This document shows, one piece after another, positions 1 to 64,000 of a stretch of 64,000 bases of DNA. The number at the start of each line of letters is the position of its first letter. Positions within the stretch are counted from its first letter, which is position 1. This DNA comes from an uncultured Actinomycetota bacterium (lineage in GTDB: Bacteria > Actinomycetota > UBA4738 > HRBIN12), in the NCBI GenBank assembly GCA_963762745.1, contig CAVXMB010000001.1, positions 35,301 through 99,300 on the forward strand, in the 5' to 3' direction. The notes under the pieces were generated by a model. It was not told the origin of the DNA. It saw only the letters and a program-made list of their open reading frames with translations, and searched no databases. A program made the position numbers and the translations under genes.

Positions 1-1
1 C

Positions 2-655
2 CAACGAGCTGCGGCGACGCTCGCCTACTCGGTAGCGCCTGTCGAGCCGCCGGCGGAGCTCGAGGAACGGGTGGTCTCGGCGGTGCGGGATGCGGCGGGC
101 CGGCGGCGGGTGGCGGCGCCGCGGCGGAGCCGCGTCGCCGCGGCCGGCGTGCTGGCCGCGATGCTCGCCCTCTCCGGTTTGGGCTGGGGCGCGGTGATGG
201 CCGGCAGGGCCGACCGCCTCGAGGATCAGGTGGCGATCCAGCGCCAGCAGCAGCGGCAAGCGGTCGCGAACTTCCGCGCGCTGATCTCGGATCTCGAGGG
301 AGCGGACCCTGCGAACATCGTGGAGGTCGCCACGCTCATGTCCCCGCGGCTCCGGACCGGTGGGGGAGATGCCTTGGTCCTCCTGTCACCCTCGTCCGAC
401 GATCTTGCGCTCGTGGTGCTGAGTGGTCTGACCGAGCTCCGGGAGGGGCAATTCCCGCTCGAGGTGCGTCTCCTCAGCGATCGCGCCGGGGCCCAGGTCG
501 TCGGCCACATCCGGGCGTTGGATGCCGGCGGCGGGGGCGCCGTCAGCAAGTGGTTCGTGGGGAACCTGAACGCGTTCTCCGCCGTGGTGGTGCGAGACGC
601 GCGCGGCGACGTCCTCCTGAACGGCGGCCTCGGCGTTCAGGAACCGGTGGCCTGA
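2..655 (+). CDS. putative membrane-anchored anti-sigma factor, C-terminal part (5' end outside window)
   Basis: Frame is open from the first bases of the window to the stop at 653-655 (ORF track lists only 71..655). One clear TM helix (VAAAGVLAAMLALSGLGWGAVMA) follows a 'PPAELEERVVSAV' linker as in RskA/zf-HC2-type anti-sigma factors. Family call from memory. Confidence 0.45.
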   Translation, partial: QRAAATLAYSVAPVEPPAELEERVVSAVRDAAGRRRVAAPRRSRVAAAGVLAAMLALSGLGWGAVMAGRADRLEDQVAIQRQQQRQAVANFRALISDLEGADPANIVEVATLMSPRLRTGGGDALVLLSPSSDDLALVVLSGLTELREGQFPLEVRLLSDRAGAQVVGHIRALDAGGGGAVSKWFVGNLNAFSAVVVRDARGDVLLNGGLGVQEPVA

Positions 656-674
656 CCGACACTATCCTCGCGGG

Positions 675-1673
675 ATGCGCTTCGGGCTGACCCTGCCGCA
701 CTACGGCTTCTCGCTGCCGACCGGGCGGATCGGGTTCGCGGACGCGGCCGAGTGGGCTCGCAAGGCGGAGGCGCTCGGGTTCGACTCCGTCTGGGTCTCG
801 GACCACTTCTTCTATTCCTTCGCGCGATACGGTGCCGATCCGTCGCCCATCGCGTCGCTCGAGCCACTGGCGACGCTCGCCGGTGTCGCCGCGGTCACCG
901 ACCGCGTCCGGCTGGGGACCCTCGTCCTCTGCGCCGCGTTCCGGCACCCGGCCCTGCTCGCGAGAGCCGCCACGTCGATCGATCTGCTCTCGGGCGGGCG
1001 TCTCGATCTCGGACTGGGAGCCGGATGGATGGCGGAGGAGTTCGACGCCTTCGGATACCCGTTCGGGTCGGTGGGGGAGCGATTCGAGATCCTCGAGGAG
1101 ACGGTCGAGGTGCTGTCGCAGCTCTTCGGCGGGGAGGCGGTGACCTGCGACGGCCCGAACGTGACGTTGCGGGAGGCTGCGCTCCGTCCCGCCCCCGACC
1201 GGCCGCCGCCGCTGTGGCTGGGCGGCAAGGGGGGTCCGCGGCTGCTCCGGCTCGCTGCCCGCCTCGCCGACGGGTGGAACGTCGTGTGGCGGATGTCGCC
1301 CCGGGATTACGCGCAGAAGGTCTCAGACGTCCGGGAGGCGTGCGAGACACAGGGACGCGATCCGGCCACGGTCCGCCTCTCGGTCGGGCTGTACTCCCTG
1401 ATCGGCGAGGACGAGACTGCGGCGCGAGCCGCATTCGAACGCGGCCGCGCCGCCGCCCCGGGGAACGCGATGGCCGACGACGATCACGACGGCTGGCGCG
1501 CCGACACGCTCTCGGGGACGCCCGAGCAGATCCTCGAGCGTGTCGCCGCGTTCGAGTCGCTCGGCGTGGAGGAGATCATCGTGTCGCCGTGGGTGCTGCC
1601 GTTCGCGATCCACGAACCCGAGCAGGTCGAGCTGTTCGCGGAACGCGTGATCGCGCCGTCGCGAGCCGGATGA
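675..1673 (+). CDS. LLM-class (luciferase-like) flavin/F420-dependent oxidoreductase
   Basis: 332 aa. N-terminus MRFGLTLPHYGF..., 'GFDSVWVSDHFF' and 'LDLGLGAGW' are typical of luciferase-like monooxygenase / F420-dependent oxidoreductases. Confidence 0.85.
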   Translation: MRFGLTLPHYGFSLPTGRIGFADAAEWARKAEALGFDSVWVSDHFFYSFARYGADPSPIASLEPLATLAGVAAVTDRVRLGTLVLCAAFRHPALLARAATSIDLLSGGRLDLGLGAGWMAEEFDAFGYPFGSVGERFEILEETVEVLSQLFGGEAVTCDGPNVTLREAALRPAPDRPPPLWLGGKGGPRLLRLAARLADGWNVVWRMSPRDYAQKVSDVREACETQGRDPATVRLSVGLYSLIGEDETAARAAFERGRAAAPGNAMADDDHDGWRADTLSGTPEQILERVAAFESLGVEEIIVSPWVLPFAIHEPEQVELFAERVIAPSRAG

Positions 1674-1903
1674 TGGAGCCGCGAGCCGCCGTCCTGGCCG
1701 TTCTGACCGAGGAAGCGGCCCCTTTGCACTGGACCAAGATCCAGGACCTCGCCCTCCGGAGGGGGTACCTGGATCCCTTCGAACATCCCGACGTGCGCAA
1801 GCAGGTACAGACGACGCTGCACGCATTGGCGCACGAGGGCACCGTCGAGAAACAGGCGAAAGGGGTGTACTACTTGGCGGAGCGCGCGGAGGACGCCGAC
1901 TGA
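1670..1903 (+). CDS. small winged-helix (HARE-HTH-like) protein
   Basis: 77 aa (MMEPRAAVLAVLTEEAAPLHWTKIQDLALRRGYLD...GVYYLAE) at the 3' end of track ORF 752..1903. ATG 1670 overlaps the upstream stop (ATGA). Pattern resembles HARE-HTH domains. Confidence 0.55.
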   Translation: MMEPRAAVLAVLTEEAAPLHWTKIQDLALRRGYLDPFEHPDVRKQVQTTLHALAHEGTVEKQAKGVYYLAERAEDAD

Positions 1904-2187
1904 GCCTTCCTCCGGCCGCCGGCCGCCTTCTTCCGCCCGGCCGTCTTCCGAGGACGTCCCGCGGTTTTCCGTGGCCGCCCTCGGCGCTTCGGCGTCGCGG
2001 CCGCCTGGCCCGATCCCGCCATCTTGCGTGGACGACCCGGTCGCGGCCGACGAGCGCCCGCGACCAGCTCCGTCACGTGCGTGGCGCAGAGGTCCTTCGC
2101 GAAGTTGCCGCGGGCAACCTTGATCGTCACCGTTTCGGTGGCGGGTTTGCCGCACACGTCGCACACCACGATCGTTCTTTCTGCCAT
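1870..2187 (-). CDS. Lsr2-N-terminal-like nucleoid-associated protein with three AT-hook motifs
   Basis: Start taken at MAERTIVV (track ORF 1870..2220). N-terminal part (VVCDVCGKPATETVTIKVARGNFAKDLCATHVTELV) resembles the Lsr2 dimerisation domain. Basic tail carries PGRPRK, RGRPRK and AGRPRK (GRP AT-hook cores). Confidence 0.6.
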   Translation of the reverse strand: MAERTIVVCDVCGKPATETVTIKVARGNFAKDLCATHVTELVAGARRPRPGRPRKMAGSGQAAATPKRRGRPRKTAGRPRKTAGRKKAAGGRRKAQSASSARSAK

Positions 2188-2257
2188 GGTCGGATCCTCT
2201 CGGTCGGGAGGCGCGAGCATAGCCGAAGAACCAGATGGGGTTCCGGTGCGCGAGACG

Positions 2258-3253
2258 TCAACGTCGATAGGTGGCGCCCGAAATCTCCTCGAGTTTCTCG
2301 AAACGGTGTTGGGCTTCGACCCAGCGCATCGTGCCGGATCGAGACCGCATCACGAGCGAATACGTCGTTGCGCCGTCGGGCCAGTACCGCACACCCTGGA
2401 GCAGCGACCCCTCGGTGATGCCGGTTGCGGCGAAGAACACGTCCTTGCCGGACACGAGGTCGTCGGTCATCAGCACGCGTTCCGGATCGAGCCCTGCGCC
2501 TTGGAGCTGTTCGCGCTCCTCGTCGGTCCTCGGTGCGAGACGTCCCTGGATCGCACCTCCCATGCACTTCAACGCGGCGGCGGCGATGACCCCTTCGGGG
2601 GTGCCGCCGATCCCCATCAGCAGGTCCACGCCGGAGCGGGGCGCCGCCGCCGAGATCGCTCCTTCGACGTCTCCGTCGGTGATCAGGAACACCCGGGCGC
2701 CGACATCCCTGACCGCTTCGATGATCGCTTGGTGGCGGGGTCGATCGAGGATCATCACCGAGACCTCCTCGGGCTTCATCCCCTTCGCCTTCGCCACCTG
2801 CCGGACGTTCTCCTCCGGCGACGCGGTCACGTCGATCACGTCCGCGGACTCCGGCCCCGTCGCCACCTTCTCCATGTAGACGGCGACGTCGGGGAAGAAC
2901 ATCGTCCCGCGTTCCGCGAGCGCGATCACCGCGACCGCGTTGGGTTGTCCCGTCGCGGTGAGGCGCGTCCCGTCGATCGGGTCGACCGCGACGTCGACCG
3001 CCGGCCCCGACCCGTTCCCGACGGCCTCGCCGTTGTAGAGCATCGGCGCTTCGTCCTTCTCGCCCTCGCCGATCACGACGACACCGTCCATCGAAACCGA
3101 ATCGATCATGAAACGCATCGCGTCGACAGCCGCTTGATCGGCCGCGACCTTGTCGCCGCGGCCGATCCAGCGGCCGGCGGCGAGCGCGGCGGCCTCGGTC
3201 ACGCGCCCGAGCTCCATCGCGAGGTTGCGGTCGGGACGGATCCGGTTCGTCAT
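2258..3253 (-). CDS. glpX: class II fructose-1,6-bisphosphatase
   Basis: 331 aa. [26 protein letters not shown]..., '[14 protein letters not shown]' and 'VDPIDGT' match GlpX family hallmarks. Confidence 0.9.
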
Positions 3254-4242
3254 CGGAGCACCTCCAAGACCTCGAGTGGGCGGGCGCCGTCGAACAGCAC
3301 CCGGTGGATGGCTTCGTGATACGGCAGCTGCACGCCGTGTTCGGAGGCGAGGCGTCGCACGTGACGCGTCGACTCGACGCCCTCGACCGTGAGCCCACCG
3401 GCCTCCAGCTCGCGGAGCGTGTCCTCGGGAGGATCCCCGGTGCCGACCAACTCCCCGTAGAGGCGGTTCCGCCCACCGAGGCTCGTGACCAGCTGATCGC
3501 CGATCCCCGCGAGGCCCATCGCCGTTTCGGACCTGCCGCCCAGCTCCGTCACGAGCGCAACGATCTCCTGTGCCGCCCTCGTGAAGAGCGCGGCCTTCGC
3601 GTTCTGGTAGCCGATCCCCGTGCTCTTCCCGAGACCGTCCAGCAGGCCGAGACCGATCGCGGCGACGTTCTTCATCATCGAGCAGAGCTCGACGCCGACG
3701 ACATCGTCCGAGTACGAGAGCTGATAGTGACGGTCGTCGAACGGCTTGCCCGCCTCCTCGGCGATCGCGACGAGGCTCGAAGCCCAGACCGCCGCGGTGG
3801 GGAGGCCCTCCGCGAGCTCTCGGGCGAGGCAGGGACCGCCCACCACCACGACGTCGACGCCGGTGAGCTCCTCGCCGTAGACCTCACTCATCCGCTTGCC
3901 CGTCGTGGGCTCCAGCCCCTTGGCAACGGAGACGGCCGTGCGCGCGCCGGCGACGTGCTCGCGCACCATCGACGCCAGCGAGCGAGCGCCGGCGGAGTTG
4001 GCGGCCAGCACGGCGATCTCCACGTCGCGCGCCGCCGCCTCGAGCTCGTTGGGCCCGAGCAGGTCGACTCCCTCCGGGAGGTGTTCGGGGAGCAGCGGAT
4101 GCTTCCGGTCCTGCCGCATCGCCGCATACGCGGCGAGATCGTGCTCGTTCGCCCATAGAGAGGTGGGAAGGCCCGTGCGCGCCGCATGCATCGCGAACGC
4201 GGTTCCCATCGCTCCGGCCCCGAAGACCGTCACCCTCGCCAC
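3250..4242 (-). CDS. gpsA: NAD(P)H-dependent glycerol-3-phosphate dehydrogenase
   Basis: 330 aa. Rossmann N-terminus [14 protein letters not shown] and overall GpsA-like sequence. Stop overlaps glpX start (ATGA at 3250-3253). Confidence 0.9.
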
Positions 4243-4301
4243 GGGCTCACGATAGCCGCGAGCCGACCGAGCCAGCCACGTCGGATACGCTTCCCGGCAT
4301 C

Positions 4302-5324
4302 ATGGCCGAGCCGCGGTATCTCCAGGTCGACGACTACGAGCCGGTCGCGAAGCAGAAGCTCCCGTCCGACGTGTACGACTACTACGCGGGGGGAGCGGGC
4401 GACGAGCGAACGCTCGAAGAGAACCTGAGGGCGTTCGACAGGTGGATGCTGCGCCCTCGGTTCCTGCGAGGCTCCGGCTTCCCCGATCCCTCGACGGAGC
4501 TCCTCGGCACCCGCGTCGAGTTCCCCGTGCTCGTCGCGCCCTGGGCCTATCAGGGGCGAGCGCATCCCGACGGCGAACGAGGCACCGTGGTCGGCGCCGC
4601 CCGAGCAGGGACGATCCCGGTGGTCTCGTCGACGGCGGTCGACACCCTCGAGGAGATCGCGGCGGCCTCCGACGGGCCGAAGTGGTGGCAGCTGTACCTC
4701 TTCGAGGATCGCGGGCTGTCGGCGGAGATGCTCGGGCGCGTGACCGCGGCCGGCTATCGGGCGATCTGTTGGACCGTGGACTTCCCCGTGACCGGGCTCC
4801 GGCATCGTGACACGCGGAGCGGGTTCGTGATGCCGTTCGGGATCGGCAGCGCCGACTACGCCTACGAGCCGAACATGACGTGGGATCACCTCGGGTTCAT
4901 CCGCGAGCACGCACCGGATCTTCCGGTCCTGGTGAAGGGGATCCTCACCGCCGAGGACGCGACGTTGGCCGTGGAGCACGGAGCCGACGGGATCGTCGTT
5001 TCGAACCACGGCGGGCGGCAGCTGGATTCGTGCCCGGCCTCGCTCGACGCGTTGCCCGAGGTGGTCGACGCGGTCGCCGGACGCCTCCCGGTCCTGATGG
5101 ACGGCGGCGTCCGGCGGGGGACCGACGTCCTGAAGGCCCTGGCGCTCGGAGCGGTGGCGGTGATGGTGGGCCGCCCGGCCGCGTGGGCGTTGGCGGCAGA
5201 GGGCGAGGACGGTGTCGCGGGCGTGCTGGACATCTTCCGCGCCGAGGTCGAGAACGCGATGGCGCTCACCGGCTGCCGGTCGGTCGCCGAGATCGGGCGG
5301 GAGCTCGTCGGACCGGCGCCGTAG
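4302..5324 (+). CDS. FMN-dependent alpha-hydroxy acid dehydrogenase/oxidase (LldD/glycolate oxidase family)
   Basis: 340 aa. 'DYYAGGAGDERTLEEN..AF' N-terminus and 'VSNHGGRQLD' active-site motif. Confidence 0.85.
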   Translation: MAEPRYLQVDDYEPVAKQKLPSDVYDYYAGGAGDERTLEENLRAFDRWMLRPRFLRGSGFPDPSTELLGTRVEFPVLVAPWAYQGRAHPDGERGTVVGAARAGTIPVVSSTAVDTLEEIAAASDGPKWWQLYLFEDRGLSAEMLGRVTAAGYRAICWTVDFPVTGLRHRDTRSGFVMPFGIGSADYAYEPNMTWDHLGFIREHAPDLPVLVKGILTAEDATLAVEHGADGIVVSNHGGRQLDSCPASLDALPEVVDAVAGRLPVLMDGGVRRGTDVLKALALGAVAVMVGRPAAWALAAEGEDGVAGVLDIFRAEVENAMALTGCRSVAEIGRELVGPAP

Positions 5325-5325
5325 G

Positions 5326-6015
5326 TCAGCGTTCCCAGACGGCCGGATCGTGGGCGAAGTGCACGCGGACGGGGGCCAGGGACCGCAACCGCTCCACGGA
5401 GTTCGGGTAGCGAGCATCGCGTGCCGAAGAGGCGCCCGATACCGAGGGTTCGGACGCACCCTGCCACTCGGCTCGCGACTGCACCGCCTGACCGGCGAGC
5501 ACGACCGCCCCATCCGGGGCATCGAGCACGAGCGACTGATGGCCGGCCGTGTGCCCGGGCGTGGGAGTGAGCCGCAATCCCGGAGCCACCTCGAACTCAC
5601 CGTCCAGGACCTCGTAGGAGACGCCAGGCACATCGATCCACTCAGCGACGGTGTAGTCAGGCTCGTGCACCATGGCCCACTCGGTTCGCTGGACGAAGAT
5701 CGGGACCCCCGGCGGGATCCGGCCGTTCTGGCCGCTGTGGTCGAAGTGCAGGTGGCAGTTCGCCACGCCCGTGACGTCTGCGAGGGAGATCCCGTGCTCG
5801 GCGAGACCGTTCTCGATCGTGGTGACGCGCGGCGAGAACGTCGACTCGATCTCGGCGTTGCCGAGGCCGGCCCCGTTGTCGAAAAGGAAGACCCCGTTCC
5901 TGTGCACGACGGCGTGCGCGTAGGACGGCCACCACTCGCGCTGCAGGAGCTGCTGCTCGTCCTGGGGCAGCCGCAGCTCGGACACGAGGAACGGGACCAC
6001 GCGAACGTCGGGCAC
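5326..6015 (-). CDS. MBL-fold metallo-hydrolase (lactonase-like)
   Basis: 229 aa with HxHxDH motif (CHLHFDHSG) and 'TPGHTAGH'. Confidence 0.8.
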   Translation of the reverse strand: MPDVRVVPFLVSELRLPQDEQQLLQREWWPSYAHAVVHRNGVFLFDNGAGLGNAEIESTFSPRVTTIENGLAEHGISLADVTGVANCHLHFDHSGQNGRIPPGVPIFVQRTEWAMVHEPDYTVAEWIDVPGVSYEVLDGEFEVAPGLRLTPTPGHTAGHQSLVLDAPDGAVVLAGQAVQSRAEWQGASEPSVSGASSARDARYPNSVERLRSLAPVRVHFAHDPAVWER

Positions 6016-6088
6016 GTTCGCAATCTAGCCGAGGGGCATCGGCCGCCGGCGTGGACGGGCTCGCCGACGGTCTGACACCCTTCCCGCG

Positions 6089-6919
6089 ATGAGCGGATAC
6101 GACCTTCACACGCACTCGAACCGCTCCGACGGCACCCTGCGTCCCGCCGAGGTGATGGTGCTCGCCGCGCAGCGCGAACTCACGGGCGTCGCGCTCACCG
6201 ACCACGACACGTTCGACGGTCTCGAGGAAGCGGCGGCCACGGCGAGCGAGCTCGGACTCGATCTCGTGCCCGGGATCGAGTTCTCGGCCGAATACGACGG
6301 CGCGAGCCTCCACATCCTCGGCTACTGGGTCGACCCCGACGATGCCGCGATCGAGGCCGAGTTGCTCCGACTCACCGCGACGCGCTTCCGACGCGGCGAG
6401 ATGATCGTCGAGAAGCTGCGCGAGATCGGCTTCGACATCTCGATCGAACGGATCCGCGAGCTCGCCGGCGGGGACGCGATCGCGAGGCCCCACATCGCCG
6501 AGGCGATGGTCGAAGCCGGGATCGTCGCCGACGAGAAGGAGGCGTTCGATCGGTACATCTCCGACGACGGAGCTGCCTACGTCCCCAAGCACGCGCTCCA
6601 GCCGATCGACGCGCTCCGTCTGATCGGCGAGGCCGGCGGGGCGTGCGTGCTCGCGCATCCCGGCATGTGGCGCGGGAGTGAGACCGTTCCCGACGAGCTG
6701 ATCGAGGAGATGGCGGCGAGGGGGATGGTGGGACTCGAGGTTCGCCATCCGGACCACGACGAGGCGATGCGAGCGAAGTATGCGGCCATGGCGCAACGGC
6801 TGGGTCTGGTGGCAACGGCCGCATCGGATTGCCACGGCGAGCGCTACGGCTTTCGGATGGGATCGGAACGCACGGATGGAGAGTCGTTCGCGGAGTTGAA
6901 GCGGCGAGCAGGTCGCTGA
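6089..6919 (+). CDS. PHP-domain phosphoesterase (TrpH/YciV-like)
   Basis: 276 aa. 'YDLHTHSNRSDG' N-terminal PHP motif and 'LAHP' later. Confidence 0.85.
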   Translation: MSGYDLHTHSNRSDGTLRPAEVMVLAAQRELTGVALTDHDTFDGLEEAAATASELGLDLVPGIEFSAEYDGASLHILGYWVDPDDAAIEAELLRLTATRFRRGEMIVEKLREIGFDISIERIRELAGGDAIARPHIAEAMVEAGIVADEKEAFDRYISDDGAAYVPKHALQPIDALRLIGEAGGACVLAHPGMWRGSETVPDELIEEMAARGMVGLEVRHPDHDEAMRAKYAAMAQRLGLVATAASDCHGERYGFRMGSERTDGESFAELKRRAGR

Positions 6920-6951
6920 ACTCCGCTGGGATCGAAGGGGAGTCTCGCGCG

Positions 6952-7617
6952 ATGACGATCGAGATGGTCTTCCTCGACATCGGGGGCGTGCTCTACGACG
7001 ACACCGTATATGCGCGCGCCTGGCATCGCGCCCTGCGCGATGCCGGCGCGCGCTTCACCGACACCGAGTTCGACGAGGAGTACGGCCGAGCTCGCACGGA
7101 GCAGTCGGGGTCGTTCCGGCGGCGTCTCGTCGCGCGGTTCCTCCCCGACGGCGATCTCCGTGAGCTGGAATCACTCGCGGCCCGCTACTGGCACTATCCG
7201 CCGTCCGCCCTCTACGAGGACGTGGTCCCGTGCCTCGAGGAGCTGCGGGGCCGCTACCGGCTCGGCGTCATCGCCAACCAACCGGGAGACGTCCGCACCG
7301 CGATGCGCCGCGACGGTCTGGATCGGTTCTTCGAGGTGTGGGGTGTCTCCGACGAGCTCGGTGTCGGGAAGCCCGATCCCGCTCTCTTCGAGCTCTCGGT
7401 GAAGACCGCCGGGGTCAGTCCCGGAGCGAGCGTCATGGTCGGCGATCGACTCGACTACGACATGCGCCCCGCCGCGCGGGTGGGCATGCGCACCGTCTGG
7501 ATGCTCCGCGGCGAAGCGCCCGACGACCCCACACCCGAACAGCTCGCAGAGACCGACGCCGCGGTCGGGGGCCTCGCCGAGCTGCCCGATGCGCTGGAAC
7601 GGCTGTCGTCGGCATGA
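6952..7617 (+). CDS. HAD-family hydrolase
   Basis: Start re-picked at MTIEMVFLDIGGVLYDD (motif I) inside track ORF 6829..7617. 'VGDRLDYD' motif IV-like. Confidence 0.8.
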   Translation: MTIEMVFLDIGGVLYDDTVYARAWHRALRDAGARFTDTEFDEEYGRARTEQSGSFRRRLVARFLPDGDLRELESLAARYWHYPPSALYEDVVPCLEELRGRYRLGVIANQPGDVRTAMRRDGLDRFFEVWGVSDELGVGKPDPALFELSVKTAGVSPGASVMVGDRLDYDMRPAARVGMRTVWMLRGEAPDDPTPEQLAETDAAVGGLAELPDALERLSSA

Positions 7618-8927
7618 GCGCCAGCGAGGCACCTCGCCACATCCTCGTCGTGGGTGCCGGCTTCGCCGGGCTCTACGCGGCGATGGGGTTGAAGGAAGCC
7701 GTCGCCGCCGGGCACCGCGTCACGGTCGTCAACCAGGAGAGCTTCTTCCAGTACCAGCCGTTCCTGCCGGAGGTCGCGTCGGGGACGATCGACCCTCGCG
7801 CCGCTGTCGTGCCGCTCCGACGCGTCTTGCGCCACTGCCGGATCGTGATCGGCGAGGTCACCCGCGTCGATCATGCCGCTCGCGAGGTGGACGTGCGAAC
7901 CGCGGGCGGGACCGATCGGACGATCGGCTACGACATCGTCGTGTTCACCCCGGGGTCTCGGTCGCGCGTCCTTCCGGTGCCGGGCCTCGCGGAACACGGG
8001 ATCGGCTTCAAGACGGTCCAGGAGGCGATCTATCTCCGCAACCACGTCTTGGCGCAGCTCGACGTCGCGGCGTCCGAGGAGGACGCCGGGCGCCGGCGAG
8101 CTGCGCTCACCTTCGTCTTCGTAGGCGGTGGCTATGCGGGTGTCGAGGCACTCGGCGAGCTCGAGGACCTCGCACGTGACGCGATCGAGAACTACCCCGA
8201 CCTCGACGCCTCCGAGATGCGCTGGATCCTCGTCGACGCGGCGGACAGGATCCTGCCCGAGCTTCCCCCGGAACTCGCGTCCTACGCGCGAGACCTCCTT
8301 CTGGAGCGCAAGATCGAGATCAAGCTCGACACCCGGCTCGACTCGGCGGAGGCCGGCGTGATCCGACTCTCGGACGGGGATGCGTTCCCCGCCGAAACGC
8401 TGGTGTGGACAGCGGGCGTGAAGCCGTCCCCCCTCGCTCGCGAGTCGGGATTCCCGGTGGACGAACAAGGCCGCCTTCGCGTCGACACATCCCTCCGCGT
8501 CGAGGGAGTCGACGATGCCTGGGCCGCCGGCGACGCGGCCGCCGTGCCCGATGCGACCACCGGGGGACTCTCGCCGCCCACCGCCCAACACGGGCTCCGT
8601 CAGGGCAAGCGCGTCGCGGCCAACATCTCGGCCACCCTCGCCGGCGATCCGCTCCAACCGTTCGTGTACGCGAACATCGGCGGAGTGTGCTCGCTCGGCC
8701 GTTACAAGGGCGTCGCGATCGTCAAGGGTCTCAAGTTCCGAGGATTCCTCGGTTGGTTCCTGCACCGCTCGTATCACCTGCTCGCGATGCCCACATGGAC
8801 GCGCCGCGTGAAGATCGCGATGGACTGGACGGTGGCCCTGCTTTTCCCACGGGACCTGGCGCAGCTCGGGTCGCTCGGGCGACCTCGGGATCCCTTCCAA
8901 CAGGCGTCGGGCGGCCAGCCCGGCTGA
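7614..8927 (+). CDS. ndh: type II NADH dehydrogenase (NAD(P)/FAD-dependent oxidoreductase)
   Basis: Start at MSASEAPRHILVVGAGFAGL (ATGA overlap with the HAD stop). Two dinucleotide folds (VVGAGFAG, FVGGGYAGVE). The upstream part of track ORF 7230..8927 is off-gene. Confidence 0.85.
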   Translation: MSASEAPRHILVVGAGFAGLYAAMGLKEAVAAGHRVTVVNQESFFQYQPFLPEVASGTIDPRAAVVPLRRVLRHCRIVIGEVTRVDHAAREVDVRTAGGTDRTIGYDIVVFTPGSRSRVLPVPGLAEHGIGFKTVQEAIYLRNHVLAQLDVAASEEDAGRRRAALTFVFVGGGYAGVEALGELEDLARDAIENYPDLDASEMRWILVDAADRILPELPPELASYARDLLLERKIEIKLDTRLDSAEAGVIRLSDGDAFPAETLVWTAGVKPSPLARESGFPVDEQGRLRVDTSLRVEGVDDAWAAGDAAAVPDATTGGLSPPTAQHGLRQGKRVAANISATLAGDPLQPFVYANIGGVCSLGRYKGVAIVKGLKFRGFLGWFLHRSYHLLAMPTWTRRVKIAMDWTVALLFPRDLAQLGSLGRPRDPFQQASGGQPG

Positions 8928-8936
8928 GTTCCCGGT

Positions 8937-9398
8937 TCAGGCGCCGCGCTTGCGCTGGAGCTGGCTGGCCGCCTGGAGGGCCGCGTGGGACCCGGCGATG
9001 TCCGGCATCTCGTGGCCTCCGGACAGCTCATCGGCCGCCCAGCGGGTCATGTCCCGGATCGACACGATCCCGACGACGTTGCCGCCGTCGACGATCGGCA
9101 GGTGACGGATGTTGTTCGTCACCATCAGGTCGGCCGCTTGGGAGAGCTCGGTTTTCGGATCCACCGTGATCAGGTCGAGGCGCGTCATGCGTCCCTCGAC
9201 GGTGGTGGTGTTCGGGTCTCCGCCCTCGGCCACGAGGTTCACGATGTCGCGCTCGGTGACGATGCCCTGGAGCTTCTTGCCGTCCAGCACGACGACCGAG
9301 GAGATCCCGTTCGAACGCATCATCTTGGCGACGTCGGCGAAGGAATCGCTCGTGCTGGCCGTCTTCACGTCCGAGTGCATGATCTCGCCGACGAGCAT
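8937..9398 (-). CDS. CBS-pair domain protein
   Basis: 153 aa with two CBS repeats (IMHSDVKTAS...GIVTERDIV; ...HLPIVDGGNVVGIVSIRDM). Confidence 0.8.
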   Translation of the reverse strand: MLVGEIMHSDVKTASTSDSFADVAKMMRSNGISSVVVLDGKKLQGIVTERDIVNLVAEGGDPNTTTVEGRMTRLDLITVDPKTELSQAADLMVTNNIRHLPIVDGGNVVGIVSIRDMTRWAADELSGGHEMPDIAGSHAALQAASQLQRKRGA

Positions 9399-9476
9399 CC
9401 AACTCCTCCTCGCGCCGCTGGGGGTGTGAGCCTACTACGGGGAGCCTGTGCACACTCCCGGTGGCATGATGCCGTG

Positions 9477-10661
9477 ATGGCGAAGCAGACTTACGTCGCG
9501 AATGTGACGCTGTTCGACGGGCGAGCCGTGAAGAGGCGTCAGGGTGTGCTCTTCGGGACGGACGGCATCACGTGGGTCGGCGCACACACACGTGCACCGA
9601 AAGAGGCGAGCGCCGCCCGCGACGTCGACGGCGCCGGCAAGACCCTGCTGCCGGGCCTGATCGACGTCCACGTCCATCTCCAGTTCGACGGCAGCGCGGA
9701 CTTCGAGAAGGAGTCGAAGGAGCTGACGACACCCGGTTTCGCCGCCATCAAAGCCATGAACAACGCGAAACGGAACCTGGATGCGGGAGTGACCACGGTC
9801 CGCGATCTCGGTGGGATGGGCGGCGCGAGCATCGACGTCGCGCGGGCCGTGGCCACCGGCCTGGTCCCGGGACCGCGGATCCTCGCGGCGGGTCGGGCCC
9901 TCACGGTCACCGGCGGCCACGGCCACAACATCGCGCTCTCCCGGCAGGTCGACGGTGCCGACGCGGTGCGCGCCGCCGTGCGGGAGGAGATCCGAGACGG
10001 CGCGACCGCGATCAAGCTGATCGCGACCGGCGGGGTCCTCACGCCCGGCATCCCCGCGACGTTCAGCGCCTTCACCGCGGAGGAGCTCGAGGCCGGCGTC
10101 CGAGAAGCGCACGAACGAGATCTTCCCGTCGCCGCGCACGCGATCGGCGCGAACGGGATCCGCGCGGCGGTGCTCGCCGGCGTGGACTCGATCGAGCACT
10201 GCAACCAGCTGACTCCCGCGACCGCTCGGGAGATGGTCGCCCGTGGCACGTTCCGGTCGCCGACGATCTGCGCCGTCCGGGGGATCCTCGATCACGCGGA
10301 CCGCGTGCCGGACTACGCCGTCGAGAAGGCGCGCAAGATCGAAGCAGATTCGAAGAAGTCCCATCGAACCGCGATCCGAGCCGGCGTCCGTCCCGTGTGC
10401 GGAACCGACGCCGGCACCCCGTTCAACCCGCACGGCAACGCGCCGCAGGAGATCGTCTACATGGTGGAGTGGGGGATGGCACCGGTCGACGCACTCCGCG
10501 CGGCGACCGCGAACGGCGCCGAGCTGCTGCGCATTCCGGACGTCGGCACGATCGAGGCGGGCACGCGTGCCGACCTGCTCCTCGTCGACGGCGATCCGAT
10601 CGAGGATCCCCGCGCGCTGCTCGGGCGGAGGCAGGTGTGGCAGGCCGGGACGCCCGCCTAG
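9477..10661 (+). CDS. amidohydrolase-family metallo-hydrolase
   Basis: Start at MAKQTYVANVTLFDG inside track ORF 8985..10661. 'GLIDVHVHL' HxH metal motif and 'GTDAG' near the C-terminus. Confidence 0.8.
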   Translation: MAKQTYVANVTLFDGRAVKRRQGVLFGTDGITWVGAHTRAPKEASAARDVDGAGKTLLPGLIDVHVHLQFDGSADFEKESKELTTPGFAAIKAMNNAKRNLDAGVTTVRDLGGMGGASIDVARAVATGLVPGPRILAAGRALTVTGGHGHNIALSRQVDGADAVRAAVREEIRDGATAIKLIATGGVLTPGIPATFSAFTAEELEAGVREAHERDLPVAAHAIGANGIRAAVLAGVDSIEHCNQLTPATAREMVARGTFRSPTICAVRGILDHADRVPDYAVEKARKIEADSKKSHRTAIRAGVRPVCGTDAGTPFNPHGNAPQEIVYMVEWGMAPVDALRAATANGAELLRIPDVGTIEAGTRADLLLVDGDPIEDPRALLGRRQVWQAGTPA

Positions 10662-11110
10662 CGATCGCGCAGGATCCGCTCCAGGACCTCGACGCCGTCT
10701 CCGAGCGCGGCCAGCTCGGTGGGGGAGAGCGCCGCCAGAGTCGTCTCGAGGGTCTGGACGCGTCTCGCGCGGCCCCGCTTGAGCGTCCGCGCACCCGTCG
10801 GTGTGGCGCGGACCCGGACCGCTCTCGCGTCGTCCGGGTCGGCCTCACGGACCGCGAGCCCGTCCCGGACGAGGCCGTCCACCAGCCTCGTCATCGTTGG
10901 CGGCTCCACCTGCTCGATCCGGGCGAGGTCGCCGATCCGCTTCGGACCGGCGAACACCAGGACCGACAGGACGGAGAGGCGCGGGGCAGAGATGCCCAGC
11001 GCCTCGTCCTCCACGCGCAGGCGACGCAAGAGGTGGATCGCGGCCGAATGGAGCCGGTCCGCCACCCGCCCCACCTCTCGCGTCGGGGAAGTCCGCCTTG
11101 ACGTGGTCAT
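10658..11110 (-). CDS. MarR-family transcriptional regulator
   Basis: 150 aa. The winged-HTH core (LSVLSVLVFAGPKRIGDLARIEQVEPPTMTRLVDGLVRDGLAVR) is typical of MarR. Confidence 0.8.
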   Translation of the reverse strand: MTTSRRTSPTREVGRVADRLHSAAIHLLRRLRVEDEALGISAPRLSVLSVLVFAGPKRIGDLARIEQVEPPTMTRLVDGLVRDGLAVREADPDDARAVRVRATPTGARTLKRGRARRVQTLETTLAALSPTELAALGDGVEVLERILRDR

Positions 11111-11111
11111 C

Positions 11112-11149
11112 TTGACGACAATATCGGTATTTAGTTAGGCTACACAAAT
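11112..11149. promoter_or_regulatory. candidate divergent promoter/operator between MarR and ankyrin genes
   Basis: AT-rich 58-bp spacer. TTGACG (11112-17), 18-nt spacer, TAGGCT (11136-41) on the + strand. An imperfect 21-nt palindrome ATTTAGTTAGGCTACACAAAT (11129-49, 14/21 self-complementary) overlaps the -10. Confidence 0.3.
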
Positions 11150-11168
11150 AATAGCGAGGAGAGTAGCG

Positions 11169-11843
11169 ATGGCAAGCATTCCGGACGAGCTCTTCGAGGC
11201 GATCGAAGCGGGCGATGTGACAGGGGTCGACGCGATGCTCGACGCGGACCCGTCGCTCGCGTCTTCGCGGGACGCGAGCGGCGTGTCCGCGCTGATGCGG
11301 GCGCTGTATCGCTTCGACAAGGCGTTGGTCGAAGCCGTCAAGAGGCGGGTCGACACCCTCGACGTCTTCGAGGCGGCGGGCTTCGGCGACGTCGATCGCC
11401 TCACCGAGCTCCTCGAGGCCGAGCCGTCGCTCGTGAACGACTACTCCGGCGACGGGTTCACCGCCTTGCACTTCGCCGCGTTCTTCGGCAGGCCCGACGC
11501 GGCGTCATTGCTGATCGAGCGGGGCGCCGAGGTCGACGCCTTCGGCCGCGGGTGGATGACCGGGACCGCGATCCACTCCGCGGTCAGCCGTCTGCACGGC
11601 GACATCGTCCGGATCCTCCTCGACGCGGGAGCCAACCCGAACGTGCGCCAGTCGGCGGGATGGACGCCGTTGCACGCCGCCGCGATGAACGGCGACCGGA
11701 CCAGCGTCGAGCTCCTCCTCGCCTCAGGGGCGGATCCCACGGCGACCAACGAAGAGGGACGGAGCGTCGCCGACCTCGCGAACGAGAGCGGCGACGACGC
11801 GACCGCGGACCGGATCCGATCTGCGCTTCAGGCGGCTCCGTAG
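11169..11843 (+). CDS. ankyrin-repeat protein
   Basis: 224 aa with repeated 'G.TALH.AA..G....LL...GA' units (GFTALHFAAFFGRPDAASLLIERGAEV; GWTPLHAAAMNGDRTSVELLLASGADP). RBS GAGGAG upstream. Confidence 0.8.
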   Translation: MASIPDELFEAIEAGDVTGVDAMLDADPSLASSRDASGVSALMRALYRFDKALVEAVKRRVDTLDVFEAAGFGDVDRLTELLEAEPSLVNDYSGDGFTALHFAAFFGRPDAASLLIERGAEVDAFGRGWMTGTAIHSAVSRLHGDIVRILLDAGANPNVRQSAGWTPLHAAAMNGDRTSVELLLASGADPTATNEEGRSVADLANESGDDATADRIRSALQAAP

Positions 11844-12997
11844 CCGGCGAACACGTACTCCTGATCCATCGAGTCGCACGGGTTCCCCCGACCGAACAGC
11901 ACGCGGCCGGTGGTCACGTCGGCGATGCACCAGAACACGGTCTTGGACGTGGGGTGGCCCCACTCGGGATGACGGCAGACCTCGTCCGGCTGGTTCTCGT
12001 GATCGGAGAGGATGGCCTTCAGGACCTCGGGCGTCACGGAGCCCGCCGACTGGCCTGCGAGAAGATCGCGAGCTCGGCAGAACCGCACGTCCGATCGAAC
12101 CGCGTAGTCGGTGTCGCCCTCGTACGGGCGCATCCGCTCGCTGACGTAGTGGTTCGTGTGCGTGAGGTGATCCTCCTCGTCCAGATGGGAGATCTCGACG
12201 TCGGTGGCGCTGCCCTCGATGTTCGCGACGTCTCCGTAGCGGTCGGCGAGCACGTTGTTGTACGAAGAGGCCCGGTCGGCCCGGATCGCCATGGCGACCA
12301 TCTCGTGGAGGTTGCGCGCCCTGAGCATCTCGAACACCTGGTGCGATCGCGAGATCCCGACGCGCTCGTCGTTGGGACTGAGCTCGTTCCCGGTGAGGGA
12401 GAGGCCGGCCTGGTTCCAACCGACGCTGATCCACGGCACCCCGCCGATCTGGAGGATCCCCGGCTCGTCGTCGACGGTCTTCTCGATCGCCACGATGTCC
12501 GCCTCCATCTCGGGGCGGAGATCGTTGTTGTGACCGACCCAGAGATGCCCGTCGGCCGTCGCCGCCGGACCGGCGACGACGTCGCTGCAGCGGCCTTGGG
12601 TCTGCTTGGGATACGGCGTGTACCAGAGCTCTTCGATCGTCGTCGCGAAGAACTCCGAGGGATCCACGCCCGCGCCTTCCGCGCAGCCGTCGAGCTCCTC
12701 GAGCAGCCAGGGGAGCGAGGGCTCGGTGGCGTCGCGGTAGGCCTTCGCCAGCAGCAGCTGTGCGTCGCGCGTCCGGCCCTCGGGGAGCTGGTCGTCGAAC
12801 GTCTCGATCCCGCGACGGATCTGCTCGGCGCCGAGCTCACCCATCTGGATGCCCACCTCGCGGTGGGTCCCCGAGACCCGGTAGAGCTCGATCGGATGAG
12901 GGGTCACCCGGGGATGGTATCCCGTCTCCTCGCACGGCTCCCAGGTCTTGTCACTCTCGGGGGGTACGGTTGCCCCATGACCCCCTCCGAGCGTCAA
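11828..12997 (-). CDS. C45-family peptidase / acyl-CoA:6-APA acyltransferase-like protein
   Basis: 389 aa with overall C45-like layout and a candidate autoproteolytic Cys in 'QGRCSDVVAG'. Start is uncertain (a GTG at 12907 would leave a more usual divergent spacer). Confidence 0.65.
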   Translation of the reverse strand: MTLGGGHGATVPPESDKTWEPCEETGYHPRVTPHPIELYRVSGTHREVGIQMGELGAEQIRRGIETFDDQLPEGRTRDAQLLLAKAYRDATEPSLPWLLEELDGCAEGAGVDPSEFFATTIEELWYTPYPKQTQGRCSDVVAGPAATADGHLWVGHNNDLRPEMEADIVAIEKTVDDEPGILQIGGVPWISVGWNQAGLSLTGNELSPNDERVGISRSHQVFEMLRARNLHEMVAMAIRADRASSYNNVLADRYGDVANIEGSATDVEISHLDEEDHLTHTNHYVSERMRPYEGDTDYAVRSDVRFCRARDLLAGQSAGSVTPEVLKAILSDHENQPDEVCRHPEWGHPTSKTVFWCIADVTTGRVLFGRGNPCDSMDQEYVFAGYGAA

Positions 12998-13011
12998 GGG
13001 AAGGTGACCGG

Positions 13012-14061
13012 ATGATCGATGACGTCCTGATCGCGGCGCTGGCCGCGTGCGTCGGTGTCGCCGTGGGTGTGTTGGTGGTGCTTCGCCGCCAGCAGCCTGA
13101 AGCGGAAGAGCCGGAGGCCCTCGACGCGCTCAACGCCCTCGGGGCGCTGAACGCGCAGCTCCACGCCGAGCTGACCGCTCGGTTGGAGGTACAGGCGGCC
13201 GAGCTCCGTCGGATCGCCGACGCCTCCGGCCAGCGGGACGTCTCGGCCGAGCATCTGCGGTCCGGCCTCGAGGCGACGCGTCAGGTCCTCGAGCAGCTCC
13301 AGGTGCGGGACGAGGAGCGGCGCTCGTCGGATACGGAGAATCGGGAGGTCGTCCGCCGGCTCGCGACCGTCCTCGCCGGGGGCAGTACGAAGGGCAGGGC
13401 CGGCGAGCACGTCCTCCGCGAGCATCTCGGCCAGCTCCCGCCGTCGATGCTCGCGTCCGATTTCCGCGTGAACGGCAAGGTGGTCGAGTTCGGTCTTCGC
13501 CTTCCGGACGGGCGACGCCTGCCGATCGACTCCAAGTGGTCGGCCGTGGCGGAGCTCGAGGCGATGGAGGCGGAGGAAGACCCGACCCGGCGAGACGCGT
13601 GTGCACGCAAAGTCGAGAAGGCGGTCGCGGCGCGGGCCAAGGAGGTCGGGCAGTACATCGACACCTCGGTGACGGCGCCGGTCGCCGTCGCGGCCGTGCC
13701 GGACGCCGCCTACCAGGTGCTGTCCCGGGCGCATACCGAGGCGTTCATGCGCGGCGTGGTCATCGTGCCGTATTCGAGCGCGTTGCCGATCATCATGTTC
13801 TTGTACGCGCTCGTGGAGCGCTTCGGCGACGCCGCGGACGTACAGGCCGCGCTCGCCGAGGTCGGAACGCTCCTCGATGCCATGGATGCGATCGTCGAGA
13901 ACAAGTTCTCGAAGGCCGGCACGATGATCTCCAACGGTGCCGACGAGTTCCGGTCGAACCTCGGCAAAGCACGCGGTTCCATCGCGAGAGCTCGCCATGC
14001 CGAGCAGCTCCAGCTCGCGGACGTCGCCGCGGACGAGGAGGTCCTCTCGATCGTGCGCTAG
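13012..14061 (+). CDS. RmuC-like DNA recombination protein
   Basis: Start at MIDDVLIAALAACVG (N-terminal TM) inside track ORF 12760..14061. Coiled-coil segment followed by 'KGRAGEHVLREHL...LPDGRRLPIDSKW', as in the RmuC family (from memory). Confidence 0.65.
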   Translation: MIDDVLIAALAACVGVAVGVLVVLRRQQPEAEEPEALDALNALGALNAQLHAELTARLEVQAAELRRIADASGQRDVSAEHLRSGLEATRQVLEQLQVRDEERRSSDTENREVVRRLATVLAGGSTKGRAGEHVLREHLGQLPPSMLASDFRVNGKVVEFGLRLPDGRRLPIDSKWSAVAELEAMEAEEDPTRRDACARKVEKAVAARAKEVGQYIDTSVTAPVAVAAVPDAAYQVLSRAHTEAFMRGVVIVPYSSALPIIMFLYALVERFGDAADVQAALAEVGTLLDAMDAIVENKFSKAGTMISNGADEFRSNLGKARGSIARARHAEQLQLADVAADEEVLSIVR

Positions 14062-14086
14062 CGGGCGGCGGATAGGCTCACCGCCG

Positions 14087-14425
14087 ATGCAGTTCGACGA
14101 GGCTCTCGAGCGCTACGGCTTCCGTCCGCGGGAGGAACGCGGCTTCGGGAGAGGTGCGCAGCTCTTCCTGGCCAACCCCAACCGCTATCTCACGTACACG
14201 GTGCACGCCTACCCGGACGGCACCGCGATCTTCAGCTGGGAGTTCGCGCTCGGCGAATACCTGCTGACCAAGGGCATCCAGGTGGGATCCGACGAGACGT
14301 TGAACCAGTTCGCCTACCCGCGAGAGGAGCTCCGCGGCCAGCAGGACGGCACGTGGCTCACGTCCGCGATCGAGCGGACGGAGGCGATGCTCGCCGACGT
14401 CCGGCTCGATCGCCCCGACGACTGA
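14087..14425 (+). CDS. hypothetical protein (112 aa)
   Basis: Start at MQFDEALERYGF inside track ORF 13937..14425. Non-repetitive, balanced composition. No family recognised. Confidence 0.5.
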   Translation: MQFDEALERYGFRPREERGFGRGAQLFLANPNRYLTYTVHAYPDGTAIFSWEFALGEYLLTKGIQVGSDETLNQFAYPREELRGQQDGTWLTSAIERTEAMLADVRLDRPDD

Positions 14426-14440
14426 GTCCGGACATGCGAA

Positions 14441-14469
14441 GGGGGCGGCGCGCTTCGCGCGCCGCCCCC
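14441..14469. terminator. GC-rich hairpin between convergent genes (candidate bidirectional terminator)
   Basis: GGGGGCGGCGCGC (14441-53), 3-nt loop, GCGCGCCGCCCCC (14457-69). Perfect 13-bp stem between the stops at 14425 (+) and 14494 (-). No clear U-tract. Confidence 0.5.
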
Positions 14470-14493
14470 TGTCGCGTCATCCAGGTTCTCGGT

Positions 14494-14694
14494 TCAGACG
14501 AGCCGGACGTTCTGGGCTTGGGGGCCCTTCTGTCCGTCGACGATGTCGAACTCGACCGCCTGTCCCTCCTCGAGGTTCTTGTAACCCTCCCCGGTGATAC
14601 CGGAGAAGTGCACGAACACGTCGGGGCCTTCGGACTGGGTGATGAAGCCGAACCCCTTCTCGGGGCTGAACCACTTCACGGTGCCTGTTGCCAC
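14494..14694 (-). CDS. cspA: cold-shock protein (CspA family)
   Basis: 66 aa with RNP1/RNP2 motifs: [31 protein letters not shown]... GTG start and a GGAGGG RBS upstream on the minus strand. Confidence 0.95.
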
Positions 14695-14906
14695 TGGCGT
14701 TCCCTCCTTCCGCGGCCGGTGCGGACGTATCGGCGAAGCGTGTCCGTCGGCCTACCCGGCCTCGGCCGGGGAGGGAACTGCCAGAACAACGGTGGCACAA
14801 AAACCGGTGCTGCATGAACCCTCGAACTGGAGGGTACTTGATACTGCCGACACGTGCCAGCGCCGAGCACGCCCTCACGGCCGCGTGGCGCTCGTGCTGC
14901 TTGTCC
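14695..14906 (-). promoter_or_regulatory. 212-bp upstream region / probable long 5' UTR of the csp gene
   Basis: One of the longest non-coding stretches in the window, directly upstream of csp. Csp genes commonly have long structured leaders. No promoter boxes convincingly placed. Confidence 0.35.
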
Positions 14907-15992
14907 TCACGTGGCCCGGGTCCCGCCGACCAGCCCGAGGTATTCGGCCCGTCGCGCGAACGTCTCCTTCATCTGCTCGGCGATCCGTTCGACGACCTCG
15001 TCCCGATACGCCTCGTCCAACTGGGTCGCCGCCGCGTAGTACAGGGCCGCGAACGATGCCATCCCGGTGGCGACCCGAAGCAGCTCTTCCGTGATCACGA
15101 CCACGGTGTCCGCGAAGAACGGGATCCGCAGGAGCTCGGTGCCCTGCTGCCCGAGCCAGGCTTCGCGGACCCCCGCGCTCACCAGGAGCGATCCGAACAC
15201 CACGAAGAAGAGCCATACGGCGAACGCGACGAACACCACCTGGAGGAACTGGCTGAGGAACATGACCAGTCCGACGTTGATGCGTTGCGGCCTGCTGAGG
15301 TGCTCGCCTTGCAGCTCGGTCTCGCGCTCCAGGCCTCGGACGCTTCCCGGGAGGCGCAGCAGGAGGAATCCGGCGGCGAGCAGCACGAACAATGCGGTTG
15401 CCGCGACGAACTTCGGCATCCGAGGCACCGTCCAGATCTGCCACGTCTCCGTGGTGAAGAAGATCACCAACAGGAAGAAGAGCAGGAGCGAGAGCGCTCG
15501 AACGAGCACCGTGAGCGAAGCGGCGAACAGGCTGACGAATCGGCGCACCGCCCACTCGAGGATCGAGACGGCGCCGAACCCCAGCACGAGGTACACGAGG
15601 CCGAGGAGCGCGGTGTTCCCCACCAGCGTGATGCCGGCACTCTTCTCCTGCCCGCCGAAGAGCAACGGGAGCACGGAGGGCACCAGCACGAACACGATCA
15701 TCTCCGAGAGTCCCACCCGCCGCGGCACCGAGAGGAACGGCTGTCCACGGGCCAGGTTGAGCACCCCGATGATCCCCAGCGAGATCGCGATGCCACCGGC
15801 CAGGAACCCGACGTTGGTCCAGAATCCGAAGGCGAAGTTCAGCGCGTTCAAGATCTCCAGCACGAACACCACCGTGAGGAGCGGCAGTGCTTTCGCGAAG
15901 GCCTGTCGAGCCGAATAGCCGCGGATGAAGGTCGGGAGCCCGGCCCTCCGGAACGACCGTTCCAGCTCGTCGACCCGGCGATCGTCTCCCAT
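14907..15992 (-). CDS. multi-pass integral membrane protein, unknown family
   Basis: 361 aa with at least 8 hydrophobic helices (e.g. LPLLTVVFVLEILNAL, LLFFLLVIFFTT, VVFVAFAVWLFFVVFGSLLV). Lies 45 bp downstream of, and co-oriented with, the histidine kinase gene. Confidence 0.65.
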   Translation of the reverse strand: MGDDRRVDELERSFRRAGLPTFIRGYSARQAFAKALPLLTVVFVLEILNALNFAFGFWTNVGFLAGGIAISLGIIGVLNLARGQPFLSVPRRVGLSEMIVFVLVPSVLPLLFGGQEKSAGITLVGNTALLGLVYLVLGFGAVSILEWAVRRFVSLFAASLTVLVRALSLLLFFLLVIFFTTETWQIWTVPRMPKFVAATALFVLLAAGFLLLRLPGSVRGLERETELQGEHLSRPQRINVGLVMFLSQFLQVVFVAFAVWLFFVVFGSLLVSAGVREAWLGQQGTELLRIPFFADTVVVITEELLRVATGMASFAALYYAAATQLDEAYRDEVVERIAEQMKETFARRAEYLGLVGGTRAT

Positions 15993-16037
15993 CTCGCGTA
16001 TCGAACCACAGGGTTCGTCCAGGTTCGAACGACGCGA

Positions 16038-17516
16038 CTAGGCGGGGGTCATCTCCTGTTGCTGGGGGTCGCTGCTGCGGACGGACGCCGGAACGGGGAT
16101 CGTCACGGTGAACGTCGTCCCGCGATCCACCACACTGTCCACGGCCACGTCGCCACCGGAACGGCGGGTGAGCTCACGGACGAGGTGCAGCCCCAGACCC
16201 ACGCCACCGTGAGCTCGGGTCGAGGACTGGTCGATCTGTGTGAACCGATCGAAGATCCGCGGGAGGTCTCCGGGCGAGATCCCCGCGCCTTCGTCGCTCA
16301 CACGGATGACCAGCGAACCGTCCCGGATCCGCGCATCGACGAGGACGGGTGCCCCCGGTGTCGAGTACTTCAGGGCGTTGTCCACGAGGTTGGCCACGAT
16401 CTCGTGGAGCGCCACCGGGTCCAACGCCAGCGTGGGGAGATCGCGTTCGACGTGGAGCTGGATCCGATCGACCGATCCCGGGAATGCGTCACGGACCTCG
16501 TCGAGCACATCCGCCACCGACGTCGGTTCCGCGTTGGTCTCGGGATCGCCGTGTTCGAGCTGCGCCTCCCGCAAGAGATTCCCGACGAGGCGTTGCAGGT
16601 GGGCCGTCTGTCGCGCGATCGCCTCGACCGCGTCCCTCGTCGCGGGATCCGCAGAAGGTGCCTGGTGCTTCAGGAGCTCGGCGAACCCTCGGATCGTCGT
16701 GAGCGGCGTCCGGAGCTCGTGCGAGGCTGCTGCAGCGAAATCGCTTTTCAACCGATCGAGCTCACGGAGCTCCGCGACGGTCTCTTGTTCCCGTGCCAGC
16801 AGGACACCGAGCTGATCGGCTTGGTCGAGGAGCTGGGCGTTCTGACGCCTGAGGGTCCTCGTGGTCCCGACCATCACCGGCACCAGTAGGACATAGAGCG
16901 CGAGGAGACCGATCCCCAGGGAGATCTTCAGCGTGTCGTTCAACCCGTCGAGCTGTCGCTGGATCGCGGAATAGTCCTGATACACCTCGATGACCGCGTC
17001 CACCTCATCGGACTCCGTGTCGCTCGAGAGGTTGATCGGCACATAGGTCTCGAACAGCTGGTCGGCCAGGGCACGTTCGCTCGCGTTCTCGGCCTCGTCC
17101 AGATCGGAGATCTCGCTCTCCACCTCTCCCTCGAACGCCTCGTGGAGGTCCTCCTCGATCTCGGGCTCCAGGCCCACCTGTTCCGGGTCGCTGGAGAAGA
17201 CCACCATCCCGTCCGGACTCCAGATCTTCACCCGTTCCACCCCGGCGTCTTCCATGGCGAACTCGTGGATGGCTCGATCGAGCTCGTCGTATCGAGTCCC
17301 GCGGACCGGCCCGGTAAGGTCTGACGGTCTGAGCAGGGGAGCGATGACGCTGCCCGCGATGAGCTCAGCTCGCACCTGCGCCGCCTCCTCGGAGCTGGCT
17401 CGCAGATCTCCTGCTCGGAGCGCAGCGATCCCGACTCCGATCAGCCCGAAGACGATGAAGGTCGTGATCGCGAACCGCCAGACGATGGACGTGCCTCGGA
17501 GGCGCTCGCTGGGCAT
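16038..17516 (-). CDS. sensor histidine kinase (two TM helices, periplasmic-type loop, HisKA + HATPase_c)
   Basis: 492 aa. H-box 'SHELRTPLTTIRG', N-box 'VDNALKYS', G-boxes 'DEGAGI' and 'GGVGLGLHLV'. Confidence 0.85.
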   Translation of the reverse strand: MPSERLRGTSIVWRFAITTFIVFGLIGVGIAALRAGDLRASSEEAAQVRAELIAGSVIAPLLRPSDLTGPVRGTRYDELDRAIHEFAMEDAGVERVKIWSPDGMVVFSSDPEQVGLEPEIEEDLHEAFEGEVESEISDLDEAENASERALADQLFETYVPINLSSDTESDEVDAVIEVYQDYSAIQRQLDGLNDTLKISLGIGLLALYVLLVPVMVGTTRTLRRQNAQLLDQADQLGVLLAREQETVAELRELDRLKSDFAAAASHELRTPLTTIRGFAELLKHQAPSADPATRDAVEAIARQTAHLQRLVGNLLREAQLEHGDPETNAEPTSVADVLDEVRDAFPGSVDRIQLHVERDLPTLALDPVALHEIVANLVDNALKYSTPGAPVLVDARIRDGSLVIRVSDEGAGISPGDLPRIFDRFTQIDQSSTRAHGGVGLGLHLVRELTRRSGGDVAVDSVVDRGTTFTVTIPVPASVRSSDPQQQEMTPA

Positions 17517-17531
17517 ATCAACGGTATCGGC

Positions 17532-18287
17532 GTGCTGCGGAACCGGGTAAAGCCTCCCTCAGGTGAGAGGCGTTACCCTCCTTTCGTGGCCTTCTCCACC
17601 GCTCTCGTGCTCTTCGCCCACCCGGATGACGCCGAATTCTTCTGCGGGGGGACGGTGGCTCGATGGGTTCGAGAAGGGTGCGAGGTGCACTACGTGTGCA
17701 TCACCGACGGGTCCGCCGGCTCGAATGAGCCGGGGACGACGCGGGAGGCGATGCGGCCCGTGCGGGAACGAGAGATGCGTGCCGCCGCGGAGATCCTCGG
17801 CGTCGCTTCGGTCACCTTCCTGGGTGAGCTGGACGGCTTCCTCGAAGTGACGCCCGAGACGAGGCGCAAGGTGACCCGTGAGGTCCGGCGGATCCGGCCC
17901 GACGTGCTGATGGCGCCAGACCCTTCGCGCCTGTGGTACGGGAGCGGCTACATCAACCACTCGGATCACAAGGCGGCCGGCACGCTTGCGCTCTCCGCGG
18001 TCATGCCGGACGCGCCCACGCGCGTCATGTTCCAGGAGCTCGAAGCCGAGGGCCTGGAACCCTTCGAGGTTCCCAACCTGTACCTGTCGATGGACGAGCC
18101 GGATACGTTCGTCGACATCACGGAGACCCTCGATCTCAAGCTCAAGGCGTTGTTCGCGCACGAATCGCAGCTGGGCCCGGAGGTCGCGGAGCGGGTCACC
18201 GAACGGGCACGGAAGGTCGGAGCGCAGGCAGGATGCGAGTTCGCGGAAGGCTTCAAGGCCTTCCGATTCGTGGACGACGAGGACTAG
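17532..18287 (+). CDS. PIG-L/LmbE-family deacetylase
   Basis: 251 aa. 'LVLFAHPDDAEFFCGGT' zinc-site motif and 'HSDH'. GTG start. Confidence 0.8.
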   Translation: MLRNRVKPPSGERRYPPFVAFSTALVLFAHPDDAEFFCGGTVARWVREGCEVHYVCITDGSAGSNEPGTTREAMRPVREREMRAAAEILGVASVTFLGELDGFLEVTPETRRKVTREVRRIRPDVLMAPDPSRLWYGSGYINHSDHKAAGTLALSAVMPDAPTRVMFQELEAEGLEPFEVPNLYLSMDEPDTFVDITETLDLKLKALFAHESQLGPEVAERVTERARKVGAQAGCEFAEGFKAFRFVDDED

Positions 18288-18800
18288 ATGGAAGACGAAC
18301 GCAGCGAGCCGGACCAACCCTACGAGCTCACCGCCGAGGAGCGGCGAGACATCCAGGCCGACCTCGACGACCTGGCTTCGATGCGCTCGGTCTTCTCCAC
18401 CCAGGCGGTGAAGGGCGTCGTGATCGCGTGTCAGGAGTGCGGTGCGAACCACTATTACGAGTGGGAGCTGCTCCGGGACAACCTGGAGCACATGCTGCGG
18501 TCCGGGGAGCCCCGGATGCACGAGCCTGCGTTCGACATCGCGGAAGAGGAATACATCCAGTGGGACTACGGCAAGGGCTACGTGGACGCGCTGACGGACA
18601 CGGGGCTCGAGCCCGAGCGCCGGATCGAGCTCACCCGGTGCCCCTGGTGCCAGTTCCCGTTCGCCGAAGACCACGCGTTCTGTCCCCGGTGCGGCCGCTC
18701 GATGGGCGCCGTTCGGCTCTACCAGGAGCTGATCGGGAAGGGGATGGAGGAACGAGACGTCCGAGCGCTCCTGGTTCGCGCCGGGTTCGAGCCGTTCTGA
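18288..18800 (+). CDS. DUF5319-like protein with extra C-terminal zinc ribbon
   Basis: 170 aa. ATG immediately follows the upstream TAG. 'VVIACQECGANHYYEWELLRDNLEHML...HEPAFD...WDYGKGY' resembles actinobacterial DUF5319 (from memory). Additional CPWC...CPRC ribbon. Confidence 0.6.
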   Translation: MEDERSEPDQPYELTAEERRDIQADLDDLASMRSVFSTQAVKGVVIACQECGANHYYEWELLRDNLEHMLRSGEPRMHEPAFDIAEEEYIQWDYGKGYVDALTDTGLEPERRIELTRCPWCQFPFAEDHAFCPRCGRSMGAVRLYQELIGKGMEERDVRALLVRAGFEPF

Positions 18801-18803
18801 TCC

Positions 18804-21407
18804 TCAGCGCTTCTTCCTCACCTTGTCGAAGGCCGGCGGCTCGAGCAGGCACTCGTCCGGCGTCTTGTCGGGGCGAAGGCCGCGGAACGACGGGGCGCGC
18901 ATCTTCCCCGTCGACTTCGTGTATTCGAGGTACTCGACCTCGCACACGAGCTCGGGCTCGACGAACGTCGCGCCCTTCAGCTTCCGGAGCCCGGGGTCGT
19001 CGATCGGCGGATCGTCGCGCACGAGCGGCGCGAGCTGCTCCATCAGCTCCTCCAGCATCTTCTGCGTGAAGCCAGTCCCGACCTGACCGACCCATCGCAG
19101 CGTGCCACCGTCGATCGCACCGACCAGGAGCGCACCGAAGCTTCCGGCGCGACCGCCCTGCCCCGGCGTCCATCCGAGGATCACGCAATCTTGGGTCGAG
19201 ATCAGCTTGATCTTGCGCCAGTCGGGTGAGCGTCTCCCGGAGACGTACTTCGAGCCCTTCTTCTTGGCCACCACGCCCTCGAGCCCGAGGGAGCGCGCCC
19301 CCTCCACGAACGCCTTCCCGTTCCCTTCCTCGTAGCTCATCAGCTGGAGGCGATGGTCCTCCTCGACGATGAGCCGGAGGAGCTCCCGGCGTTCCTCGAG
19401 GGACAGACCGGTCGTCTCACGGCCGTCCAGCCAGAGGAGGTCGAAGACGACGAACGAGACCGGGATCTGTTTCGCGACCCGCTTGATCTCCCGCTCGTTC
19501 TGCAGGTTCATCCGCTGTTGGAGGGTCTCGAACGAGGTCTTGCCGCCGGCGTCGACCGCCACGATCTCGCCGTCCAGCACCGCGTTCACCTGATCGACGA
19601 GCTCGTGGACCATGTGGATGTCCGGGTACTGGAACGTGACGTCTCGTCCGCGGCGGGTCCGGAAGACGGTCCCGCCCGTCTCCATCTCGGCGAGCGCGCG
19701 GATCCCGTCCAGCTTGGGCTCGAACCACCACGAGGGATCGTCGAACGGCTCGCCGCCTCCTTCCGCGAGCATCGGCTGGAAGCGGGCCGGAGCACCGGGG
19801 AGGGGAGCGTCCTGTGCCGAGGCGAGGAACGCGAGCCAGTCCGTCCTCGTCTTCACGAAGTGGAACTCGTTGCCGGGATAGCGGCGGCCGTGGAGCTTGA
19901 AGCTCACCTTCGTGTCCGTCCACTCGATCGGCTCGTACCACCCGTCGTCGAAGATGCGAACCTCGCCGGCGCCGTAGTGGCCTTCGGGGATCGTCCCCTC
20001 GAAGGAGCCGTACTCGAGCGGATGCACCTCGGTCTGCACCGCGAGGCGCTTGTCCCCTTTCTGGATCGGGAGTCCTCGGGGGACCGCCCACGACCAGAGA
20101 CCCCCCTCGTGTTCCAAGCGAACGTCGTAGTGGAGACGGGTCGCCCGGTGCTTGTGGATGACGAAGGAGTTGCCCGTCCCCGGCGCGCCGCCGGGAGCGG
20201 GTTCGGTCGTTCCCTCCTGACCGAACTCGCGCTTGCGGACGTACTCGTAGAGTGCCGGGTCTTTCGACGCCGCCACGATCTCGTCCTGGCTCTTCTCGGT
20301 GACGCTCTTCGCCGCCGTTCGAGGCAGCCGCGCGTTCGGGCGCGGCTCGTCGTCCTCGTCCTTCACGCCGAGCGCTTCGAAGGCGTTCGTCAGGTCCATG
20401 GCTTCCGTGCGAACGCCGGCGAACAGGTCCCCCACGTCCGCGAAGCGGTCCCACACGTTGTCGACCCGGAAGTCCGGCGGCTCGAAGCCACCCTCGAACA
20501 CCTCGTCCCATGTGAGCGGGGTCGAGACGGGCGCGCGCGGCTCCGGTCGGACGGAGTACGCGGCGGCGATGTTGGCACCCTGCCGGTTCATGTTGTGGTC
20601 GATGAAGACCTTGCCGGTCCGATCCGCGATCTTCCACGCCATCGTGACGCGTTCGGGATCGGCCTTCGTGATCATCCGTCCACAGGCACCCACGAACGCA
20701 CGCACCTGCCCGTACGTGTACGCGCCTCGCGTCACCGGCACGTAGATCTGCAGACCGGTGGCTCCCGACGTCTTCGGATACGCCGACAGGCCCAGTTGAT
20801 CGAGCAGGACCTTGATGTGCCGCGCCACCGTGAGGACGTCTTCGTATGTATAGGGCTCGAACGGATCGAGGTCGAAGAAGAGATAGTCGGGGTGCTCGAC
20901 GTCTTCGCAGCGCGAATGCAGCGGGTGCATCTCGATGCAGCCCAGGTTGGCGACGTAGAGCAACGTCGACGTGTCGTCGACCATCAGGTAGTCGATCTCG
21001 CCCCGTTTCGAATCGTCCGAACGCACCCGGCAGCGATGGACCCACTCGGGGGTGTGCGAGGGCGCGGTCTTCTCGTAGAAGTGCGGCCCCTCCGCGCCGT
21101 CGGGCATGCGCTTCATCGTCAGGGGGCGTCCGTGCAGGTGGGGGCCGATCAGGTCCGCGACGTTCCAGTAATAGGCGAGGAGATCTCCCTTCGTGTACCC
21201 CTCCGCGGACCAGAAGACCTTGTTGAGGTTGGAGAGCCGGAGCTCGCGCCCGTCCACCTCGACCCACCACGCGTCGCCGTCCTTGCGCGCTTCGAGCGCT
21301 TTCGGGAGCTCGAGCGTGAAGGCGGGACCGGATGACGTAGTCCGTCGTCGTGGCGGCATCGCCCTCGATGCTACGCCCGAGGGCTCCATCCCCTGTTCGG
21401 GCGTCAA
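18804..21407 (-). CDS. ligD: multidomain ATP-dependent DNA ligase LigD (Pol - phosphoesterase - ligase order)
   Basis: 867 aa. The primase/polymerase part has 'FFDLDPFEP', the 3'-phosphoesterase part has 'VIHKHRATRLHYDVRLE', and the ligase part has adenylation motif 'EPKLDGIRA'. Start is uncertain (TTG 21407, ATG 21389 or ATG 21359). Confidence 0.9.
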   Translation of the reverse strand: MTPEQGMEPSGVASRAMPPRRRTTSSGPAFTLELPKALEARKDGDAWWVEVDGRELRLSNLNKVFWSAEGYTKGDLLAYYWNVADLIGPHLHGRPLTMKRMPDGAEGPHFYEKTAPSHTPEWVHRCRVRSDDSKRGEIDYLMVDDTSTLLYVANLGCIEMHPLHSRCEDVEHPDYLFFDLDPFEPYTYEDVLTVARHIKVLLDQLGLSAYPKTSGATGLQIYVPVTRGAYTYGQVRAFVGACGRMITKADPERVTMAWKIADRTGKVFIDHNMNRQGANIAAAYSVRPEPRAPVSTPLTWDEVFEGGFEPPDFRVDNVWDRFADVGDLFAGVRTEAMDLTNAFEALGVKDEDDEPRPNARLPRTAAKSVTEKSQDEIVAASKDPALYEYVRKREFGQEGTTEPAPGGAPGTGNSFVIHKHRATRLHYDVRLEHEGGLWSWAVPRGLPIQKGDKRLAVQTEVHPLEYGSFEGTIPEGHYGAGEVRIFDDGWYEPIEWTDTKVSFKLHGRRYPGNEFHFVKTRTDWLAFLASAQDAPLPGAPARFQPMLAEGGGEPFDDPSWWFEPKLDGIRALAEMETGGTVFRTRRGRDVTFQYPDIHMVHELVDQVNAVLDGEIVAVDAGGKTSFETLQQRMNLQNEREIKRVAKQIPVSFVVFDLLWLDGRETTGLSLEERRELLRLIVEEDHRLQLMSYEEGNGKAFVEGARSLGLEGVVAKKKGSKYVSGRRSPDWRKIKLISTQDCVILGWTPGQGGRAGSFGALLVGAIDGGTLRWVGQVGTGFTQKMLEELMEQLAPLVRDDPPIDDPGLRKLKGATFVEPELVCEVEYLEYTKSTGKMRAPSFRGLRPDKTPDECLLEPPAFDKVRKKR

Positions 21408-21431
21408 CCGGGTGGGGTCGTCGACCGATAC

Positions 21432-21448
21432 CTCCTTCCTCGAAGGAG
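21432..21448 (+). promoter_or_regulatory. small hairpin pairing the HD-GYP gene RBS with an upstream anti-SD
   Basis: CTCCTTC (21432-38), 3-nt loop, GAAGGAG (21442-48). GAAGGAG sits 9 nt before ATG 21458. Confidence 0.25.
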
Positions 21449-21457
21449 AACGTGCCC

Positions 21458-23098
21458 ATGGGTGGATCGGATCGAACGGACGACGAGCAGCGCTGGCGGC
21501 CCCGGCCGCTCCTCAGCTTCGCGCTCCGGCTCGTCTCGGTGCTCGTCCCGGCGGCGGCCGGGGCCGCCAGCGCGTACGGCTACGTCGTCGCGCTCCCCGC
21601 GCCGGGTGGCCTCGCCACCATCCCCTGGGCGGTCGGTCTCGTCGTCAGCTCGACGATCACGACCGCGATCGCTGAGCGGCTCGGGAAGCGATTCCTTCCC
21701 CTCGCGGTGCTGCTTCGTCTTTCCCTCGTGTTCCCGGACCGGGCGCCATCGCGCTTCGCGATGGCGCGCGGGGCGGGGAACGTGCGGGTCCTGGAACGAC
21801 GCATCCGCGACGCCCGTGAGCAAGGCGTCGACGGATCGCCCGTCCGGGCAGCGGCCCAGATCCTCTCGCTCGTTGCCGCGTTGTCCGCGCACGACCGGAA
21901 GACCCGCGGACACAGCGAGCGGGTGCGTGCCTTCACCGACCTCGTCGCGGGACAGCTCCGGTTGTCGGAAGCCGACCGGGATCGCCTCCGGTGGGCGGCG
22001 CTCCTCCACGATATCGGGAAGCTCCACGTGCCGGCCAAGATCCTGAACAAGCCCGGGCGACCCGCGCCCCACGAGTGGGAGACGCTGCAGGGACACCCGG
22101 CGGCCGGGGCCCGCATCGCAGCCCCGCTGATGGCGTGGCTGGGTCCGTGGGGTGACGCGATCGAGCAGCATCACGAGCGCTTCGGCGGGGGCGGGTACCC
22201 GCGTTCGCTGGCCGGCGAGGAGATCTCGCTCGGCGCCAGGATCGTGAGCGTCGCAGATTCGTTCGAGGTGATGACCGCGGCACGGTCCTACAAGAAGCCG
22301 ATGAGCGTGCCGGCGGCGCGCCGCGAGCTCGCGGCGTGCGCCGGCGAGCAGTTCGACCCGGCGATCGTCCGCCTGTTCTTGAACGTGTCGCTCGGGAGAC
22401 TGTGGTGGACGGTGGGGCCGATGTCGTGGACCGGCTTGATCCCGGTGCTCGGTCCGCTGCAACGAGCGGGCGGTCAGATCGCCGCGGCCGCGAAGGGCGC
22501 GACCGCGGCGGTCGTCGTCGGCGCGGCCGGGGTCCTGCCGATGGTCAACGGCACCGCCGCGGCCTCGCCCCCGCAGACGAGGGCGAGCGCACCGGATGCG
22601 TCGTTCGTACCGAGCGCGAGCCCCTCGGGCGACGACGACGTCAGGAGCGGCGGGGCGCACCCGACCGACGGCGCGGGCGATCATCTCGACGTCCCGAAGG
22701 GGACCGGCGGGGGCTCTGGCGAGGACTCGTCCGGAGGGAACGGAGGTGGAGGGTCCGACGCCGGTGGTGGGGCTTCCGGCGGCGGAACCGTCGTCGACGA
22801 CCCGGCCGGCACGGTGCACGACGCCGTGAACGGCGTGACCGACACGGTCGACACCGTCGTGGACGGCGTGACCGACACGGTGGACGGGGTGGTCGACGGC
22901 GTCACCGACACGGTGGACGGGGTCGTCGACGGGGCGACCGACGTAGTGGACGGGCTCCTGGGGACCGACGTGTCGGGTGTCCTGGACGACCCCGTGGGAG
23001 ACGTCACCGACATCGTGGGTGGGCTCCTCGGGTCGGTGATCGACGGACCCGATCGGGTCCGAGCCCTGCCCACCTGGCGTGTCCTCGGGTCGGACTAG
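21458..23098 (+). CDS. membrane-bound HD-GYP domain phosphodiesterase with C-terminal repeat region
   Basis: Start at MGGSDRTDDE (RBS GAAGGAG) inside track ORF 21350..23098. N-terminal TM helices. HD-GYP signatures 'HSERV', 'LLHDIGK' and 'HHERFGGGGYP'. Two further TM helices, a G/S/D-rich linker, then V/T/D/G repeats. Confidence 0.85.
   Translation: MGGSDRTDDEQRWRPRPLLSFALRLVSVLVPAAAGAASAYGYVVALPAPGGLATIPWAVGLVVSSTITTAIAERLGKRFLPLAVLLRLSLVFPDRAPSRFAMARGAGNVRVLERRIRDAREQGVDGSPVRAAAQILSLVAALSAHDRKTRGHSERVRAFTDLVAGQLRLSEADRDRLRWAALLHDIGKLHVPAKILNKPGRPAPHEWETLQGHPAAGARIAAPLMAWLGPWGDAIEQHHERFGGGGYPRSLAGEEISLGARIVSVADSFEVMTAARSYKKPMSVPAARRELAACAGEQFDPAIVRLFLNVSLGRLWWTVGPMSWTGLIPVLGPLQRAGGQIAAAAKGATAAVVVGAAGVLPMVNGTAAASPPQTRASAPDASFVPSASPSGDDDVRSGGAHPTDGAGDHLDVPKGTGGGSGEDSSGGNGGGGSDAGGGASGGGTVVDDPAGTVHDAVNGVTDTVDTVVDGVTDTVDGVVDGVTDTVDGVVDGATDVVDGLLGTDVSGVLDDPVGDVTDIVGGLLGSVIDGPDRVRALPTWRVLGSD
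22832..22963 (+). repeat. in-frame 33-bp tandem repeat (4 clear units, degenerate copies to about 23040)
   Basis: Unit 1: GGCGTGACCGACACGGTCGACACCGTCGTGGAC. Unit 2: GGCGTGACCGACACGGTGGACGGGGTGGTCGAC. Unit 3: GGCGTCACCGACACGGTGGACGGGGTCGTCGAC. Unit 4: GGGGCGACCGACGTAGTGGACGGGCTCCTGGGG. Together they encode (G-V-T-D-T-V-D-G-V-V-D)n. Confidence 0.85.
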
Positions 23099-23148
23099 GA
23101 TAGGACCCCTCTCTGAGCACGAGGGATCCGACGACCCTGGAGGACGAC

Positions 23149-23996
23149 ATGCCCAGAGCCATGTGGAAGGGAGCCATCTCCTTCGGCCTGGTGACGATCC
23201 CCGTGAGCGTCTACCCGGCCACCGAGGAGAAGACGCTTCGCTTCAACCAGCTGCACGACGACGACGGCGGCCGGATCCGGATGAAGCGCACGTGCTCCAT
23301 CGACGGCGAAGAGGTCGGCTACGAGCACATCGTGAAGGGTTACGAGTACGAGAAGGACCGCTACGTGATCCTCACCGACGAGGACTTCGAGGCGATCCCG
23401 GTCGAGTCCTCCCGCGCGATCGACATCCAGCAGTTCGTCCAGCTCGATGAGATCGACCCGATGCAGTACAAGAAGTCCTACTACCTCGTTCCCGAGGAGA
23501 CCGGCGCCAAGGCGTACGCGTTGCTGCGCGAAGCGCTCAACCGATCCGGCAAGGTCGGGATCGCCAAGGTCAGCTTCCGCGACAAGGAGCACCTCGCGGC
23601 GCTCCGCTTCCGAGACGATGCCTTCGTCCTCGAGACGATGTACTGGCCGGACGAGATCAGGGAGGCGGACTTCGGCGGTGTCGACGTGTCGGCCAAGGTC
23701 CGGCCCAACGAGCTGGAGATGGCCCAGACGCTGATCGACAACCTCACGGCCGATTGGGATCCCGCCGAGTTCAAGGACGAATACCGCGAGGCCATGCTGC
23801 GGATCGTCGAAGCGAAGATCAACGGCGAGGAGATCGAGATCGTCGAGCCCGAACCGACCGCGAAGGTCGTCGACCTGATGGAGGCGTTGAAGGCCTCGGT
23901 CGCCGCGGCCAAGAAGGAACCCAAGGCCGCGCCGGCGCCCAAGAAGAAGACCGCGGCCAAGAAGAAGGCAGCGCCCCGGAAGAAGGCCGTCGGGGA

Positions 23997-24000
<4 letters not shown>
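23149..24000 (+). CDS. ku: Ku protein (NHEJ DNA-end binding)
   Basis: 283 aa. 'MPRAMWKGAISFGLVTIPVSVY' is the canonical bacterial Ku N-terminus. Lys/Ala-rich basic C-terminal tail. RBS GGAGGA. Confidence 0.9.
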
Positions 24001-25284
<1,284 letters not shown>

Positions 25285-25291
25285 CGATCCC

Positions 25292-27754
25292 GTGGGCACC
25301 GCGCCCGACCCCGTCGCCACGCTCACGGCCGAGTACGCGGCCCTGGAGCGCGCGTACTCGCCGGGACATCAAGGCGTGTGGGCGGCGCGCCGGCGCGCGG
25401 AGCTCGTGGACGCAGCAGTCGGGGAGCTCTTCGAGCGCGCCGGCGCGCCGCCCGGGATGGCGGTCGCCGCGGTGGGCGGGTACGGGCGGCGGTTGCTGCT
25501 GCCGCGCTCCGACATCGACCTCCTCGTCCTGCACGACGGCTCCGACGAACTCGCGGTGGCGCGACTCGCGGACGGTCTGCTGTATCCGCTCTGGAACGCG
25601 GGATACGAGGTGGGTCATGCCGTACGCACGCCGGAGGAATCCGAAGCGGCATGCGAACGGCTGGACGCGGGGGCGGCGATGCTCGACATCCGCCCTCTCG
25701 CCGGCGCCGAGAGCCTCGTGGCGGACGTGGCGGAGCGGGTCGTAACGTGGGCACGTCGAGACCCGCGAGCGTTCGTGACGGCGATCCGCGAGGACGCCGC
25801 GAGGCGAGCCGAGCGATCCGGTTCCACCGCACACCTGCTGGAGCCCGACCTGAAGGAGGGATCCGGCGGGTGGCGCGACCTCCATTCGATCTGGTTGATC
25901 GAGACCGCCGTCGGCGAACGGTTGGAGGATGCCGGACTCCTCCGCGCCCGCGAGCGCGAGGCGCTCGCGGGCGCGGAGGAGTTCCTCGCCCGCGTGCGCA
26001 GCGCGCTCCATCTCGAGACCGGGAAGCGGGGAGATCGAATGGTCCGGGATCACCAACCCGCCGTCGCGCGGGCGATGGGGTTCGAGGACGAGCCGAAGCT
26101 CATGTCGATCGACGGGCTCATGCGCGCTGTGTTCGAGCACGCGCGACAGGTGGAGTTCATCCTCCGGGCGGTGATCGATCGCTTCCTCGAGGAGGGGGCT
26201 CCGACGACCTCGCCGCCGGCCTCTTCCGTCGAGATGCTCGACGCGCTCGCGGAAGAGGCGGAAGCGGGCCGTGCACCGTCGGCAGCCCTCCTCGACTCGA
26301 TCGAGGACGTCGACATCACCGACGAGGTCGTCTGGGACGAGGGCACCCGCAGGGCATTCGCGCGCCTGGTCCGGGCCGGCGATCGAGGCGCCACGTCGCT
26401 CGAGATCCTCGACCGGCTTGGGCTCCTCGTTCGATTCATCCCGGAGTGGGCCGACGTGCGGTGTCGTCCTCAGCGCGATCCGTACCACCGGTTCACGGTG
26501 GACGCGCATCTGACGAGCTCGCTCCGCGCGATGGCCCGCATCCTCGCGGGCGACGACACCGCCGACGACCCGGTCCAGGCCGAGGCGGTGAAGCAGGTAT
26601 CGGATCCCGATCCGCTCCTCCTGGGTGCGCTTCTGCACGACATCGGGAAGAACGGCGAGGGGGGACACGTCCCCGTCGGCACCCGGATCGTCGAGTCAGT
26701 TCTCGAACGGATGGGCGCCGAGGAACCGGTTCGCGATCTCGTTCGCTTCATGGTTGCGCGGCATCTGCTCCTTCCCGACACCGCGACGCGCAGGGACCTT
26801 TCCGACGAGAACCTCGTGCTCGACGTCGCCGCCGCGATCGGGTCATCCGAGCGGCTGGCGGCGCTGTACTTGCTCGCCAAGGCCGACGCCGAGGCCACCG
26901 GCCCCGCTGCGTGGACGCCCTGGCGGCGCACCCTGATCCGGGAGCTCGTCGTGAAGGTGCAGCACGTCCTCGATCGCGGCGAGATGGGCACGGAGCTCGC
27001 GGGGGAGCTCTCCGACCGGGTCGACCGGGTCCGTGCCCACCTCGAGGACGAGCCCGATCCGGACGTCGACCGGTTCCTCCAGCGGATGCCCCGGTCGTAC
27101 TTCTTGACCGTCGAGCCCGCGCGCGCAGCGCGGCACTTCTCGACGATCACCCCGGCGGTCGGCGCCAAGGAGGTGCGCGCGGTCCATTTCGAGGGCGTCC
27201 GTACCGGCACCTACGAGCTGCTTGTCGTCGCGCAGGACCGATCGGGCCTCCTGTCGTGGATCGCGGGCTCCCTCGCCCTGGCCGGCATGACGATCCTCAC
27301 CGCCCAGGTCTTCACGACGGAGGACGGACTCGCCGCCGACCTGTTCGAGGTGGAAGGGGTCTGGGAGCAGTCGGTGCCCGATCGTCGCTGGCGGGAGTTC
27401 CGGGGGATGCTCCGCCGCGTGGTGGACGGCTCGATCTCCCTCGAGGGCCGGGTCGACGAGAAGCGGCGCTGGTACCCGGCGCCGAGGGTGCCGACCCCCG
27501 TGACGGTCGCCGTCGACAACACGGCGTCGGACTTCGCCACGGTCATCGAGGTCGGCGCGTCCGACCGGCTGGGACTGCTCTACGACATCACGAGGACGTT
27601 CGCCGACCTCGAGCTCGACGTCCATCTCGCGAAGGTCGCGACGTACGAGGGTCGGGTCGTCGACTCCTTCTATGTGCGTGACTCGGTCGGCTGCAAGCTC
27701 ACCGACGACCCCGACGAGATCGATCGCGCCTTGCGAGCTCGTCTGGAGCAGTGA
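25292..27754 (+). CDS. glnD: [protein-PII] uridylyl/adenylyl-transferase GlnD
   Basis: 820 aa. N-terminal nucleotidyltransferase region (GGYGRRLLLPRSDIDLLVL), HD domain (LLHDIGK) and two C-terminal ACT-like regions. GTG start 7 nt after glnB. Confidence 0.9.
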   Translation: MGTAPDPVATLTAEYAALERAYSPGHQGVWAARRRAELVDAAVGELFERAGAPPGMAVAAVGGYGRRLLLPRSDIDLLVLHDGSDELAVARLADGLLYPLWNAGYEVGHAVRTPEESEAACERLDAGAAMLDIRPLAGAESLVADVAERVVTWARRDPRAFVTAIREDAARRAERSGSTAHLLEPDLKEGSGGWRDLHSIWLIETAVGERLEDAGLLRAREREALAGAEEFLARVRSALHLETGKRGDRMVRDHQPAVARAMGFEDEPKLMSIDGLMRAVFEHARQVEFILRAVIDRFLEEGAPTTSPPASSVEMLDALAEEAEAGRAPSAALLDSIEDVDITDEVVWDEGTRRAFARLVRAGDRGATSLEILDRLGLLVRFIPEWADVRCRPQRDPYHRFTVDAHLTSSLRAMARILAGDDTADDPVQAEAVKQVSDPDPLLLGALLHDIGKNGEGGHVPVGTRIVESVLERMGAEEPVRDLVRFMVARHLLLPDTATRRDLSDENLVLDVAAAIGSSERLAALYLLAKADAEATGPAAWTPWRRTLIRELVVKVQHVLDRGEMGTELAGELSDRVDRVRAHLEDEPDPDVDRFLQRMPRSYFLTVEPARAARHFSTITPAVGAKEVRAVHFEGVRTGTYELLVVAQDRSGLLSWIAGSLALAGMTILTAQVFTTEDGLAADLFEVEGVWEQSVPDRRWREFRGMLRRVVDGSISLEGRVDEKRRWYPAPRVPTPVTVAVDNTASDFATVIEVGASDRLGLLYDITRTFADLELDVHLAKVATYEGRVVDSFYVRDSVGCKLTDDPDEIDRALRARLEQ

Positions 27755-27899
27755 GCCGAGGCCGAACGACGGGGGTCCCGAGGCAGACGGAGCGACGCAA
27801 CGCGTCGGCGTACGCGCTCGAGACCTGAGGAACCCCCGTCCTCCCGATTCCGGCGGTTCGGACGTGTCCCTACGCTGGAGGGTGAGGAGGTTCACGATC

Positions 27900-28463
27900 G
27901 TGGGACGTCATGCGCAACGCCGGAGTACCAGCAGATCTCGCCGCTGGCTGGTCGCGCTCGTGGCCGTGTCGATCGGGTCCGCAGCTCTGCCGGCATCGGC
28001 GGCGACGATCGACGATCCTCCGTATGCGCTGGGCCCGTTGGACCTGAAGCGATTGACGGCCACGAAACACGATGCGTCGGCGCCGATCCATCTCACGCTG
28101 CTCACGTACGGAAGATGGGAAGCGGATCTCCTCGACGTCACCGGCCCCAACCGGATCTTCTTCGACTTCAATCCAGATAGGAGTGGCAAGCCCGACTTCA
28201 TCGGCGAGGTCAGGTTCAACGATGGACTCCTGTGGGTGCGCCTCACCAACCGGCGAGGGGACTTCATCCGGCGCGTGCGCGCCTACCACCCGGCGGGTGA
28301 CGTCTTGACGACGACGATCCCCGAAGGGCTTCCCAACCCGGACGGCAACGCGTGGCTCGCGGCGCGAGAGGAATACACGACGGCCACAGGGCCGTGTGCC
28401 CGAGGGTGCGCCGACCGGATCCCCTCGGGCAGTGGCTGGCTCAAGCTGACGCCCGGTCAGTAG
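27900..28463 (+). CDS. secreted hypothetical protein (possible Tat signal)
   Basis: GTG 27900 lies 9 nt after AGGAGG. The signal peptide has 'SRSRRWLVALVAVSIGSAALPASA/A' (twin-Arg motif, AxA site). No family recognised. Confidence 0.55.
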   Translation: MGRHAQRRSTSRSRRWLVALVAVSIGSAALPASAATIDDPPYALGPLDLKRLTATKHDASAPIHLTLLTYGRWEADLLDVTGPNRIFFDFNPDRSGKPDFIGEVRFNDGLLWVRLTNRRGDFIRRVRAYHPAGDVLTTTIPEGLPNPDGNAWLAAREEYTTATGPCARGCADRIPSGSGWLKLTPGQ

Positions 28464-29190
28464 CTCGATCGTCGAGCGTTGCGCGCAAGCGCTTCGCCAT
28501 CTTCGGACCCGCGCCGTCCTCTTCGTGCTTGAAATAGCAGAACACGTCCGCACCCGAGTCGAGAGCGGGACCGATCCGATCAGCCCACTCGCGGAGCTCA
28601 TCGTCGGAGTACTCGGTCTTCCGCAATCGGAGGTAGCCGATGGGCTCCCATGACAGATCGTCGGGGCCGGGGTCCTTCTCGTCGGTCTCCGCGACGCACC
28701 AGGCGACCCCTTGGGACAGCAGGAGGTCCTTCGCCTCGACCCAGGACGGGTGACGGAACTCCATCGCGAATCGGCCACCCGGCGGCAGATACCCAACGAA
28801 CGCCTCGATCAGCCCCCGGTCGTAGTGCAGCGACGGCGGGCACTGGAACAGGACGGAGCCGAGCTTGTCTCCGAGCAGCTTCGCGAGCTCGAGGAACGCG
28901 CGCACGTCCTCGTCGGTGTCGGCGAGTCGCTTGAAGTGGGTGATCCGCTGGTTCGCCTTGAGGGTGAAGGTGAACCCGTCCGCCGCCTGCTCGCGCCATG
29001 CCGTGAGCGACTTCTCCGAAGGGAAGCGGCGGAACGTGTAGTTGATCTCGACCGATGACAGCTGCTGCGAGTAGTACGTCAGCATCTCGCGGTTCTTCAG
29101 CCCTTCGGGATAGAAGACGCCGTGTTTCCAGCCGTCGAAGGAGAAGCCAGAGGTGCCCAGGTGGAGGGTGCCCGCCATCGCGTGCATCAT
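28441..29190 (-). CDS. DUF72 (YecE-like) protein
   Basis: 249 aa. 'LHLGTSGFSFDGWKHGVFYPEGL......YY...L..VEIN.TF' is the typical DUF72 N-terminus. Confidence 0.8.
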   Translation of the reverse strand: MMHAMAGTLHLGTSGFSFDGWKHGVFYPEGLKNREMLTYYSQQLSSVEINYTFRRFPSEKSLTAWREQAADGFTFTLKANQRITHFKRLADTDEDVRAFLELAKLLGDKLGSVLFQCPPSLHYDRGLIEAFVGYLPPGGRFAMEFRHPSWVEAKDLLLSQGVAWCVAETDEKDPGPDDLSWEPIGYLRLRKTEYSDDELREWADRIGPALDSGADVFCYFKHEEDGAGPKMAKRLRATLDDRATDRASA

Positions 29191-29198
29191 GGCATGCG

Positions 29199-29867
29199 AT
29201 GGCCGGACCCGAAGAGGCGCTGCGCATCGACACCGTGAAGGGGCCGGTGTCGGCGAAGTACGCCCGGCCGCGGTCGCCGTTCGCGACCATCGTGGTCGCG
29301 CACGGCGCGGGGGCCGGGATGGATCACCCCTTCATCGCCGGATTCTCGAGAGCCTGCGTCGACGAGGGGCTCGCGGTCTTGCGCTTCAACTTCCCATACA
29401 TCGAGAGCGGGCGTCGCGCACCGGATACCGAGGCCGTGCTGCGCGACACCTGGCGGGCGGTCTCCGAAGTGGCGACGGCTCGACGGAAGAAGGAACCCGT
29501 GTGGGCGAGCGGGAAGTCGCTCGGGGGCAGGATCGCTTCTATGTGCGCGGCCGACGCCGAGATCCACCCCGCAGGGTTGGTCTTCCTCGGCTATCCCTTG
29601 CATCCGCCGGGCAAGCCGGAGCGGATCCGCGACGAGCATCTTTCTCGCATCGAGGTGCCGATGCTGTTCCTGCAAGGGACCTCCGATCCCTTCGCCTCAC
29701 CGGACCTCCTCCGTCGGGTCGTGAAGAAGCTCGGCGGCCGTGCGACGTTGCTCCCCTTCGAGGGGGGCGGGCACTCCTTCGAGGTACGCGGACAGAAGCG
29801 AGACCCGCGGGAGATCGGCGCATCGCTCGCTCCTCACGCGGCCGCGTTCATCAGGGAACACGCCTGA
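29199..29867 (+). CDS. alpha/beta hydrolase (dienelactone-hydrolase-like)
   Basis: Start at MAGPEEALRID inside track ORF 29055..29867. 'VVAHGAGAGMDHPF' and nucleophile elbow 'GKSLGGR'. Confidence 0.7.
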   Translation: MAGPEEALRIDTVKGPVSAKYARPRSPFATIVVAHGAGAGMDHPFIAGFSRACVDEGLAVLRFNFPYIESGRRAPDTEAVLRDTWRAVSEVATARRKKEPVWASGKSLGGRIASMCAADAEIHPAGLVFLGYPLHPPGKPERIRDEHLSRIEVPMLFLQGTSDPFASPDLLRRVVKKLGGRATLLPFEGGGHSFEVRGQKRDPREIGASLAPHAAAFIREHA

Positions 29868-30154
29868 TGCCACGCAAGAATCGGCGGAACCCCGAGTTCT
29901 TCCAGCCGAAGGAGGCGCCGCGACCGCGGTCCGCGGCGCCCACGTGGGCGGAGTTGCCGGGCTACGACGTCCGCCACGTGGGAGGCGAGAAGGAGTATCG
30001 CTGCCCGGGCTGCGATCACATCGTGCGAGCCGGGATCTGGCACCTGGTGGTGATCCCGATCGATGCGCCCGACGAGCGCCGGCACTGGCACACCGAGTGC
30101 TGGCGGAAGGAGCTTCGGAGGATCGGCGCCTATCGGGCACCGCCTCCCGACTGA
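29867..30154 (+). CDS. small zinc-ribbon protein (95 aa), conserved-actinobacterial type
   Basis: ATG 29867 overlaps the upstream stop (TGATG). 'YRCPGCDHIV...RRHWHTECW' gives a CxxC + HxxxC metal-site pattern. It is the 3' part of track ORF 29153..30154. Confidence 0.55.
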   Translation: MPRKNRRNPEFFQPKEAPRPRSAAPTWAELPGYDVRHVGGEKEYRCPGCDHIVRAGIWHLVVIPIDAPDERRHWHTECWRKELRRIGAYRAPPPD

Positions 30155-30182
30155 CGTCGGTGGCGGGGCTAAGGTTTCCCGG

Positions 30183-30332
30183 ATGGAGGCCGCTCCCAGC
30201 GCGGATCGTTGCCAGCCGATCGTCGAGTCGAAGCGGCTGCCGTGCGACGCATGCGGAGCCCCGATGGAGCCTGAACACGCGCACTATCGCTGTCCGTCGT
30301 GCGGGTACATCCTCCCCTGTTGCGGTTGGTAG
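30183..30332 (+). CDS. possible 49-aa Cys-rich zinc-ribbon peptide
   Basis: MEAAPSADRCQPIVESKRLPCDACGAPMEPEHAHYRCPSCGYILPCCGW (CxxC ... CxxC, C-terminal CC). Fills the gap between neighbouring genes. Short, no strong RBS seen. Confidence 0.3.
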   Translation: MEAAPSADRCQPIVESKRLPCDACGAPMEPEHAHYRCPSCGYILPCCGW

Positions 30333-30375
30333 ATGAGCCCGACGGACGGCGTCATACAGCGCTAGCATCTGCCCT

Positions 30376-30792
30376 ATGGGGCAGGAGGAACCGGCCCGGG
30401 CTCGTATGTGGGAAGCGGGAGGGCGGTGGTTCGCCCACGTTCTGGACGTGCCCGCCTATATCGAGGTGACGGGGACGAGCCGGGCCACCTGCCTCGCCGA
30501 GCTCCGACACGTGACCGGGGACGACGTCGATCTGATGATCGAGGTCATCCCCTCGGTCGTCGGGGTCGCGGAGGCGGCGGAGATCATGGGCTGGGACAAG
30601 CGGCGAGTCATCACGTACATCGATCGGGGCTCGTTCCCCGAGCCCATCAACACCCTCGCGTCCGGACGGATCTGGCTCCGGGAGGACGTCGAGGACTACG
30701 CCGAGCACTGGCGAACGACGCACCCGCCGCGGCGGACCCCTCGGGAACCGAAGAAGACGAAGAAGCCGAAGAAGGTGTCCGCGCCCGCGTGA
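30376..30792 (+). CDS. HicB-fold-like N-terminal domain + excisionase/MerR-type HTH + Lys-rich tail protein
   Basis: 138 aa (an alternative start at M11 would be 30406). 'WFAHVLDVPAYIEVTGTSRATCLAEL' resembles a HicB/UPF0150 fold. 'VAEAAEIMGWDKRRVITYIDRGSFPEP...GRIWLREDVEDY' is a helix-turn-helix. Tail is PKKTKKPKK. Confidence 0.5.
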   Translation: MGQEEPARARMWEAGGRWFAHVLDVPAYIEVTGTSRATCLAELRHVTGDDVDLMIEVIPSVVGVAEAAEIMGWDKRRVITYIDRGSFPEPINTLASGRIWLREDVEDYAEHWRTTHPPRRTPREPKKTKKPKKVSAPA

Positions 30793-31436
30793 CCGGCCGC
30801 GTCCTGTACCTGATCCGCCACGGTCAGTCCGACTTCGACCGGACCGGCGATCGATGGGCGAGCGCTCGCGGGGCGCAATGGGATCCGCCCCTGTCCGAGC
30901 ACGGACGACAGCAGGCCGATCTCCTCGCGCGGCGGCTCCGCGTGATGGACCTCGATCCATTCGTTGTGTACTCGTCCCCTTTGCGGCGCGCGGCCGAGAC
31001 CGCCGAAGCGTTCGCGCGCGAGGCGGGCACCGAGGTCGCGTTCGACGACGAGCTCGTGGAGGCCCACATCGGGGGATGGGAAGGCAAGCCCTTCGAGGAG
31101 ATCATCGAGTCGGATCCCGAGGTGATGCAGCACATCCGACATCAGCGGGCGATCTGGCATCGTGCGCCGGATGCGGAGCGGGGGGATGGGTTCCGTCGGC
31201 GTGTCCATGAAGCCGTCGAGGGCCTCCTGGGGAAACACCCCGACGAGAACGTCCTGCTCTTCGTGCACGGTGGCGTGATCAACGCGTACGTGGGCGAAGT
31301 GCTCGCTCTCGGACAGGAGATGTTCTTCCTCCCCGAGAACACGAGCGTGAACAGCGTCGACGTCGATGGCGACGTGCGGAGCGTGCGGTTCCTCAACGAC
31401 GTCCTGCACCTCACCGACCCGCACTTCTTCGAGTAG
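30789..31436 (+). CDS. histidine phosphatase family protein (phosphoglycerate-mutase-like)
   Basis: GTG 30789 overlaps the upstream stop (GTGA). 'VLYLIRHGQS' RHG motif, 'SSPLRRAAETAE' and 'VHGGVI'. Confidence 0.8.
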   Translation: MTGRVLYLIRHGQSDFDRTGDRWASARGAQWDPPLSEHGRQQADLLARRLRVMDLDPFVVYSSPLRRAAETAEAFAREAGTEVAFDDELVEAHIGGWEGKPFEEIIESDPEVMQHIRHQRAIWHRAPDAERGDGFRRRVHEAVEGLLGKHPDENVLLFVHGGVINAYVGEVLALGQEMFFLPENTSVNSVDVDGDVRSVRFLNDVLHLTDPHFFE

Positions 31437-31499
31437 GCGACGCATATACTCGACGGCACCCGTAGCGAAGACTCATCGACGATCTCGGAGGTTCGAAAC

Positions 31500-31883
31500 G
31501 TGGCCGTGAAGTTCCTTTCCGACGAATGGGCGCAGGCGCTGAAGGCCGAGCTCAACCAGAGCGACACGTTCCGTCAAGCAGCCGCCGGACAGCAGGCGAC
31601 GCTCCAGCAGGTGATCACAGGTACCGAGGGCGAGACCCACTACTGGATCACGATCGGTGACGGGACCATCGACCTGGGAACCGGCGACATCGAGAGTGAG
31701 GACGCCACCATCACCCAGAGCTACGACACCGCCGCGGCGCTCGCGAAAGGTCAGCTCTCGCCGGTCACCGCGTTCATGACGGGGAAGCTGAAGATCGGCG
31801 GGAACATGGGGATGATCCTCGGCCTGCAAGGGGCGCTCGCGCAGCTCCCGGCGGCGATGGCCAAGATCGACGTGGAGTACTAG
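31500..31883 (+). CDS. SCP2 sterol-binding-domain protein
   Basis: 127 aa. 'AFMTGKLKIGGNMGMILGL' C-terminal SCP2 signature. GTG start with GGAGG RBS. Confidence 0.8.
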   Translation: MAVKFLSDEWAQALKAELNQSDTFRQAAAGQQATLQQVITGTEGETHYWITIGDGTIDLGTGDIESEDATITQSYDTAAALAKGQLSPVTAFMTGKLKIGGNMGMILGLQGALAQLPAAMAKIDVEY

Positions 31884-32311
31884 TCCGCGGCGGGCTCGCG
31901 TCCGCTCACCGAGAAGCGCGACTGCGCTCGCGCGAGCAGCCTGCCTTCGCCGTCTTCGACCGACGCCTCGGCGAACGCGAGCGTCCGACCCACCTTGACC
32001 GCTTTGCCACGCCCGAAGAGACGTCCCGGTTTCGCCGACGCCAGGTAGTGGATGTCCAGGTCGGTCGTGATGTGAAGCCGTCCCGGCTCCATCGCGGAGC
32101 GGATCGACAGACCGCACGCGGTGTCGGCGAGTATCGCGAGCATGCCACCGTGCACGAGGCCCTGCAGGTTGACGTGACGGTCGAGCAGGTCCATCGCGAC
32201 CGTCACCTCACCGGCCGCCGCCTCCGTGACTTCCATCCCGGCCCAGGTATGGAACTCGGAGGCGGCGAGGCGCGTTCGAAGCGCCTCGAGCAGGGCTTCC
32301 TCGTTAGACAT
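31880..32311 (-). CDS. PaaI-family hotdog thioesterase
   Basis: 143 aa. 'NLQGLVHGGMLAILADTACG' motif. Confidence 0.8.
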   Translation of the reverse strand: MSNEEALLEALRTRLAASEFHTWAGMEVTEAAAGEVTVAMDLLDRHVNLQGLVHGGMLAILADTACGLSIRSAMEPGRLHITTDLDIHYLASAKPGRLFGRGKAVKVGRTLAFAEASVEDGEGRLLARAQSRFSVSGREPAAD

Positions 32312-32362
32312 CCCTCGCGACCTCCGGTCTCGTAGTCTCCCACGGGGGTACCGAGGTGGCGT

Positions 32363-32391
32363 TTGACGGACCCTCCCTCCGCCCGGAGAAT
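32363..32391 (+). promoter_or_regulatory. candidate sigma-70-type promoter of the BMP/ABC transporter operon
   Basis: TTGACG (32363-68), 17-nt spacer, GAGAAT (32386-91). Confidence 0.35.
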
Positions 32392-32399
32392 CCGTGCGG

Positions 32400-32415
32400 T
32401 CGGGCTCGAGCCCGA
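32400..32415. promoter_or_regulatory. 16-bp perfect palindrome (candidate operator) at the predicted transcription start
   Basis: TCGGGCTCGAGCCCGA is perfectly self-complementary. It begins 9 nt after the -10 candidate and ends 24 nt before ATG 32439. Confidence 0.3.
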
Positions 32416-32438
32416 GATGACCCTACGAAGGGGGAAGC

Positions 32439-33524
32439 ATGCCGAAATGGCTTCGATCGCTCCTCGTGCCCCTGGCCGTGCTCGCGCTCGTCGCAGCAGC
32501 CTGTGGTGACGACGGGGGCGAGGATCCCGGCGCCGAGGCGCCTGAATGCAACGCCGATATCAGCGTCGGCGTCGCGTACGACATCGGCGGTATCGGCGAC
32601 AAGTCGTTCAACGACGCGGCGAACGCGGGACTGACGTCCGCGATCGACGAGGGGCTCGTGTGCGAGGAGAACACGGACTCGCTCGAGCCCGACGCGACCG
32701 GTTCCAACCGGGACGACAACGTGATCGCACTCGCCGACGCAGGCCATGACCTGGTCATCGCCGTCGGGTTCGCGTTCTCTCCGGGCATCAACGAGAGCGC
32801 CGGCGACTACGCCGACACGCAGTTCGCGATCATCGACGGTTACGCCACCTGCGGAACCGCCTGCGGCCTCACCAACGACGGTCTCACGAATGTGACGGAC
32901 CTGACGTTCAAGGAGCATGAAGGGTCGTTCCTCGTCGGTGCCGCCGCCGCGACGCAGGCCGGGAAGGAGAGCTGCGACACGGTGGGCTTCCTCGGTGGAC
33001 AGACCGGTCCGCTGATCGAGAAGTTCGAGGCCGGGTTCACAGCCGGCGTCGCGCACGTGGACGACGGCATCGAGGTGCTGGTGCAGTACATCGGCGACGA
33101 TGTGACGGCCTTCAACGACGCGGTGAAGGGCGAGGCTCTGTCGACGGGCATGTACGACGACGGCGCGTGCATCATCTACCACGCCGCCGGTGCCTCAGGA
33201 GCAGGGCTATTCAACGCGGCCGTCGCGGCCGACCGGTTGGCGATCGGCGTCGACTCGGACCAGTACCTGCTGGTCAGCGCCGAGCAGCAGCCGCACATCA
33301 TGACGTCGATGCTCAAGCGAGTGGACACGGCCGTGCACGACGCGATCCAGCAGTCGGGCGACGGCAGTCTGGAGGCGGGCGGGCAGGTCTTCGGAATGGC
33401 GGAAGGCGGTGTCGACTACTCCAAGAGCAACACGGACCTGATGACCGACGACATCGTCACCCTGCTCGACGACCTGAAGCAGCAGATCATCGACGGAGGC
33501 ATCTCCGTCCCCGAGGCTCCGTAG
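32439..33524 (+). CDS. BMP-family (PnrA/Med-like) ABC substrate-binding lipoprotein
   Basis: 361 aa. Lipobox 'LVAAACG'. 'VGVAYDIGGIGDKSFND' is typical of basic-membrane-protein nucleoside binders. Confidence 0.85.
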   Translation: MPKWLRSLLVPLAVLALVAAACGDDGGEDPGAEAPECNADISVGVAYDIGGIGDKSFNDAANAGLTSAIDEGLVCEENTDSLEPDATGSNRDDNVIALADAGHDLVIAVGFAFSPGINESAGDYADTQFAIIDGYATCGTACGLTNDGLTNVTDLTFKEHEGSFLVGAAAATQAGKESCDTVGFLGGQTGPLIEKFEAGFTAGVAHVDDGIEVLVQYIGDDVTAFNDAVKGEALSTGMYDDGACIIYHAAGASGAGLFNAAVAADRLAIGVDSDQYLLVSAEQQPHIMTSMLKRVDTAVHDAIQQSGDGSLEAGGQVFGMAEGGVDYSKSNTDLMTDDIVTLLDDLKQQIIDGGISVPEAP

Positions 33525-33545
33525 GCCCGGAGTCGGGATCGACCG

Positions 33546-35081
33546 ATGAACGACGAACGAGGGGCGGGGCGCGCAAGCGCCCCGCCCCTCGTCGTGATGG
33601 AGCACATCACCAAGCGGTTCCCGGGCGTCGTGGCCAACGACGACGTCTCGCTCGAGCTGCGCGCGGGCGAGGTCCATGCCCTGATCGGAGAGAACGGGGC
33701 CGGCAAGTCCACCCTGATGCGGATCCTCTACGGGATGTATCCGGCGAGTGAGGGACGGATCCTCCTGGGCGGTGAGGAGGTGTCGATCACATCGCCGCGC
33801 GTCGCGCTCCAACACGGGATCGGGATGGTCCACCAGCACTTCGTGCTGGTCGATCCCTTCACGGTCACGGAGAACGTGATCCTTGGCGACGAGGGCTCTG
33901 CGGTCCTCGACATGGAGACCGCTCAGCAGAAGGTCGCCGATCTGGCGCTCACGTACGGGTTCCAAGTGCGACCGAGCGCCTTGATCGAGGATCTCTCCGT
34001 CGGGGAAGAGCAACGGGTCGAGATCCTCAAGGCCCTCTATCGGGGGGTCGAGGTCCTGATCCTCGACGAGCCCACCGCGGTCCTGACGCCGCTCGAAGCG
34101 AAGGACCTCTTCGCCAACCTTCGCCGGCTTCGGGACGACGGGAAGGCGATCGTGTTCATCAGCCACAAGCTGGACGAGGTGCTCGACATCGCCGATCGGA
34201 TCACGGTGCTCCGTCGAGGGAAGGTCGTGGGGGAGACGACCCCCGCCGAGACCTCCAAGGCGAAGCTCGCGGAGATGATGGTGGGACGTCCGGTGCTGTT
34301 CCGTCTCGACAAGCCCGACGTGGAGATCGGCGAGGCCATCCTCGAGGTCGACGGTCTCCTGGGCGAAGGCAAGCTGAACGGGATCGGGTTGGAGGTGCGG
34401 GCCCGGGAGATCCTCGGCGTCGCCGGCGTCGAAGGCAACGGGCAGAAGGAGCTCGCCGAGGCACTGATCGGCCTCAGGAAGCCCGCGGCCGGCACGATCC
34501 GACTGGCCGGGACGGACATCACCGGCTGGTCGGTGTCGGACATCCGGAACGCGGGCGTGGCCTACATCCCGGAGGACCGCCACGAGCAGGGGCTCGTCCT
34601 GGACATGACGCTGTGGGAGAACGCCGTCCTCGGACGCGAGGACGATCCGCCGTTCTCGGGGAGGACGGGCTTCCTCTTCATCGAGAAGATCAAGGAGATG
34701 GCCAAGCGGCTCGTGAAGTTGTTCGACGTCCGGGCCCGGTCGATCAACGTCAATGCGAGCACGCTCTCGGGCGGCAACCAGCAGAAACTGGTCCTCGCAC
34801 GAGAGCTGGACACGAGTCCGAAGTTGCTGATCGCCTCACAGCCGACCCGCGGATTGGATGTGGGCGCCATCGAGTTCGTGTGGCGGCAGATCCTGAACCA
34901 GAAGGAGGAGGGCCGCGGAGTGCTCCTGATCTCGGCCGAGCTCGACGAGATCTACGCGCTCTCGGATCGGATCGTGACGATCTACGAAGGACGGATCACG
35001 GGCGAGTACGGGCCCGATGCGCCTCCCGAGGAGCTAGGCGTCGGGATGCTCGGGGCCGCCGAAACGGTCGAGGCCAGCTGA
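33546..35081 (+). CDS. ABC transporter ATP-binding protein (duplicated ATPase)
   Basis: 511 aa. Walker A 'GENGAGKST', signatures 'LSVGEEQRVE' and 'LSGGNQQKL', two NBDs. Confidence 0.9.
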   Translation: MNDERGAGRASAPPLVVMEHITKRFPGVVANDDVSLELRAGEVHALIGENGAGKSTLMRILYGMYPASEGRILLGGEEVSITSPRVALQHGIGMVHQHFVLVDPFTVTENVILGDEGSAVLDMETAQQKVADLALTYGFQVRPSALIEDLSVGEEQRVEILKALYRGVEVLILDEPTAVLTPLEAKDLFANLRRLRDDGKAIVFISHKLDEVLDIADRITVLRRGKVVGETTPAETSKAKLAEMMVGRPVLFRLDKPDVEIGEAILEVDGLLGEGKLNGIGLEVRAREILGVAGVEGNGQKELAEALIGLRKPAAGTIRLAGTDITGWSVSDIRNAGVAYIPEDRHEQGLVLDMTLWENAVLGREDDPPFSGRTGFLFIEKIKEMAKRLVKLFDVRARSINVNASTLSGGNQQKLVLARELDTSPKLLIASQPTRGLDVGAIEFVWRQILNQKEEGRGVLLISAELDEIYALSDRIVTIYEGRITGEYGPDAPPEELGVGMLGAAETVEAS

Positions 35082-36265
35082 TGTCGTCAGCCGACGCGTC
35101 TTTGCCCGCTCCCCGCGCGCTTCCACCGTGGCTCGAGTCGGCGCTCGGCCAGGCCCTGGCGTTGCTGGCCGCGTTCGCGATCGCGATCGGCGTGGGCTCG
35201 CTGATCATCCTCCTCTACGGAGAGAACCCGCTCTCCGTGTACAGCGCGATGCTCAGCTTCGCCTTCAAGGACGTCACGAGCATCGGGACGATCCTGTCCA
35301 TCGCGACGCCGCTCATCTTCGCCGCACTCGCCGTCTCCGTCTGCTTCAAGGCGGGGTTGTTCAACATCGGAGTCGAGGGTCAGTTCCTGGTGGGCATGGT
35401 CACGGCGTCCTGGGCGGCGCTCACGTTCGACTTCCTGCCGGGTCTGCTCCACCTCACCGTCGTGCTGCTGTTCGCGTGTCTGGGAGGCATGGTGTATGCC
35501 GCCGTCCCCGGGATCCTCAAGGTGACGACGGGTGCGCACGAGGTCGTGACGACGATCATGATGAACGGCATCGCCGTCAGCATCGTCGCGTACGCCCTCA
35601 ACGGCCCGTTGAAGTTCACGAAGGCTCCCCCCGGCCAGAACGTGGACCTGCGCACGGACATCTTCGAACCGAGCGCCCTCGTGCCGGACCTGGGGCATCT
35701 CTTCGGCGTCGGCAGCTCGGCGCATCTGTCGTGGCTGTTCCCGATCGCGATCGTGGCGGGCGCGATCGTCTGGTTCCTGTTCCGGCGGATGCGTCTCGGC
35801 TACGAGGCCCGCGTGGTCGGATCCTCCGTGGGATCCGCCCGCGCGGGCGGGATCGGGATCGGGAGTGTGCAGATCAAGCTGTTCATGATCTCGGGTGCGC
35901 TCGCGGGGCTGATCGGGATGCAGCAGGTGCTCGCGGAGCGAGGCGCCCTCGTCCAGAACTACGAGGCGCAGCTCGGATTCACGGGGATCGCCGTCGCCTT
36001 CCTGGGTCAGAACAACCCGATCGGGATCCTGTTCGCCGCGGTGCTGTGGGCGATCCTCTCCCGGGGGGAGACCGCGCTCCAGCTCGGCACGAACCTTCCG
36101 CGAGAGTTCGTGATCATCCTCCAGGGGATCTTGATCTTCTCCGTGGTGGTCGTCTACCAGATCGCGAAGCGTCGGCTGGCCCGGCGCGAGCTTCAACGCG
36201 CCGGCGCCGAGGTCGGACTCCGGGACACCGCGACGCCCGAGGACGAGGCTCCGCAGGAGGCCTGA
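35081..36265 (+). CDS. ABC transporter permease
   Basis: Start at MSSADASLPAP (TGATG overlap with the ATPase stop). About 9-10 TM helices. It is the 3' part of track ORF 34613..36265. Confidence 0.85.
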   Translation: MSSADASLPAPRALPPWLESALGQALALLAAFAIAIGVGSLIILLYGENPLSVYSAMLSFAFKDVTSIGTILSIATPLIFAALAVSVCFKAGLFNIGVEGQFLVGMVTASWAALTFDFLPGLLHLTVVLLFACLGGMVYAAVPGILKVTTGAHEVVTTIMMNGIAVSIVAYALNGPLKFTKAPPGQNVDLRTDIFEPSALVPDLGHLFGVGSSAHLSWLFPIAIVAGAIVWFLFRRMRLGYEARVVGSSVGSARAGGIGIGSVQIKLFMISGALAGLIGMQQVLAERGALVQNYEAQLGFTGIAVAFLGQNNPIGILFAAVLWAILSRGETALQLGTNLPREFVIILQGILIFSVVVVYQIAKRRLARRELQRAGAEVGLRDTATPEDEAPQEA

Positions 36266-37245
36266 TGGACCTCACCGACATCGGCGCCTCGGTCCGGATC
36301 GCGTTCACCTATTTCACGATCCTCTATCTCACGGGCCTCGGCGGGTTGTTCAGCGAACGCTCGGGCATCGTGAACATCGGGCTCGAGGGTCTGATGGTGA
36401 TCGGGACCGTCACCGGCGCGGCGGGAGCGATGATCTTCGCCGCGCCGGCACCGGACGGGATGGGTTTGGGCGCCGGAGGTGTGGTCCTCGGGTTGCTCTT
36501 CGGCGCGGTCTGCGGCGCGCTCTTCGCGTCGGTGCATGCGGTCGCCACGATCAACTTCCGGGTGGATCACATCGTGTCCGGTGTGGTGATCAACCTGGTG
36601 GCGATCGGACTCGCCAGGTTCCTCTCGTTCGTGTTCTTCGAGCAGGCGACGCAATCGGATCCGGGCGGTCCGCACCTGGCGAGGATCGACATCCCGTTGC
36701 TGTCCGACATCCCGTGGGGACTCGGGAACGCGTTCCAGAACCTCTCGCCTGTCGTGCTGTTCGCCGCCGCCCTCGTGTTCCCTGTGTCGTTCGCCCTCTA
36801 CCGGACCCGGTGGGGGCTCCGTCTCCGCTCGGCCGGCGAGAATCCGGAGGCGACGCGATCCCTGGGCGTGGCGGTGGCGCCGCTCCGGTGGGAAGGCGTC
36901 TTGCTCTCCGGCGCCCTCGCCGGACTCTCCGGTGCGTTCCTCTCCGTCGAGGTCGTCGGCAACTGGCGGGAGGGACAGACGCTCGGGCTCGGGTTCATCG
37001 CCCTCGCCGCGCTGATCCTGTCGAACTGGGATCCGCGACGGCTGATGGTGGCCGCGTTCCTCTTCGGGTTCGCGCAGGCGATCCCGCTGCGGCTGGACGA
37101 CGCACCGGTGATCTCACTGCTGCCGCCGCAGTTCATCAACATGATCCCGTACGTCGTCACCATCGTGGCGATCGCAGGCTTCGTGGCGAAAGTGCGTCCA
37201 CCGGCTGCCGCGGGCCGCGCCTACGAGGGAGCGGGCGGCACGTAG
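36265..37245 (+). CDS. ABC transporter permease (second subunit)
   Basis: Start at MDLTDIGASVRIAFTYF (TGATG overlap). 'GGLFSERSGIVNIGLEG' motif. It is the 3' part of track ORF 35128..37245. Confidence 0.85.
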   Translation: MDLTDIGASVRIAFTYFTILYLTGLGGLFSERSGIVNIGLEGLMVIGTVTGAAGAMIFAAPAPDGMGLGAGGVVLGLLFGAVCGALFASVHAVATINFRVDHIVSGVVINLVAIGLARFLSFVFFEQATQSDPGGPHLARIDIPLLSDIPWGLGNAFQNLSPVVLFAAALVFPVSFALYRTRWGLRLRSAGENPEATRSLGVAVAPLRWEGVLLSGALAGLSGAFLSVEVVGNWREGQTLGLGFIALAALILSNWDPRRLMVAAFLFGFAQAIPLRLDDAPVISLLPPQFINMIPYVVTIVAIAGFVAKVRPPAAAGRAYEGAGGT

Positions 37246-37257
37246 CTTTCGGGAAGG

Positions 37258-37881
37258 CTAGTCGGTGCCGTGGAGCCGATCGCCGAAATCGCCGAGCCCC
37301 GGGACGATGAACCCCACGTCGTTCAGCTCGCGATCGAGCGCGGCGGCGACGATCGGCACGCCGGGATGATCGTCCTCGATCCTCGCGACGCCTTCCGGGG
37401 CCGCAACGATGCACACGAACGAGATGGAGGTGGGCTTCGCATGCGCCTTCACGTGGGCGATGGCGGCGCTCCCCGATCCGCCGGTCGCGAGCATCGGATC
37501 GAGCACGAGCGCTCGGCGGCCCTCCATCCGCGGCAGCTTCGCGTAGTAGTCGCGCGGCTCGAGTGTCTCCTCGTCGCGTTCCAGGCCGAGGTACCCGACG
37601 ATCGTATCGGGATACAGATCCGTGACGGCATCGAGGAGTCCCAGGCCCGCCCGGAGCACCGGGACGGCGACGAGCGGCTCTGCGATCCGAACGGCCTTCG
37701 TTTCCTCCATCGGGGTCTCGATCGTGAGGCGCTCGCTGAGGAGGTCGCGGGTGGCTTCGATCACGAGCAGCCATCCGAGGCGGCGGGTGAGGCTGCGGAA
37801 CTCGGCGGGATCCGTTCCACGCTCCCGGAGCCGGGACAGGAGATCGAGGGCGAGGGGGTGTTCGAGCACCGTGATCGGCAT
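37258..37881 (-). CDS. upp: uracil phosphoribosyltransferase
   Basis: Start at MPITVLEHPL (207 aa) within track ORF 37258..37926. PRPP motif 'VLDPMLATGGS' and 'GLGDFGDR'. Confidence 0.85.
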   Translation of the reverse strand: MPITVLEHPLALDLLSRLRERGTDPAEFRSLTRRLGWLLVIEATRDLLSERLTIETPMEETKAVRIAEPLVAVPVLRAGLGLLDAVTDLYPDTIVGYLGLERDEETLEPRDYYAKLPRMEGRRALVLDPMLATGGSGSAAIAHVKAHAKPTSISFVCIVAAPEGVARIEDDHPGVPIVAAALDRELNDVGFIVPGLGDFGDRLHGTD

Positions 37882-37919
37882 CGAGCCGCATCCTAGCCCT
37901 GTTGCCGCGGCCGGGCTTG

Positions 37920-37949
37920 TTGACACCGGCGCCGCCCGGCGGTCACGAT
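37920..37949 (+). promoter_or_regulatory. candidate promoter for the aromatic leader / DAHP synthase transcript
   Basis: TTGACA (37920-25), 18-nt spacer, CACGAT (37944-49). This would start transcription only a few nt before ATG 37959. Confidence 0.3.
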
Positions 37950-37958
37950 GGGCGCCTC

Positions 37959-38012
37959 ATGCAGCGCTTCGACGGCGAATGGTTCTTCTACTTCGGGCGT
38001 AGCCCGGCGTAG
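37959..38012 (+). CDS. candidate 17-aa aromatic-rich leader peptide (MQRFDGEWFFYFGRSPA)
   Basis: Hand-translated, too short for the ORF track. ATG 37959, TAG 38010-12. Five consecutive aromatic codons TGG TTC TTC TAC TTC at 37980-94. Sits 92 nt upstream of the DAHP synthase start. Confidence 0.5.
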   Translation: MQRFDGEWFFYFGRSPA

Positions 38013-38036
38013 CACCTGCAGCCGAACGAGCACAGG

Positions 38037-38068
38037 GGCCCCGGGCGGAAGACCCGGGGCCGTTTCGT
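38037..38068 (+). terminator. candidate attenuator terminator
   Basis: GGCCCCGGG (38037-45), 7-nt loop, CCCGGGGCC (38053-61), followed by GTTTCGT. CCCGGGGCCGT is directly repeated at 38053-63 and 38070-80, allowing alternative pairings. Confidence 0.45.
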
Positions 38069-38103
38069 CCCCGGGGCCGTCCCGGCGCCGGAGGAGGTCG
38101 CGG

Positions 38104-39123
38104 ATGGTCGTCGTGATGAAGCAGGACGCGACGGAGACGGACATCGAAGCCGTTTCCGAGCGGGTGCGTGGCGCGGGCGGTGAGGCCTTCGTCTCGCGCG
38201 GCGCCGTGCACACCATCGTCGGCCTCGTCGGCGACACGGACCGCTTCCAGGCGATCGACTGGAAGCAGATGCAGGGCGTCGACCACGTCATCCGGATCGG
38301 GAAGCCCTACAAGATGGTCGCGCGCGACCTCCATCCCGAGACCACGGTCGTCAAGGTGGGGACGACGCCGGTCGGCCGAGGGACGTTCACGCTGATCGCG
38401 GGCCCGTGCGCGGTGGAGAACGCGGAGCAGACGATGGCCGCCGTGGAGGCATCGAGGGCGGCAGGGGCCACGATCGTGCGGGGTGACGTGTACAAACCGA
38501 GGACGTCGCCGTATTCGTTCCAGGGGCTCGGGAAGGAAGGCCTCGAGATCCTGCAGGACGTCAGGCGGCGCACGGGCCTGCCATTCGTGGTCGAGGTCGT
38601 CGATCTGAACCAGGTCGAGCACGTCGCCGAGGTCGCCGATTGCATCCGGATCGGGACGCGCAACGCGCAGAACTTCGAACTGCTCAAGGAAGTGGGGCTG
38701 TCGAAGAAGCCGGTGATGCTGAAACGCGGCCTCGCGATGACGATCGACGAGTGGTTGCAGGCGGCGGAGTACGTCGCGCAGCGCGGGAACTCGGAGATCA
38801 TCCTGTGCGAGCGCGGGATCCGCACGTTCGAACCGGCGACGCGCAACACCCTCGACCTCGCAGGGATGGCGGTCGCGCAGTACGAATCGCACCTTCCCGT
38901 GATCGTCGATCCGTCGCACGCGGTGGGCAAGCGGCATCTGGTGGCGGCGATGGCGAGAGCCGCGGTCGCCGCCGGCGCGGACGGCGTGATGGTGGACGTC
39001 CATCCCCACCCGGAGGAGGCGATGGTGGATGGCGCGCAGGCGCTCCTGCCGCACGAGGTGGTGGAGCTGGGCGAACAGCTGGCGGCGATCGCGGCAGCCG
39101 TCGGGCGACCGATGAACCGCTAG
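38104..39123 (+). CDS. 3-deoxy-7-phosphoheptulonate (DAHP) synthase, type I-beta with N-terminal regulatory domain
   Basis: Start at MVVVMKQDATETDIEAV (RBS GGAGGAGG 6 nt upstream), 339 aa. 'LIAGPCAVEN' and 'KPRTSPYSFQG' motifs. The in-frame upstream extension in track ORF 37948..39123 is rejected. Confidence 0.9.
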   Translation: MVVVMKQDATETDIEAVSERVRGAGGEAFVSRGAVHTIVGLVGDTDRFQAIDWKQMQGVDHVIRIGKPYKMVARDLHPETTVVKVGTTPVGRGTFTLIAGPCAVENAEQTMAAVEASRAAGATIVRGDVYKPRTSPYSFQGLGKEGLEILQDVRRRTGLPFVVEVVDLNQVEHVAEVADCIRIGTRNAQNFELLKEVGLSKKPVMLKRGLAMTIDEWLQAAEYVAQRGNSEIILCERGIRTFEPATRNTLDLAGMAVAQYESHLPVIVDPSHAVGKRHLVAAMARAAVAAGADGVMVDVHPHPEEAMVDGAQALLPHEVVELGEQLAAIAAAVGRPMNR

Positions 39124-39134
39124 GTCATCGTGCG

Positions 39135-39608
39135 CTACGGCGCGAGCCACCACTCGGGCTGACGAGGAGGTTGCAGGGCTTGATCAGCTTTGGCGAGCAG
39201 CAGCGTCAGACGATGTCGCTCGCGATCGCTGAGCGCTTCCTCGAGCTTGAGCTTGAAGTCGTGGGTGTGCTTCCGGAAGAGCCGCAAGCGCCGGAAGCCG
39301 AGCTCTGATGGCCGCACGTAGACGCGTCCGGGTTCGTGAACGAGATCGACCAGGCCGCCGAGATCGAGCTTGTGCACCGTCGTCTGCGCCGCTTGTCGGG
39401 TGAGGCGGAGGATACGTGCGAGCTGGGAGATGTGGATCTCCTTGTTGAGATCTATCGCTTCGAGGGCGCGGTACTGAGCGAAGGTGATCCCGAGGGGCTC
39501 GAGCGACTGGTCCATGAAGACCTCCATCCGATGCTGGAAACGCCGAACGGCGGTGATGACCTCCCATCCGGACGCGAAGCCGTCGTCGGTGCACATGGAG
39601 GCCTTCAT
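39135..39608 (-). CDS. MarR-like winged-helix transcriptional regulator
   Basis: 157 aa. 'LGITFAQYRALEAIDLNKEIHISQLARILRLTRQAAQTTVHKLDLGGLV' has the MarR-type wHTH layout. Confidence 0.7.
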   Translation of the reverse strand: MKASMCTDDGFASGWEVITAVRRFQHRMEVFMDQSLEPLGITFAQYRALEAIDLNKEIHISQLARILRLTRQAAQTTVHKLDLGGLVDLVHEPGRVYVRPSELGFRRLRLFRKHTHDFKLKLEEALSDRERHRLTLLLAKADQALQPPRQPEWWLAP

Positions 39609-39696
39609 ACCGCCTCACGGTGACATAGGCGGTCGCTGGCGTTCCCGTGTGCTGATGTCAAGAGGTTGACTGCCTGCGACGTGCCCCGGCGGCCCT

Positions 39697-39754
39697 ACCT
39701 GTCTAGGGGTTACCGACAAACACCTACGACGTTGTCGGTAACCCCTTGACAGGT
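39697..39754. repeat. 58-bp near-perfect palindrome (23-nt arms, one mismatch, 12-nt spacer)
   Basis: ACCTGTCTAGGGGTTACCGACAA (39697-719), acacctacgacg, TTGTCGGTAACCCCTTGACAGGT (39732-754). 22/23 positions are complementary. Confidence 0.9.
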
Positions 39755-39816
39755 GTCGGCGAGGCGCCCCGCGTGTCCTGCTGTCGAGGTGTTGACGAGA
39801 TCGCAACCGCGCCCAG

Positions 39817-40608
39817 TCAGGCGGAGGTCTCGAGCGTCGCGACGTTCGGGATGAGCTCGACGATGTCGCACTTCCCGCGCCAGCGGGAGAGCGACTCGTC
39901 GGGCGGGCCGACACGGCTCCGGCGCCTGTCCACCAGCATCTTCGCCGCGGTCTCCCATTCGGGTCCTTCGAGCAACCGCTGCGCCGCCGTGAACTCCTGC
40001 AGGGACGTGTCGCGGCCCTTGCGCCGCGTCACGACCACCAGCTCGTTCGCGTCCGGGACGCCCGGAACCGTCTGCTCCTGCAGGTCCGGATCGTGGCTCG
40101 ACAGCAGATAGATCCGCCCTTCCTTGAAGGCGAACCACACCGGCGCCATCCGCTTGTCGCCGTTCACTCGCGTGCCGACCCAGATGACGTCGGATTTTCG
40201 GAGTCCCTCCTCCGTCTCTTTCGGGAGCTTCTGCGCCGCAGCCTGCACGTAGACGGGGAACTCGATCTCTCCGAGGATCTCGCCTTCGAGGATGAACGAG
40301 GCGACGTAGGTGCCGTTCTCCTCCAGCACGGCATCGTCGATGCGGTCGAGCTCGGCGGTCAGGTCCATCGCGCCCTTCATCCGCCGCACCTGCGGACCCC
40401 AGCGGTAGAGCGTGCGCCCGGAGGGGCCCAGCAACCTGATCTCCTCCGAGACGAAGCCCGTCGGCACTTTCCAGGCACGGAAGATCACGAACGGCAGCGC
40501 GGGACCGGGTTGACCGACGAGGTAGATACCGTCCGGAGCCGTCTCCTGATACGCATCCCAGACGCGCTCGTCGACGACGGCCGCCGAGATCAGCTCACCG
40601 ATGGTCAT
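39817..40608 (-). CDS. hypothetical two-domain protein (C-terminal half PNPOx/split-barrel-like)
   Basis: 263 aa with non-repetitive composition. The C-terminal 'MAPVWFAFKEGRIYLLSS' resembles pyridoxamine-phosphate-oxidase-like folds. Weak call. Confidence 0.55.
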   Translation of the reverse strand: MTIGELISAAVVDERVWDAYQETAPDGIYLVGQPGPALPFVIFRAWKVPTGFVSEEIRLLGPSGRTLYRWGPQVRRMKGAMDLTAELDRIDDAVLEENGTYVASFILEGEILGEIEFPVYVQAAAQKLPKETEEGLRKSDVIWVGTRVNGDKRMAPVWFAFKEGRIYLLSSHDPDLQEQTVPGVPDANELVVVTRRKGRDTSLQEFTAAQRLLEGPEWETAAKMLVDRRRSRVGPPDESLSRWRGKCDIVELIPNVATLETSA

Positions 40609-40648
40609 CGTCGGGCGATGATAGCCGACGAGCCGGCGAGCCTCGGCC

Positions 40649-41818
40649 CTAGACGGTGCGCGCGAGCCAGAGACGAGGTTCCTCCAGCTCGGGGAGCGAT
40701 GGCATCGCGTCCGCGGAGTCCCACATCCGCGCCAGGGTGGCCTCGTCGGTCTGCTCCACGACGAGCTCGCAGAACGCCTCGCCTTTCCGGTACTGCTCGC
40801 GCTTCATGTCCACGCCGAGCAGGCGTTCGAACACGGGATCGCCGTGCTCGCCCTCGCGGTACCGCTTCATCGCCTCCTCGATCCGGGGATAGGTGCCGAG
40901 CAGCTCGGCGCCCAGGGCTTGCATCACGTGGTCGCCGTATCCCTCTGCGGCCGCCATGAACGCCTGGATCCGCCCGAGCTTGAGGCGCTGCTCGTCGTCG
41001 AGGTCCGCCCAGAAGAGGCCCTCCTCCGACCGGGCGAGCTGCTGCAACGCCTCTGGATCCGCGGGATCCATCGAGGCGAGCCGGCCCTGCATGCCTTCGA
41101 CGTCCAGTTTGAGCGTCGAGAGGTAGTCATCGAGGAGCTCCTGGAACCGGGCCCGCGCCCATCCCTGCGCGAACTCGAATCGATGCGTCACCTCGTGCAG
41201 CGCCACGAGGGTGCGGAACTCCCTCGGATCGAGCGACCAGTCGCGTTCGAACGCGACGAGGTTCGGAACGACGAACAGGAGCTGTCCCGGTCCCGACCGG
41301 GGCAGCGCGATGTCGTACTGGCCCAATACCCGCTGGGCGAGCATCCCCAGGACCTGTCCCACCTGGGTGCCGAGCAGGAGTGGCGAGAGCTGGCGGAGGA
41401 AGCCGGAGAGCTGCTTCATCTCCGGCGGAAGCTGATCGCCGGCGCTGCGTTCGATCGCATCCGTCAGCTGACGCGCCGCGGGCTCGAGGAGGCCCTTCAG
41501 GCTCTCGGCGTTCGCGTTCACCCATCCGGCACGGCGGACGGCGTGCACCTGGGCGACGTCCGGGGGCGCCGGGAGCCCGGTGAACCTCCCGACGTGCAGC
41601 TCCGCGACCCGGACCGCCTCCTCCAGCAGCCGGCGATCCCCTTCCGAGGGCTCCAGGTCCGGTCCGGCCTCCACCGCGTTGGCGACGCCGACCTGCCGGG
41701 CGAGCTCCCAGTTCACCGGGCCGCTCGAGGACGACATCACCCGTTGGAGTTCCTGGAACAAGGGGGCGTCCTTGAACGCTTCGGGGTCGCCGAAGCTGAA
41801 GCCTGGTCCGCCGCTCAC
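40649..41818 (-). CDS. zinc metalloprotease, DUF2342 / F420-biosynthesis-associated hydrolase type
   Basis: Only the 3' 1170 nt of track ORF 40649..43570 is taken. GTG start at 41816-18 (VSGGPGFSFGDPEAF...GPVNWELARQ). HExxH = 'ALHEVTHRFEF'. Confidence 0.75.
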   Translation of the reverse strand: MSGGPGFSFGDPEAFKDAPLFQELQRVMSSSSGPVNWELARQVGVANAVEAGPDLEPSEGDRRLLEEAVRVAELHVGRFTGLPAPPDVAQVHAVRRAGWVNANAESLKGLLEPAARQLTDAIERSAGDQLPPEMKQLSGFLRQLSPLLLGTQVGQVLGMLAQRVLGQYDIALPRSGPGQLLFVVPNLVAFERDWSLDPREFRTLVALHEVTHRFEFAQGWARARFQELLDDYLSTLKLDVEGMQGRLASMDPADPEALQQLARSEEGLFWADLDDEQRLKLGRIQAFMAAAEGYGDHVMQALGAELLGTYPRIEEAMKRYREGEHGDPVFERLLGVDMKREQYRKGEAFCELVVEQTDEATLARMWDSADAMPSLPELEEPRLWLARTV

Positions 41819-41848
41819 CGGTCCATCGTAGCGGGCCCTCCCGATACG

Positions 41849-42283
41849 ATGTCCGCCGTGCCTCAGCCTGTCCTGGTTCGCATCTCGGCCGAGCCGCTCT
41901 CCGTCGACGAGGCGCTCGCCTTCGTCGGCGACCCGGGGGCGGGCGGTACGTGCGTGTTCGTGGGCACCGTCCGCGACCGCTCGGATGCGGGAGACGTGAC
42001 CGAACTGCACTACGAGGCCTGGGACGAGCTTGCGACCGAGCGCCTCGGCGAGATCGCCGCCGAGATGCTCGACGGGTGGCCGCTGCGGAAGGTGGCGATC
42101 CTGCACCGGACGGGTGACCTGACGGTCGGCGAGGCATCGGTCGTCGTGGCGTGCTCGGCGCCGCACCGGGCGGAAGCGTTCGAGGCCTGCCGGCACGGGA
42201 TCGAGCGTCTCAAGGAAGACGTCCCCATCTGGAAGAAGGAGGGCCTCGTCACCGGCGAGGCGGAATGGGTCATGGGGAGCTAG
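41849..42283 (+). CDS. moaE: molybdopterin synthase catalytic subunit
   Basis: Start at MSAVPQPVLVRISAEPL (144 aa), the 3' part of track ORF 40844..42283. 'GAGGTCVFVGTVRD' and 'APHRAEAFEACRHGIERLKEDVPIWKKE' are MoaE-like. Confidence 0.85.
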   Translation: MSAVPQPVLVRISAEPLSVDEALAFVGDPGAGGTCVFVGTVRDRSDAGDVTELHYEAWDELATERLGEIAAEMLDGWPLRKVAILHRTGDLTVGEASVVVACSAPHRAEAFEACRHGIERLKEDVPIWKKEGLVTGEAEWVMGS

Positions 42284-43288
42284 TTGGGCCGCGACCTGGC
42301 GATCGATCTCGGCAGCGCCAACACCCTCGTGTACCGGCAGGGGGACGGCATCGTCTTCGACGAGCCGACCGTCGTGGCGCTCCACGGCAACGGCGAGGTG
42401 GTCGCGATGGGCGAAGAGGCGTGGCAGATGCTCGGGGGCGACTCCGGCAACGTGCTCGCCGTTCGTCCCCTCCGCGCAGGGACGATGACCGAGTTCGATG
42501 TGACGCAACGGATGCTGGCGATCGTGCTCCGCCGTGTCGGCGTCACACGGTTCCCCAAGCCGAGGGTGCTCGTCTGCGTCCCCCCGTCCGCGTCCGCCGT
42601 CGAACGGCGCGCGATCGAACGTGCGATCCGGTACGCGGGCGGCCGGCAGGTGGTCCCGGTGGAGGAGCCGCTCGCCGCGGCCGTGGGAGCCAACCTCCCC
42701 GTGCACGAGCCGCTCGGGAACCTCATCGTCGACATCGGGGGCGGACGTTCGGAGATGGCGGTCGTCTCGATGGGGGGCGTGGTGTCGGGTCGCTCCGCCA
42801 ACGTGGGGGGCTTCGACCTCGATGCGGCCGTGCAGGAACACATCCGAGTGACGTACGGGGTGTCGATCGGCGAGAAGTCGGCCGAGGAGCTGAAGATCGC
42901 GATCGGCTCCGCGTTCCCTTCGCCCACCGGGCGGGCAGCCAAGGTGATCGGCCGCGAGCTGTCGACGGGGAACACGGTCGAAGTCAAGGTCGACGAGGAC
43001 GAGATCAGGCAGGCGATGGCTCCCACCGTCAAGACGATCGTCGGTGAAGTGCGGATGACCCTCGCGGAAGCGCCGCCGGAGCTCACGCACGATGTGCTGG
43101 AAACCGGCATGTTCCTGACGGGAGGAGGGAGCCTCCTCAAGGGCCTCGACATGCTCCTCGCCCAGGAGTGCGAGGTTCCCGTCCACGTGGTGGAGCGGCC
43201 CCTCGAGACGGTGGTGAGCGGCGCGGGCCGGATGCTCGAGCACCTGGACGACTACCGCACATCCTTCCAGCTGCTCAGGCGAGGGTAG
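42284..43288 (+). CDS. mreB: actin-like rod-shape protein MreB
   Basis: 334 aa. Phosphate-1 'IDLGSANTLVY' and phosphate-2 'VDIGGGRSEMAV'. TTG start is forced, because the preceding in-frame codon is the moaE TAG and the conserved N-terminal motif begins 6 codons later. Confidence 0.85.
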   Translation: MGRDLAIDLGSANTLVYRQGDGIVFDEPTVVALHGNGEVVAMGEEAWQMLGGDSGNVLAVRPLRAGTMTEFDVTQRMLAIVLRRVGVTRFPKPRVLVCVPPSASAVERRAIERAIRYAGGRQVVPVEEPLAAAVGANLPVHEPLGNLIVDIGGGRSEMAVVSMGGVVSGRSANVGGFDLDAAVQEHIRVTYGVSIGEKSAEELKIAIGSAFPSPTGRAAKVIGRELSTGNTVEVKVDEDEIRQAMAPTVKTIVGEVRMTLAEAPPELTHDVLETGMFLTGGGSLLKGLDMLLAQECEVPVHVVERPLETVVSGAGRMLEHLDDYRTSFQLLRRG

Positions 43289-43290
43289 AC

Positions 43291-44157
43291 GTGACCTTCT
43301 CGATCGCCGCCGCGGATCCCGAAGCCGGGGATTGGGGCGTGGCCGTCGCATCGAGGTTCCCGTGCGTGGGGGCGGTGGTGCCGTGGGCGAAGGCCGGTGT
43401 GGGTGCCGTTGCGACGCAATCGTGGGCGAACACCGCGTTCGGCCCGGACGGTCTCGGGTTGATGGCGCACGGGACGGCGGCCGAGGAGACACTCCGCCGG
43501 CTCGTGGAGGCGGACGAGGGCCGCGAGGACCGCCAGGTCGGACTCGTCGATGCGGGCGGTCGCGCCGCAACGTTCACCGGCGCGAAGTGCATGGACTGGG
43601 CGGGCGGCGCGACCGGCGATGGGTTCGCCGCGCAGGGGAACATCCTCGCCGGCGAGGACGTGGTCGCGGAGATGGCGCGCGCCTTCTCAGCCAACGAGGG
43701 CGACCTGTGCGACCGGCTCCTGGCGGCCCTGCTGGCGGGGGACGCGGCAGGCGGCGACCGGCGCGGGCGGCAATCCGCGGCTTTGCTCGTGGTCCGAGAC
43801 GGCGGCGGCTACGAGGGGCGGAACGATCGGTACATCGACCTGCGGGTCGACGACCATCCGGACGCCTCCGATGAGCTCGCCCGGCTCTTCGAGGTGTGGG
43901 ACAGGACGATGTTGATCCGGAACGACCCGCTCCTGCCGTCGAGCCCGGAGCTCGTCGCAGATCTCCAGCGGCGTCTCGCCGCCCTCGGGAGACTCGAGGG
44001 CGAACCGTCCGGCAGCTTCGATGACGTGACCCGGAAGGCGCTCGCGGGATGGGCGGGGGAGTACAACCTCGAAGGTCGGATCCGCGACGACGACCAGATC
44101 TCGAACCAGCTGGTGATGGAGATCCGCGACGTCACGCCGGGGATCCCCGCACCCTAG
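43291..44157 (+). CDS. DUF1028 (Ntn-hydrolase-like) protein with C-terminal peptidoglycan-binding-like domain
   Basis: GTG start at VTFSIAAADPEAGDWGVAVAS (typical DUF1028 N-terminus with Thr2). The C-terminal 'LQRRLAALGRLEGEPSGSFDDVTRKALAGWAGEYNLEG' resembles PG_binding_1. Confidence 0.75.
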   Translation: MTFSIAAADPEAGDWGVAVASRFPCVGAVVPWAKAGVGAVATQSWANTAFGPDGLGLMAHGTAAEETLRRLVEADEGREDRQVGLVDAGGRAATFTGAKCMDWAGGATGDGFAAQGNILAGEDVVAEMARAFSANEGDLCDRLLAALLAGDAAGGDRRGRQSAALLVVRDGGGYEGRNDRYIDLRVDDHPDASDELARLFEVWDRTMLIRNDPLLPSSPELVADLQRRLAALGRLEGEPSGSFDDVTRKALAGWAGEYNLEGRIRDDDQISNQLVMEIRDVTPGIPAP

Positions 44158-44480
44158 GTCGGGCTCGTCGCCGCCTTCTCCAGCAAGCCGACCAGGGTCG
44201 AGCCCGCCAGGTAGAGCGCGAACGCGAGCGCGGCCGCTCCGAAGGCCACGGCCACCACGAGGCCCAGGCTCCCGATGATCCGATCGTGCCAAGAGAGGCT
44301 GTCGTGTGAGATCGAGAGCCGTTCGAAGTTGGTGGGGGGTGGGGGCGGCGCCTGCTGCGCAGGCGCCGCCCCCACCCACGTCTCAGGATCCTCTTGCTCG
44401 AGGGCGGGCAGGGTCGCCGTCAAGCGATAGACGCCGACGCCGACCCCGACCGAGATGGCGATGAGCAGCACGTATCCCAC
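44154..44480 (-). CDS. possible small 2-TM membrane protein (108 aa)
   Basis: Only ORF filling the 399-bp gap between + strand genes. Two hydrophobic helices flank a Pro-rich linker. Caveat: the linker is encoded by a 15-bp perfect inverted repeat. Confidence 0.45.
   Translation of the reverse strand: MGYVLLIAISVGVGVGVYRLTATLPALEQEDPETWVGAAPAQQAPPPPPTNFERLSISHDSLSWHDRIIGSLGLVVAVAFGAAALAFALYLAGSTLVGLLEKAATSPT
44341..44373. repeat. perfect 15-bp inverted repeat (GC hairpin) inside the 108-aa ORF
   Basis: GGGGGCGGCGCCTGC (44341-55), tgc, GCAGGCGCCGCCCCC (44359-73). Extends to about 21 bp with one mismatch (44335-79). The outer 11 nt are identical to the hairpin at 14441. Confidence 0.8.
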
Positions 44481-44556
44481 GACGTCTTCGAGCGTACCGC
44501 CGTGCCTCCGCCATGGCGACGACCGGGTCCGAAGTCCTCCCCGCTACCATCGACCG

Positions 44557-45543
44557 ATGCGACGCGGCGTGCGGATCGGCGGCTACGTGCTCCTCGTTGC
44601 GGTCGCGTTCGCCGCGGGGTGGTTCCCGCTTCCGTACTTCTCGTGGGGGCCGGGCCCAGCTCGCGAGATCGTGCCGTTGATCCACGTCGAGGGGGCACCC
44701 ACCTATGGATCCTCGGGCCACCTCGTGATGACGACGATCCGTTTCACCCAGGTGACCGCGCTCGGTGCGCTGGCGGCGTGGATCGACCCCGAGCAGGCGG
44801 TCGTGAACGAGGACGTCGTGTACCCGGCCGGGCTCTCGCCGTCGGAGGAGGAGCAGCGGGCGATCTCGCAGATGGACCAGAGCAAGATCGATGCTGCCGC
44901 CGTCGCCCTCTCCGAGGTCACCGACTATCCGCGAGAGCACGGTCCCGGAGCGCTCGTGGAGTTCGTGGGATCCGGCTGCCCCGCGGAGGGGCGACTCTTC
45001 CCCGGGGATCTCATCGTGCGGATCGGCGGCGAACAGGTCGATTCGCGGCGCGAAGCGTCGCGCCTGATCGACGCCGTGCCCGCGGACGAGCCGATCGAGT
45101 TCCGCGTCGAGGCCGACGGCGAGGCGCACGACGTGCGAGTGACGCGCGGGCGCTGCCCCGAGACGGATGAGCCGCTGATCGGCATCTTGCTGGTAGAGCC
45201 GTTCCCGTTCGAGATCACGATCGAGAGCGGCGACGTCGGCGGACCGTCCGCAGGGCTCATGTGGGCCGTGGGCCTCTACGACCTCCTCACCCCGGGCGAC
45301 CTGACGGGAGGCCGGACCATCGCCGGCACGGGGGCGATCGACCTCGACGGGAACATCGGGCCGATCAGCGGGATCCTCGACAAGGTGGTGGCCGCGCGCG
45401 AGGCGGACGCGGACATCATGCTGGTCCCTCGGGACAACTTCGACGAGGTTCGAGACGTCGACGCCGGCGATCTCAGGCTCATCTCCGTGTCGACGTTCGA
45501 CGACGCCGTCGAGGCGCTCTCGTCATCGGAACCCGCGACCTGA
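44557..45543 (+). CDS. PDZ-domain / Lon-protease-C-terminal (S16) membrane-anchored protease
   Basis: Start at MRRGVRIGGYVLLVAVAF. PDZ part 'GDLIVRIGGEQV'. Lon-type catalytic region 'GGPSAGLMWAVGLYDLLT...GTGAIDLDGNIGPISG'. Confidence 0.8.
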   Translation: MRRGVRIGGYVLLVAVAFAAGWFPLPYFSWGPGPAREIVPLIHVEGAPTYGSSGHLVMTTIRFTQVTALGALAAWIDPEQAVVNEDVVYPAGLSPSEEEQRAISQMDQSKIDAAAVALSEVTDYPREHGPGALVEFVGSGCPAEGRLFPGDLIVRIGGEQVDSRREASRLIDAVPADEPIEFRVEADGEAHDVRVTRGRCPETDEPLIGILLVEPFPFEITIESGDVGGPSAGLMWAVGLYDLLTPGDLTGGRTIAGTGAIDLDGNIGPISGILDKVVAAREADADIMLVPRDNFDEVRDVDAGDLRLISVSTFDDAVEALSSSEPAT

Positions 45544-45558
45544 GCTAGGCTGCACGCG

Positions 45559-48420
45559 ATGGCCACGACCGTCCGGATCCCCTATGCGCGGCGCCGCTGG
45601 CCCGTGGTGGCGATCGCCGTCCTCGTGGCCGGGTTCATCCTCCTGTCGTTCCTCTCGAACTTCTACGTGGATGTCCTCTGGTACCGGGAGGTGGGCCTCT
45701 CGCAGGTCTTCTGGACACGGATCTGGGCGCAGACGGGGCTCGCGGCCGCTTTCTTCATCACGTTCTTCGCGCTCCTCCTGGTCAACCTTTATGTGACTCG
45801 CCGGTTGGCCCCGACGATCGTCGCCCTGACGCCCGAGCAGGAGATCGTCGAACGGTTCCGGGAGAACATCGAGCCGTACCTCCGGTGGGCCCTCCCGCTC
45901 GGCGCCGCCGTCCTCGCCCTCTTCGTCGGCCTCGCGGCGTCGGGTCATTGGCAGGAGTTCTTGCTCTGGCGTTCGTCCGGCGGGATCGAGTTCGGCAACC
46001 CGGAGGCGGTCTTCGGCCGGGACCCGGCCTTCTACGTCTTCACGCTTCCGTGGCTGAAGTACCTGCAGGGCTGGTTGTTCGGAGCGCTGGTCGGGGTCAC
46101 GGTGATCGTCGGGCTCGGTCACTTCCTCCAGGGAGGGATCAGGCCCCAAGCCGTGGGCCTGAGCGACAAGGTCGATCCGCAGGTGCGCGCCCACCTCTCG
46201 GTGCTCCTTGGGCTCGTGCTCCTGGCGAAGGCCTGGGGCTACTGGCTCGGACGCTTCGATCTCCTCACGTCGGAGCGCGGCGTGGTCCACGGCGCGTCCT
46301 ACACGGACGTCAATGCGCAGCTGCCGGCGTTGACGTTCCTCGCGATCGTGGCGGTGATCTGCGCCGTGCTCTTCTTCGTGAACGCGCGGTATCGGGTCTG
46401 GAGCCTGCCGATCATCGCCGTCGGGCTGCTCCTCCTGGTGTCGATCCTCCTCGGAACCGCCTATCCCGCCTTCATCCAGCAGTTCCGGGTCGCACCGAAC
46501 GAGCAGCAGAGGGAGCTGCCGTACATCGAGCGGAACATCGCCGGGACGCGACGGGCGTTCGGCCTCGACGAGATCCGGCTCGAAGAGAGACCGTTCGAGA
46601 GTCGCGTTTCGGCCGAGGACGCTGAGGCCAACGAGGCGACCATCGCGAACATCCGCCTGTGGCGCCCTTCCGTGCTCAAAGAGAACTTCGAGTCGGTCCA
46701 GCGCATCCGGCAGTACTACGACTTCGCCGACGTCGACGTGGATCGCTACGAGATCGACGGCGAGCGCCGCGTGCTGATGGTGTCAGGTCGCGAGGTCACC
46801 CAGGAGGGCATCAGCCAGACGGCGAAGACCTGGCAGAACCAACACCTCGTCTACACGCATGGGTTCGGTGCGGTCGGCGCACAGGTGAACGCAACCACGT
46901 CGGACGGCGCGCCACTCCTCACGCTCGAAGACATCCCGCCCGAAGGTGAGCCGACGACCGAGCAGCCACGCATCTACTACGGCGAGATCGATGAAGTGGA
47001 ATTCGTGGTCGTCAATTCCCTCACCGAGGAGCTCGACTACGAGGGTGCCTCGGGCGAGACGCCGTTCGTGTACGACGGGCGGGGCGGGATCGAGCTCGGT
47101 GGTTTCTTCCGGCGGGCGCTGTTCGCGTGGCGCCATCGAGACGCGAACCTGCTGATCTCGGGCCAGATCGACGCCGACAGCCGGATCATCATCAACCGGA
47201 GCATCCAGGCGAGAGCCGCCGATCCGGTCCCGTTCCTCACGTTCGACAACGACCCGTACATGGCGGTGACGTCGAAGGGGTACGTGTGGATCTGGGACGC
47301 ATACACCACGTCGGACGGATACCCCTACTCCCAGGCGGTGGATCTGGCCGAGGTGACCGCCGGCCTCCTCTCGGACCAGGAGGTGAACTACATGCGGAAC
47401 TCGGTGAAGGCGGTGGTGGACGCGTACGACGGCACCGTCACCTACTACGCGGACCTCGACGAGCCCGTCATGCAGGCGTGGGCCGCCGCGTTCCCCGGCG
47501 TGTTCACCTCGATCGAGGATGCTCCGGATGAGCTGCGAGCCCACTTCCGCTACCCGGAGAACCTCTTCCAGGCCCAGGCGTTCCAGTTCGCCAACTATCA
47601 CGTCGAGGAGCCGGCCGCGTTCTACCGCAAGCAGGACTTCTGGGAGATCCCGCCCGACCCCACGCTGCAGGGGGAGGCATCCGCTCCGGACGGATCCCCC
47701 GCGTCGGGCCCTGCCTCGAGTTCGAGCAAGCTGCTGCCGAGCTACCAGCTCATGAAGATCCCCGGCGAGCGCGTGGAGCGATTCCACCTCGTGATCCCCT
47801 TCCAGCCGGAGAACCGATTGAACATGGTCGGCTGGATGGCCTCGAACTCCGACCCGGAGGGATACGGGGAGCTCGTTGCCTTCACGCTCCCGTCGGGCCG
47901 CGACGTGGACGGGCCGGGGCTCGTGTTCTCGCGTGTCAACTCCGACGAGGAGTTCTCCGAGGTGCGGACGCTGCTGGATTCCGGGGGATCGAAGGTGATC
48001 TTCGGGGACCTGCTGACCATCCCCATCGAGGACTCGATCCTGTACGTGCTCCCCGTCTACGTCAGGGCGGCGGGGGCGTCGGCCGTCCCCGAACTCGAGC
48101 TGGTGTTGGTCGTCAACGGCTCCACCGTGACGCTGGCTGGCTCGCTACCGGAAGCGATCGCGGATGCCACGGGCGCCGTCACCGGTGAGGAACCGCCGCC
48201 TCCTCCGGACGGCGGCGAGGGCACGGTGCAGCAGCAGGTCGAGCGGCTGCTGTCCCAAGCCGTAACGCATTTCGCGGCTGCGCAGGAGGCCTTGCGCAAC
48301 GGCGACCTCGCCGCGTACCAGTCCGAGCAGGAGCAGGCCCAAGCGCTCGTCGAGCAAGCGAACGAGCTGCTCTCCGGCGGCTCCGGTGAGCCCTCGCCCT
48401 CGCCCTCGGCGACCCCCTAG
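45559..48420 (+). CDS. UPF0182-family large membrane protein
   Basis: 953 aa. N-terminal 'FYVDVLWYREVGLSQVFWTRI' with multiple TMs and a large extracytoplasmic domain. The PDZ-Lon + UPF0182 adjacency is as I recall it in mycobacteria. Confidence 0.85.
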   Translation: MATTVRIPYARRRWPVVAIAVLVAGFILLSFLSNFYVDVLWYREVGLSQVFWTRIWAQTGLAAAFFITFFALLLVNLYVTRRLAPTIVALTPEQEIVERFRENIEPYLRWALPLGAAVLALFVGLAASGHWQEFLLWRSSGGIEFGNPEAVFGRDPAFYVFTLPWLKYLQGWLFGALVGVTVIVGLGHFLQGGIRPQAVGLSDKVDPQVRAHLSVLLGLVLLAKAWGYWLGRFDLLTSERGVVHGASYTDVNAQLPALTFLAIVAVICAVLFFVNARYRVWSLPIIAVGLLLLVSILLGTAYPAFIQQFRVAPNEQQRELPYIERNIAGTRRAFGLDEIRLEERPFESRVSAEDAEANEATIANIRLWRPSVLKENFESVQRIRQYYDFADVDVDRYEIDGERRVLMVSGREVTQEGISQTAKTWQNQHLVYTHGFGAVGAQVNATTSDGAPLLTLEDIPPEGEPTTEQPRIYYGEIDEVEFVVVNSLTEELDYEGASGETPFVYDGRGGIELGGFFRRALFAWRHRDANLLISGQIDADSRIIINRSIQARAADPVPFLTFDNDPYMAVTSKGYVWIWDAYTTSDGYPYSQAVDLAEVTAGLLSDQEVNYMRNSVKAVVDAYDGTVTYYADLDEPVMQAWAAAFPGVFTSIEDAPDELRAHFRYPENLFQAQAFQFANYHVEEPAAFYRKQDFWEIPPDPTLQGEASAPDGSPASGPASSSSKLLPSYQLMKIPGERVERFHLVIPFQPENRLNMVGWMASNSDPEGYGELVAFTLPSGRDVDGPGLVFSRVNSDEEFSEVRTLLDSGGSKVIFGDLLTIPIEDSILYVLPVYVRAAGASAVPELELVLVVNGSTVTLAGSLPEAIADATGAVTGEEPPPPPDGGEGTVQQQVERLLSQAVTHFAAAQEALRNGDLAAYQSEQEQAQALVEQANELLSGGSGEPSPSPSATP

Positions 48421-49979
48421 CCCGGCAGACGGAACTCGGGTTCGGCCTCGAGCTCCGCCGTGTCCATCTGGGCCTTCTGGAGGTGCCCCGAGTAGTCCCA
48501 GTTCATCGCCTGCCACTTGGTGAACTGGTCGAGCACCCAGAGCCCCGACTGCCGGCTCCCGTTGCCGGAGCGTCCGTTGCCGCCGAACGGCAGGTGCGCC
48601 TCCGCGCCCGACGTCGAGTTGTTCACGCTCACCATCCCTGCGGAGATCCGATCGCGGAAGCGGAACACATGGAGAGGGTCGTTCGTGTAGATGCTGCTCG
48701 ACAGCCCGTAGCCGTGGTTATTGGCGAGCTCGATCGCCTCGTCGAACGTGTCGAAGGACGCGACGCCGACGATCGGTCCGAACGTCTCCGTCCGGGAGAG
48801 GTCGTCATCGAGCGTGACGCCGTCGACGATCACCGGGTGGTAGTAGAGGCCGGCCTCCGGATCGCCGACGAAGCCGGTCCGTGGGTTCGCCCGTGTGATG
48901 CGGCCGGTCCCGTCCGAGCCGGAGACGAAGTGGTGCGGGCGGATCAGCTCGAGCCAGTGTTCGAACCGTTCGCAGAACCGGGCCGAGATCATCGGACCGT
49001 AGAGGACATCTTCGGTGGGGTCGCCGATCGGCGCGTCCGTCGCGGCCTTCGTGAAACGCGCAACGAAGTCGTCGTGCACGTCGCGGTGGACGATCGCGGT
49101 GCCGAGCGACGTGCAGCGTTGCCCGGCGGTGCCGAAGCCGCTGAAGAGAGCGCCCTCGACGGCGAGATCGAGGTCGGCGTCTGGCATCACGACGAGGGGG
49201 TTCTTCCCGCCGAGCTCCAGACAGGGGGACTGCAGGTGGCGTCCGCACAGCTCGCCGATCCGCCTGCCGACCTCGGACGACCCCGTGAAGCCCACCTTGT
49301 CGAGCACCTCCTCGTCGAGAGCGCGCTCCATCCCCTCGAATGTCGGCGCTCCCTCGGCGAGCACGAGCTGGAAGACGCCCGTCGGGATCCCGGCATGCAG
49401 GATCAGCTGCGCGAACGCTTCGGCGGTCGCGGGGGTGTACTCGGCCGGCTTCCAGACGATCGTGTTCCCGCAGACGAGTGCCGGGACGATGTACCAAGAC
49501 GGCACCGCGACGGGGAAGTTCCCGGCGGTCACGATCGCGGCGGTCCCCACAGGAGTACGGAACGTGAACAATTGCTTGTCGGGCATCTCCGACGGCACCG
49601 TCTGTCCGTAGAGACGCCTCCCTTCGCCCAGGAAGAAGTTGCAGGTGTCGACGACCTCCTGGACCTCGCCGCGCGATTCCTTGATCGGCTTGCCGATCTC
49701 GCGCGTGATGAGTTGCGAGAGTGCCTCGAAGTTCTGCTCCACCAACCGTCCGAGGTTCTGGATCGCTCGGCCTCGCACCGGCGCCGGGATCGACGCCCAT
49801 CCGGGCTGCGCGGCCTTCGCACGGCGGCACGCATCGAGGAACGTGCCGGCGTCGCCGAGGTGCGCTTCCGCGACGGTCTCGTCGAGGTGGGCCGGGTTCG
49901 GGACGGTGAGCGTCCCTCCGGGCACGCTCTCCAGCGGCTCGCCGTCCAGGAGAGATGTGACGGTTCGGGTCGTCCCCAT
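48417..49979 (-). CDS. NAD(P)-dependent aldehyde dehydrogenase
   Basis: Start at MGTTRTVTSLLDGEPL (520 aa), the 3' part of track ORF 48417..50501. 'ELGGKNP' and catalytic Cys 'GQRCTS'. Confidence 0.85.
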   Translation of the reverse strand: MGTTRTVTSLLDGEPLESVPGGTLTVPNPAHLDETVAEAHLGDAGTFLDACRRAKAAQPGWASIPAPVRGRAIQNLGRLVEQNFEALSQLITREIGKPIKESRGEVQEVVDTCNFFLGEGRRLYGQTVPSEMPDKQLFTFRTPVGTAAIVTAGNFPVAVPSWYIVPALVCGNTIVWKPAEYTPATAEAFAQLILHAGIPTGVFQLVLAEGAPTFEGMERALDEEVLDKVGFTGSSEVGRRIGELCGRHLQSPCLELGGKNPLVVMPDADLDLAVEGALFSGFGTAGQRCTSLGTAIVHRDVHDDFVARFTKAATDAPIGDPTEDVLYGPMISARFCERFEHWLELIRPHHFVSGSDGTGRITRANPRTGFVGDPEAGLYYHPVIVDGVTLDDDLSRTETFGPIVGVASFDTFDEAIELANNHGYGLSSSIYTNDPLHVFRFRDRISAGMVSVNNSTSGAEAHLPFGGNGRSGNGSRQSGLWVLDQFTKWQAMNWDYSGHLQKAQMDTAELEAEPEFRLPG

Positions 49980-50066
49980 GCGCGAGATCGATGCTATCGG
50001 AGAGTGCCTCGAGCTGCGGTTGGCGCCGAGGTTCCTCGGGTAGGGTTGGTCCGAAGGAGTGATGAC

Positions 50067-50387
50067 ATGGCATACGTGATCGCGGAACCCTGCATCGACG
50101 TCAAGGACAAGGCTTGCGTGGACGAGTGTCCGGTCGACTGCATCTACGAAGGCCCGAGGATGCTCTACATCCACCCCGACGAGTGCGTCGACTGCGATGC
50201 CTGTGTGCCCGTCTGCCCCGTGACCGCCATCTTCCCCGAGGACGACCTTCCGGGGGAGTGGAAGCAGTTCACGGCTGTGAACGCCGAGTGGTTCGAGACC
50301 ACCGGCCTGGGCTCGCCCGGTGGCGCCGCCCAAGCAGGGCCACAGGCGAAGGACCATCCGGTCGTCGAGGGCTGGCAAGCCGTCTAG
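50067..50387 (+). CDS. fdxA: 7Fe-type ferredoxin
   Basis: MAYVIAEPCIDVKDKACVDECPVDCIYEG...CVDCDACVPVCPV (106 aa). RBS GAAGGAG. It is the 3' part of track ORF 48483..50387. Confidence 0.9.
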   Translation: MAYVIAEPCIDVKDKACVDECPVDCIYEGPRMLYIHPDECVDCDACVPVCPVTAIFPEDDLPGEWKQFTAVNAEWFETTGLGSPGGAAQAGPQAKDHPVVEGWQAV

Positions 50388-50451
50388 TCGTCTGCGCGCC
50401 ACGCCGGAGATCCCTCTGCTCCTCCTTCCCGTGGTGCAGGATGGGCGCCGG

Positions 50452-51927
50452 ATGCTCCTCCCACGGGACTCCGAGGTCATGTTGGCCCGTCGCTTGGTCA
50501 TGGTGGTCGGCCTGGCCTACCTCGTAGCGCAACTCATCGCCTTCTCTCTCGACCGACCCCCGAGCTGGGACGAGGCGATCTACCTCTCGCAGGTTGCGCC
50601 CGGCGCCGAGCCGTTGCCCTTCGTCCCGTCGCGTGCGCGAGGCGTCACGTTCCTCGCCCTTCCGGTTCTGCAGCTCGGAGGCTCCCTCGCGCAGCTTCGG
50701 CTCTTCCTCGCCGTCGCGTCGGCGGCGGCACTCATCGCCTCGTTCCGGCTGTGGGTCCCCGTCATCGGCTTCGGCGCTGTGGCTGCGGCGGTCCTCTTCG
50801 CCGGCGCCTGGCCGGTCTTGTTCTACGGGTCGGAGCTCATGCCGAACCTGTGGATGGCGTTGATCGGCGTGGCCGCGATCGCCGTCCTCGCCCGCCGGCT
50901 CGCACGTGGTGAAGGCCGCGCCGACGAGCTGGTCGCCGGCGGGCTCGTCGCGGTCGCGGCCCTGATCCGTCCGCTCGACGCCGTCGTGTTGACGGCTGCG
51001 CTCGTTCTGGTCCCGCTCGCCGCGCGCCGGGCGACGGTTTCGTGGATCGTCCATCTCGTGCTCGGCCTCCTCGCCGGGTGGGCGCCCTGGCTGGTGGAGA
51101 TGACCGCGCGGTTCGGGTCCCCGTGGGAGGCGTTCGGGGCGGCCGCCCGGCTCGGGCACACCGGACGATGGTCACTCCTCGAGAATGCCCGCCAGTACCT
51201 CGCGCTCAGCGACGGCCCGTCGATCGGGCCGGTCGCCGAACCGAACATCCCAGCCTCCGGGATGCTCTGGCTGATCGGCTTCGGGTTGCTGATCGTCATC
51301 GGGGTTCGAGCGGCGGGCAGGCGAGGTCTCCTGTGGTCTCTGGTCGTTGCGGTCGCAGCGGGGCTGGCCCTCGGGGCCGAATACGTGCTGCTGACCGACG
51401 CCCAGGCTCCCCGGTTCCTGTTGCCCGCACTGGCGCTCTTGTCCATCCCCGCCGGCCTCGGACTGGCGACGATCGTCGCGGGGGTCAGGGATCGTGAGGC
51501 GCCGGCTGTCGGACGGACGGTGGCGGCCGTGGGCGCGTCGATCCTCGTGCTCGCGTGGGCCGTCGTGCAGCTCGGGATCGCAGCCAGGGTTGAAGCGGGT
51601 GTGACCGGGCAGCGCGCCTCGGCGCAACGAGTGGGCCTCGAGATCCGCGGCCTCGCGGCGGGGGAGCGGTGTCACGTCTACAGCGAAAGCAGCTTCCCGA
51701 TCGTCGGCTATGCGGCCGGATGTCGCGCAGCCCCGCTCGGGAATGTCCTCGCGGCATGGAAGGACCGGTCGGGTCGCCTCGAACGACAGGGAACGCATGT
51801 GTTCCTCCTACTCCATCGGCCCGAAGGGGTCACACCGCCCGAGAGCACCGCGTTGCTCGCAGAGGTTCCGTCTGAGGGTGAGCTCACGTGGTTCATCTAC
51901 GGTGTCGCCGATCGTCTTCCGGTGTGA
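50452..51927 (+). CDS. polytopic membrane protein, GT-C/ArnT-like glycosyltransferase candidate
   Basis: About 490 aa with more than 10 TM helices and an early 'PPSWDEAIY' loop, as in family-39/83-like glycosyltransferases. Start uncertain (ATG 50452 or GTG 50431). Function call weak. Confidence 0.55.
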   Translation: MLLPRDSEVMLARRLVMVVGLAYLVAQLIAFSLDRPPSWDEAIYLSQVAPGAEPLPFVPSRARGVTFLALPVLQLGGSLAQLRLFLAVASAAALIASFRLWVPVIGFGAVAAAVLFAGAWPVLFYGSELMPNLWMALIGVAAIAVLARRLARGEGRADELVAGGLVAVAALIRPLDAVVLTAALVLVPLAARRATVSWIVHLVLGLLAGWAPWLVEMTARFGSPWEAFGAAARLGHTGRWSLLENARQYLALSDGPSIGPVAEPNIPASGMLWLIGFGLLIVIGVRAAGRRGLLWSLVVAVAAGLALGAEYVLLTDAQAPRFLLPALALLSIPAGLGLATIVAGVRDREAPAVGRTVAAVGASILVLAWAVVQLGIAARVEAGVTGQRASAQRVGLEIRGLAAGERCHVYSESSFPIVGYAAGCRAAPLGNVLAAWKDRSGRLERQGTHVFLLLHRPEGVTPPESTALLAEVPSEGELTWFIYGVADRLPV

Positions 51928-51932
51928 TCACC

Positions 51933-52817
51933 TCACGAGGGTGCGTCGCGCCGGGCTCGGTTGCGATGCCACAGCCACCGCAAGCCGGCGATCCATGCGA
52001 GCTCCGCCGCGGGAACCGCGGGCAGGACGAGCCACGGCGAGACGAACCACGCGGGCACGGCGAAGAGGATCCAGCTGATGATCCGGAGCGGCCACGCGGG
52101 CTTCCCCCGGTAGATGACGTCGGTCACCCTCCACAACCGGAACCTGATCCATGCCGTCCCGCCCGACCGGTAGAGGACTCCTTCAGAGCCCTTCATCCGC
52201 TCGGCCCGGGTTCCGGCGGGTTGGATCGTGAACGGAGACCCTTGCGGGATCCTCCGACGCTCGAGCTCGGCTCGGATAGCGAGCAAGACGGGGTTCGTGT
52301 GTTTCCCGAACCCGTAGCTCGTCGTCGTTCGGGTCACCGTCGCTTCCCGATCCCCCCAAGGGATCAAGAGGAGCTTCCGCACGGGAACGAGGTCGATCCG
52401 GCTACGCGGTAGGTGCTCGGCTCTGAGGGTCGGACGGGAGTCATGCTTCGCACCCAGCGACCATCCGGTGATCTCGTCGAACGGCAGTTCATCCACCACC
52501 CATTCGCCGCGACGCGGAGGGTCGCGCAGCGCTCGCGCATCGAGGATGCGCCGATCCGTTACGAAGGGATGGTTCCGCCTCCGTGCGACGATGCGCTCAC
52601 CCGGGTCCAGCGCCGACTCCAGGAAGGCATCTCGCTCCGCGAGCCGTCGAGCCCGTTCCTCGATCGAGCGTTGTCGAAGCCGCCGCGACTCGGCGCGAGA
52701 CGGACCTTCTTCGGAAGCACGCGAGATCGGCCCCGCCATCAGGCGAGGGTAGCCCTCGGCGTGGCAAGCGGAACGCGCCGAAGAGGCCCCCCGCACGTCA
52801 TCTGTCATCCGTGGCAC
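51933..52817 (-). CDS. hypothetical protein with C-terminal TM helices
   Basis: 294 aa, no family recognised. C-terminus 'IISWILFAVPAWFVSPWLVLPAVPAAELAWIAGL' is hydrophobic. Start uncertain. Confidence 0.45.
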   Translation of the reverse strand: MPRMTDDVRGASSARSACHAEGYPRLMAGPISRASEEGPSRAESRRLRQRSIEERARRLAERDAFLESALDPGERIVARRRNHPFVTDRRILDARALRDPPRRGEWVVDELPFDEITGWSLGAKHDSRPTLRAEHLPRSRIDLVPVRKLLLIPWGDREATVTRTTTSYGFGKHTNPVLLAIRAELERRRIPQGSPFTIQPAGTRAERMKGSEGVLYRSGGTAWIRFRLWRVTDVIYRGKPAWPLRIISWILFAVPAWFVSPWLVLPAVPAAELAWIAGLRWLWHRNRARRDAPS

Positions 52818-52835
52818 TCCTCGATATCCTGGTTC

Positions 52836-52909
52836 TGCGGGGTGGAGCAGTCCGGTAGCTCGCTGGGCTCATAACCCAGAGGTCGCAGGTTCAAATCCTG
52901 CCCCCGCGA
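52836..52909 (+). tRNA. tRNA-Met (CAU), initiator type
   Basis: Hand-folded cloverleaf. Acceptor strands are UGCGGGG / CCCCGCG. D arm has A11:U24. Anticodon stem has three G:C pairs (GGG-CUCAUAA-CCC). T arm is GCAGG-TTCAAAT-CCTGC, discriminator is A, and CCA is not encoded. Confidence 0.9.
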
Positions 52910-52916
52910 CGAACGG

Positions 52917-52945
52917 GTCGGGCGCCGCCGAAGGCGGCGCCCGAC
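52917..52945 (+). terminator. GC hairpin immediately downstream of the tRNA
   Basis: GTCGGGCGCCGCC (52917-29), gaa, GGCGGCGCCCGAC (52933-45). Perfect 13-bp stem, weak T content after it. Confidence 0.5.
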
Positions 52946-52980
52946 TCATCTCCATCCTCCTCGATGCCGATGACTGGCGG

Positions 52981-53622
52981 ATGGACTCGCGTGCTCCCGT
53001 CGCGCTGCCCTACGACATCCAGCGGCGCCTGAACGGTTACAAGGCGGTCGGGGCGCTGCTCCTGATCGCCGTGTGGGGCTGGTTCGCGCTCGTGAAGAAC
53101 GATCAGACGCCGATCCTCGTCTACCTGAACATCGCCGTGCACGAGAGCGGGCATGTCTTCTTCCGGCCGTTCGGTGAGCTGACGATGCTGATCATGGGGT
53201 CGGGGTTCGAGGTGCTCTTCCCGTTCGCGGTGGGTGCGGCGTTCCTCATCTGGAAGCGAGATCTCGTGCCGACCGCGGTGTGCTGGGGGTGGGCGGCCAG
53301 CGCGCTCGCGAGCGCCGCGACCTACATCGCGGACGCCGACGACGGACGCCTGGCCCTCCTCGGCGCCACGGGTCCCGATGCCGCCGGCGACTGGGAGCGG
53401 ATCTTGGGCGAGGAGTTCTTCGACAAGGTCTATCTCGCTGACTCGATCGCGGGCACGGTCCGGACCTTCGGCTACGCGCTCTGGTTCGTGGCGCTCGGTC
53501 TGGCCGTCTGGGCGATCGTCCGCAACCGGCTGCAGGAGAAGGCGGCGGACCCGACCCCCCGCCCGACGGCGAAGCCCACCTCGCCTCTCCCGGTCCTCGA
53601 CGGCGAGCAGATGTGGCGGTAG
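52981..53622 (+). CDS. membrane protein with HExxH motif (putative intramembrane metalloprotease-like)
   Basis: 213 aa with 5-6 TM helices. 'NIAVHESGHVFF' is an HExxH in a membrane context. Confidence 0.6.
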   Translation: MDSRAPVALPYDIQRRLNGYKAVGALLLIAVWGWFALVKNDQTPILVYLNIAVHESGHVFFRPFGELTMLIMGSGFEVLFPFAVGAAFLIWKRDLVPTAVCWGWAASALASAATYIADADDGRLALLGATGPDAAGDWERILGEEFFDKVYLADSIAGTVRTFGYALWFVALGLAVWAIVRNRLQEKAADPTPRPTAKPTSPLPVLDGEQMWR

Positions 53623-53691
53623 ACGGCCCGCATCAGGTCCGTTCTCGAGTTGGAGTACGATGCTCCGGCGTCGGACCCGAGGGAGCGCCCC

Positions 53692-54117
53692 ATGGCTGGA
53701 AGCACCGTCTTGACCGAATGGCTGCGGAAGGTGCCGTTGTTCTCCGCATGTTCGGCCCGTGAGTTGAAAGCGATCGCGGGGGTGGTGAAGGACGTGAGCC
53801 ACCCCAAAGGCACCGTCATCGCCACGGAAGGAGACCCGGGCGTCGGCCTCTTCGTGATCGTCGACGGAGAGGCGGAGGTCACGATCGGCGGCAAGCGCAT
53901 GGCGATCCTGCGCCGCGGCGACTTCTTCGGGGAGATCGCGCTCCTCGACGGCGGGCCTCGTTCGGCAACGGTCACCGCGCGCTCCGACCTCCGACTCCTC
54001 GGCCTCACCGAATGGGTGTTCCGAGGTCTCCTCCAGGAGCATCCCTCGATCGCGGTGAAGACCCTCGAGGCGATGGCAGGTCGGCTCCGGGCCGCGACGC
54101 AGGCCGCGACCGCGTAG
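53692..54117 (+). CDS. stand-alone cyclic-nucleotide-binding domain protein
   Basis: Start at MAGSTVLTEWLRKVPLF. 'GDFFGEIALLDGGPRSATVTA' is the canonical cNMP-binding cassette. No DNA-binding domain follows. Confidence 0.8.
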   Translation: MAGSTVLTEWLRKVPLFSACSARELKAIAGVVKDVSHPKGTVIATEGDPGVGLFVIVDGEAEVTIGGKRMAILRRGDFFGEIALLDGGPRSATVTARSDLRLLGLTEWVFRGLLQEHPSIAVKTLEAMAGRLRAATQAATA

Positions 54118-54130
54118 GCCGCGCCGGCCG

Positions 54131-54907
54131 ATGCCGGTCCTCACGCGCCCGGACGGCGTCGGCCTCTACTACGAGCTCCACGGTCCGGTCGACGCGCCGC
54201 CGCTGATCCTGCTGGAAGGGATGGGTGGCGACATCCCGGGTTGGCGCAGGAACATCCCGGTGCTCGCTCGTGCGCTTCGGGTCATCGCTTACGACTTCCG
54301 CGGGAACGGGAACAGCGACGAGCCGCCCGGCCCGGCGACGATGGCGACGTTCGTGGACGACACCCTCGCGCTGCTGGACGAGCTGGAGATCGATCGCGTC
54401 CATGTCTACGGCCAGTCGTTCGGCGGGATGGTGGCGCAGGAGATGGCGTTCACCCGCCCCGACCGCGTGTGGACACTGATCCTCGGATGCACCCACGCAG
54501 GGCGGCGCCATGCCGCACGGGGGAGTGGGTCGAAGGTGCCCAAGGGCGAGCCGTGGCGGGCGATGTATTCGCCCGGGTTCCCCGACCGCCATCCCGAGCA
54601 CGTGGCCGAGGACCTCCGGATCGGGGCCGCGCAGCCGAAACATCCCGAGGGTGGGCGGAGACAATGGGAAGCGATGCAGGATTTCGACAGCTTCGATCGG
54701 CTCCCCGGGCTCCAGGTGCCGACCCTCGTGCTGCACGGAACGGCCGACCTCGCCGTCTCGCCGGAGAACGCGAAGCTCCTCGCCGAGCGGATCCCGGGCG
54801 CCGAGCTCGTCCTGCTCGAGGGCGCCGGGCACCTGTACCACTCGGAGCAGGCAGCAGAAGCGGACGCGGCGGTCCTCGACTTCGTCCGGAGGCACGAACA
54901 TGCCTGA
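54131..54907 (+). CDS. alpha/beta hydrolase
   Basis: 258 aa. 'VIAYDFRGNGNSD', nucleophile elbow 'GQSFGGMVAQ', C-terminal 'GAGHL'. Confidence 0.85.
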   Translation: MPVLTRPDGVGLYYELHGPVDAPPLILLEGMGGDIPGWRRNIPVLARALRVIAYDFRGNGNSDEPPGPATMATFVDDTLALLDELEIDRVHVYGQSFGGMVAQEMAFTRPDRVWTLILGCTHAGRRHAARGSGSKVPKGEPWRAMYSPGFPDRHPEHVAEDLRIGAAQPKHPEGGRRQWEAMQDFDSFDRLPGLQVPTLVLHGTADLAVSPENAKLLAERIPGAELVLLEGAGHLYHSEQAAEADAAVLDFVRRHEHA

Positions 54908-55868
54908 TGCACCCCGAGATGTCGTCCGTCTCGCGCAGGAGCGTGCGGGTGCGCGTGCCTCCGGCGACTACTCGGCGGCAGACGCGCTTCGCGACCAGAT
55001 CGCCGAGGCGGGATGGACCGTCGTCGACGAACCCGATGGCTACCGATTGGAGGCTGTCGCCGAAGAGGCGGAGCCGGTCGTCCGCCTGCGCGCGAGCGAC
55101 GTCTCCTCCGTCCTCGAGCACGAGCCCGACATGGATGCGACCGTCCACTGGGTCTGCGAAGGCTGGCCCGAGGACATCGAACGGGCGATCGCCGGTTTCC
55201 GCGCGAACGAGGGAGGCCGGTCAGTGCAATACGTCGTCGCCGACACCACCGACCGGGAGCCCACCGCCTGGGGCACCGGGGTCGAGGTCGTCTGGCTCGA
55301 AGAAGGGACGGGTTGGGGAGCCGCCCGGAACGCCGGGCTCAAGCGCACGCGCGGCCGCACCGTGCTGGTGATGGACGGTTCGGTGGAACCCACCGGCGAC
55401 GTCTTCGCGCCGCTCGAATCGGCGCTCGCGGAAGGCACCGTGGGCATCTGCGGGCCCTACGGGATCGTGACCCACGATCTCCGCCAGTTCGACGAGGCGA
55501 GCGACGGCGACGTCGACGCGATCGAGGGGTACCTGATGGCGATGCGACGGGAGACGTTGGTCGCTGCGGGCCTCTTCGACGAGAAGTTCCGGTGGTACCG
55601 GACCGCCGACATCGAATACTCGTTCCGCGTGAAGGACCTCGATCGGCGGGCGACGGTCGTCGATCTCCCCGTCACCAAGCACGAGCACCGGATGTGGTTC
55701 CACACGAAGCCCGCGGATCGGGCGAAGTGGTCGAAGAAGAACTTCTATCGGTTCCTCGACCGATTCCGCGACCGCTGGGACCTCTTGGTTGACCCGCTCC
55801 CCGACGACGAACGTCCCCACCGACACGGGCACGAGGAGCACGACCACACGGACGACGAGAAGGCGTAG
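54900..55868 (+). CDS. glycosyltransferase-family-2-like protein with N-terminal CysRS-C-terminal-like module and His-rich tail
   Basis: Start at MPDAPRDVVRLAQER (8-nt overlap with the upstream gene), the 3' part of track ORF 54510..55868. 'GWGAARNAGL' and 'VLVMDGSVEP' are GT-A-like. Tail is RPHRHGHEEHDHTDDEKA. Confidence 0.6.
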   Translation: MPDAPRDVVRLAQERAGARASGDYSAADALRDQIAEAGWTVVDEPDGYRLEAVAEEAEPVVRLRASDVSSVLEHEPDMDATVHWVCEGWPEDIERAIAGFRANEGGRSVQYVVADTTDREPTAWGTGVEVVWLEEGTGWGAARNAGLKRTRGRTVLVMDGSVEPTGDVFAPLESALAEGTVGICGPYGIVTHDLRQFDEASDGDVDAIEGYLMAMRRETLVAAGLFDEKFRWYRTADIEYSFRVKDLDRRATVVDLPVTKHEHRMWFHTKPADRAKWSKKNFYRFLDRFRDRWDLLVDPLPDDERPHRHGHEEHDHTDDEKA

Positions 55869-57878
55869 CTACTCGGTGGCGGGCATCGGCGGCGCCGGCG
55901 GGATCGACACGGCGCGCGCCACGGCCGTCGGCTCGGCGGGGACCGTGTCTCGCTCGTCCGAAGGCTCGGGCCGCGAGATGGGCCTGATCGTCGCCGGGTC
56001 GGGGATCTCCTTCGTGCCCTCCGCGTAGGCCTTCAGCTCGTCCCCGTCGATCACCTCGGTGGCGATCAGCAACGCGGACAACCTGTTCAGCAGGTCGCGA
56101 TTCGCCTCGAGGATCCGCTCGGCACGCACGTGCGCCTCGTCCAGGAGCCGCCGCACCTCCTTGTCGATCAGCTCGGCAGTGTGCGCGCTCACCTTGGGCA
56201 TCGCGCCAGGCATCCACGCGTTCGGGTCGTCCCTGCCCAGCGAGATCGGTCCGACCGCGTCGCTCATCCCGAACTGCGAGACCATCGCGCGGGCGAGGTC
56301 GGTCGCCTTCTCGAGGTCGTTCTGGGCGCCTGTGGAGATCACGCCATCGAAGTACAGCTCCTCGGCCGCCTGGCCGCCCATCGCGAACGCCATCTGATCC
56401 TTCAGCTGGGGCTCGGTCACGACGTATCGATCCTCCAACGGTCGCGTCATCGTGATCCCCAGCGCCGCCGCGCCGCGCGGGATGATGGTGACCCGGTGCA
56501 GCGGGTCGATCTCCGGGCAATTGAGAGCGACGAGCGCATGCCCCATCTCGTGCACCGCGACGCGCTCCTTCTGCTTGTCGGAGACGACCCGTGACTTCCG
56601 CTCGAGACCCGCCGTGGCGCGGTCGATCGCCTCCTCGAGCTCCTCCATCGTCACGGAGTTCTTCTCGCGGCGGGCAGCGAGCAACGCCGCTTCGTTGACG
56701 ACGTTCTCGAGGTCGGCGCCCGTGAACCCGGGGGTCCTGGCGGCGATCGTCTTCAGGTCGACGCCCGGATCGAGCGCCACGCCGCGCGAATGGACGCGGA
56801 GGATCTCCTCACGCCCGCGCAGGTCCGGGAGGTCGACCACGACCTGGCGGTCGAAGCGTCCCGGACGGATCAGGGCCGGGTCCAGCACGTCCGGGCGGTT
56901 GGTCGCCGCCATGATGATCACGCCCTTGGAGGCGTCGAAGCCGTCCATCTCGACGAGGAGCTGGTTCAGCGTCTGCTCTCGCTCGTCGTGCCCGCCGAAG
57001 CTGCCGCTCATCGGGCCCGCGCGCCCCTTCCCGATCGTGTCGATCTCGTCGAGGAAGACCAGGGCCGGCGCTTTCTCTTTCGCCTGCTGGAAGAGCTCGC
57101 GGACACGGGCGGCGCCGAGGCCCACGAACATCTCGACGAACTCGGAGCCCGACATGAAGAAGAACGGCACGTTCGCCTCGCCGGCGACGGCGCGTGCGAG
57201 CAACGTCTTCCCGCACCCGGGCGGCCCGAGCAGCAGGACGCCCTTGGGGATCCGGCCGCCGAGCCGCTGGTATTTCTTCGGGTTCTTCAGGAAGTCGACG
57301 ATCTCGCGGAGCTCCTCTTTGGCCTCGTCCACGCCCGCGACGTCGGCGAACGAGGTCTTCATCTCCTTGCGGTCGTAGATCTTGACCTTGTTCCGTCCGA
57401 GGTTCAGCGCCGACGTCGCGCCGCCGCCGATCCGTCGGAAGAGGAAGTAGTAGAGACCTCCGAACAGGGCGATGAACAGCACGGTCTGCACGATGAAGCC
57501 GGTGAGCGCGTTCGGCTGCGTCCCATCGACCTCGTAGCCCTGATCGGAGAGCTGGTCGACCAGCTCGGTGGGGTCGTAGCCCGGAGGGATGGTCGCGATG
57601 AACGCCTGCTCACCTTCGGACGTGCGCCTCACACCGGAGACCGTCGTGGTCGTGATCGTGACGGGCTTGTCCTTGTTCTTCACCAGGTCGCCGTCGGCGA
57701 CGGCCGCTCGGAACTCCGAGAACGAGATCTTGTCCACCGCTGCCTGGGTGAGGAACGTGTTGAAGACGAACAGCGCGCCTGCCACGAGGAGCACGACCAG
57801 CAGTGCGGATCGTGGCCTCGGCTGAGGCGCACCGGCTGCGGGGCGGCGTCCGAAGGGATTCTTGTCCTGCTCGGGCAT
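55869..57878 (-). CDS. ftsH: ATP-dependent zinc metalloprotease FtsH
   Basis: Start at [10 protein letters not shown] (669 aa) within track ORF 55869..58067. Walker A 'GPPGCGKT', SRH region, zinc site 'HEMGHAL'. Confidence 0.9.
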
Positions 57879-57957
57879 GGCCCAATCTTCCCACCGCCTT
57901 GTAGTTGTGACGACCGACGAGGGCGCCGGCGGACCGACCAGGGATACTGGAGCTCGT

Positions 57958-58551
57958 ATGGCGAACGCGAGCAGCGCGCCGGCACCGGCCGAACAGGACC
58001 TCGTGGAGCGGTTCGAGCGAGACGCTCTGCCCCTGCTCCCCGGCCTGTACGGGGCCGCCCTCCGCATGACGCGGAACCCGGCCGATGCGGAGGATCTGCT
58101 GCAGGAGGCGACCCTCCGCGCCTACCGCGGATTCGCCTCGTTCCAGGAGGGGACCAACCTGAAGGCCTGGCTCTATCGGATCCTCACGAACTCGTTCATC
58201 AACACGTATCGCAAGAAGCAGCGCGAACCGAAGACGGTGGACGGCCCCGAGGACCTCGATGAGTGGTTCCTGTACGACCGGCTGGGCTCCCAGAGCGTGG
58301 AGCGGTCGGCCGAGGAGGACGTGCTCGAGAACATCCCGGACGCCGACGTGAAAGCGGCGCTCGAGTCGATCCCCGAGAATTTCAGGATGGCGGTGTTGCT
58401 GGCCGATGTGGAAGGCTTCTCGTACAAGGAGATCGCGGAGATCACCGATGTTCCCATCGGGACCGTGATGTCGCGCCTGCACCGGGGAAGGAAAGCCCTG
58501 GAGAAGGCGTTGTACGGCGTGGCCAAGGAGCGAGGACTCGTCGATGGGTGA
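57958..58551 (+). CDS. sigH: ECF sigma factor, SigH/SigR-like
   Basis: Start at [19 protein letters not shown]. Region 2 '[16 protein letters not shown]...WLYRILTN'. Region 4 '[28 protein letters not shown]'. Confidence 0.85.
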
Positions 58552-58789
58552 GAAGAGCGACATGGGTTGTCAGGAGACGTTGCGCGAGGTCGAGCGCTAC
58601 GTCGACGGTGAGTGCCTCCGGGAGCTCACGGTCCAGCTCGAAGCCCATCTCGCGGGGTGTACGGACTGCAACAACCACGTCGAGTTCCAGCGGCACCTGA
58701 AGATCCTCGTCGCCACGAAGTGTGGCGAATCGCTCCCGGAGGGGCTGGCGGAGCGGATCCGCGAGCGGATCCGCTCCGCCAACCCCTAG
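58544..58789 (+). CDS. rsrA: ZAS-family anti-sigma factor (RsrA/RshA-like)
   Basis: 81 aa with an 8-nt overlap with sigH. Early Cys (MGCQETL), then 'HLAGCTDC' = HxxxCxxC zinc/redox motif. Confidence 0.8.
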
Positions 58790-58824
58790 CGGTACCATCC
58801 GGCGCCCGGCTAGCATCCCTCCGC

Positions 58825-59550
58825 ATGATCGACGTCGCCGACCTCGGAACGATCCTGGGCGTCTGGGCGCACCCCGACGACGACATCTACCTCTCCGCCG
58901 GCCTGATGGCGGCCGCCGTTGCACAGGGCCAGCGGGTCGTGGACGTCACCGCCACGCGCGGTGAGGGTGGATCGATGGACGAGGAGCGGTGGCCGCCCGA
59001 GTCCATGGGCGACGTCCGGACCAACGAGCTCCTCCGGAGCCTCGACGTCCTCGGGGTGAAGGAGCACCACTTCCTCGAGGGCCCGGTCGACATCGACATG
59101 GAGACGGGCCTCGACCCGGGCGGCGAAGATCAGGTTCGTCGGATCATGGAGGACATGAGTCCCGACACGGTCCTCACGTTCGGGCCCGAGGGGATGACCG
59201 GCCACGTGGCGCACCAGGACGTGTCGCGGTGGGCCGGCGAAGCGTTCGCCCAGGTCGCGAAGCCCGGCGCGCGTCTCTACCACGCCGTTTTCCCGACGAG
59301 CATGGCCGAGGAGTGGCTCGAGAAGCTCGCGCCGTTCAACATCTTCCTTCCCGGGACGCCGAACGTCGTGCCGGACGACGAGATCGACCTGTACTTCGAA
59401 CTCCCGCCCGCGAACCTCGATCAGAAGATCGCCTCGATCAAGGAGCACGCCAGCCAGATCGAAGCCCTCCACGAGGTCTTCGGCGACGAGGGCTTCCGCC
59501 GCTTCATGGCGAAGGAGGGTTTCGTGCTGGCGGCCACGAAGGAGCCGTGA
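58825..59550 (+). CDS. PIG-L/LmbE-family deacetylase (second paralogue)
   Basis: Start at MIDVADLGTILGVWAHPDDDIYLSAG, the 3' part of track ORF 58612..59550. 'GHVAHQD' later. Confidence 0.8.
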   Translation: MIDVADLGTILGVWAHPDDDIYLSAGLMAAAVAQGQRVVDVTATRGEGGSMDEERWPPESMGDVRTNELLRSLDVLGVKEHHFLEGPVDIDMETGLDPGGEDQVRRIMEDMSPDTVLTFGPEGMTGHVAHQDVSRWAGEAFAQVAKPGARLYHAVFPTSMAEEWLEKLAPFNIFLPGTPNVVPDDEIDLYFELPPANLDQKIASIKEHASQIEALHEVFGDEGFRRFMAKEGFVLAATKEP

Positions 59551-61073
59551 TGATCGAGCGCCCGGAACCCGTCCGCGATCTCGACTGGGATCCGAAGCGC
59601 GCCCGTGCGTTCACCGATGGCGTCGTGGACATCTACGAGGAGTTGCTGACCAGGCTCCGCGATCTGCCGGTCTCGGGCAGCTGGGGGGTCCAGGAGGTCC
59701 GCGACGCCGTCGTGATCCCCGTCCCCGACGACCCCATGCCCGAGGACGAGCTCCTCGAGTACCTGAGCCGGATCACGTTCGACTACTCCGGATACCTCGG
59801 GCATCCGCGGTTCTACGCCTATATCTCCGGGGCCGGAACGGTGCCCGGCGCAGCGGCAGACCTGCTGGCGTCCGGACTCAACGGGAACGCGGGGGGATGG
59901 CGCCTCGCGCCTGCGGCGACCGAGATCGAGCTGGGGTTCGCTCGCTGGTTCGCGCAAGAGGTGTTCGGGTTGCCTTCGACCGCCGGTGGCGCGCTCACGT
60001 CCGGAGGTGCGATGGCGAACTTCATCGCGCTGAAGGTGGCGCGAGACGCGAAGGCGGGGTGGGACATCCGCAAGGAGGGCGTGGCCGCCGGACCGACACT
60101 CGCCGTGTACGTGTCGACCGAGACGCACATCGTCTCGATCCGGGGCGCGGACATGCTGGGCCTGGGGATGGACAACGTCCGGCAGATCGCCGTCGGCGAC
60201 GACTACCGCATCCGCGTGGACGAGCTTCGCGCGAAGATCGCCGAAGATCGCGCCGCGGGCATCCACCCGATCGCGGTGGTGGCCAACGGCGGCACCGTCT
60301 CGACCGGCGTGGTGGATCCGCTCGAGGAGATCGCGGACCTCTGCGATGAGGAAGACCTCTGGTTCCACGTCGACGCCGCGTACGGCGGTCCCGCGATGCT
60401 CGCGGACGATCTGCGTCCGCTGTTCGCGGGGATCGAGCGCGCTGACTCGATCGCGTTCGACCCGCACAAGTGGCTCTACACGCCGCAGTCGGGAGGCTGC
60501 ATCGTGGTCCGAGACTTCGAGCTGATGCGGCGTGCCTTCGACGTCGACTACGTGGCCTACGTCGTGAAGGACGAGGAGCACACCGACTGGGGCGTCGACC
60601 TCGGGCGTCACTCGCCGAATTTCAGCCGAGGTTTCTGGGCCCTCAAGGTCTGGGTCTCGCTCCTCGCGCACGGTCGGACGGCGTACGGGCGACGGATCTC
60701 CCACGACGCGGCGCTCGCGCGCTACCTGGGTGCTCGTGCGGAGGAGCACGAGGAGTTCGAGTTGATGACCCCGGTCGGCCTCTCGATCACCTGCTTCAGA
60801 TACGTGCCGACAGACCTCTCCTCCTCCGATTCTCGGCACGACGAACAAGGACGTGAGGAGTACCTCGATCTGCTGAACAACCGGCTGATGACGGAGATCC
60901 AGCTCGATGGTCGCGTCTACTGCTCGAACGCGGTGCTCGGCGATCGGTTCTGTCTCCGGTCCTGCATCGTGAACTACCGGACGGAGGCCGAGGACATGGA
61001 CGCGCTGCTGGATGTTGCGTCGGAGCTCGGCGCGAAGCTCGACGTCGAGCTCCGCCCGGAGGCGTTGCGATGA
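59550..61073 (+). CDS. PLP-dependent group II amino-acid decarboxylase
   Basis: Start at MIERPEPVRDLDW (TGATG overlap). 'HPRFYAYISG', 'TSGGAMANF' and PLP-lysine motif 'FDPHKWLY'. It is the 3' part of track ORF 58989..61073. Confidence 0.85.
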   Translation: MIERPEPVRDLDWDPKRARAFTDGVVDIYEELLTRLRDLPVSGSWGVQEVRDAVVIPVPDDPMPEDELLEYLSRITFDYSGYLGHPRFYAYISGAGTVPGAAADLLASGLNGNAGGWRLAPAATEIELGFARWFAQEVFGLPSTAGGALTSGGAMANFIALKVARDAKAGWDIRKEGVAAGPTLAVYVSTETHIVSIRGADMLGLGMDNVRQIAVGDDYRIRVDELRAKIAEDRAAGIHPIAVVANGGTVSTGVVDPLEEIADLCDEEDLWFHVDAAYGGPAMLADDLRPLFAGIERADSIAFDPHKWLYTPQSGGCIVVRDFELMRRAFDVDYVAYVVKDEEHTDWGVDLGRHSPNFSRGFWALKVWVSLLAHGRTAYGRRISHDAALARYLGARAEEHEEFELMTPVGLSITCFRYVPTDLSSSDSRHDEQGREEYLDLLNNRLMTEIQLDGRVYCSNAVLGDRFCLRSCIVNYRTEAEDMDALLDVASELGAKLDVELRPEALR

Positions 61074-61783
61074 CCTGGTGGTCGCTCCTCGGCTCGGGTG
61101 AGTTCCAGCCGTGGTCGGAGCCGGTCGACCGGCGCTTGGTGGCCGAGGCCGATGGCGACGGCCGCGTGCTGATCCTCCCCACCGCTTCCGCCCCGGAGGG
61201 CAAGGACGTGTTCGAACGCTGGGGATCGCTCGGCCTCGCGCACTTCTCTCGCCTCGACATCCCCTCCGAGGTGCTGGATCTCAAGACGCGGGAGGACTCA
61301 GACGACCCTCGGCTGATCGACCGGTTGGAGGGTGCCTCGGCGGTGTACTTCTCCGGCGGGAACCCTGCCTACCTGGCGGCGACGCTCGCCGAAAGCGATT
61401 TCCTGGACGCGTTGTTGAAGCAACTGGGCCGTGGCATGGCGTACGCGGGATGCAGCGCCGGCGTCGCCTGTCTCAACGAGATCACGTTCGACAGCGACAC
61501 CACCGAGATGGGCGAGGTCTGGAAGCCCGGCCTCGATCTCGTCCCTCGATCGCTGTTCGCGCCGCACTGGGACATGGTCGAGACGTGGATCCCGGGCGCG
61601 CGCGATTTCATCATCGGATCGGTTCCCGACGGATACACCTTCGTGGGCCTGGACGAGGACACGGCCATGCTCGGAGACGGCGCGGCTTGGGAGGTTCTGG
61701 GCAAGAGCGGCATCCACGTGCGGACCGACGGCACCGAGTCGACGTATCGCGACGGTGACCGCTTCGACCTGGCGCTGATCTGA
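61070..61783 (+). CDS. peptidase S51 (cyanophycinase / dipeptidase E)-like, class-I glutamine-amidotransferase fold
   Basis: 237 aa. ATGA overlap with the decarboxylase stop. 'VYFSGGNPAYL' and 'YAGCSAGVACL' resemble the S51 Ser-nucleophile region. Confidence 0.6.
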   Translation: MTWWSLLGSGEFQPWSEPVDRRLVAEADGDGRVLILPTASAPEGKDVFERWGSLGLAHFSRLDIPSEVLDLKTREDSDDPRLIDRLEGASAVYFSGGNPAYLAATLAESDFLDALLKQLGRGMAYAGCSAGVACLNEITFDSDTTEMGEVWKPGLDLVPRSLFAPHWDMVETWIPGARDFIIGSVPDGYTFVGLDEDTAMLGDGAAWEVLGKSGIHVRTDGTESTYRDGDRFDLALI

Positions 61784-61787
61784 GGGG

Positions 61788-62408
61788 GTGGCGACGATGG
61801 AGGAGATGTACCACGACGGGAATCGAGAGCTGCAGGATCGCTTCGACACACGACGGCTCGCCGACCGGATCGAGGACGTGTTGGTCCATGACGCCTTCAC
61901 TGAGCACGACCGCGCGTTCGTCGAGACGCGGGACATGTTCTTCCTCGCCACGGCCGATGAGGACGGCAAGCCGAACGTGAGCTACAAGGGCGGTGACCCG
62001 GGATTCATCCGGGTCGTCGACGAGCACACGCTGGCCTTCCCCAACTACAACGGCAACGGGATGTACCTGTCCGCCGGAAATCTGCTCCGGAACCCGCACG
62101 TCGGGATCCTTTTCATCGACTTCGAGCGGCGGAACCGGATGCGCGTGAACGGCGAGGCTTCCGTCGACTTCGACGACGAGCTCCGCTCCCGCTGGCCGGA
62201 GGCGCAATTCGTGGTCCGGGTCCGGGCGCGCGAGATCTTCCCGAACTGCCCCCGCTACGTGCATCGCTACCAGAAGGTCGCTACCTCCGAATTCGTTCCG
62301 CGGGAGGACTGCGAGACGCCGGTGCCGTCGTGGAAGCGGGCCGAGTGGGCCGTCGACGTCCTGCCCGAGGGCGACCCCGCGCTCGATCCGGACGCGACCG
62401 TCGTTTGA
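61788..62408 (+). CDS. pyridoxamine-5'-phosphate-oxidase-family (split barrel, flavin/F420-binding) protein
   Basis: 206 aa. 'MFFLATADEDGKPNVSYKGG...FPNYNGNGMYLSAGN'. Starts 4 nt after the previous gene. Confidence 0.75.
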   Translation: MATMEEMYHDGNRELQDRFDTRRLADRIEDVLVHDAFTEHDRAFVETRDMFFLATADEDGKPNVSYKGGDPGFIRVVDEHTLAFPNYNGNGMYLSAGNLLRNPHVGILFIDFERRNRMRVNGEASVDFDDELRSRWPEAQFVVRVRAREIFPNCPRYVHRYQKVATSEFVPREDCETPVPSWKRAEWAVDVLPEGDPALDPDATVV

Positions 62409-62432
62409 GGAGACCCAAGTAGCATCTCGCGC

Positions 62433-63092
62433 GTGCCCGCAAAGCAGCTGACGCGAGACGACCCGATCGAGTTGCGCGCGCCCGCGATCATCCGGCGCCT
62501 CTCCGACGCGTACCCGGACGCGAAGGTCGCCCTGAAGTTCACGAACCCATTGGAGTGCCTCGTCGCGACGGTCCTCTCGGCGCAATCCACCGATGAGACG
62601 GTGAACCGGGTCACGGCGACGCTGTTCCAGAAATACCGGACCGCCGAGGACTACCTGCGCGTCCCCGAGGACGAGCTGAAGGCGGACATCCACGCGACCG
62701 GGTTCTTCAACCAGAAGGCGATCTCGATCCGAGAGGCGTGCCGCCGGATCGTCGAGGAGTACGGCGGCGAGGTCCCCGGCACGATGGAGGACCTGATCAC
62801 GCTGCGCGGCGTAGCGCGCAAGACCGCGAACATCGTGCTCGGGAACTCGTTCGGCGTCGTCGAGGGGATCGCGGTGGACACGCACGTGAACCGCCTCGCG
62901 AACCGGCTCGGCTTCTCGGAGCAGAAGGACCCAGTGAAGATCGAGCAGGACCTGATGCGCCTGATCCCGAAGGAACGCTGGTTCGACTTCACCTATGTGC
63001 TGATCGATCACGGCCGGACGATCTGCACCGCGAAGAAGCCGCGCTGTCCTGAGTGCCCGGTTGAGCCGTTGTGTCCGGCCAGCCAGGCGTGA
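62433..63092 (+). CDS. nth: endonuclease III
   Basis: 219 aa. 'LVATVLSAQSTD', HhH 'LITLRGVARKTANIVL', 'VDTHV', and 4Fe-4S ligands C-x6-C-x2-C-x5-C (CTAKKPRCPECPVEPLC). Confidence 0.9.
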   Translation: MPAKQLTRDDPIELRAPAIIRRLSDAYPDAKVALKFTNPLECLVATVLSAQSTDETVNRVTATLFQKYRTAEDYLRVPEDELKADIHATGFFNQKAISIREACRRIVEEYGGEVPGTMEDLITLRGVARKTANIVLGNSFGVVEGIAVDTHVNRLANRLGFSEQKDPVKIEQDLMRLIPKERWFDFTYVLIDHGRTICTAKKPRCPECPVEPLCPASQA

Positions 63093-63835
63093 GCGTCGAG
63101 CGGCCGGCTCGGCCGATGGTCGTTGCCCATCGAGGGGCGTCGATCGAGGAGCCCGAGAACACGATCGCTGGCTTCGAAGCGGCGATCGACGCCGGCGCGG
63201 ACGCCGTCGAGTTCGACGTCCGCATGACAGCCGACGGATATGCGGTCGTGATGCACGACCCCGACGTCTCGCGAACGACCGATGGGACCGGGCTGGTGTC
63301 GGAGATGACGCTCGAGGAGATCCGGAAGCTGGGCGTGCCGACACTCGAGGAGGCTCTTGAGTGTCTCGCCGGCCGCGCCGCTGCAGACATCGAGATCAAG
63401 AATCTGCCCGGGGAGCCCGGCTTCACATCGGATCGGGAGGCTGCAGTCGAAGCCACGCTCGATGCCTTAGATGCAGTGAGCTTCCCCGGCCAGGTGATCG
63501 TCTCCAGCTTCAACCCCGCGTCCATCGCACACAGTCGGGCTCTCCGCCCCGATGTCCCGACCGGGCTGCTCACCGAGTACGAGGTCGATGCAGAGGAAGC
63601 CCTCGCGAGAGCTACAACGCAAGGCCACCCGTGGGTCCTGCCGTTCGTGCTGAAGGTCCTCGAGGCGAGCGACGGTTTCGCCGATCGGGTCCACGCCGCA
63701 GTCGCGCTCCTGGGCGTGTGGATCGCAGACGATCCCGAGACCGCGCGGAGGCTATTCGAGCTCGGCGCCGACGCTGTCGCCACGAACGACCCGCGCGCGA
63801 TCGTCGCCATTCGCGACGAGGCTGTTCTCACGTGA
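63089..63835 (+). CDS. glycerophosphodiester phosphodiesterase
   Basis: 'VVAHRGASIEEPENT' and 'EFDVRMTADGYAVVMHD' GDPD motifs. Start uncertain: GTG 63089 (GTGA overlap with nth), GTG 63071 or ATG 63116. Confidence 0.85.
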   Translation: MSVERPARPMVVAHRGASIEEPENTIAGFEAAIDAGADAVEFDVRMTADGYAVVMHDPDVSRTTDGTGLVSEMTLEEIRKLGVPTLEEALECLAGRAAADIEIKNLPGEPGFTSDREAAVEATLDALDAVSFPGQVIVSSFNPASIAHSRALRPDVPTGLLTEYEVDAEEALARATTQGHPWVLPFVLKVLEASDGFADRVHAAVALLGVWIADDPETARRLFELGADAVATNDPRAIVAIRDEAVLT

Positions 63836-64000
63836 GGTACGAGGTTCGGATCCAGGAGATCGACGGGTCATTCGACATCGTGTCCGTCTGGGCGCCCTCC
63901 GAAGCAGAAGCCATCGACCTCGCCTTTTCGTGGATCGACTACGTGGAGCGCCGACCCCTTTACGGGCAGCCCGCTTCCGCAAGGGTTATCGGCTCTTCTC
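63832..64000 (+). CDS. possible CDS start, runs off the window (hypothetical)
   Basis: GTG 63832 overlaps the upstream TGA (GTGA). Hand translation VRYEVRIQEIDGSFDIVSVWAPSEAEAIDLAFSWIDYVERRPLYGQPASARVIGSS has no stop before the window end. Confidence 0.25.
   Translation, partial: MRYEVRIQEIDGSFDIVSVWAPSEAEAIDLAFSWIDYVERRPLYGQPASARVIGSS

Follow-up and report, generated by a model that had tools for sequence, protein, structure and literature searches.

A conserved aromatic leader ORF and candidate ribosome-mediated attenuator upstream of a type I-beta DAHP synthase gene in uncultured Actinomycetota

The closest described system is aroR-aroF of Corynebacterium glutamicum, in which a leader peptide with a Phe-Tyr-Phe motif precedes a DAHP synthase gene (Mentz 2013, PMC4046766). 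According to the account of Neshat 2014 given in PMC11802643, ribosome stalling under phenylalanine limitation raises read-through at this leader. It is the Corynebacterium precedent to which an initial, sequence-only reading of the present locus had correctly referred (PMC4046766, PMC11802643). In the pheL-pheA and trpL-trpE leaders of Proteobacteria (Rfam Phe_leader and Trp_leader), four segments pair in a 1:2, 2:3 and 3:4 scheme with a terminator as the output; segment 1 contains the regulatory codons or directly follows them, and the stop codon adjoins segment 2. Actinobacterial examples of leader peptides whose translation needs no ribosome-binding site are on record (Morbach 2000, via PMC4046766; bioRxiv 10.1101/834739). 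They include the ilvB leaders of Corynebacterium and Mycobacterium, which, in the accounts of these sources (Morbach 2000 via PMC4046766; PMC13236596), lack a ribosome-binding site and have a Rho-independent terminator downstream. In mycobacteria, leaderless poly-Cys short ORFs sense one amino acid class through ribosome pausing (Canestrari et al., bioRxiv 10.1101/834739). An aro attenuator was not reported in the comparative surveys of Seliverstov 2005 (PMC1262725) and Naville 2010 (PMC2965389).

The element described here occupies the 222-bp spacer between upp and a DAHP synthase (DAHPS) gene in the window, that is, the whole 64-kb stretch of DNA that was analysed. Its features are listed below in window coordinates.

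37881, minus strand: start of upp (TIGR01091 at 7e-67).
37920–37925, plus strand: -35 element TTGACA of the putative leader promoter.
37944–37949, plus strand: -10 element CACGAT (CAnnAT, often preceded by TGn) of the same promoter, ending 9 nt 5' of the leader AUG.
37959–38012, plus strand: leader ORF of 17 codons plus UAG, MQRFDGEWFFYFGRSPA, with frame and stop position kept in relatives.
37980–37994, plus strand: putative sensor block of Trp-Phe-Phe-Tyr-Phe codons, with an extra Phe codon at 37968–37970.
37993–37998, plus strand: region 1 (UCGGGC), 5' arm of the small 1:2 hairpin.
38002–38009, plus strand: region 2 (GCCCGGCG), the last ORF codons, able to pair with region 1 or region 3.
38013–38038, plus strand: P2, inner hairpin of the predicted antiterminator (CACCUG 38013–38018 with CAGGGG 38033–38038, from per-sequence folds).
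38037–38046, plus strand: region 3, 5' arm of the putative terminator (GGCCCCGGG) and also 3' strand of the antiterminator (from the alignment and folds).
38053–38061, plus strand: region 4, 3' arm of the putative terminator (CCCGGGGCC), with nine G:C pairs in the stem.
38062–38068, plus strand: imperfect U-tract GUUUCGU; relatives are T-rich after the stem.
38069–38080, plus strand: region 5, a further CCCCGGGG copy, moderately conserved as UCCCCGGG.
38090–38097, plus strand: Shine-Dalgarno sequence GGAGGAGG of the DAHPS gene, 6 nt 5' of the ATG at 38104 and kept in relatives.
38104–39123, plus strand: type I-beta DAHPS with an N-terminal ferredoxin-like regulatory domain, monocistronic (NF006421, 453 bits; PF00793 and PF18152).

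The coordinates and sequences given by the sequence-only reading all proved correct against the window DNA. They comprised the 222-bp spacer with the minus-strand upp start at 37881 and the DAHPS start at 38104 (identities now backed by TIGR01091 and NF006421); the ORF from ATG 37959 to TAG 38010–38012, encoding MQRFDGEWFFYFGRSPA, with TGG TTC TTC TAC TTC at 37980–37994; the hairpin of GGCCCCGGG (38037–38045) and CCCGGGGCC (38053–38061), located 24 nt past the stop and followed by GTTTCGT; the direct repeat CCCGGGGCCGT at 38053–38063 and 38070–38080, the second copy being that of region 5; the complementarity of GCCCGG (38002–38007) to CCGGGC (38041–38046); and TTGACA (37920–37925) separated by 18 nt from CACGAT (37944–37949).

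Like aroR-aroF, the locus has an actinobacterial short aromatic leader ORF upstream of a DAHPS gene. The enzyme differs: here it is of type I-beta with a ferredoxin-like domain, whereas the product of aroF (cg1129) is an E. coli-like type I-alpha DAHPS. The aromatic run is also longer and mixed (Phe, Tyr and Trp, 4–7 aromatic residues) when compared with aroR as described, and an origin independent of aroR seems likely. With the pheL-pheA and trpL-trpE leaders the element shares the four-segment scheme with a terminator as the predicted output and the placement of the regulatory codons and stop codon, but it has no sequence or covariance-model similarity to them, appears to be of the leaderless type without a Shine-Dalgarno sequence, and has its stop codon embedded in the antiterminator hairpin. 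Three amino acids would be read rather than one, and the target is the entry enzyme of the common pathway rather than a terminal branch. The ilvB leaders, with no ribosome-binding site and with a terminator, as predicted for the present element, differ in their codons, which are for branched-chain amino acids, and in the operon under their control.

A DAHPS protein scan with one genome per species gave 80 loci, approximately 58 of which were from uncultured Actinomycetota metagenome-assembled genomes (MAGs) with a DAHPS 73–97% identical. The 56 related Actinomycetota loci that included the upstream region formed the conservation sample. The ORF, the promoter and both hairpins were all present in 55 of them; a conserved short aromatic ORF before orthologous DAHPS genes was what the sequence-only reading had proposed to look for. 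In locus L055 (2942–3003; DAHPS 73% identical), the promoter was kept as TTGCCA-N18-CACAAT and was followed by a 29-nt UTR with a Shine-Dalgarno sequence and then by the DAHPS ATG. The leader ORF, the antiterminator and the terminator were all absent from it; L055 would be a natural loss variant and should be constitutive.

The promoter layout was conserved as TTGnCA, a spacer of 17–18 nt and CAnnAT, often with an upstream TG. Of 55 distinct upstream sequences, 48 had TTGnCA at -39/-38 from the leader AUG and 45 had CAnnAT at -15 to -10. The latter agrees with a -10 element in the A2/T6 core only, and the leader promoter was not called by a generic consensus scan of the window. The gap between the -10 element and the AUG is too short for any Shine-Dalgarno sequence; from this and from the conserved 9-nt spacing we infer leaderless-type initiation, with a leader 5' UTR of at most a few nucleotides. 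The spacing suggests a transcription start 2–4 nt before the AUG rather than exactly at it. The -35 and -10 regions were also considered as an RNA hairpin or a palindromic operator (TTGCCAG...CTGGCA). This candidate was rejected: by inspection the symmetry came without consistent covariation, and the pattern fits an extended -10 element (TGn). On the other strand, ATCCTA at 37890–37895 (TAGGAT on the minus strand) is kept as TAnnAT in relatives and lies 8 nt ahead of the start codon of upp (37881), and the divergent upp mRNA is probably leaderless or near-leaderless too. The putative upp promoter stands back to back with the leader promoter.

An ATG within the -10 region shares its frame with DAHPS and opens a 391-aa ORF (37948–39123, plus strand) that a gene caller might take for a gene. 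An N-terminal extension of DAHPS from this ATG was rejected, the spacing to the DAHPS ATG not being a multiple of three in relatives; by this comparison the 391-aa ORF is an accident of the window sequence. Downstream, a MarR-family regulator gene (39135–39608, minus strand; PF12802 at 9e-11) is convergent to DAHPS and lies 11 nt past its stop codon, so that DAHPS is monocistronic.

The leader ORF contains six aromatic codons among 17, five of them consecutive. It was the only one, among the 286 ATG-started ORFs of 8–40 aa on both strands of the window, to have an aromatic run of at least three residues or at least four aromatic residues in six, and the probability of at least six aromatic codons in 16 is 5e-5 from base composition. 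In the relatives the ORF stands at the same place in 55 of the 56 loci with an upstream region and measures 16–21 codons, usually 17. Its frame is never interrupted, with no in-frame stop in any sequence. Over 49 distinct ORFs, aromatic codons made up 30% of the codons in frame, as compared with 1.4% and 1.9% in the other two frames and 4.6% expected from composition. The consensus peptide reads M-Q-x-x-F-G-F-W-F-x-Y-F-G-R-x-P-(A/G)-stop. Four to seven aromatic residues were present in 46 of the 49 peptides (on average 3.1 Phe, 1.4 Tyr and 0.65 Trp), alignment positions -11 to -6 were aromatic in 43–88% of cases, with Tyr at -7 in 39 and Phe at -9 in 33 of the 49, and the non-aromatic residues drifted freely among relatives. 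The aromatic-rich leader peptide noticed in the single sequence is matched by a strong, frame-specific enrichment across relatives.

The end of the ORF is constrained differently. Proline is fixed two residues before the stop, and the stop itself (38010–38012; columns 58–60 of alignment A1) is UAG in 47 of 49 distinct sequences and never UGA. Codon choice is strongly biased: CCG is used for Pro in 46 of 49, every variable codon at -3 ends in C, and Gly is GGG in 44 of 49, within region 1, which indicates a constraint at the RNA level. The conserved C-terminal residues thus appear to reflect selection on the RNA and not on the peptide. Within UAG, the G is paired in the antiterminator, and this may explain the choice of UAG; a peptide-level effect of the UAG/Pro end on the release rate is a further possibility.

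The 137-column alignment A1 accommodates three helices: the terminator 3:4, the antiterminator 2:3 and the small 1:2. The 1:2 hairpin (37993–37998 with 38002–38007) is small, with 88% of its cells paired over 54 distinct sequences, a mean dG of -8.8 kcal/mol and little covariation. From region 2 to region 3, a single long antiterminator hairpin was the minimum free energy (MFE) fold in all 56 sequences. Its outer helix, 2:3 (89.8% paired), closes the inner helix P2, the 5' strand is made up of the last ORF codons and the stop codon, and the stop codon sits in an internal loop. Compared with dinucleotide shuffles, the antiterminator segment had a mean z of -3.06, with 80% of the sequences below -2, and P2 alone a z of -1.75. 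P2 forms in 56 of 56 sequences, stacked on 2:3, while its sequence and register vary by lineage. Because the register differs between lineages, an RNAalifold consensus recovered the outer 2:3 helix only, and P2 was judged from per-sequence folds in place of the consensus. The sequence-only reading had proposed that 38002–38007 and 38041–38046 form a competing pairing; covariation supports it, and it corresponds to the closing helix of this longer predicted antiterminator.

The 2:3 pair formed by columns 50 and 100 was GC in 40 sequences, AU in 7 and GU in 1. Among the at least 135 distinct instances listed, the last base of region 3 was U in 21 cases, with A as its region-2 partner in 18 and A as its region-4 partner in 17 of them; where this base was C, region 2 had A in 15 of 112. 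A switch is expected to show such covariation of a single base with two alternative partners; the sequences are phylogenetically related, and the independent events are few. The alternative pairing consists mostly of the palindrome CCCGGG, whose invariance precludes covariation, and the covarying positions are few.

The core of the terminator stem was invariant in 54 distinct sequences. Its flanking pair was A-U in 38 and G-C in 16 and never unpaired, and the apical pair was C-G in 19 and U-A in 8. In the at least 135 distinct instances listed, the flanking pair was A-T in 106, G-C in 23, G-T in 3 and mismatched in 3. The 10 nt past the stem contained on average 47% T against a background of 16–17%; the tract is imperfect and gave no call by a generic terminator scan, and the weakest T-tract was that of the window's own clade (CGTTTCGTCC). 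Within the 64-kb window, CCCCGGG-N3-11-CCCGGGG occurs once, compared with 0.02 expected. The generic terminator scan of the window made no call at the hairpin, and the MFE of the 161-nt stretch as a whole was unremarkable for its composition (z = -0.59). With neither promoter nor terminator called by the scans, significance therefore comes from conservation and not from the single sequence. The proposed terminator hairpin was found in 55 of the 56 relatives, and covariation supports it.

The mean dG was -24.0 kcal/mol for the antiterminator compared with -21.0 kcal/mol for the terminator (56 sequences). Folding with either region 4 or region 2 blocked gave nearly iso-energetic states on average (-26.7 vs. 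-28.5 kcal/mol). The window sequence itself departs from this balance, with -29.1 kcal/mol for the terminator state against -20.7 kcal/mol for the antiterminator; with this difference of about 8 kcal/mol in favour of the terminator, read-through must be under kinetic control. Read-through in the classical trp attenuator is likewise understood as kinetic.

Every part of the element is conserved, the pairings are mutually exclusive, and the link to DAHPS is exclusive among the instances listed. We consider it likely that the element is a ribosome-mediated (leader-peptide) transcription attenuator that adjusts DAHPS expression to the availability of charged Phe-, Tyr- and Trp-tRNA; this was the proposal of the sequence-only reading, and conservation, frame-specific aromatic codons and covariation of both hairpins argue for it. 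From these features we infer the model set out below, including where transcription starts, that the ORF is translated, that the hairpin terminates transcription and that the element responds to amino acids. The transcript would start at the AUG of the 17-codon ORF or a few nucleotides before it, without a Shine-Dalgarno sequence. With an ample supply of aromatic aminoacyl-tRNAs, the ribosome would reach the UAG at 38010–38012 and cover region 2 (38002–38009) and the 5' strand of P2. Region 3 (38037–38046) would then pair with region 4 (38053–38061) to form the 9-bp G:C terminator with its U-rich tail, and transcription would end near 38062–38068, before the DAHPS gene. A ribosome stalled on the W-F-F-Y-F codons (37980–37994) would instead cover region 1 and leave region 2 free. 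Region 2, P2 and region 3 would fold as the long antiterminator before region 4 is made, and the RNA polymerase would read through. In the absence of translation, the small 1:2 hairpin would favour termination. A ribosome protects the usual 12–13 nt of mRNA 3' of the A site. On this basis the stall codons best placed would be 37983–37991; at the last Phe codon (37992–37994) a stalled ribosome would probably mask the beginning of region 2, and at the Trp codon (37980–37982) it would leave region 1 free. The mixed Phe, Tyr and Trp content suits the entry enzyme of the common pathway, for which the ferredoxin-like domain presumably implies a second, allosteric layer of control.

The output could also be translational, the hairpin states gating access to the DAHPS Shine-Dalgarno sequence and the GC hairpin being non-terminating, as in the mycobacterial leaderless poly-Cys short ORFs, which unmask a downstream ribosome-binding site (bioRxiv 10.1101/834739). 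Besides this precedent, the weak U-tract in the window's clade and a pyrimidine-rich stretch past the hairpin that pairs with the Shine-Dalgarno sequence in many MFE folds speak for such an arrangement. Here, access to the Shine-Dalgarno sequence does not track the switch: its unpaired probability was 0.42 with the antiterminator enforced and 0.41 with the terminator enforced, and the ON state had the higher value in 28 of the 55 sequences (Wilcoxon p = 0.82). Moreover, the terminator-like hairpin and the T-richness past the stem are conserved, and the segment after the terminator is only weakly non-random in structure (z = -0.80). On these grounds a translational output is unlikely. In this segment, region 5 is predicted to pair with region 4 in the antiterminated full-length RNA, or with downstream sequence. 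Both Shine-Dalgarno sequestration and a chain of 4:5 and 5:Shine-Dalgarno pairings were rejected, access being equal in the ON and OFF states over 55 sequences, and a conserved structured element past the terminator was rejected on the same weak z. As a separate observation, a 15-nt unit that holds the Shine-Dalgarno sequence, GAGGTCATGGCCGAG, is present in 3.5 tandem copies in locus L009 (2946–2997), in the stretch that separates the terminator from the DAHPS start; L003 and L007 have two copies of this unit.

Attenuation might depend on Rho or reflect general polarity: once the ribosome has left at the UAG, untranslated C-rich RNA would be exposed to Rho, and the hairpins would only modulate the outcome. 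The leader RNA is indeed C-rich, and with actinobacterial polymerases intrinsic terminators with poor U-tracts are inefficient. Yet the conserved stem, the covarying flanking pair and the T-rich tail are what an intrinsic terminator needs and Rho does not, and a conserved antiterminator sharing an arm with the terminator has no role in a purely Rho-based model, which makes such a mechanism quite improbable.

Strong conservation of nucleotide blocks and hairpins would fit a ligand-, protein- or tRNA-binding RNA (riboswitch or T-box-like) in which the ORF is incidental. A search of Rfam in 37700–38300 gave no match even at E <= 10, including Phe_leader, Trp_leader, His_leader, Leu_leader, Thr_leader and T-box, and the sole match at gathering score in the window was a tRNA. 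Frame, ORF length, stop position and frame-specific aromatic codons are kept while the non-aromatic residues vary, and no conserved single-stranded pocket exists apart from the palindromic arms, so a binding RNA of this kind is very improbable. The preferred reading remains the leader-peptide attenuator.

The breadth of the family was examined with a metagenome scan whose pattern spanned the ORF end, region 3 and region 4 and which returned at least 120 stretches. Among the 122 matches listed, 86 were followed by a DAHPS gene, some of them 58–70% identical to the query, a handful with an aromatic leader ran off the contig, and approximately 29 were without an aromatic ORF and look like chance. 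A DAHPS of type I-beta follows every aromatic-leader instance with enough downstream DNA (86 cases among the matches listed), and none of the metagenome matches listed had an aromatic leader before any other gene. All sources pooled, at least 135 distinct instances were obtained. That the mini-ORF, being conserved, encodes a functional micropeptide, e.g., a RiPP-like aromatic peptide, instead of a sensor is the least credible explanation, given that the residues drift except in aromatic character, that RNA constraints explain the invariant C-terminal residues, that the neighbours (upp upstream, DAHPS and the MarR-family gene downstream) include no modification or export genes, and that the element is always tied to DAHPS among the instances listed.

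In other phyla, unrelated aromatic-rich mini-ORFs, each followed by a canonical hairpin and T-run terminator, were observed before type I-beta DAHPS genes. They are MIRYGQSGWFYGFYFTKPGLLALS in Verrucomicrobiota (L076, 2834–2908), MTFAPAYYCYFTYRFFDWHAAGCAEVM in Coriobacteriales (L067, 2792–2875) and, as a weaker case, MVMFFLGIA in Desulforamulus putei (L080, about 2876–2905). Their occurrence suggests convergent leader-peptide control of type I-beta DAHPS across phyla. Two refinements of the attenuator can be envisaged together, a combination that we regard as speculative and rather doubtful. The invariant Gly-x-x-Pro-(Ala/Gly)-UAG end may slow release, holding the ribosome on the antiterminator to guarantee termination, and the CCCCGGG copy at 38069–38080 may lock region 4 in the read-through RNA as a second layer of the switch. 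If both were true, then with the Verrucomicrobiota, Coriobacteriales and Desulforamulus mini-ORFs, aromatic leader control of pathway entry would be a widespread unannotated theme with lineage-specific refinements.

What appears to be new is a sequence family without an Rfam model, and what is known is the mechanism of leader-peptide attenuation; a textbook mechanism would be extended, not changed. Neither Rfam nor gene annotation includes the family, which has more than 130 members. The annotation of MAGs would benefit from a covariance model, which would also prevent misreading of the mini-ORF and terminator, as exemplified by the 391-aa in-frame ORF from 37948. A single enzyme would combine an allosteric ferredoxin-like domain with a single RNA switch reading all three aromatic amino acids. 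The element would show how the entry of carbon into the shikimate pathway is controlled in a large group of uncultured Actinomycetota from soil and sediment.
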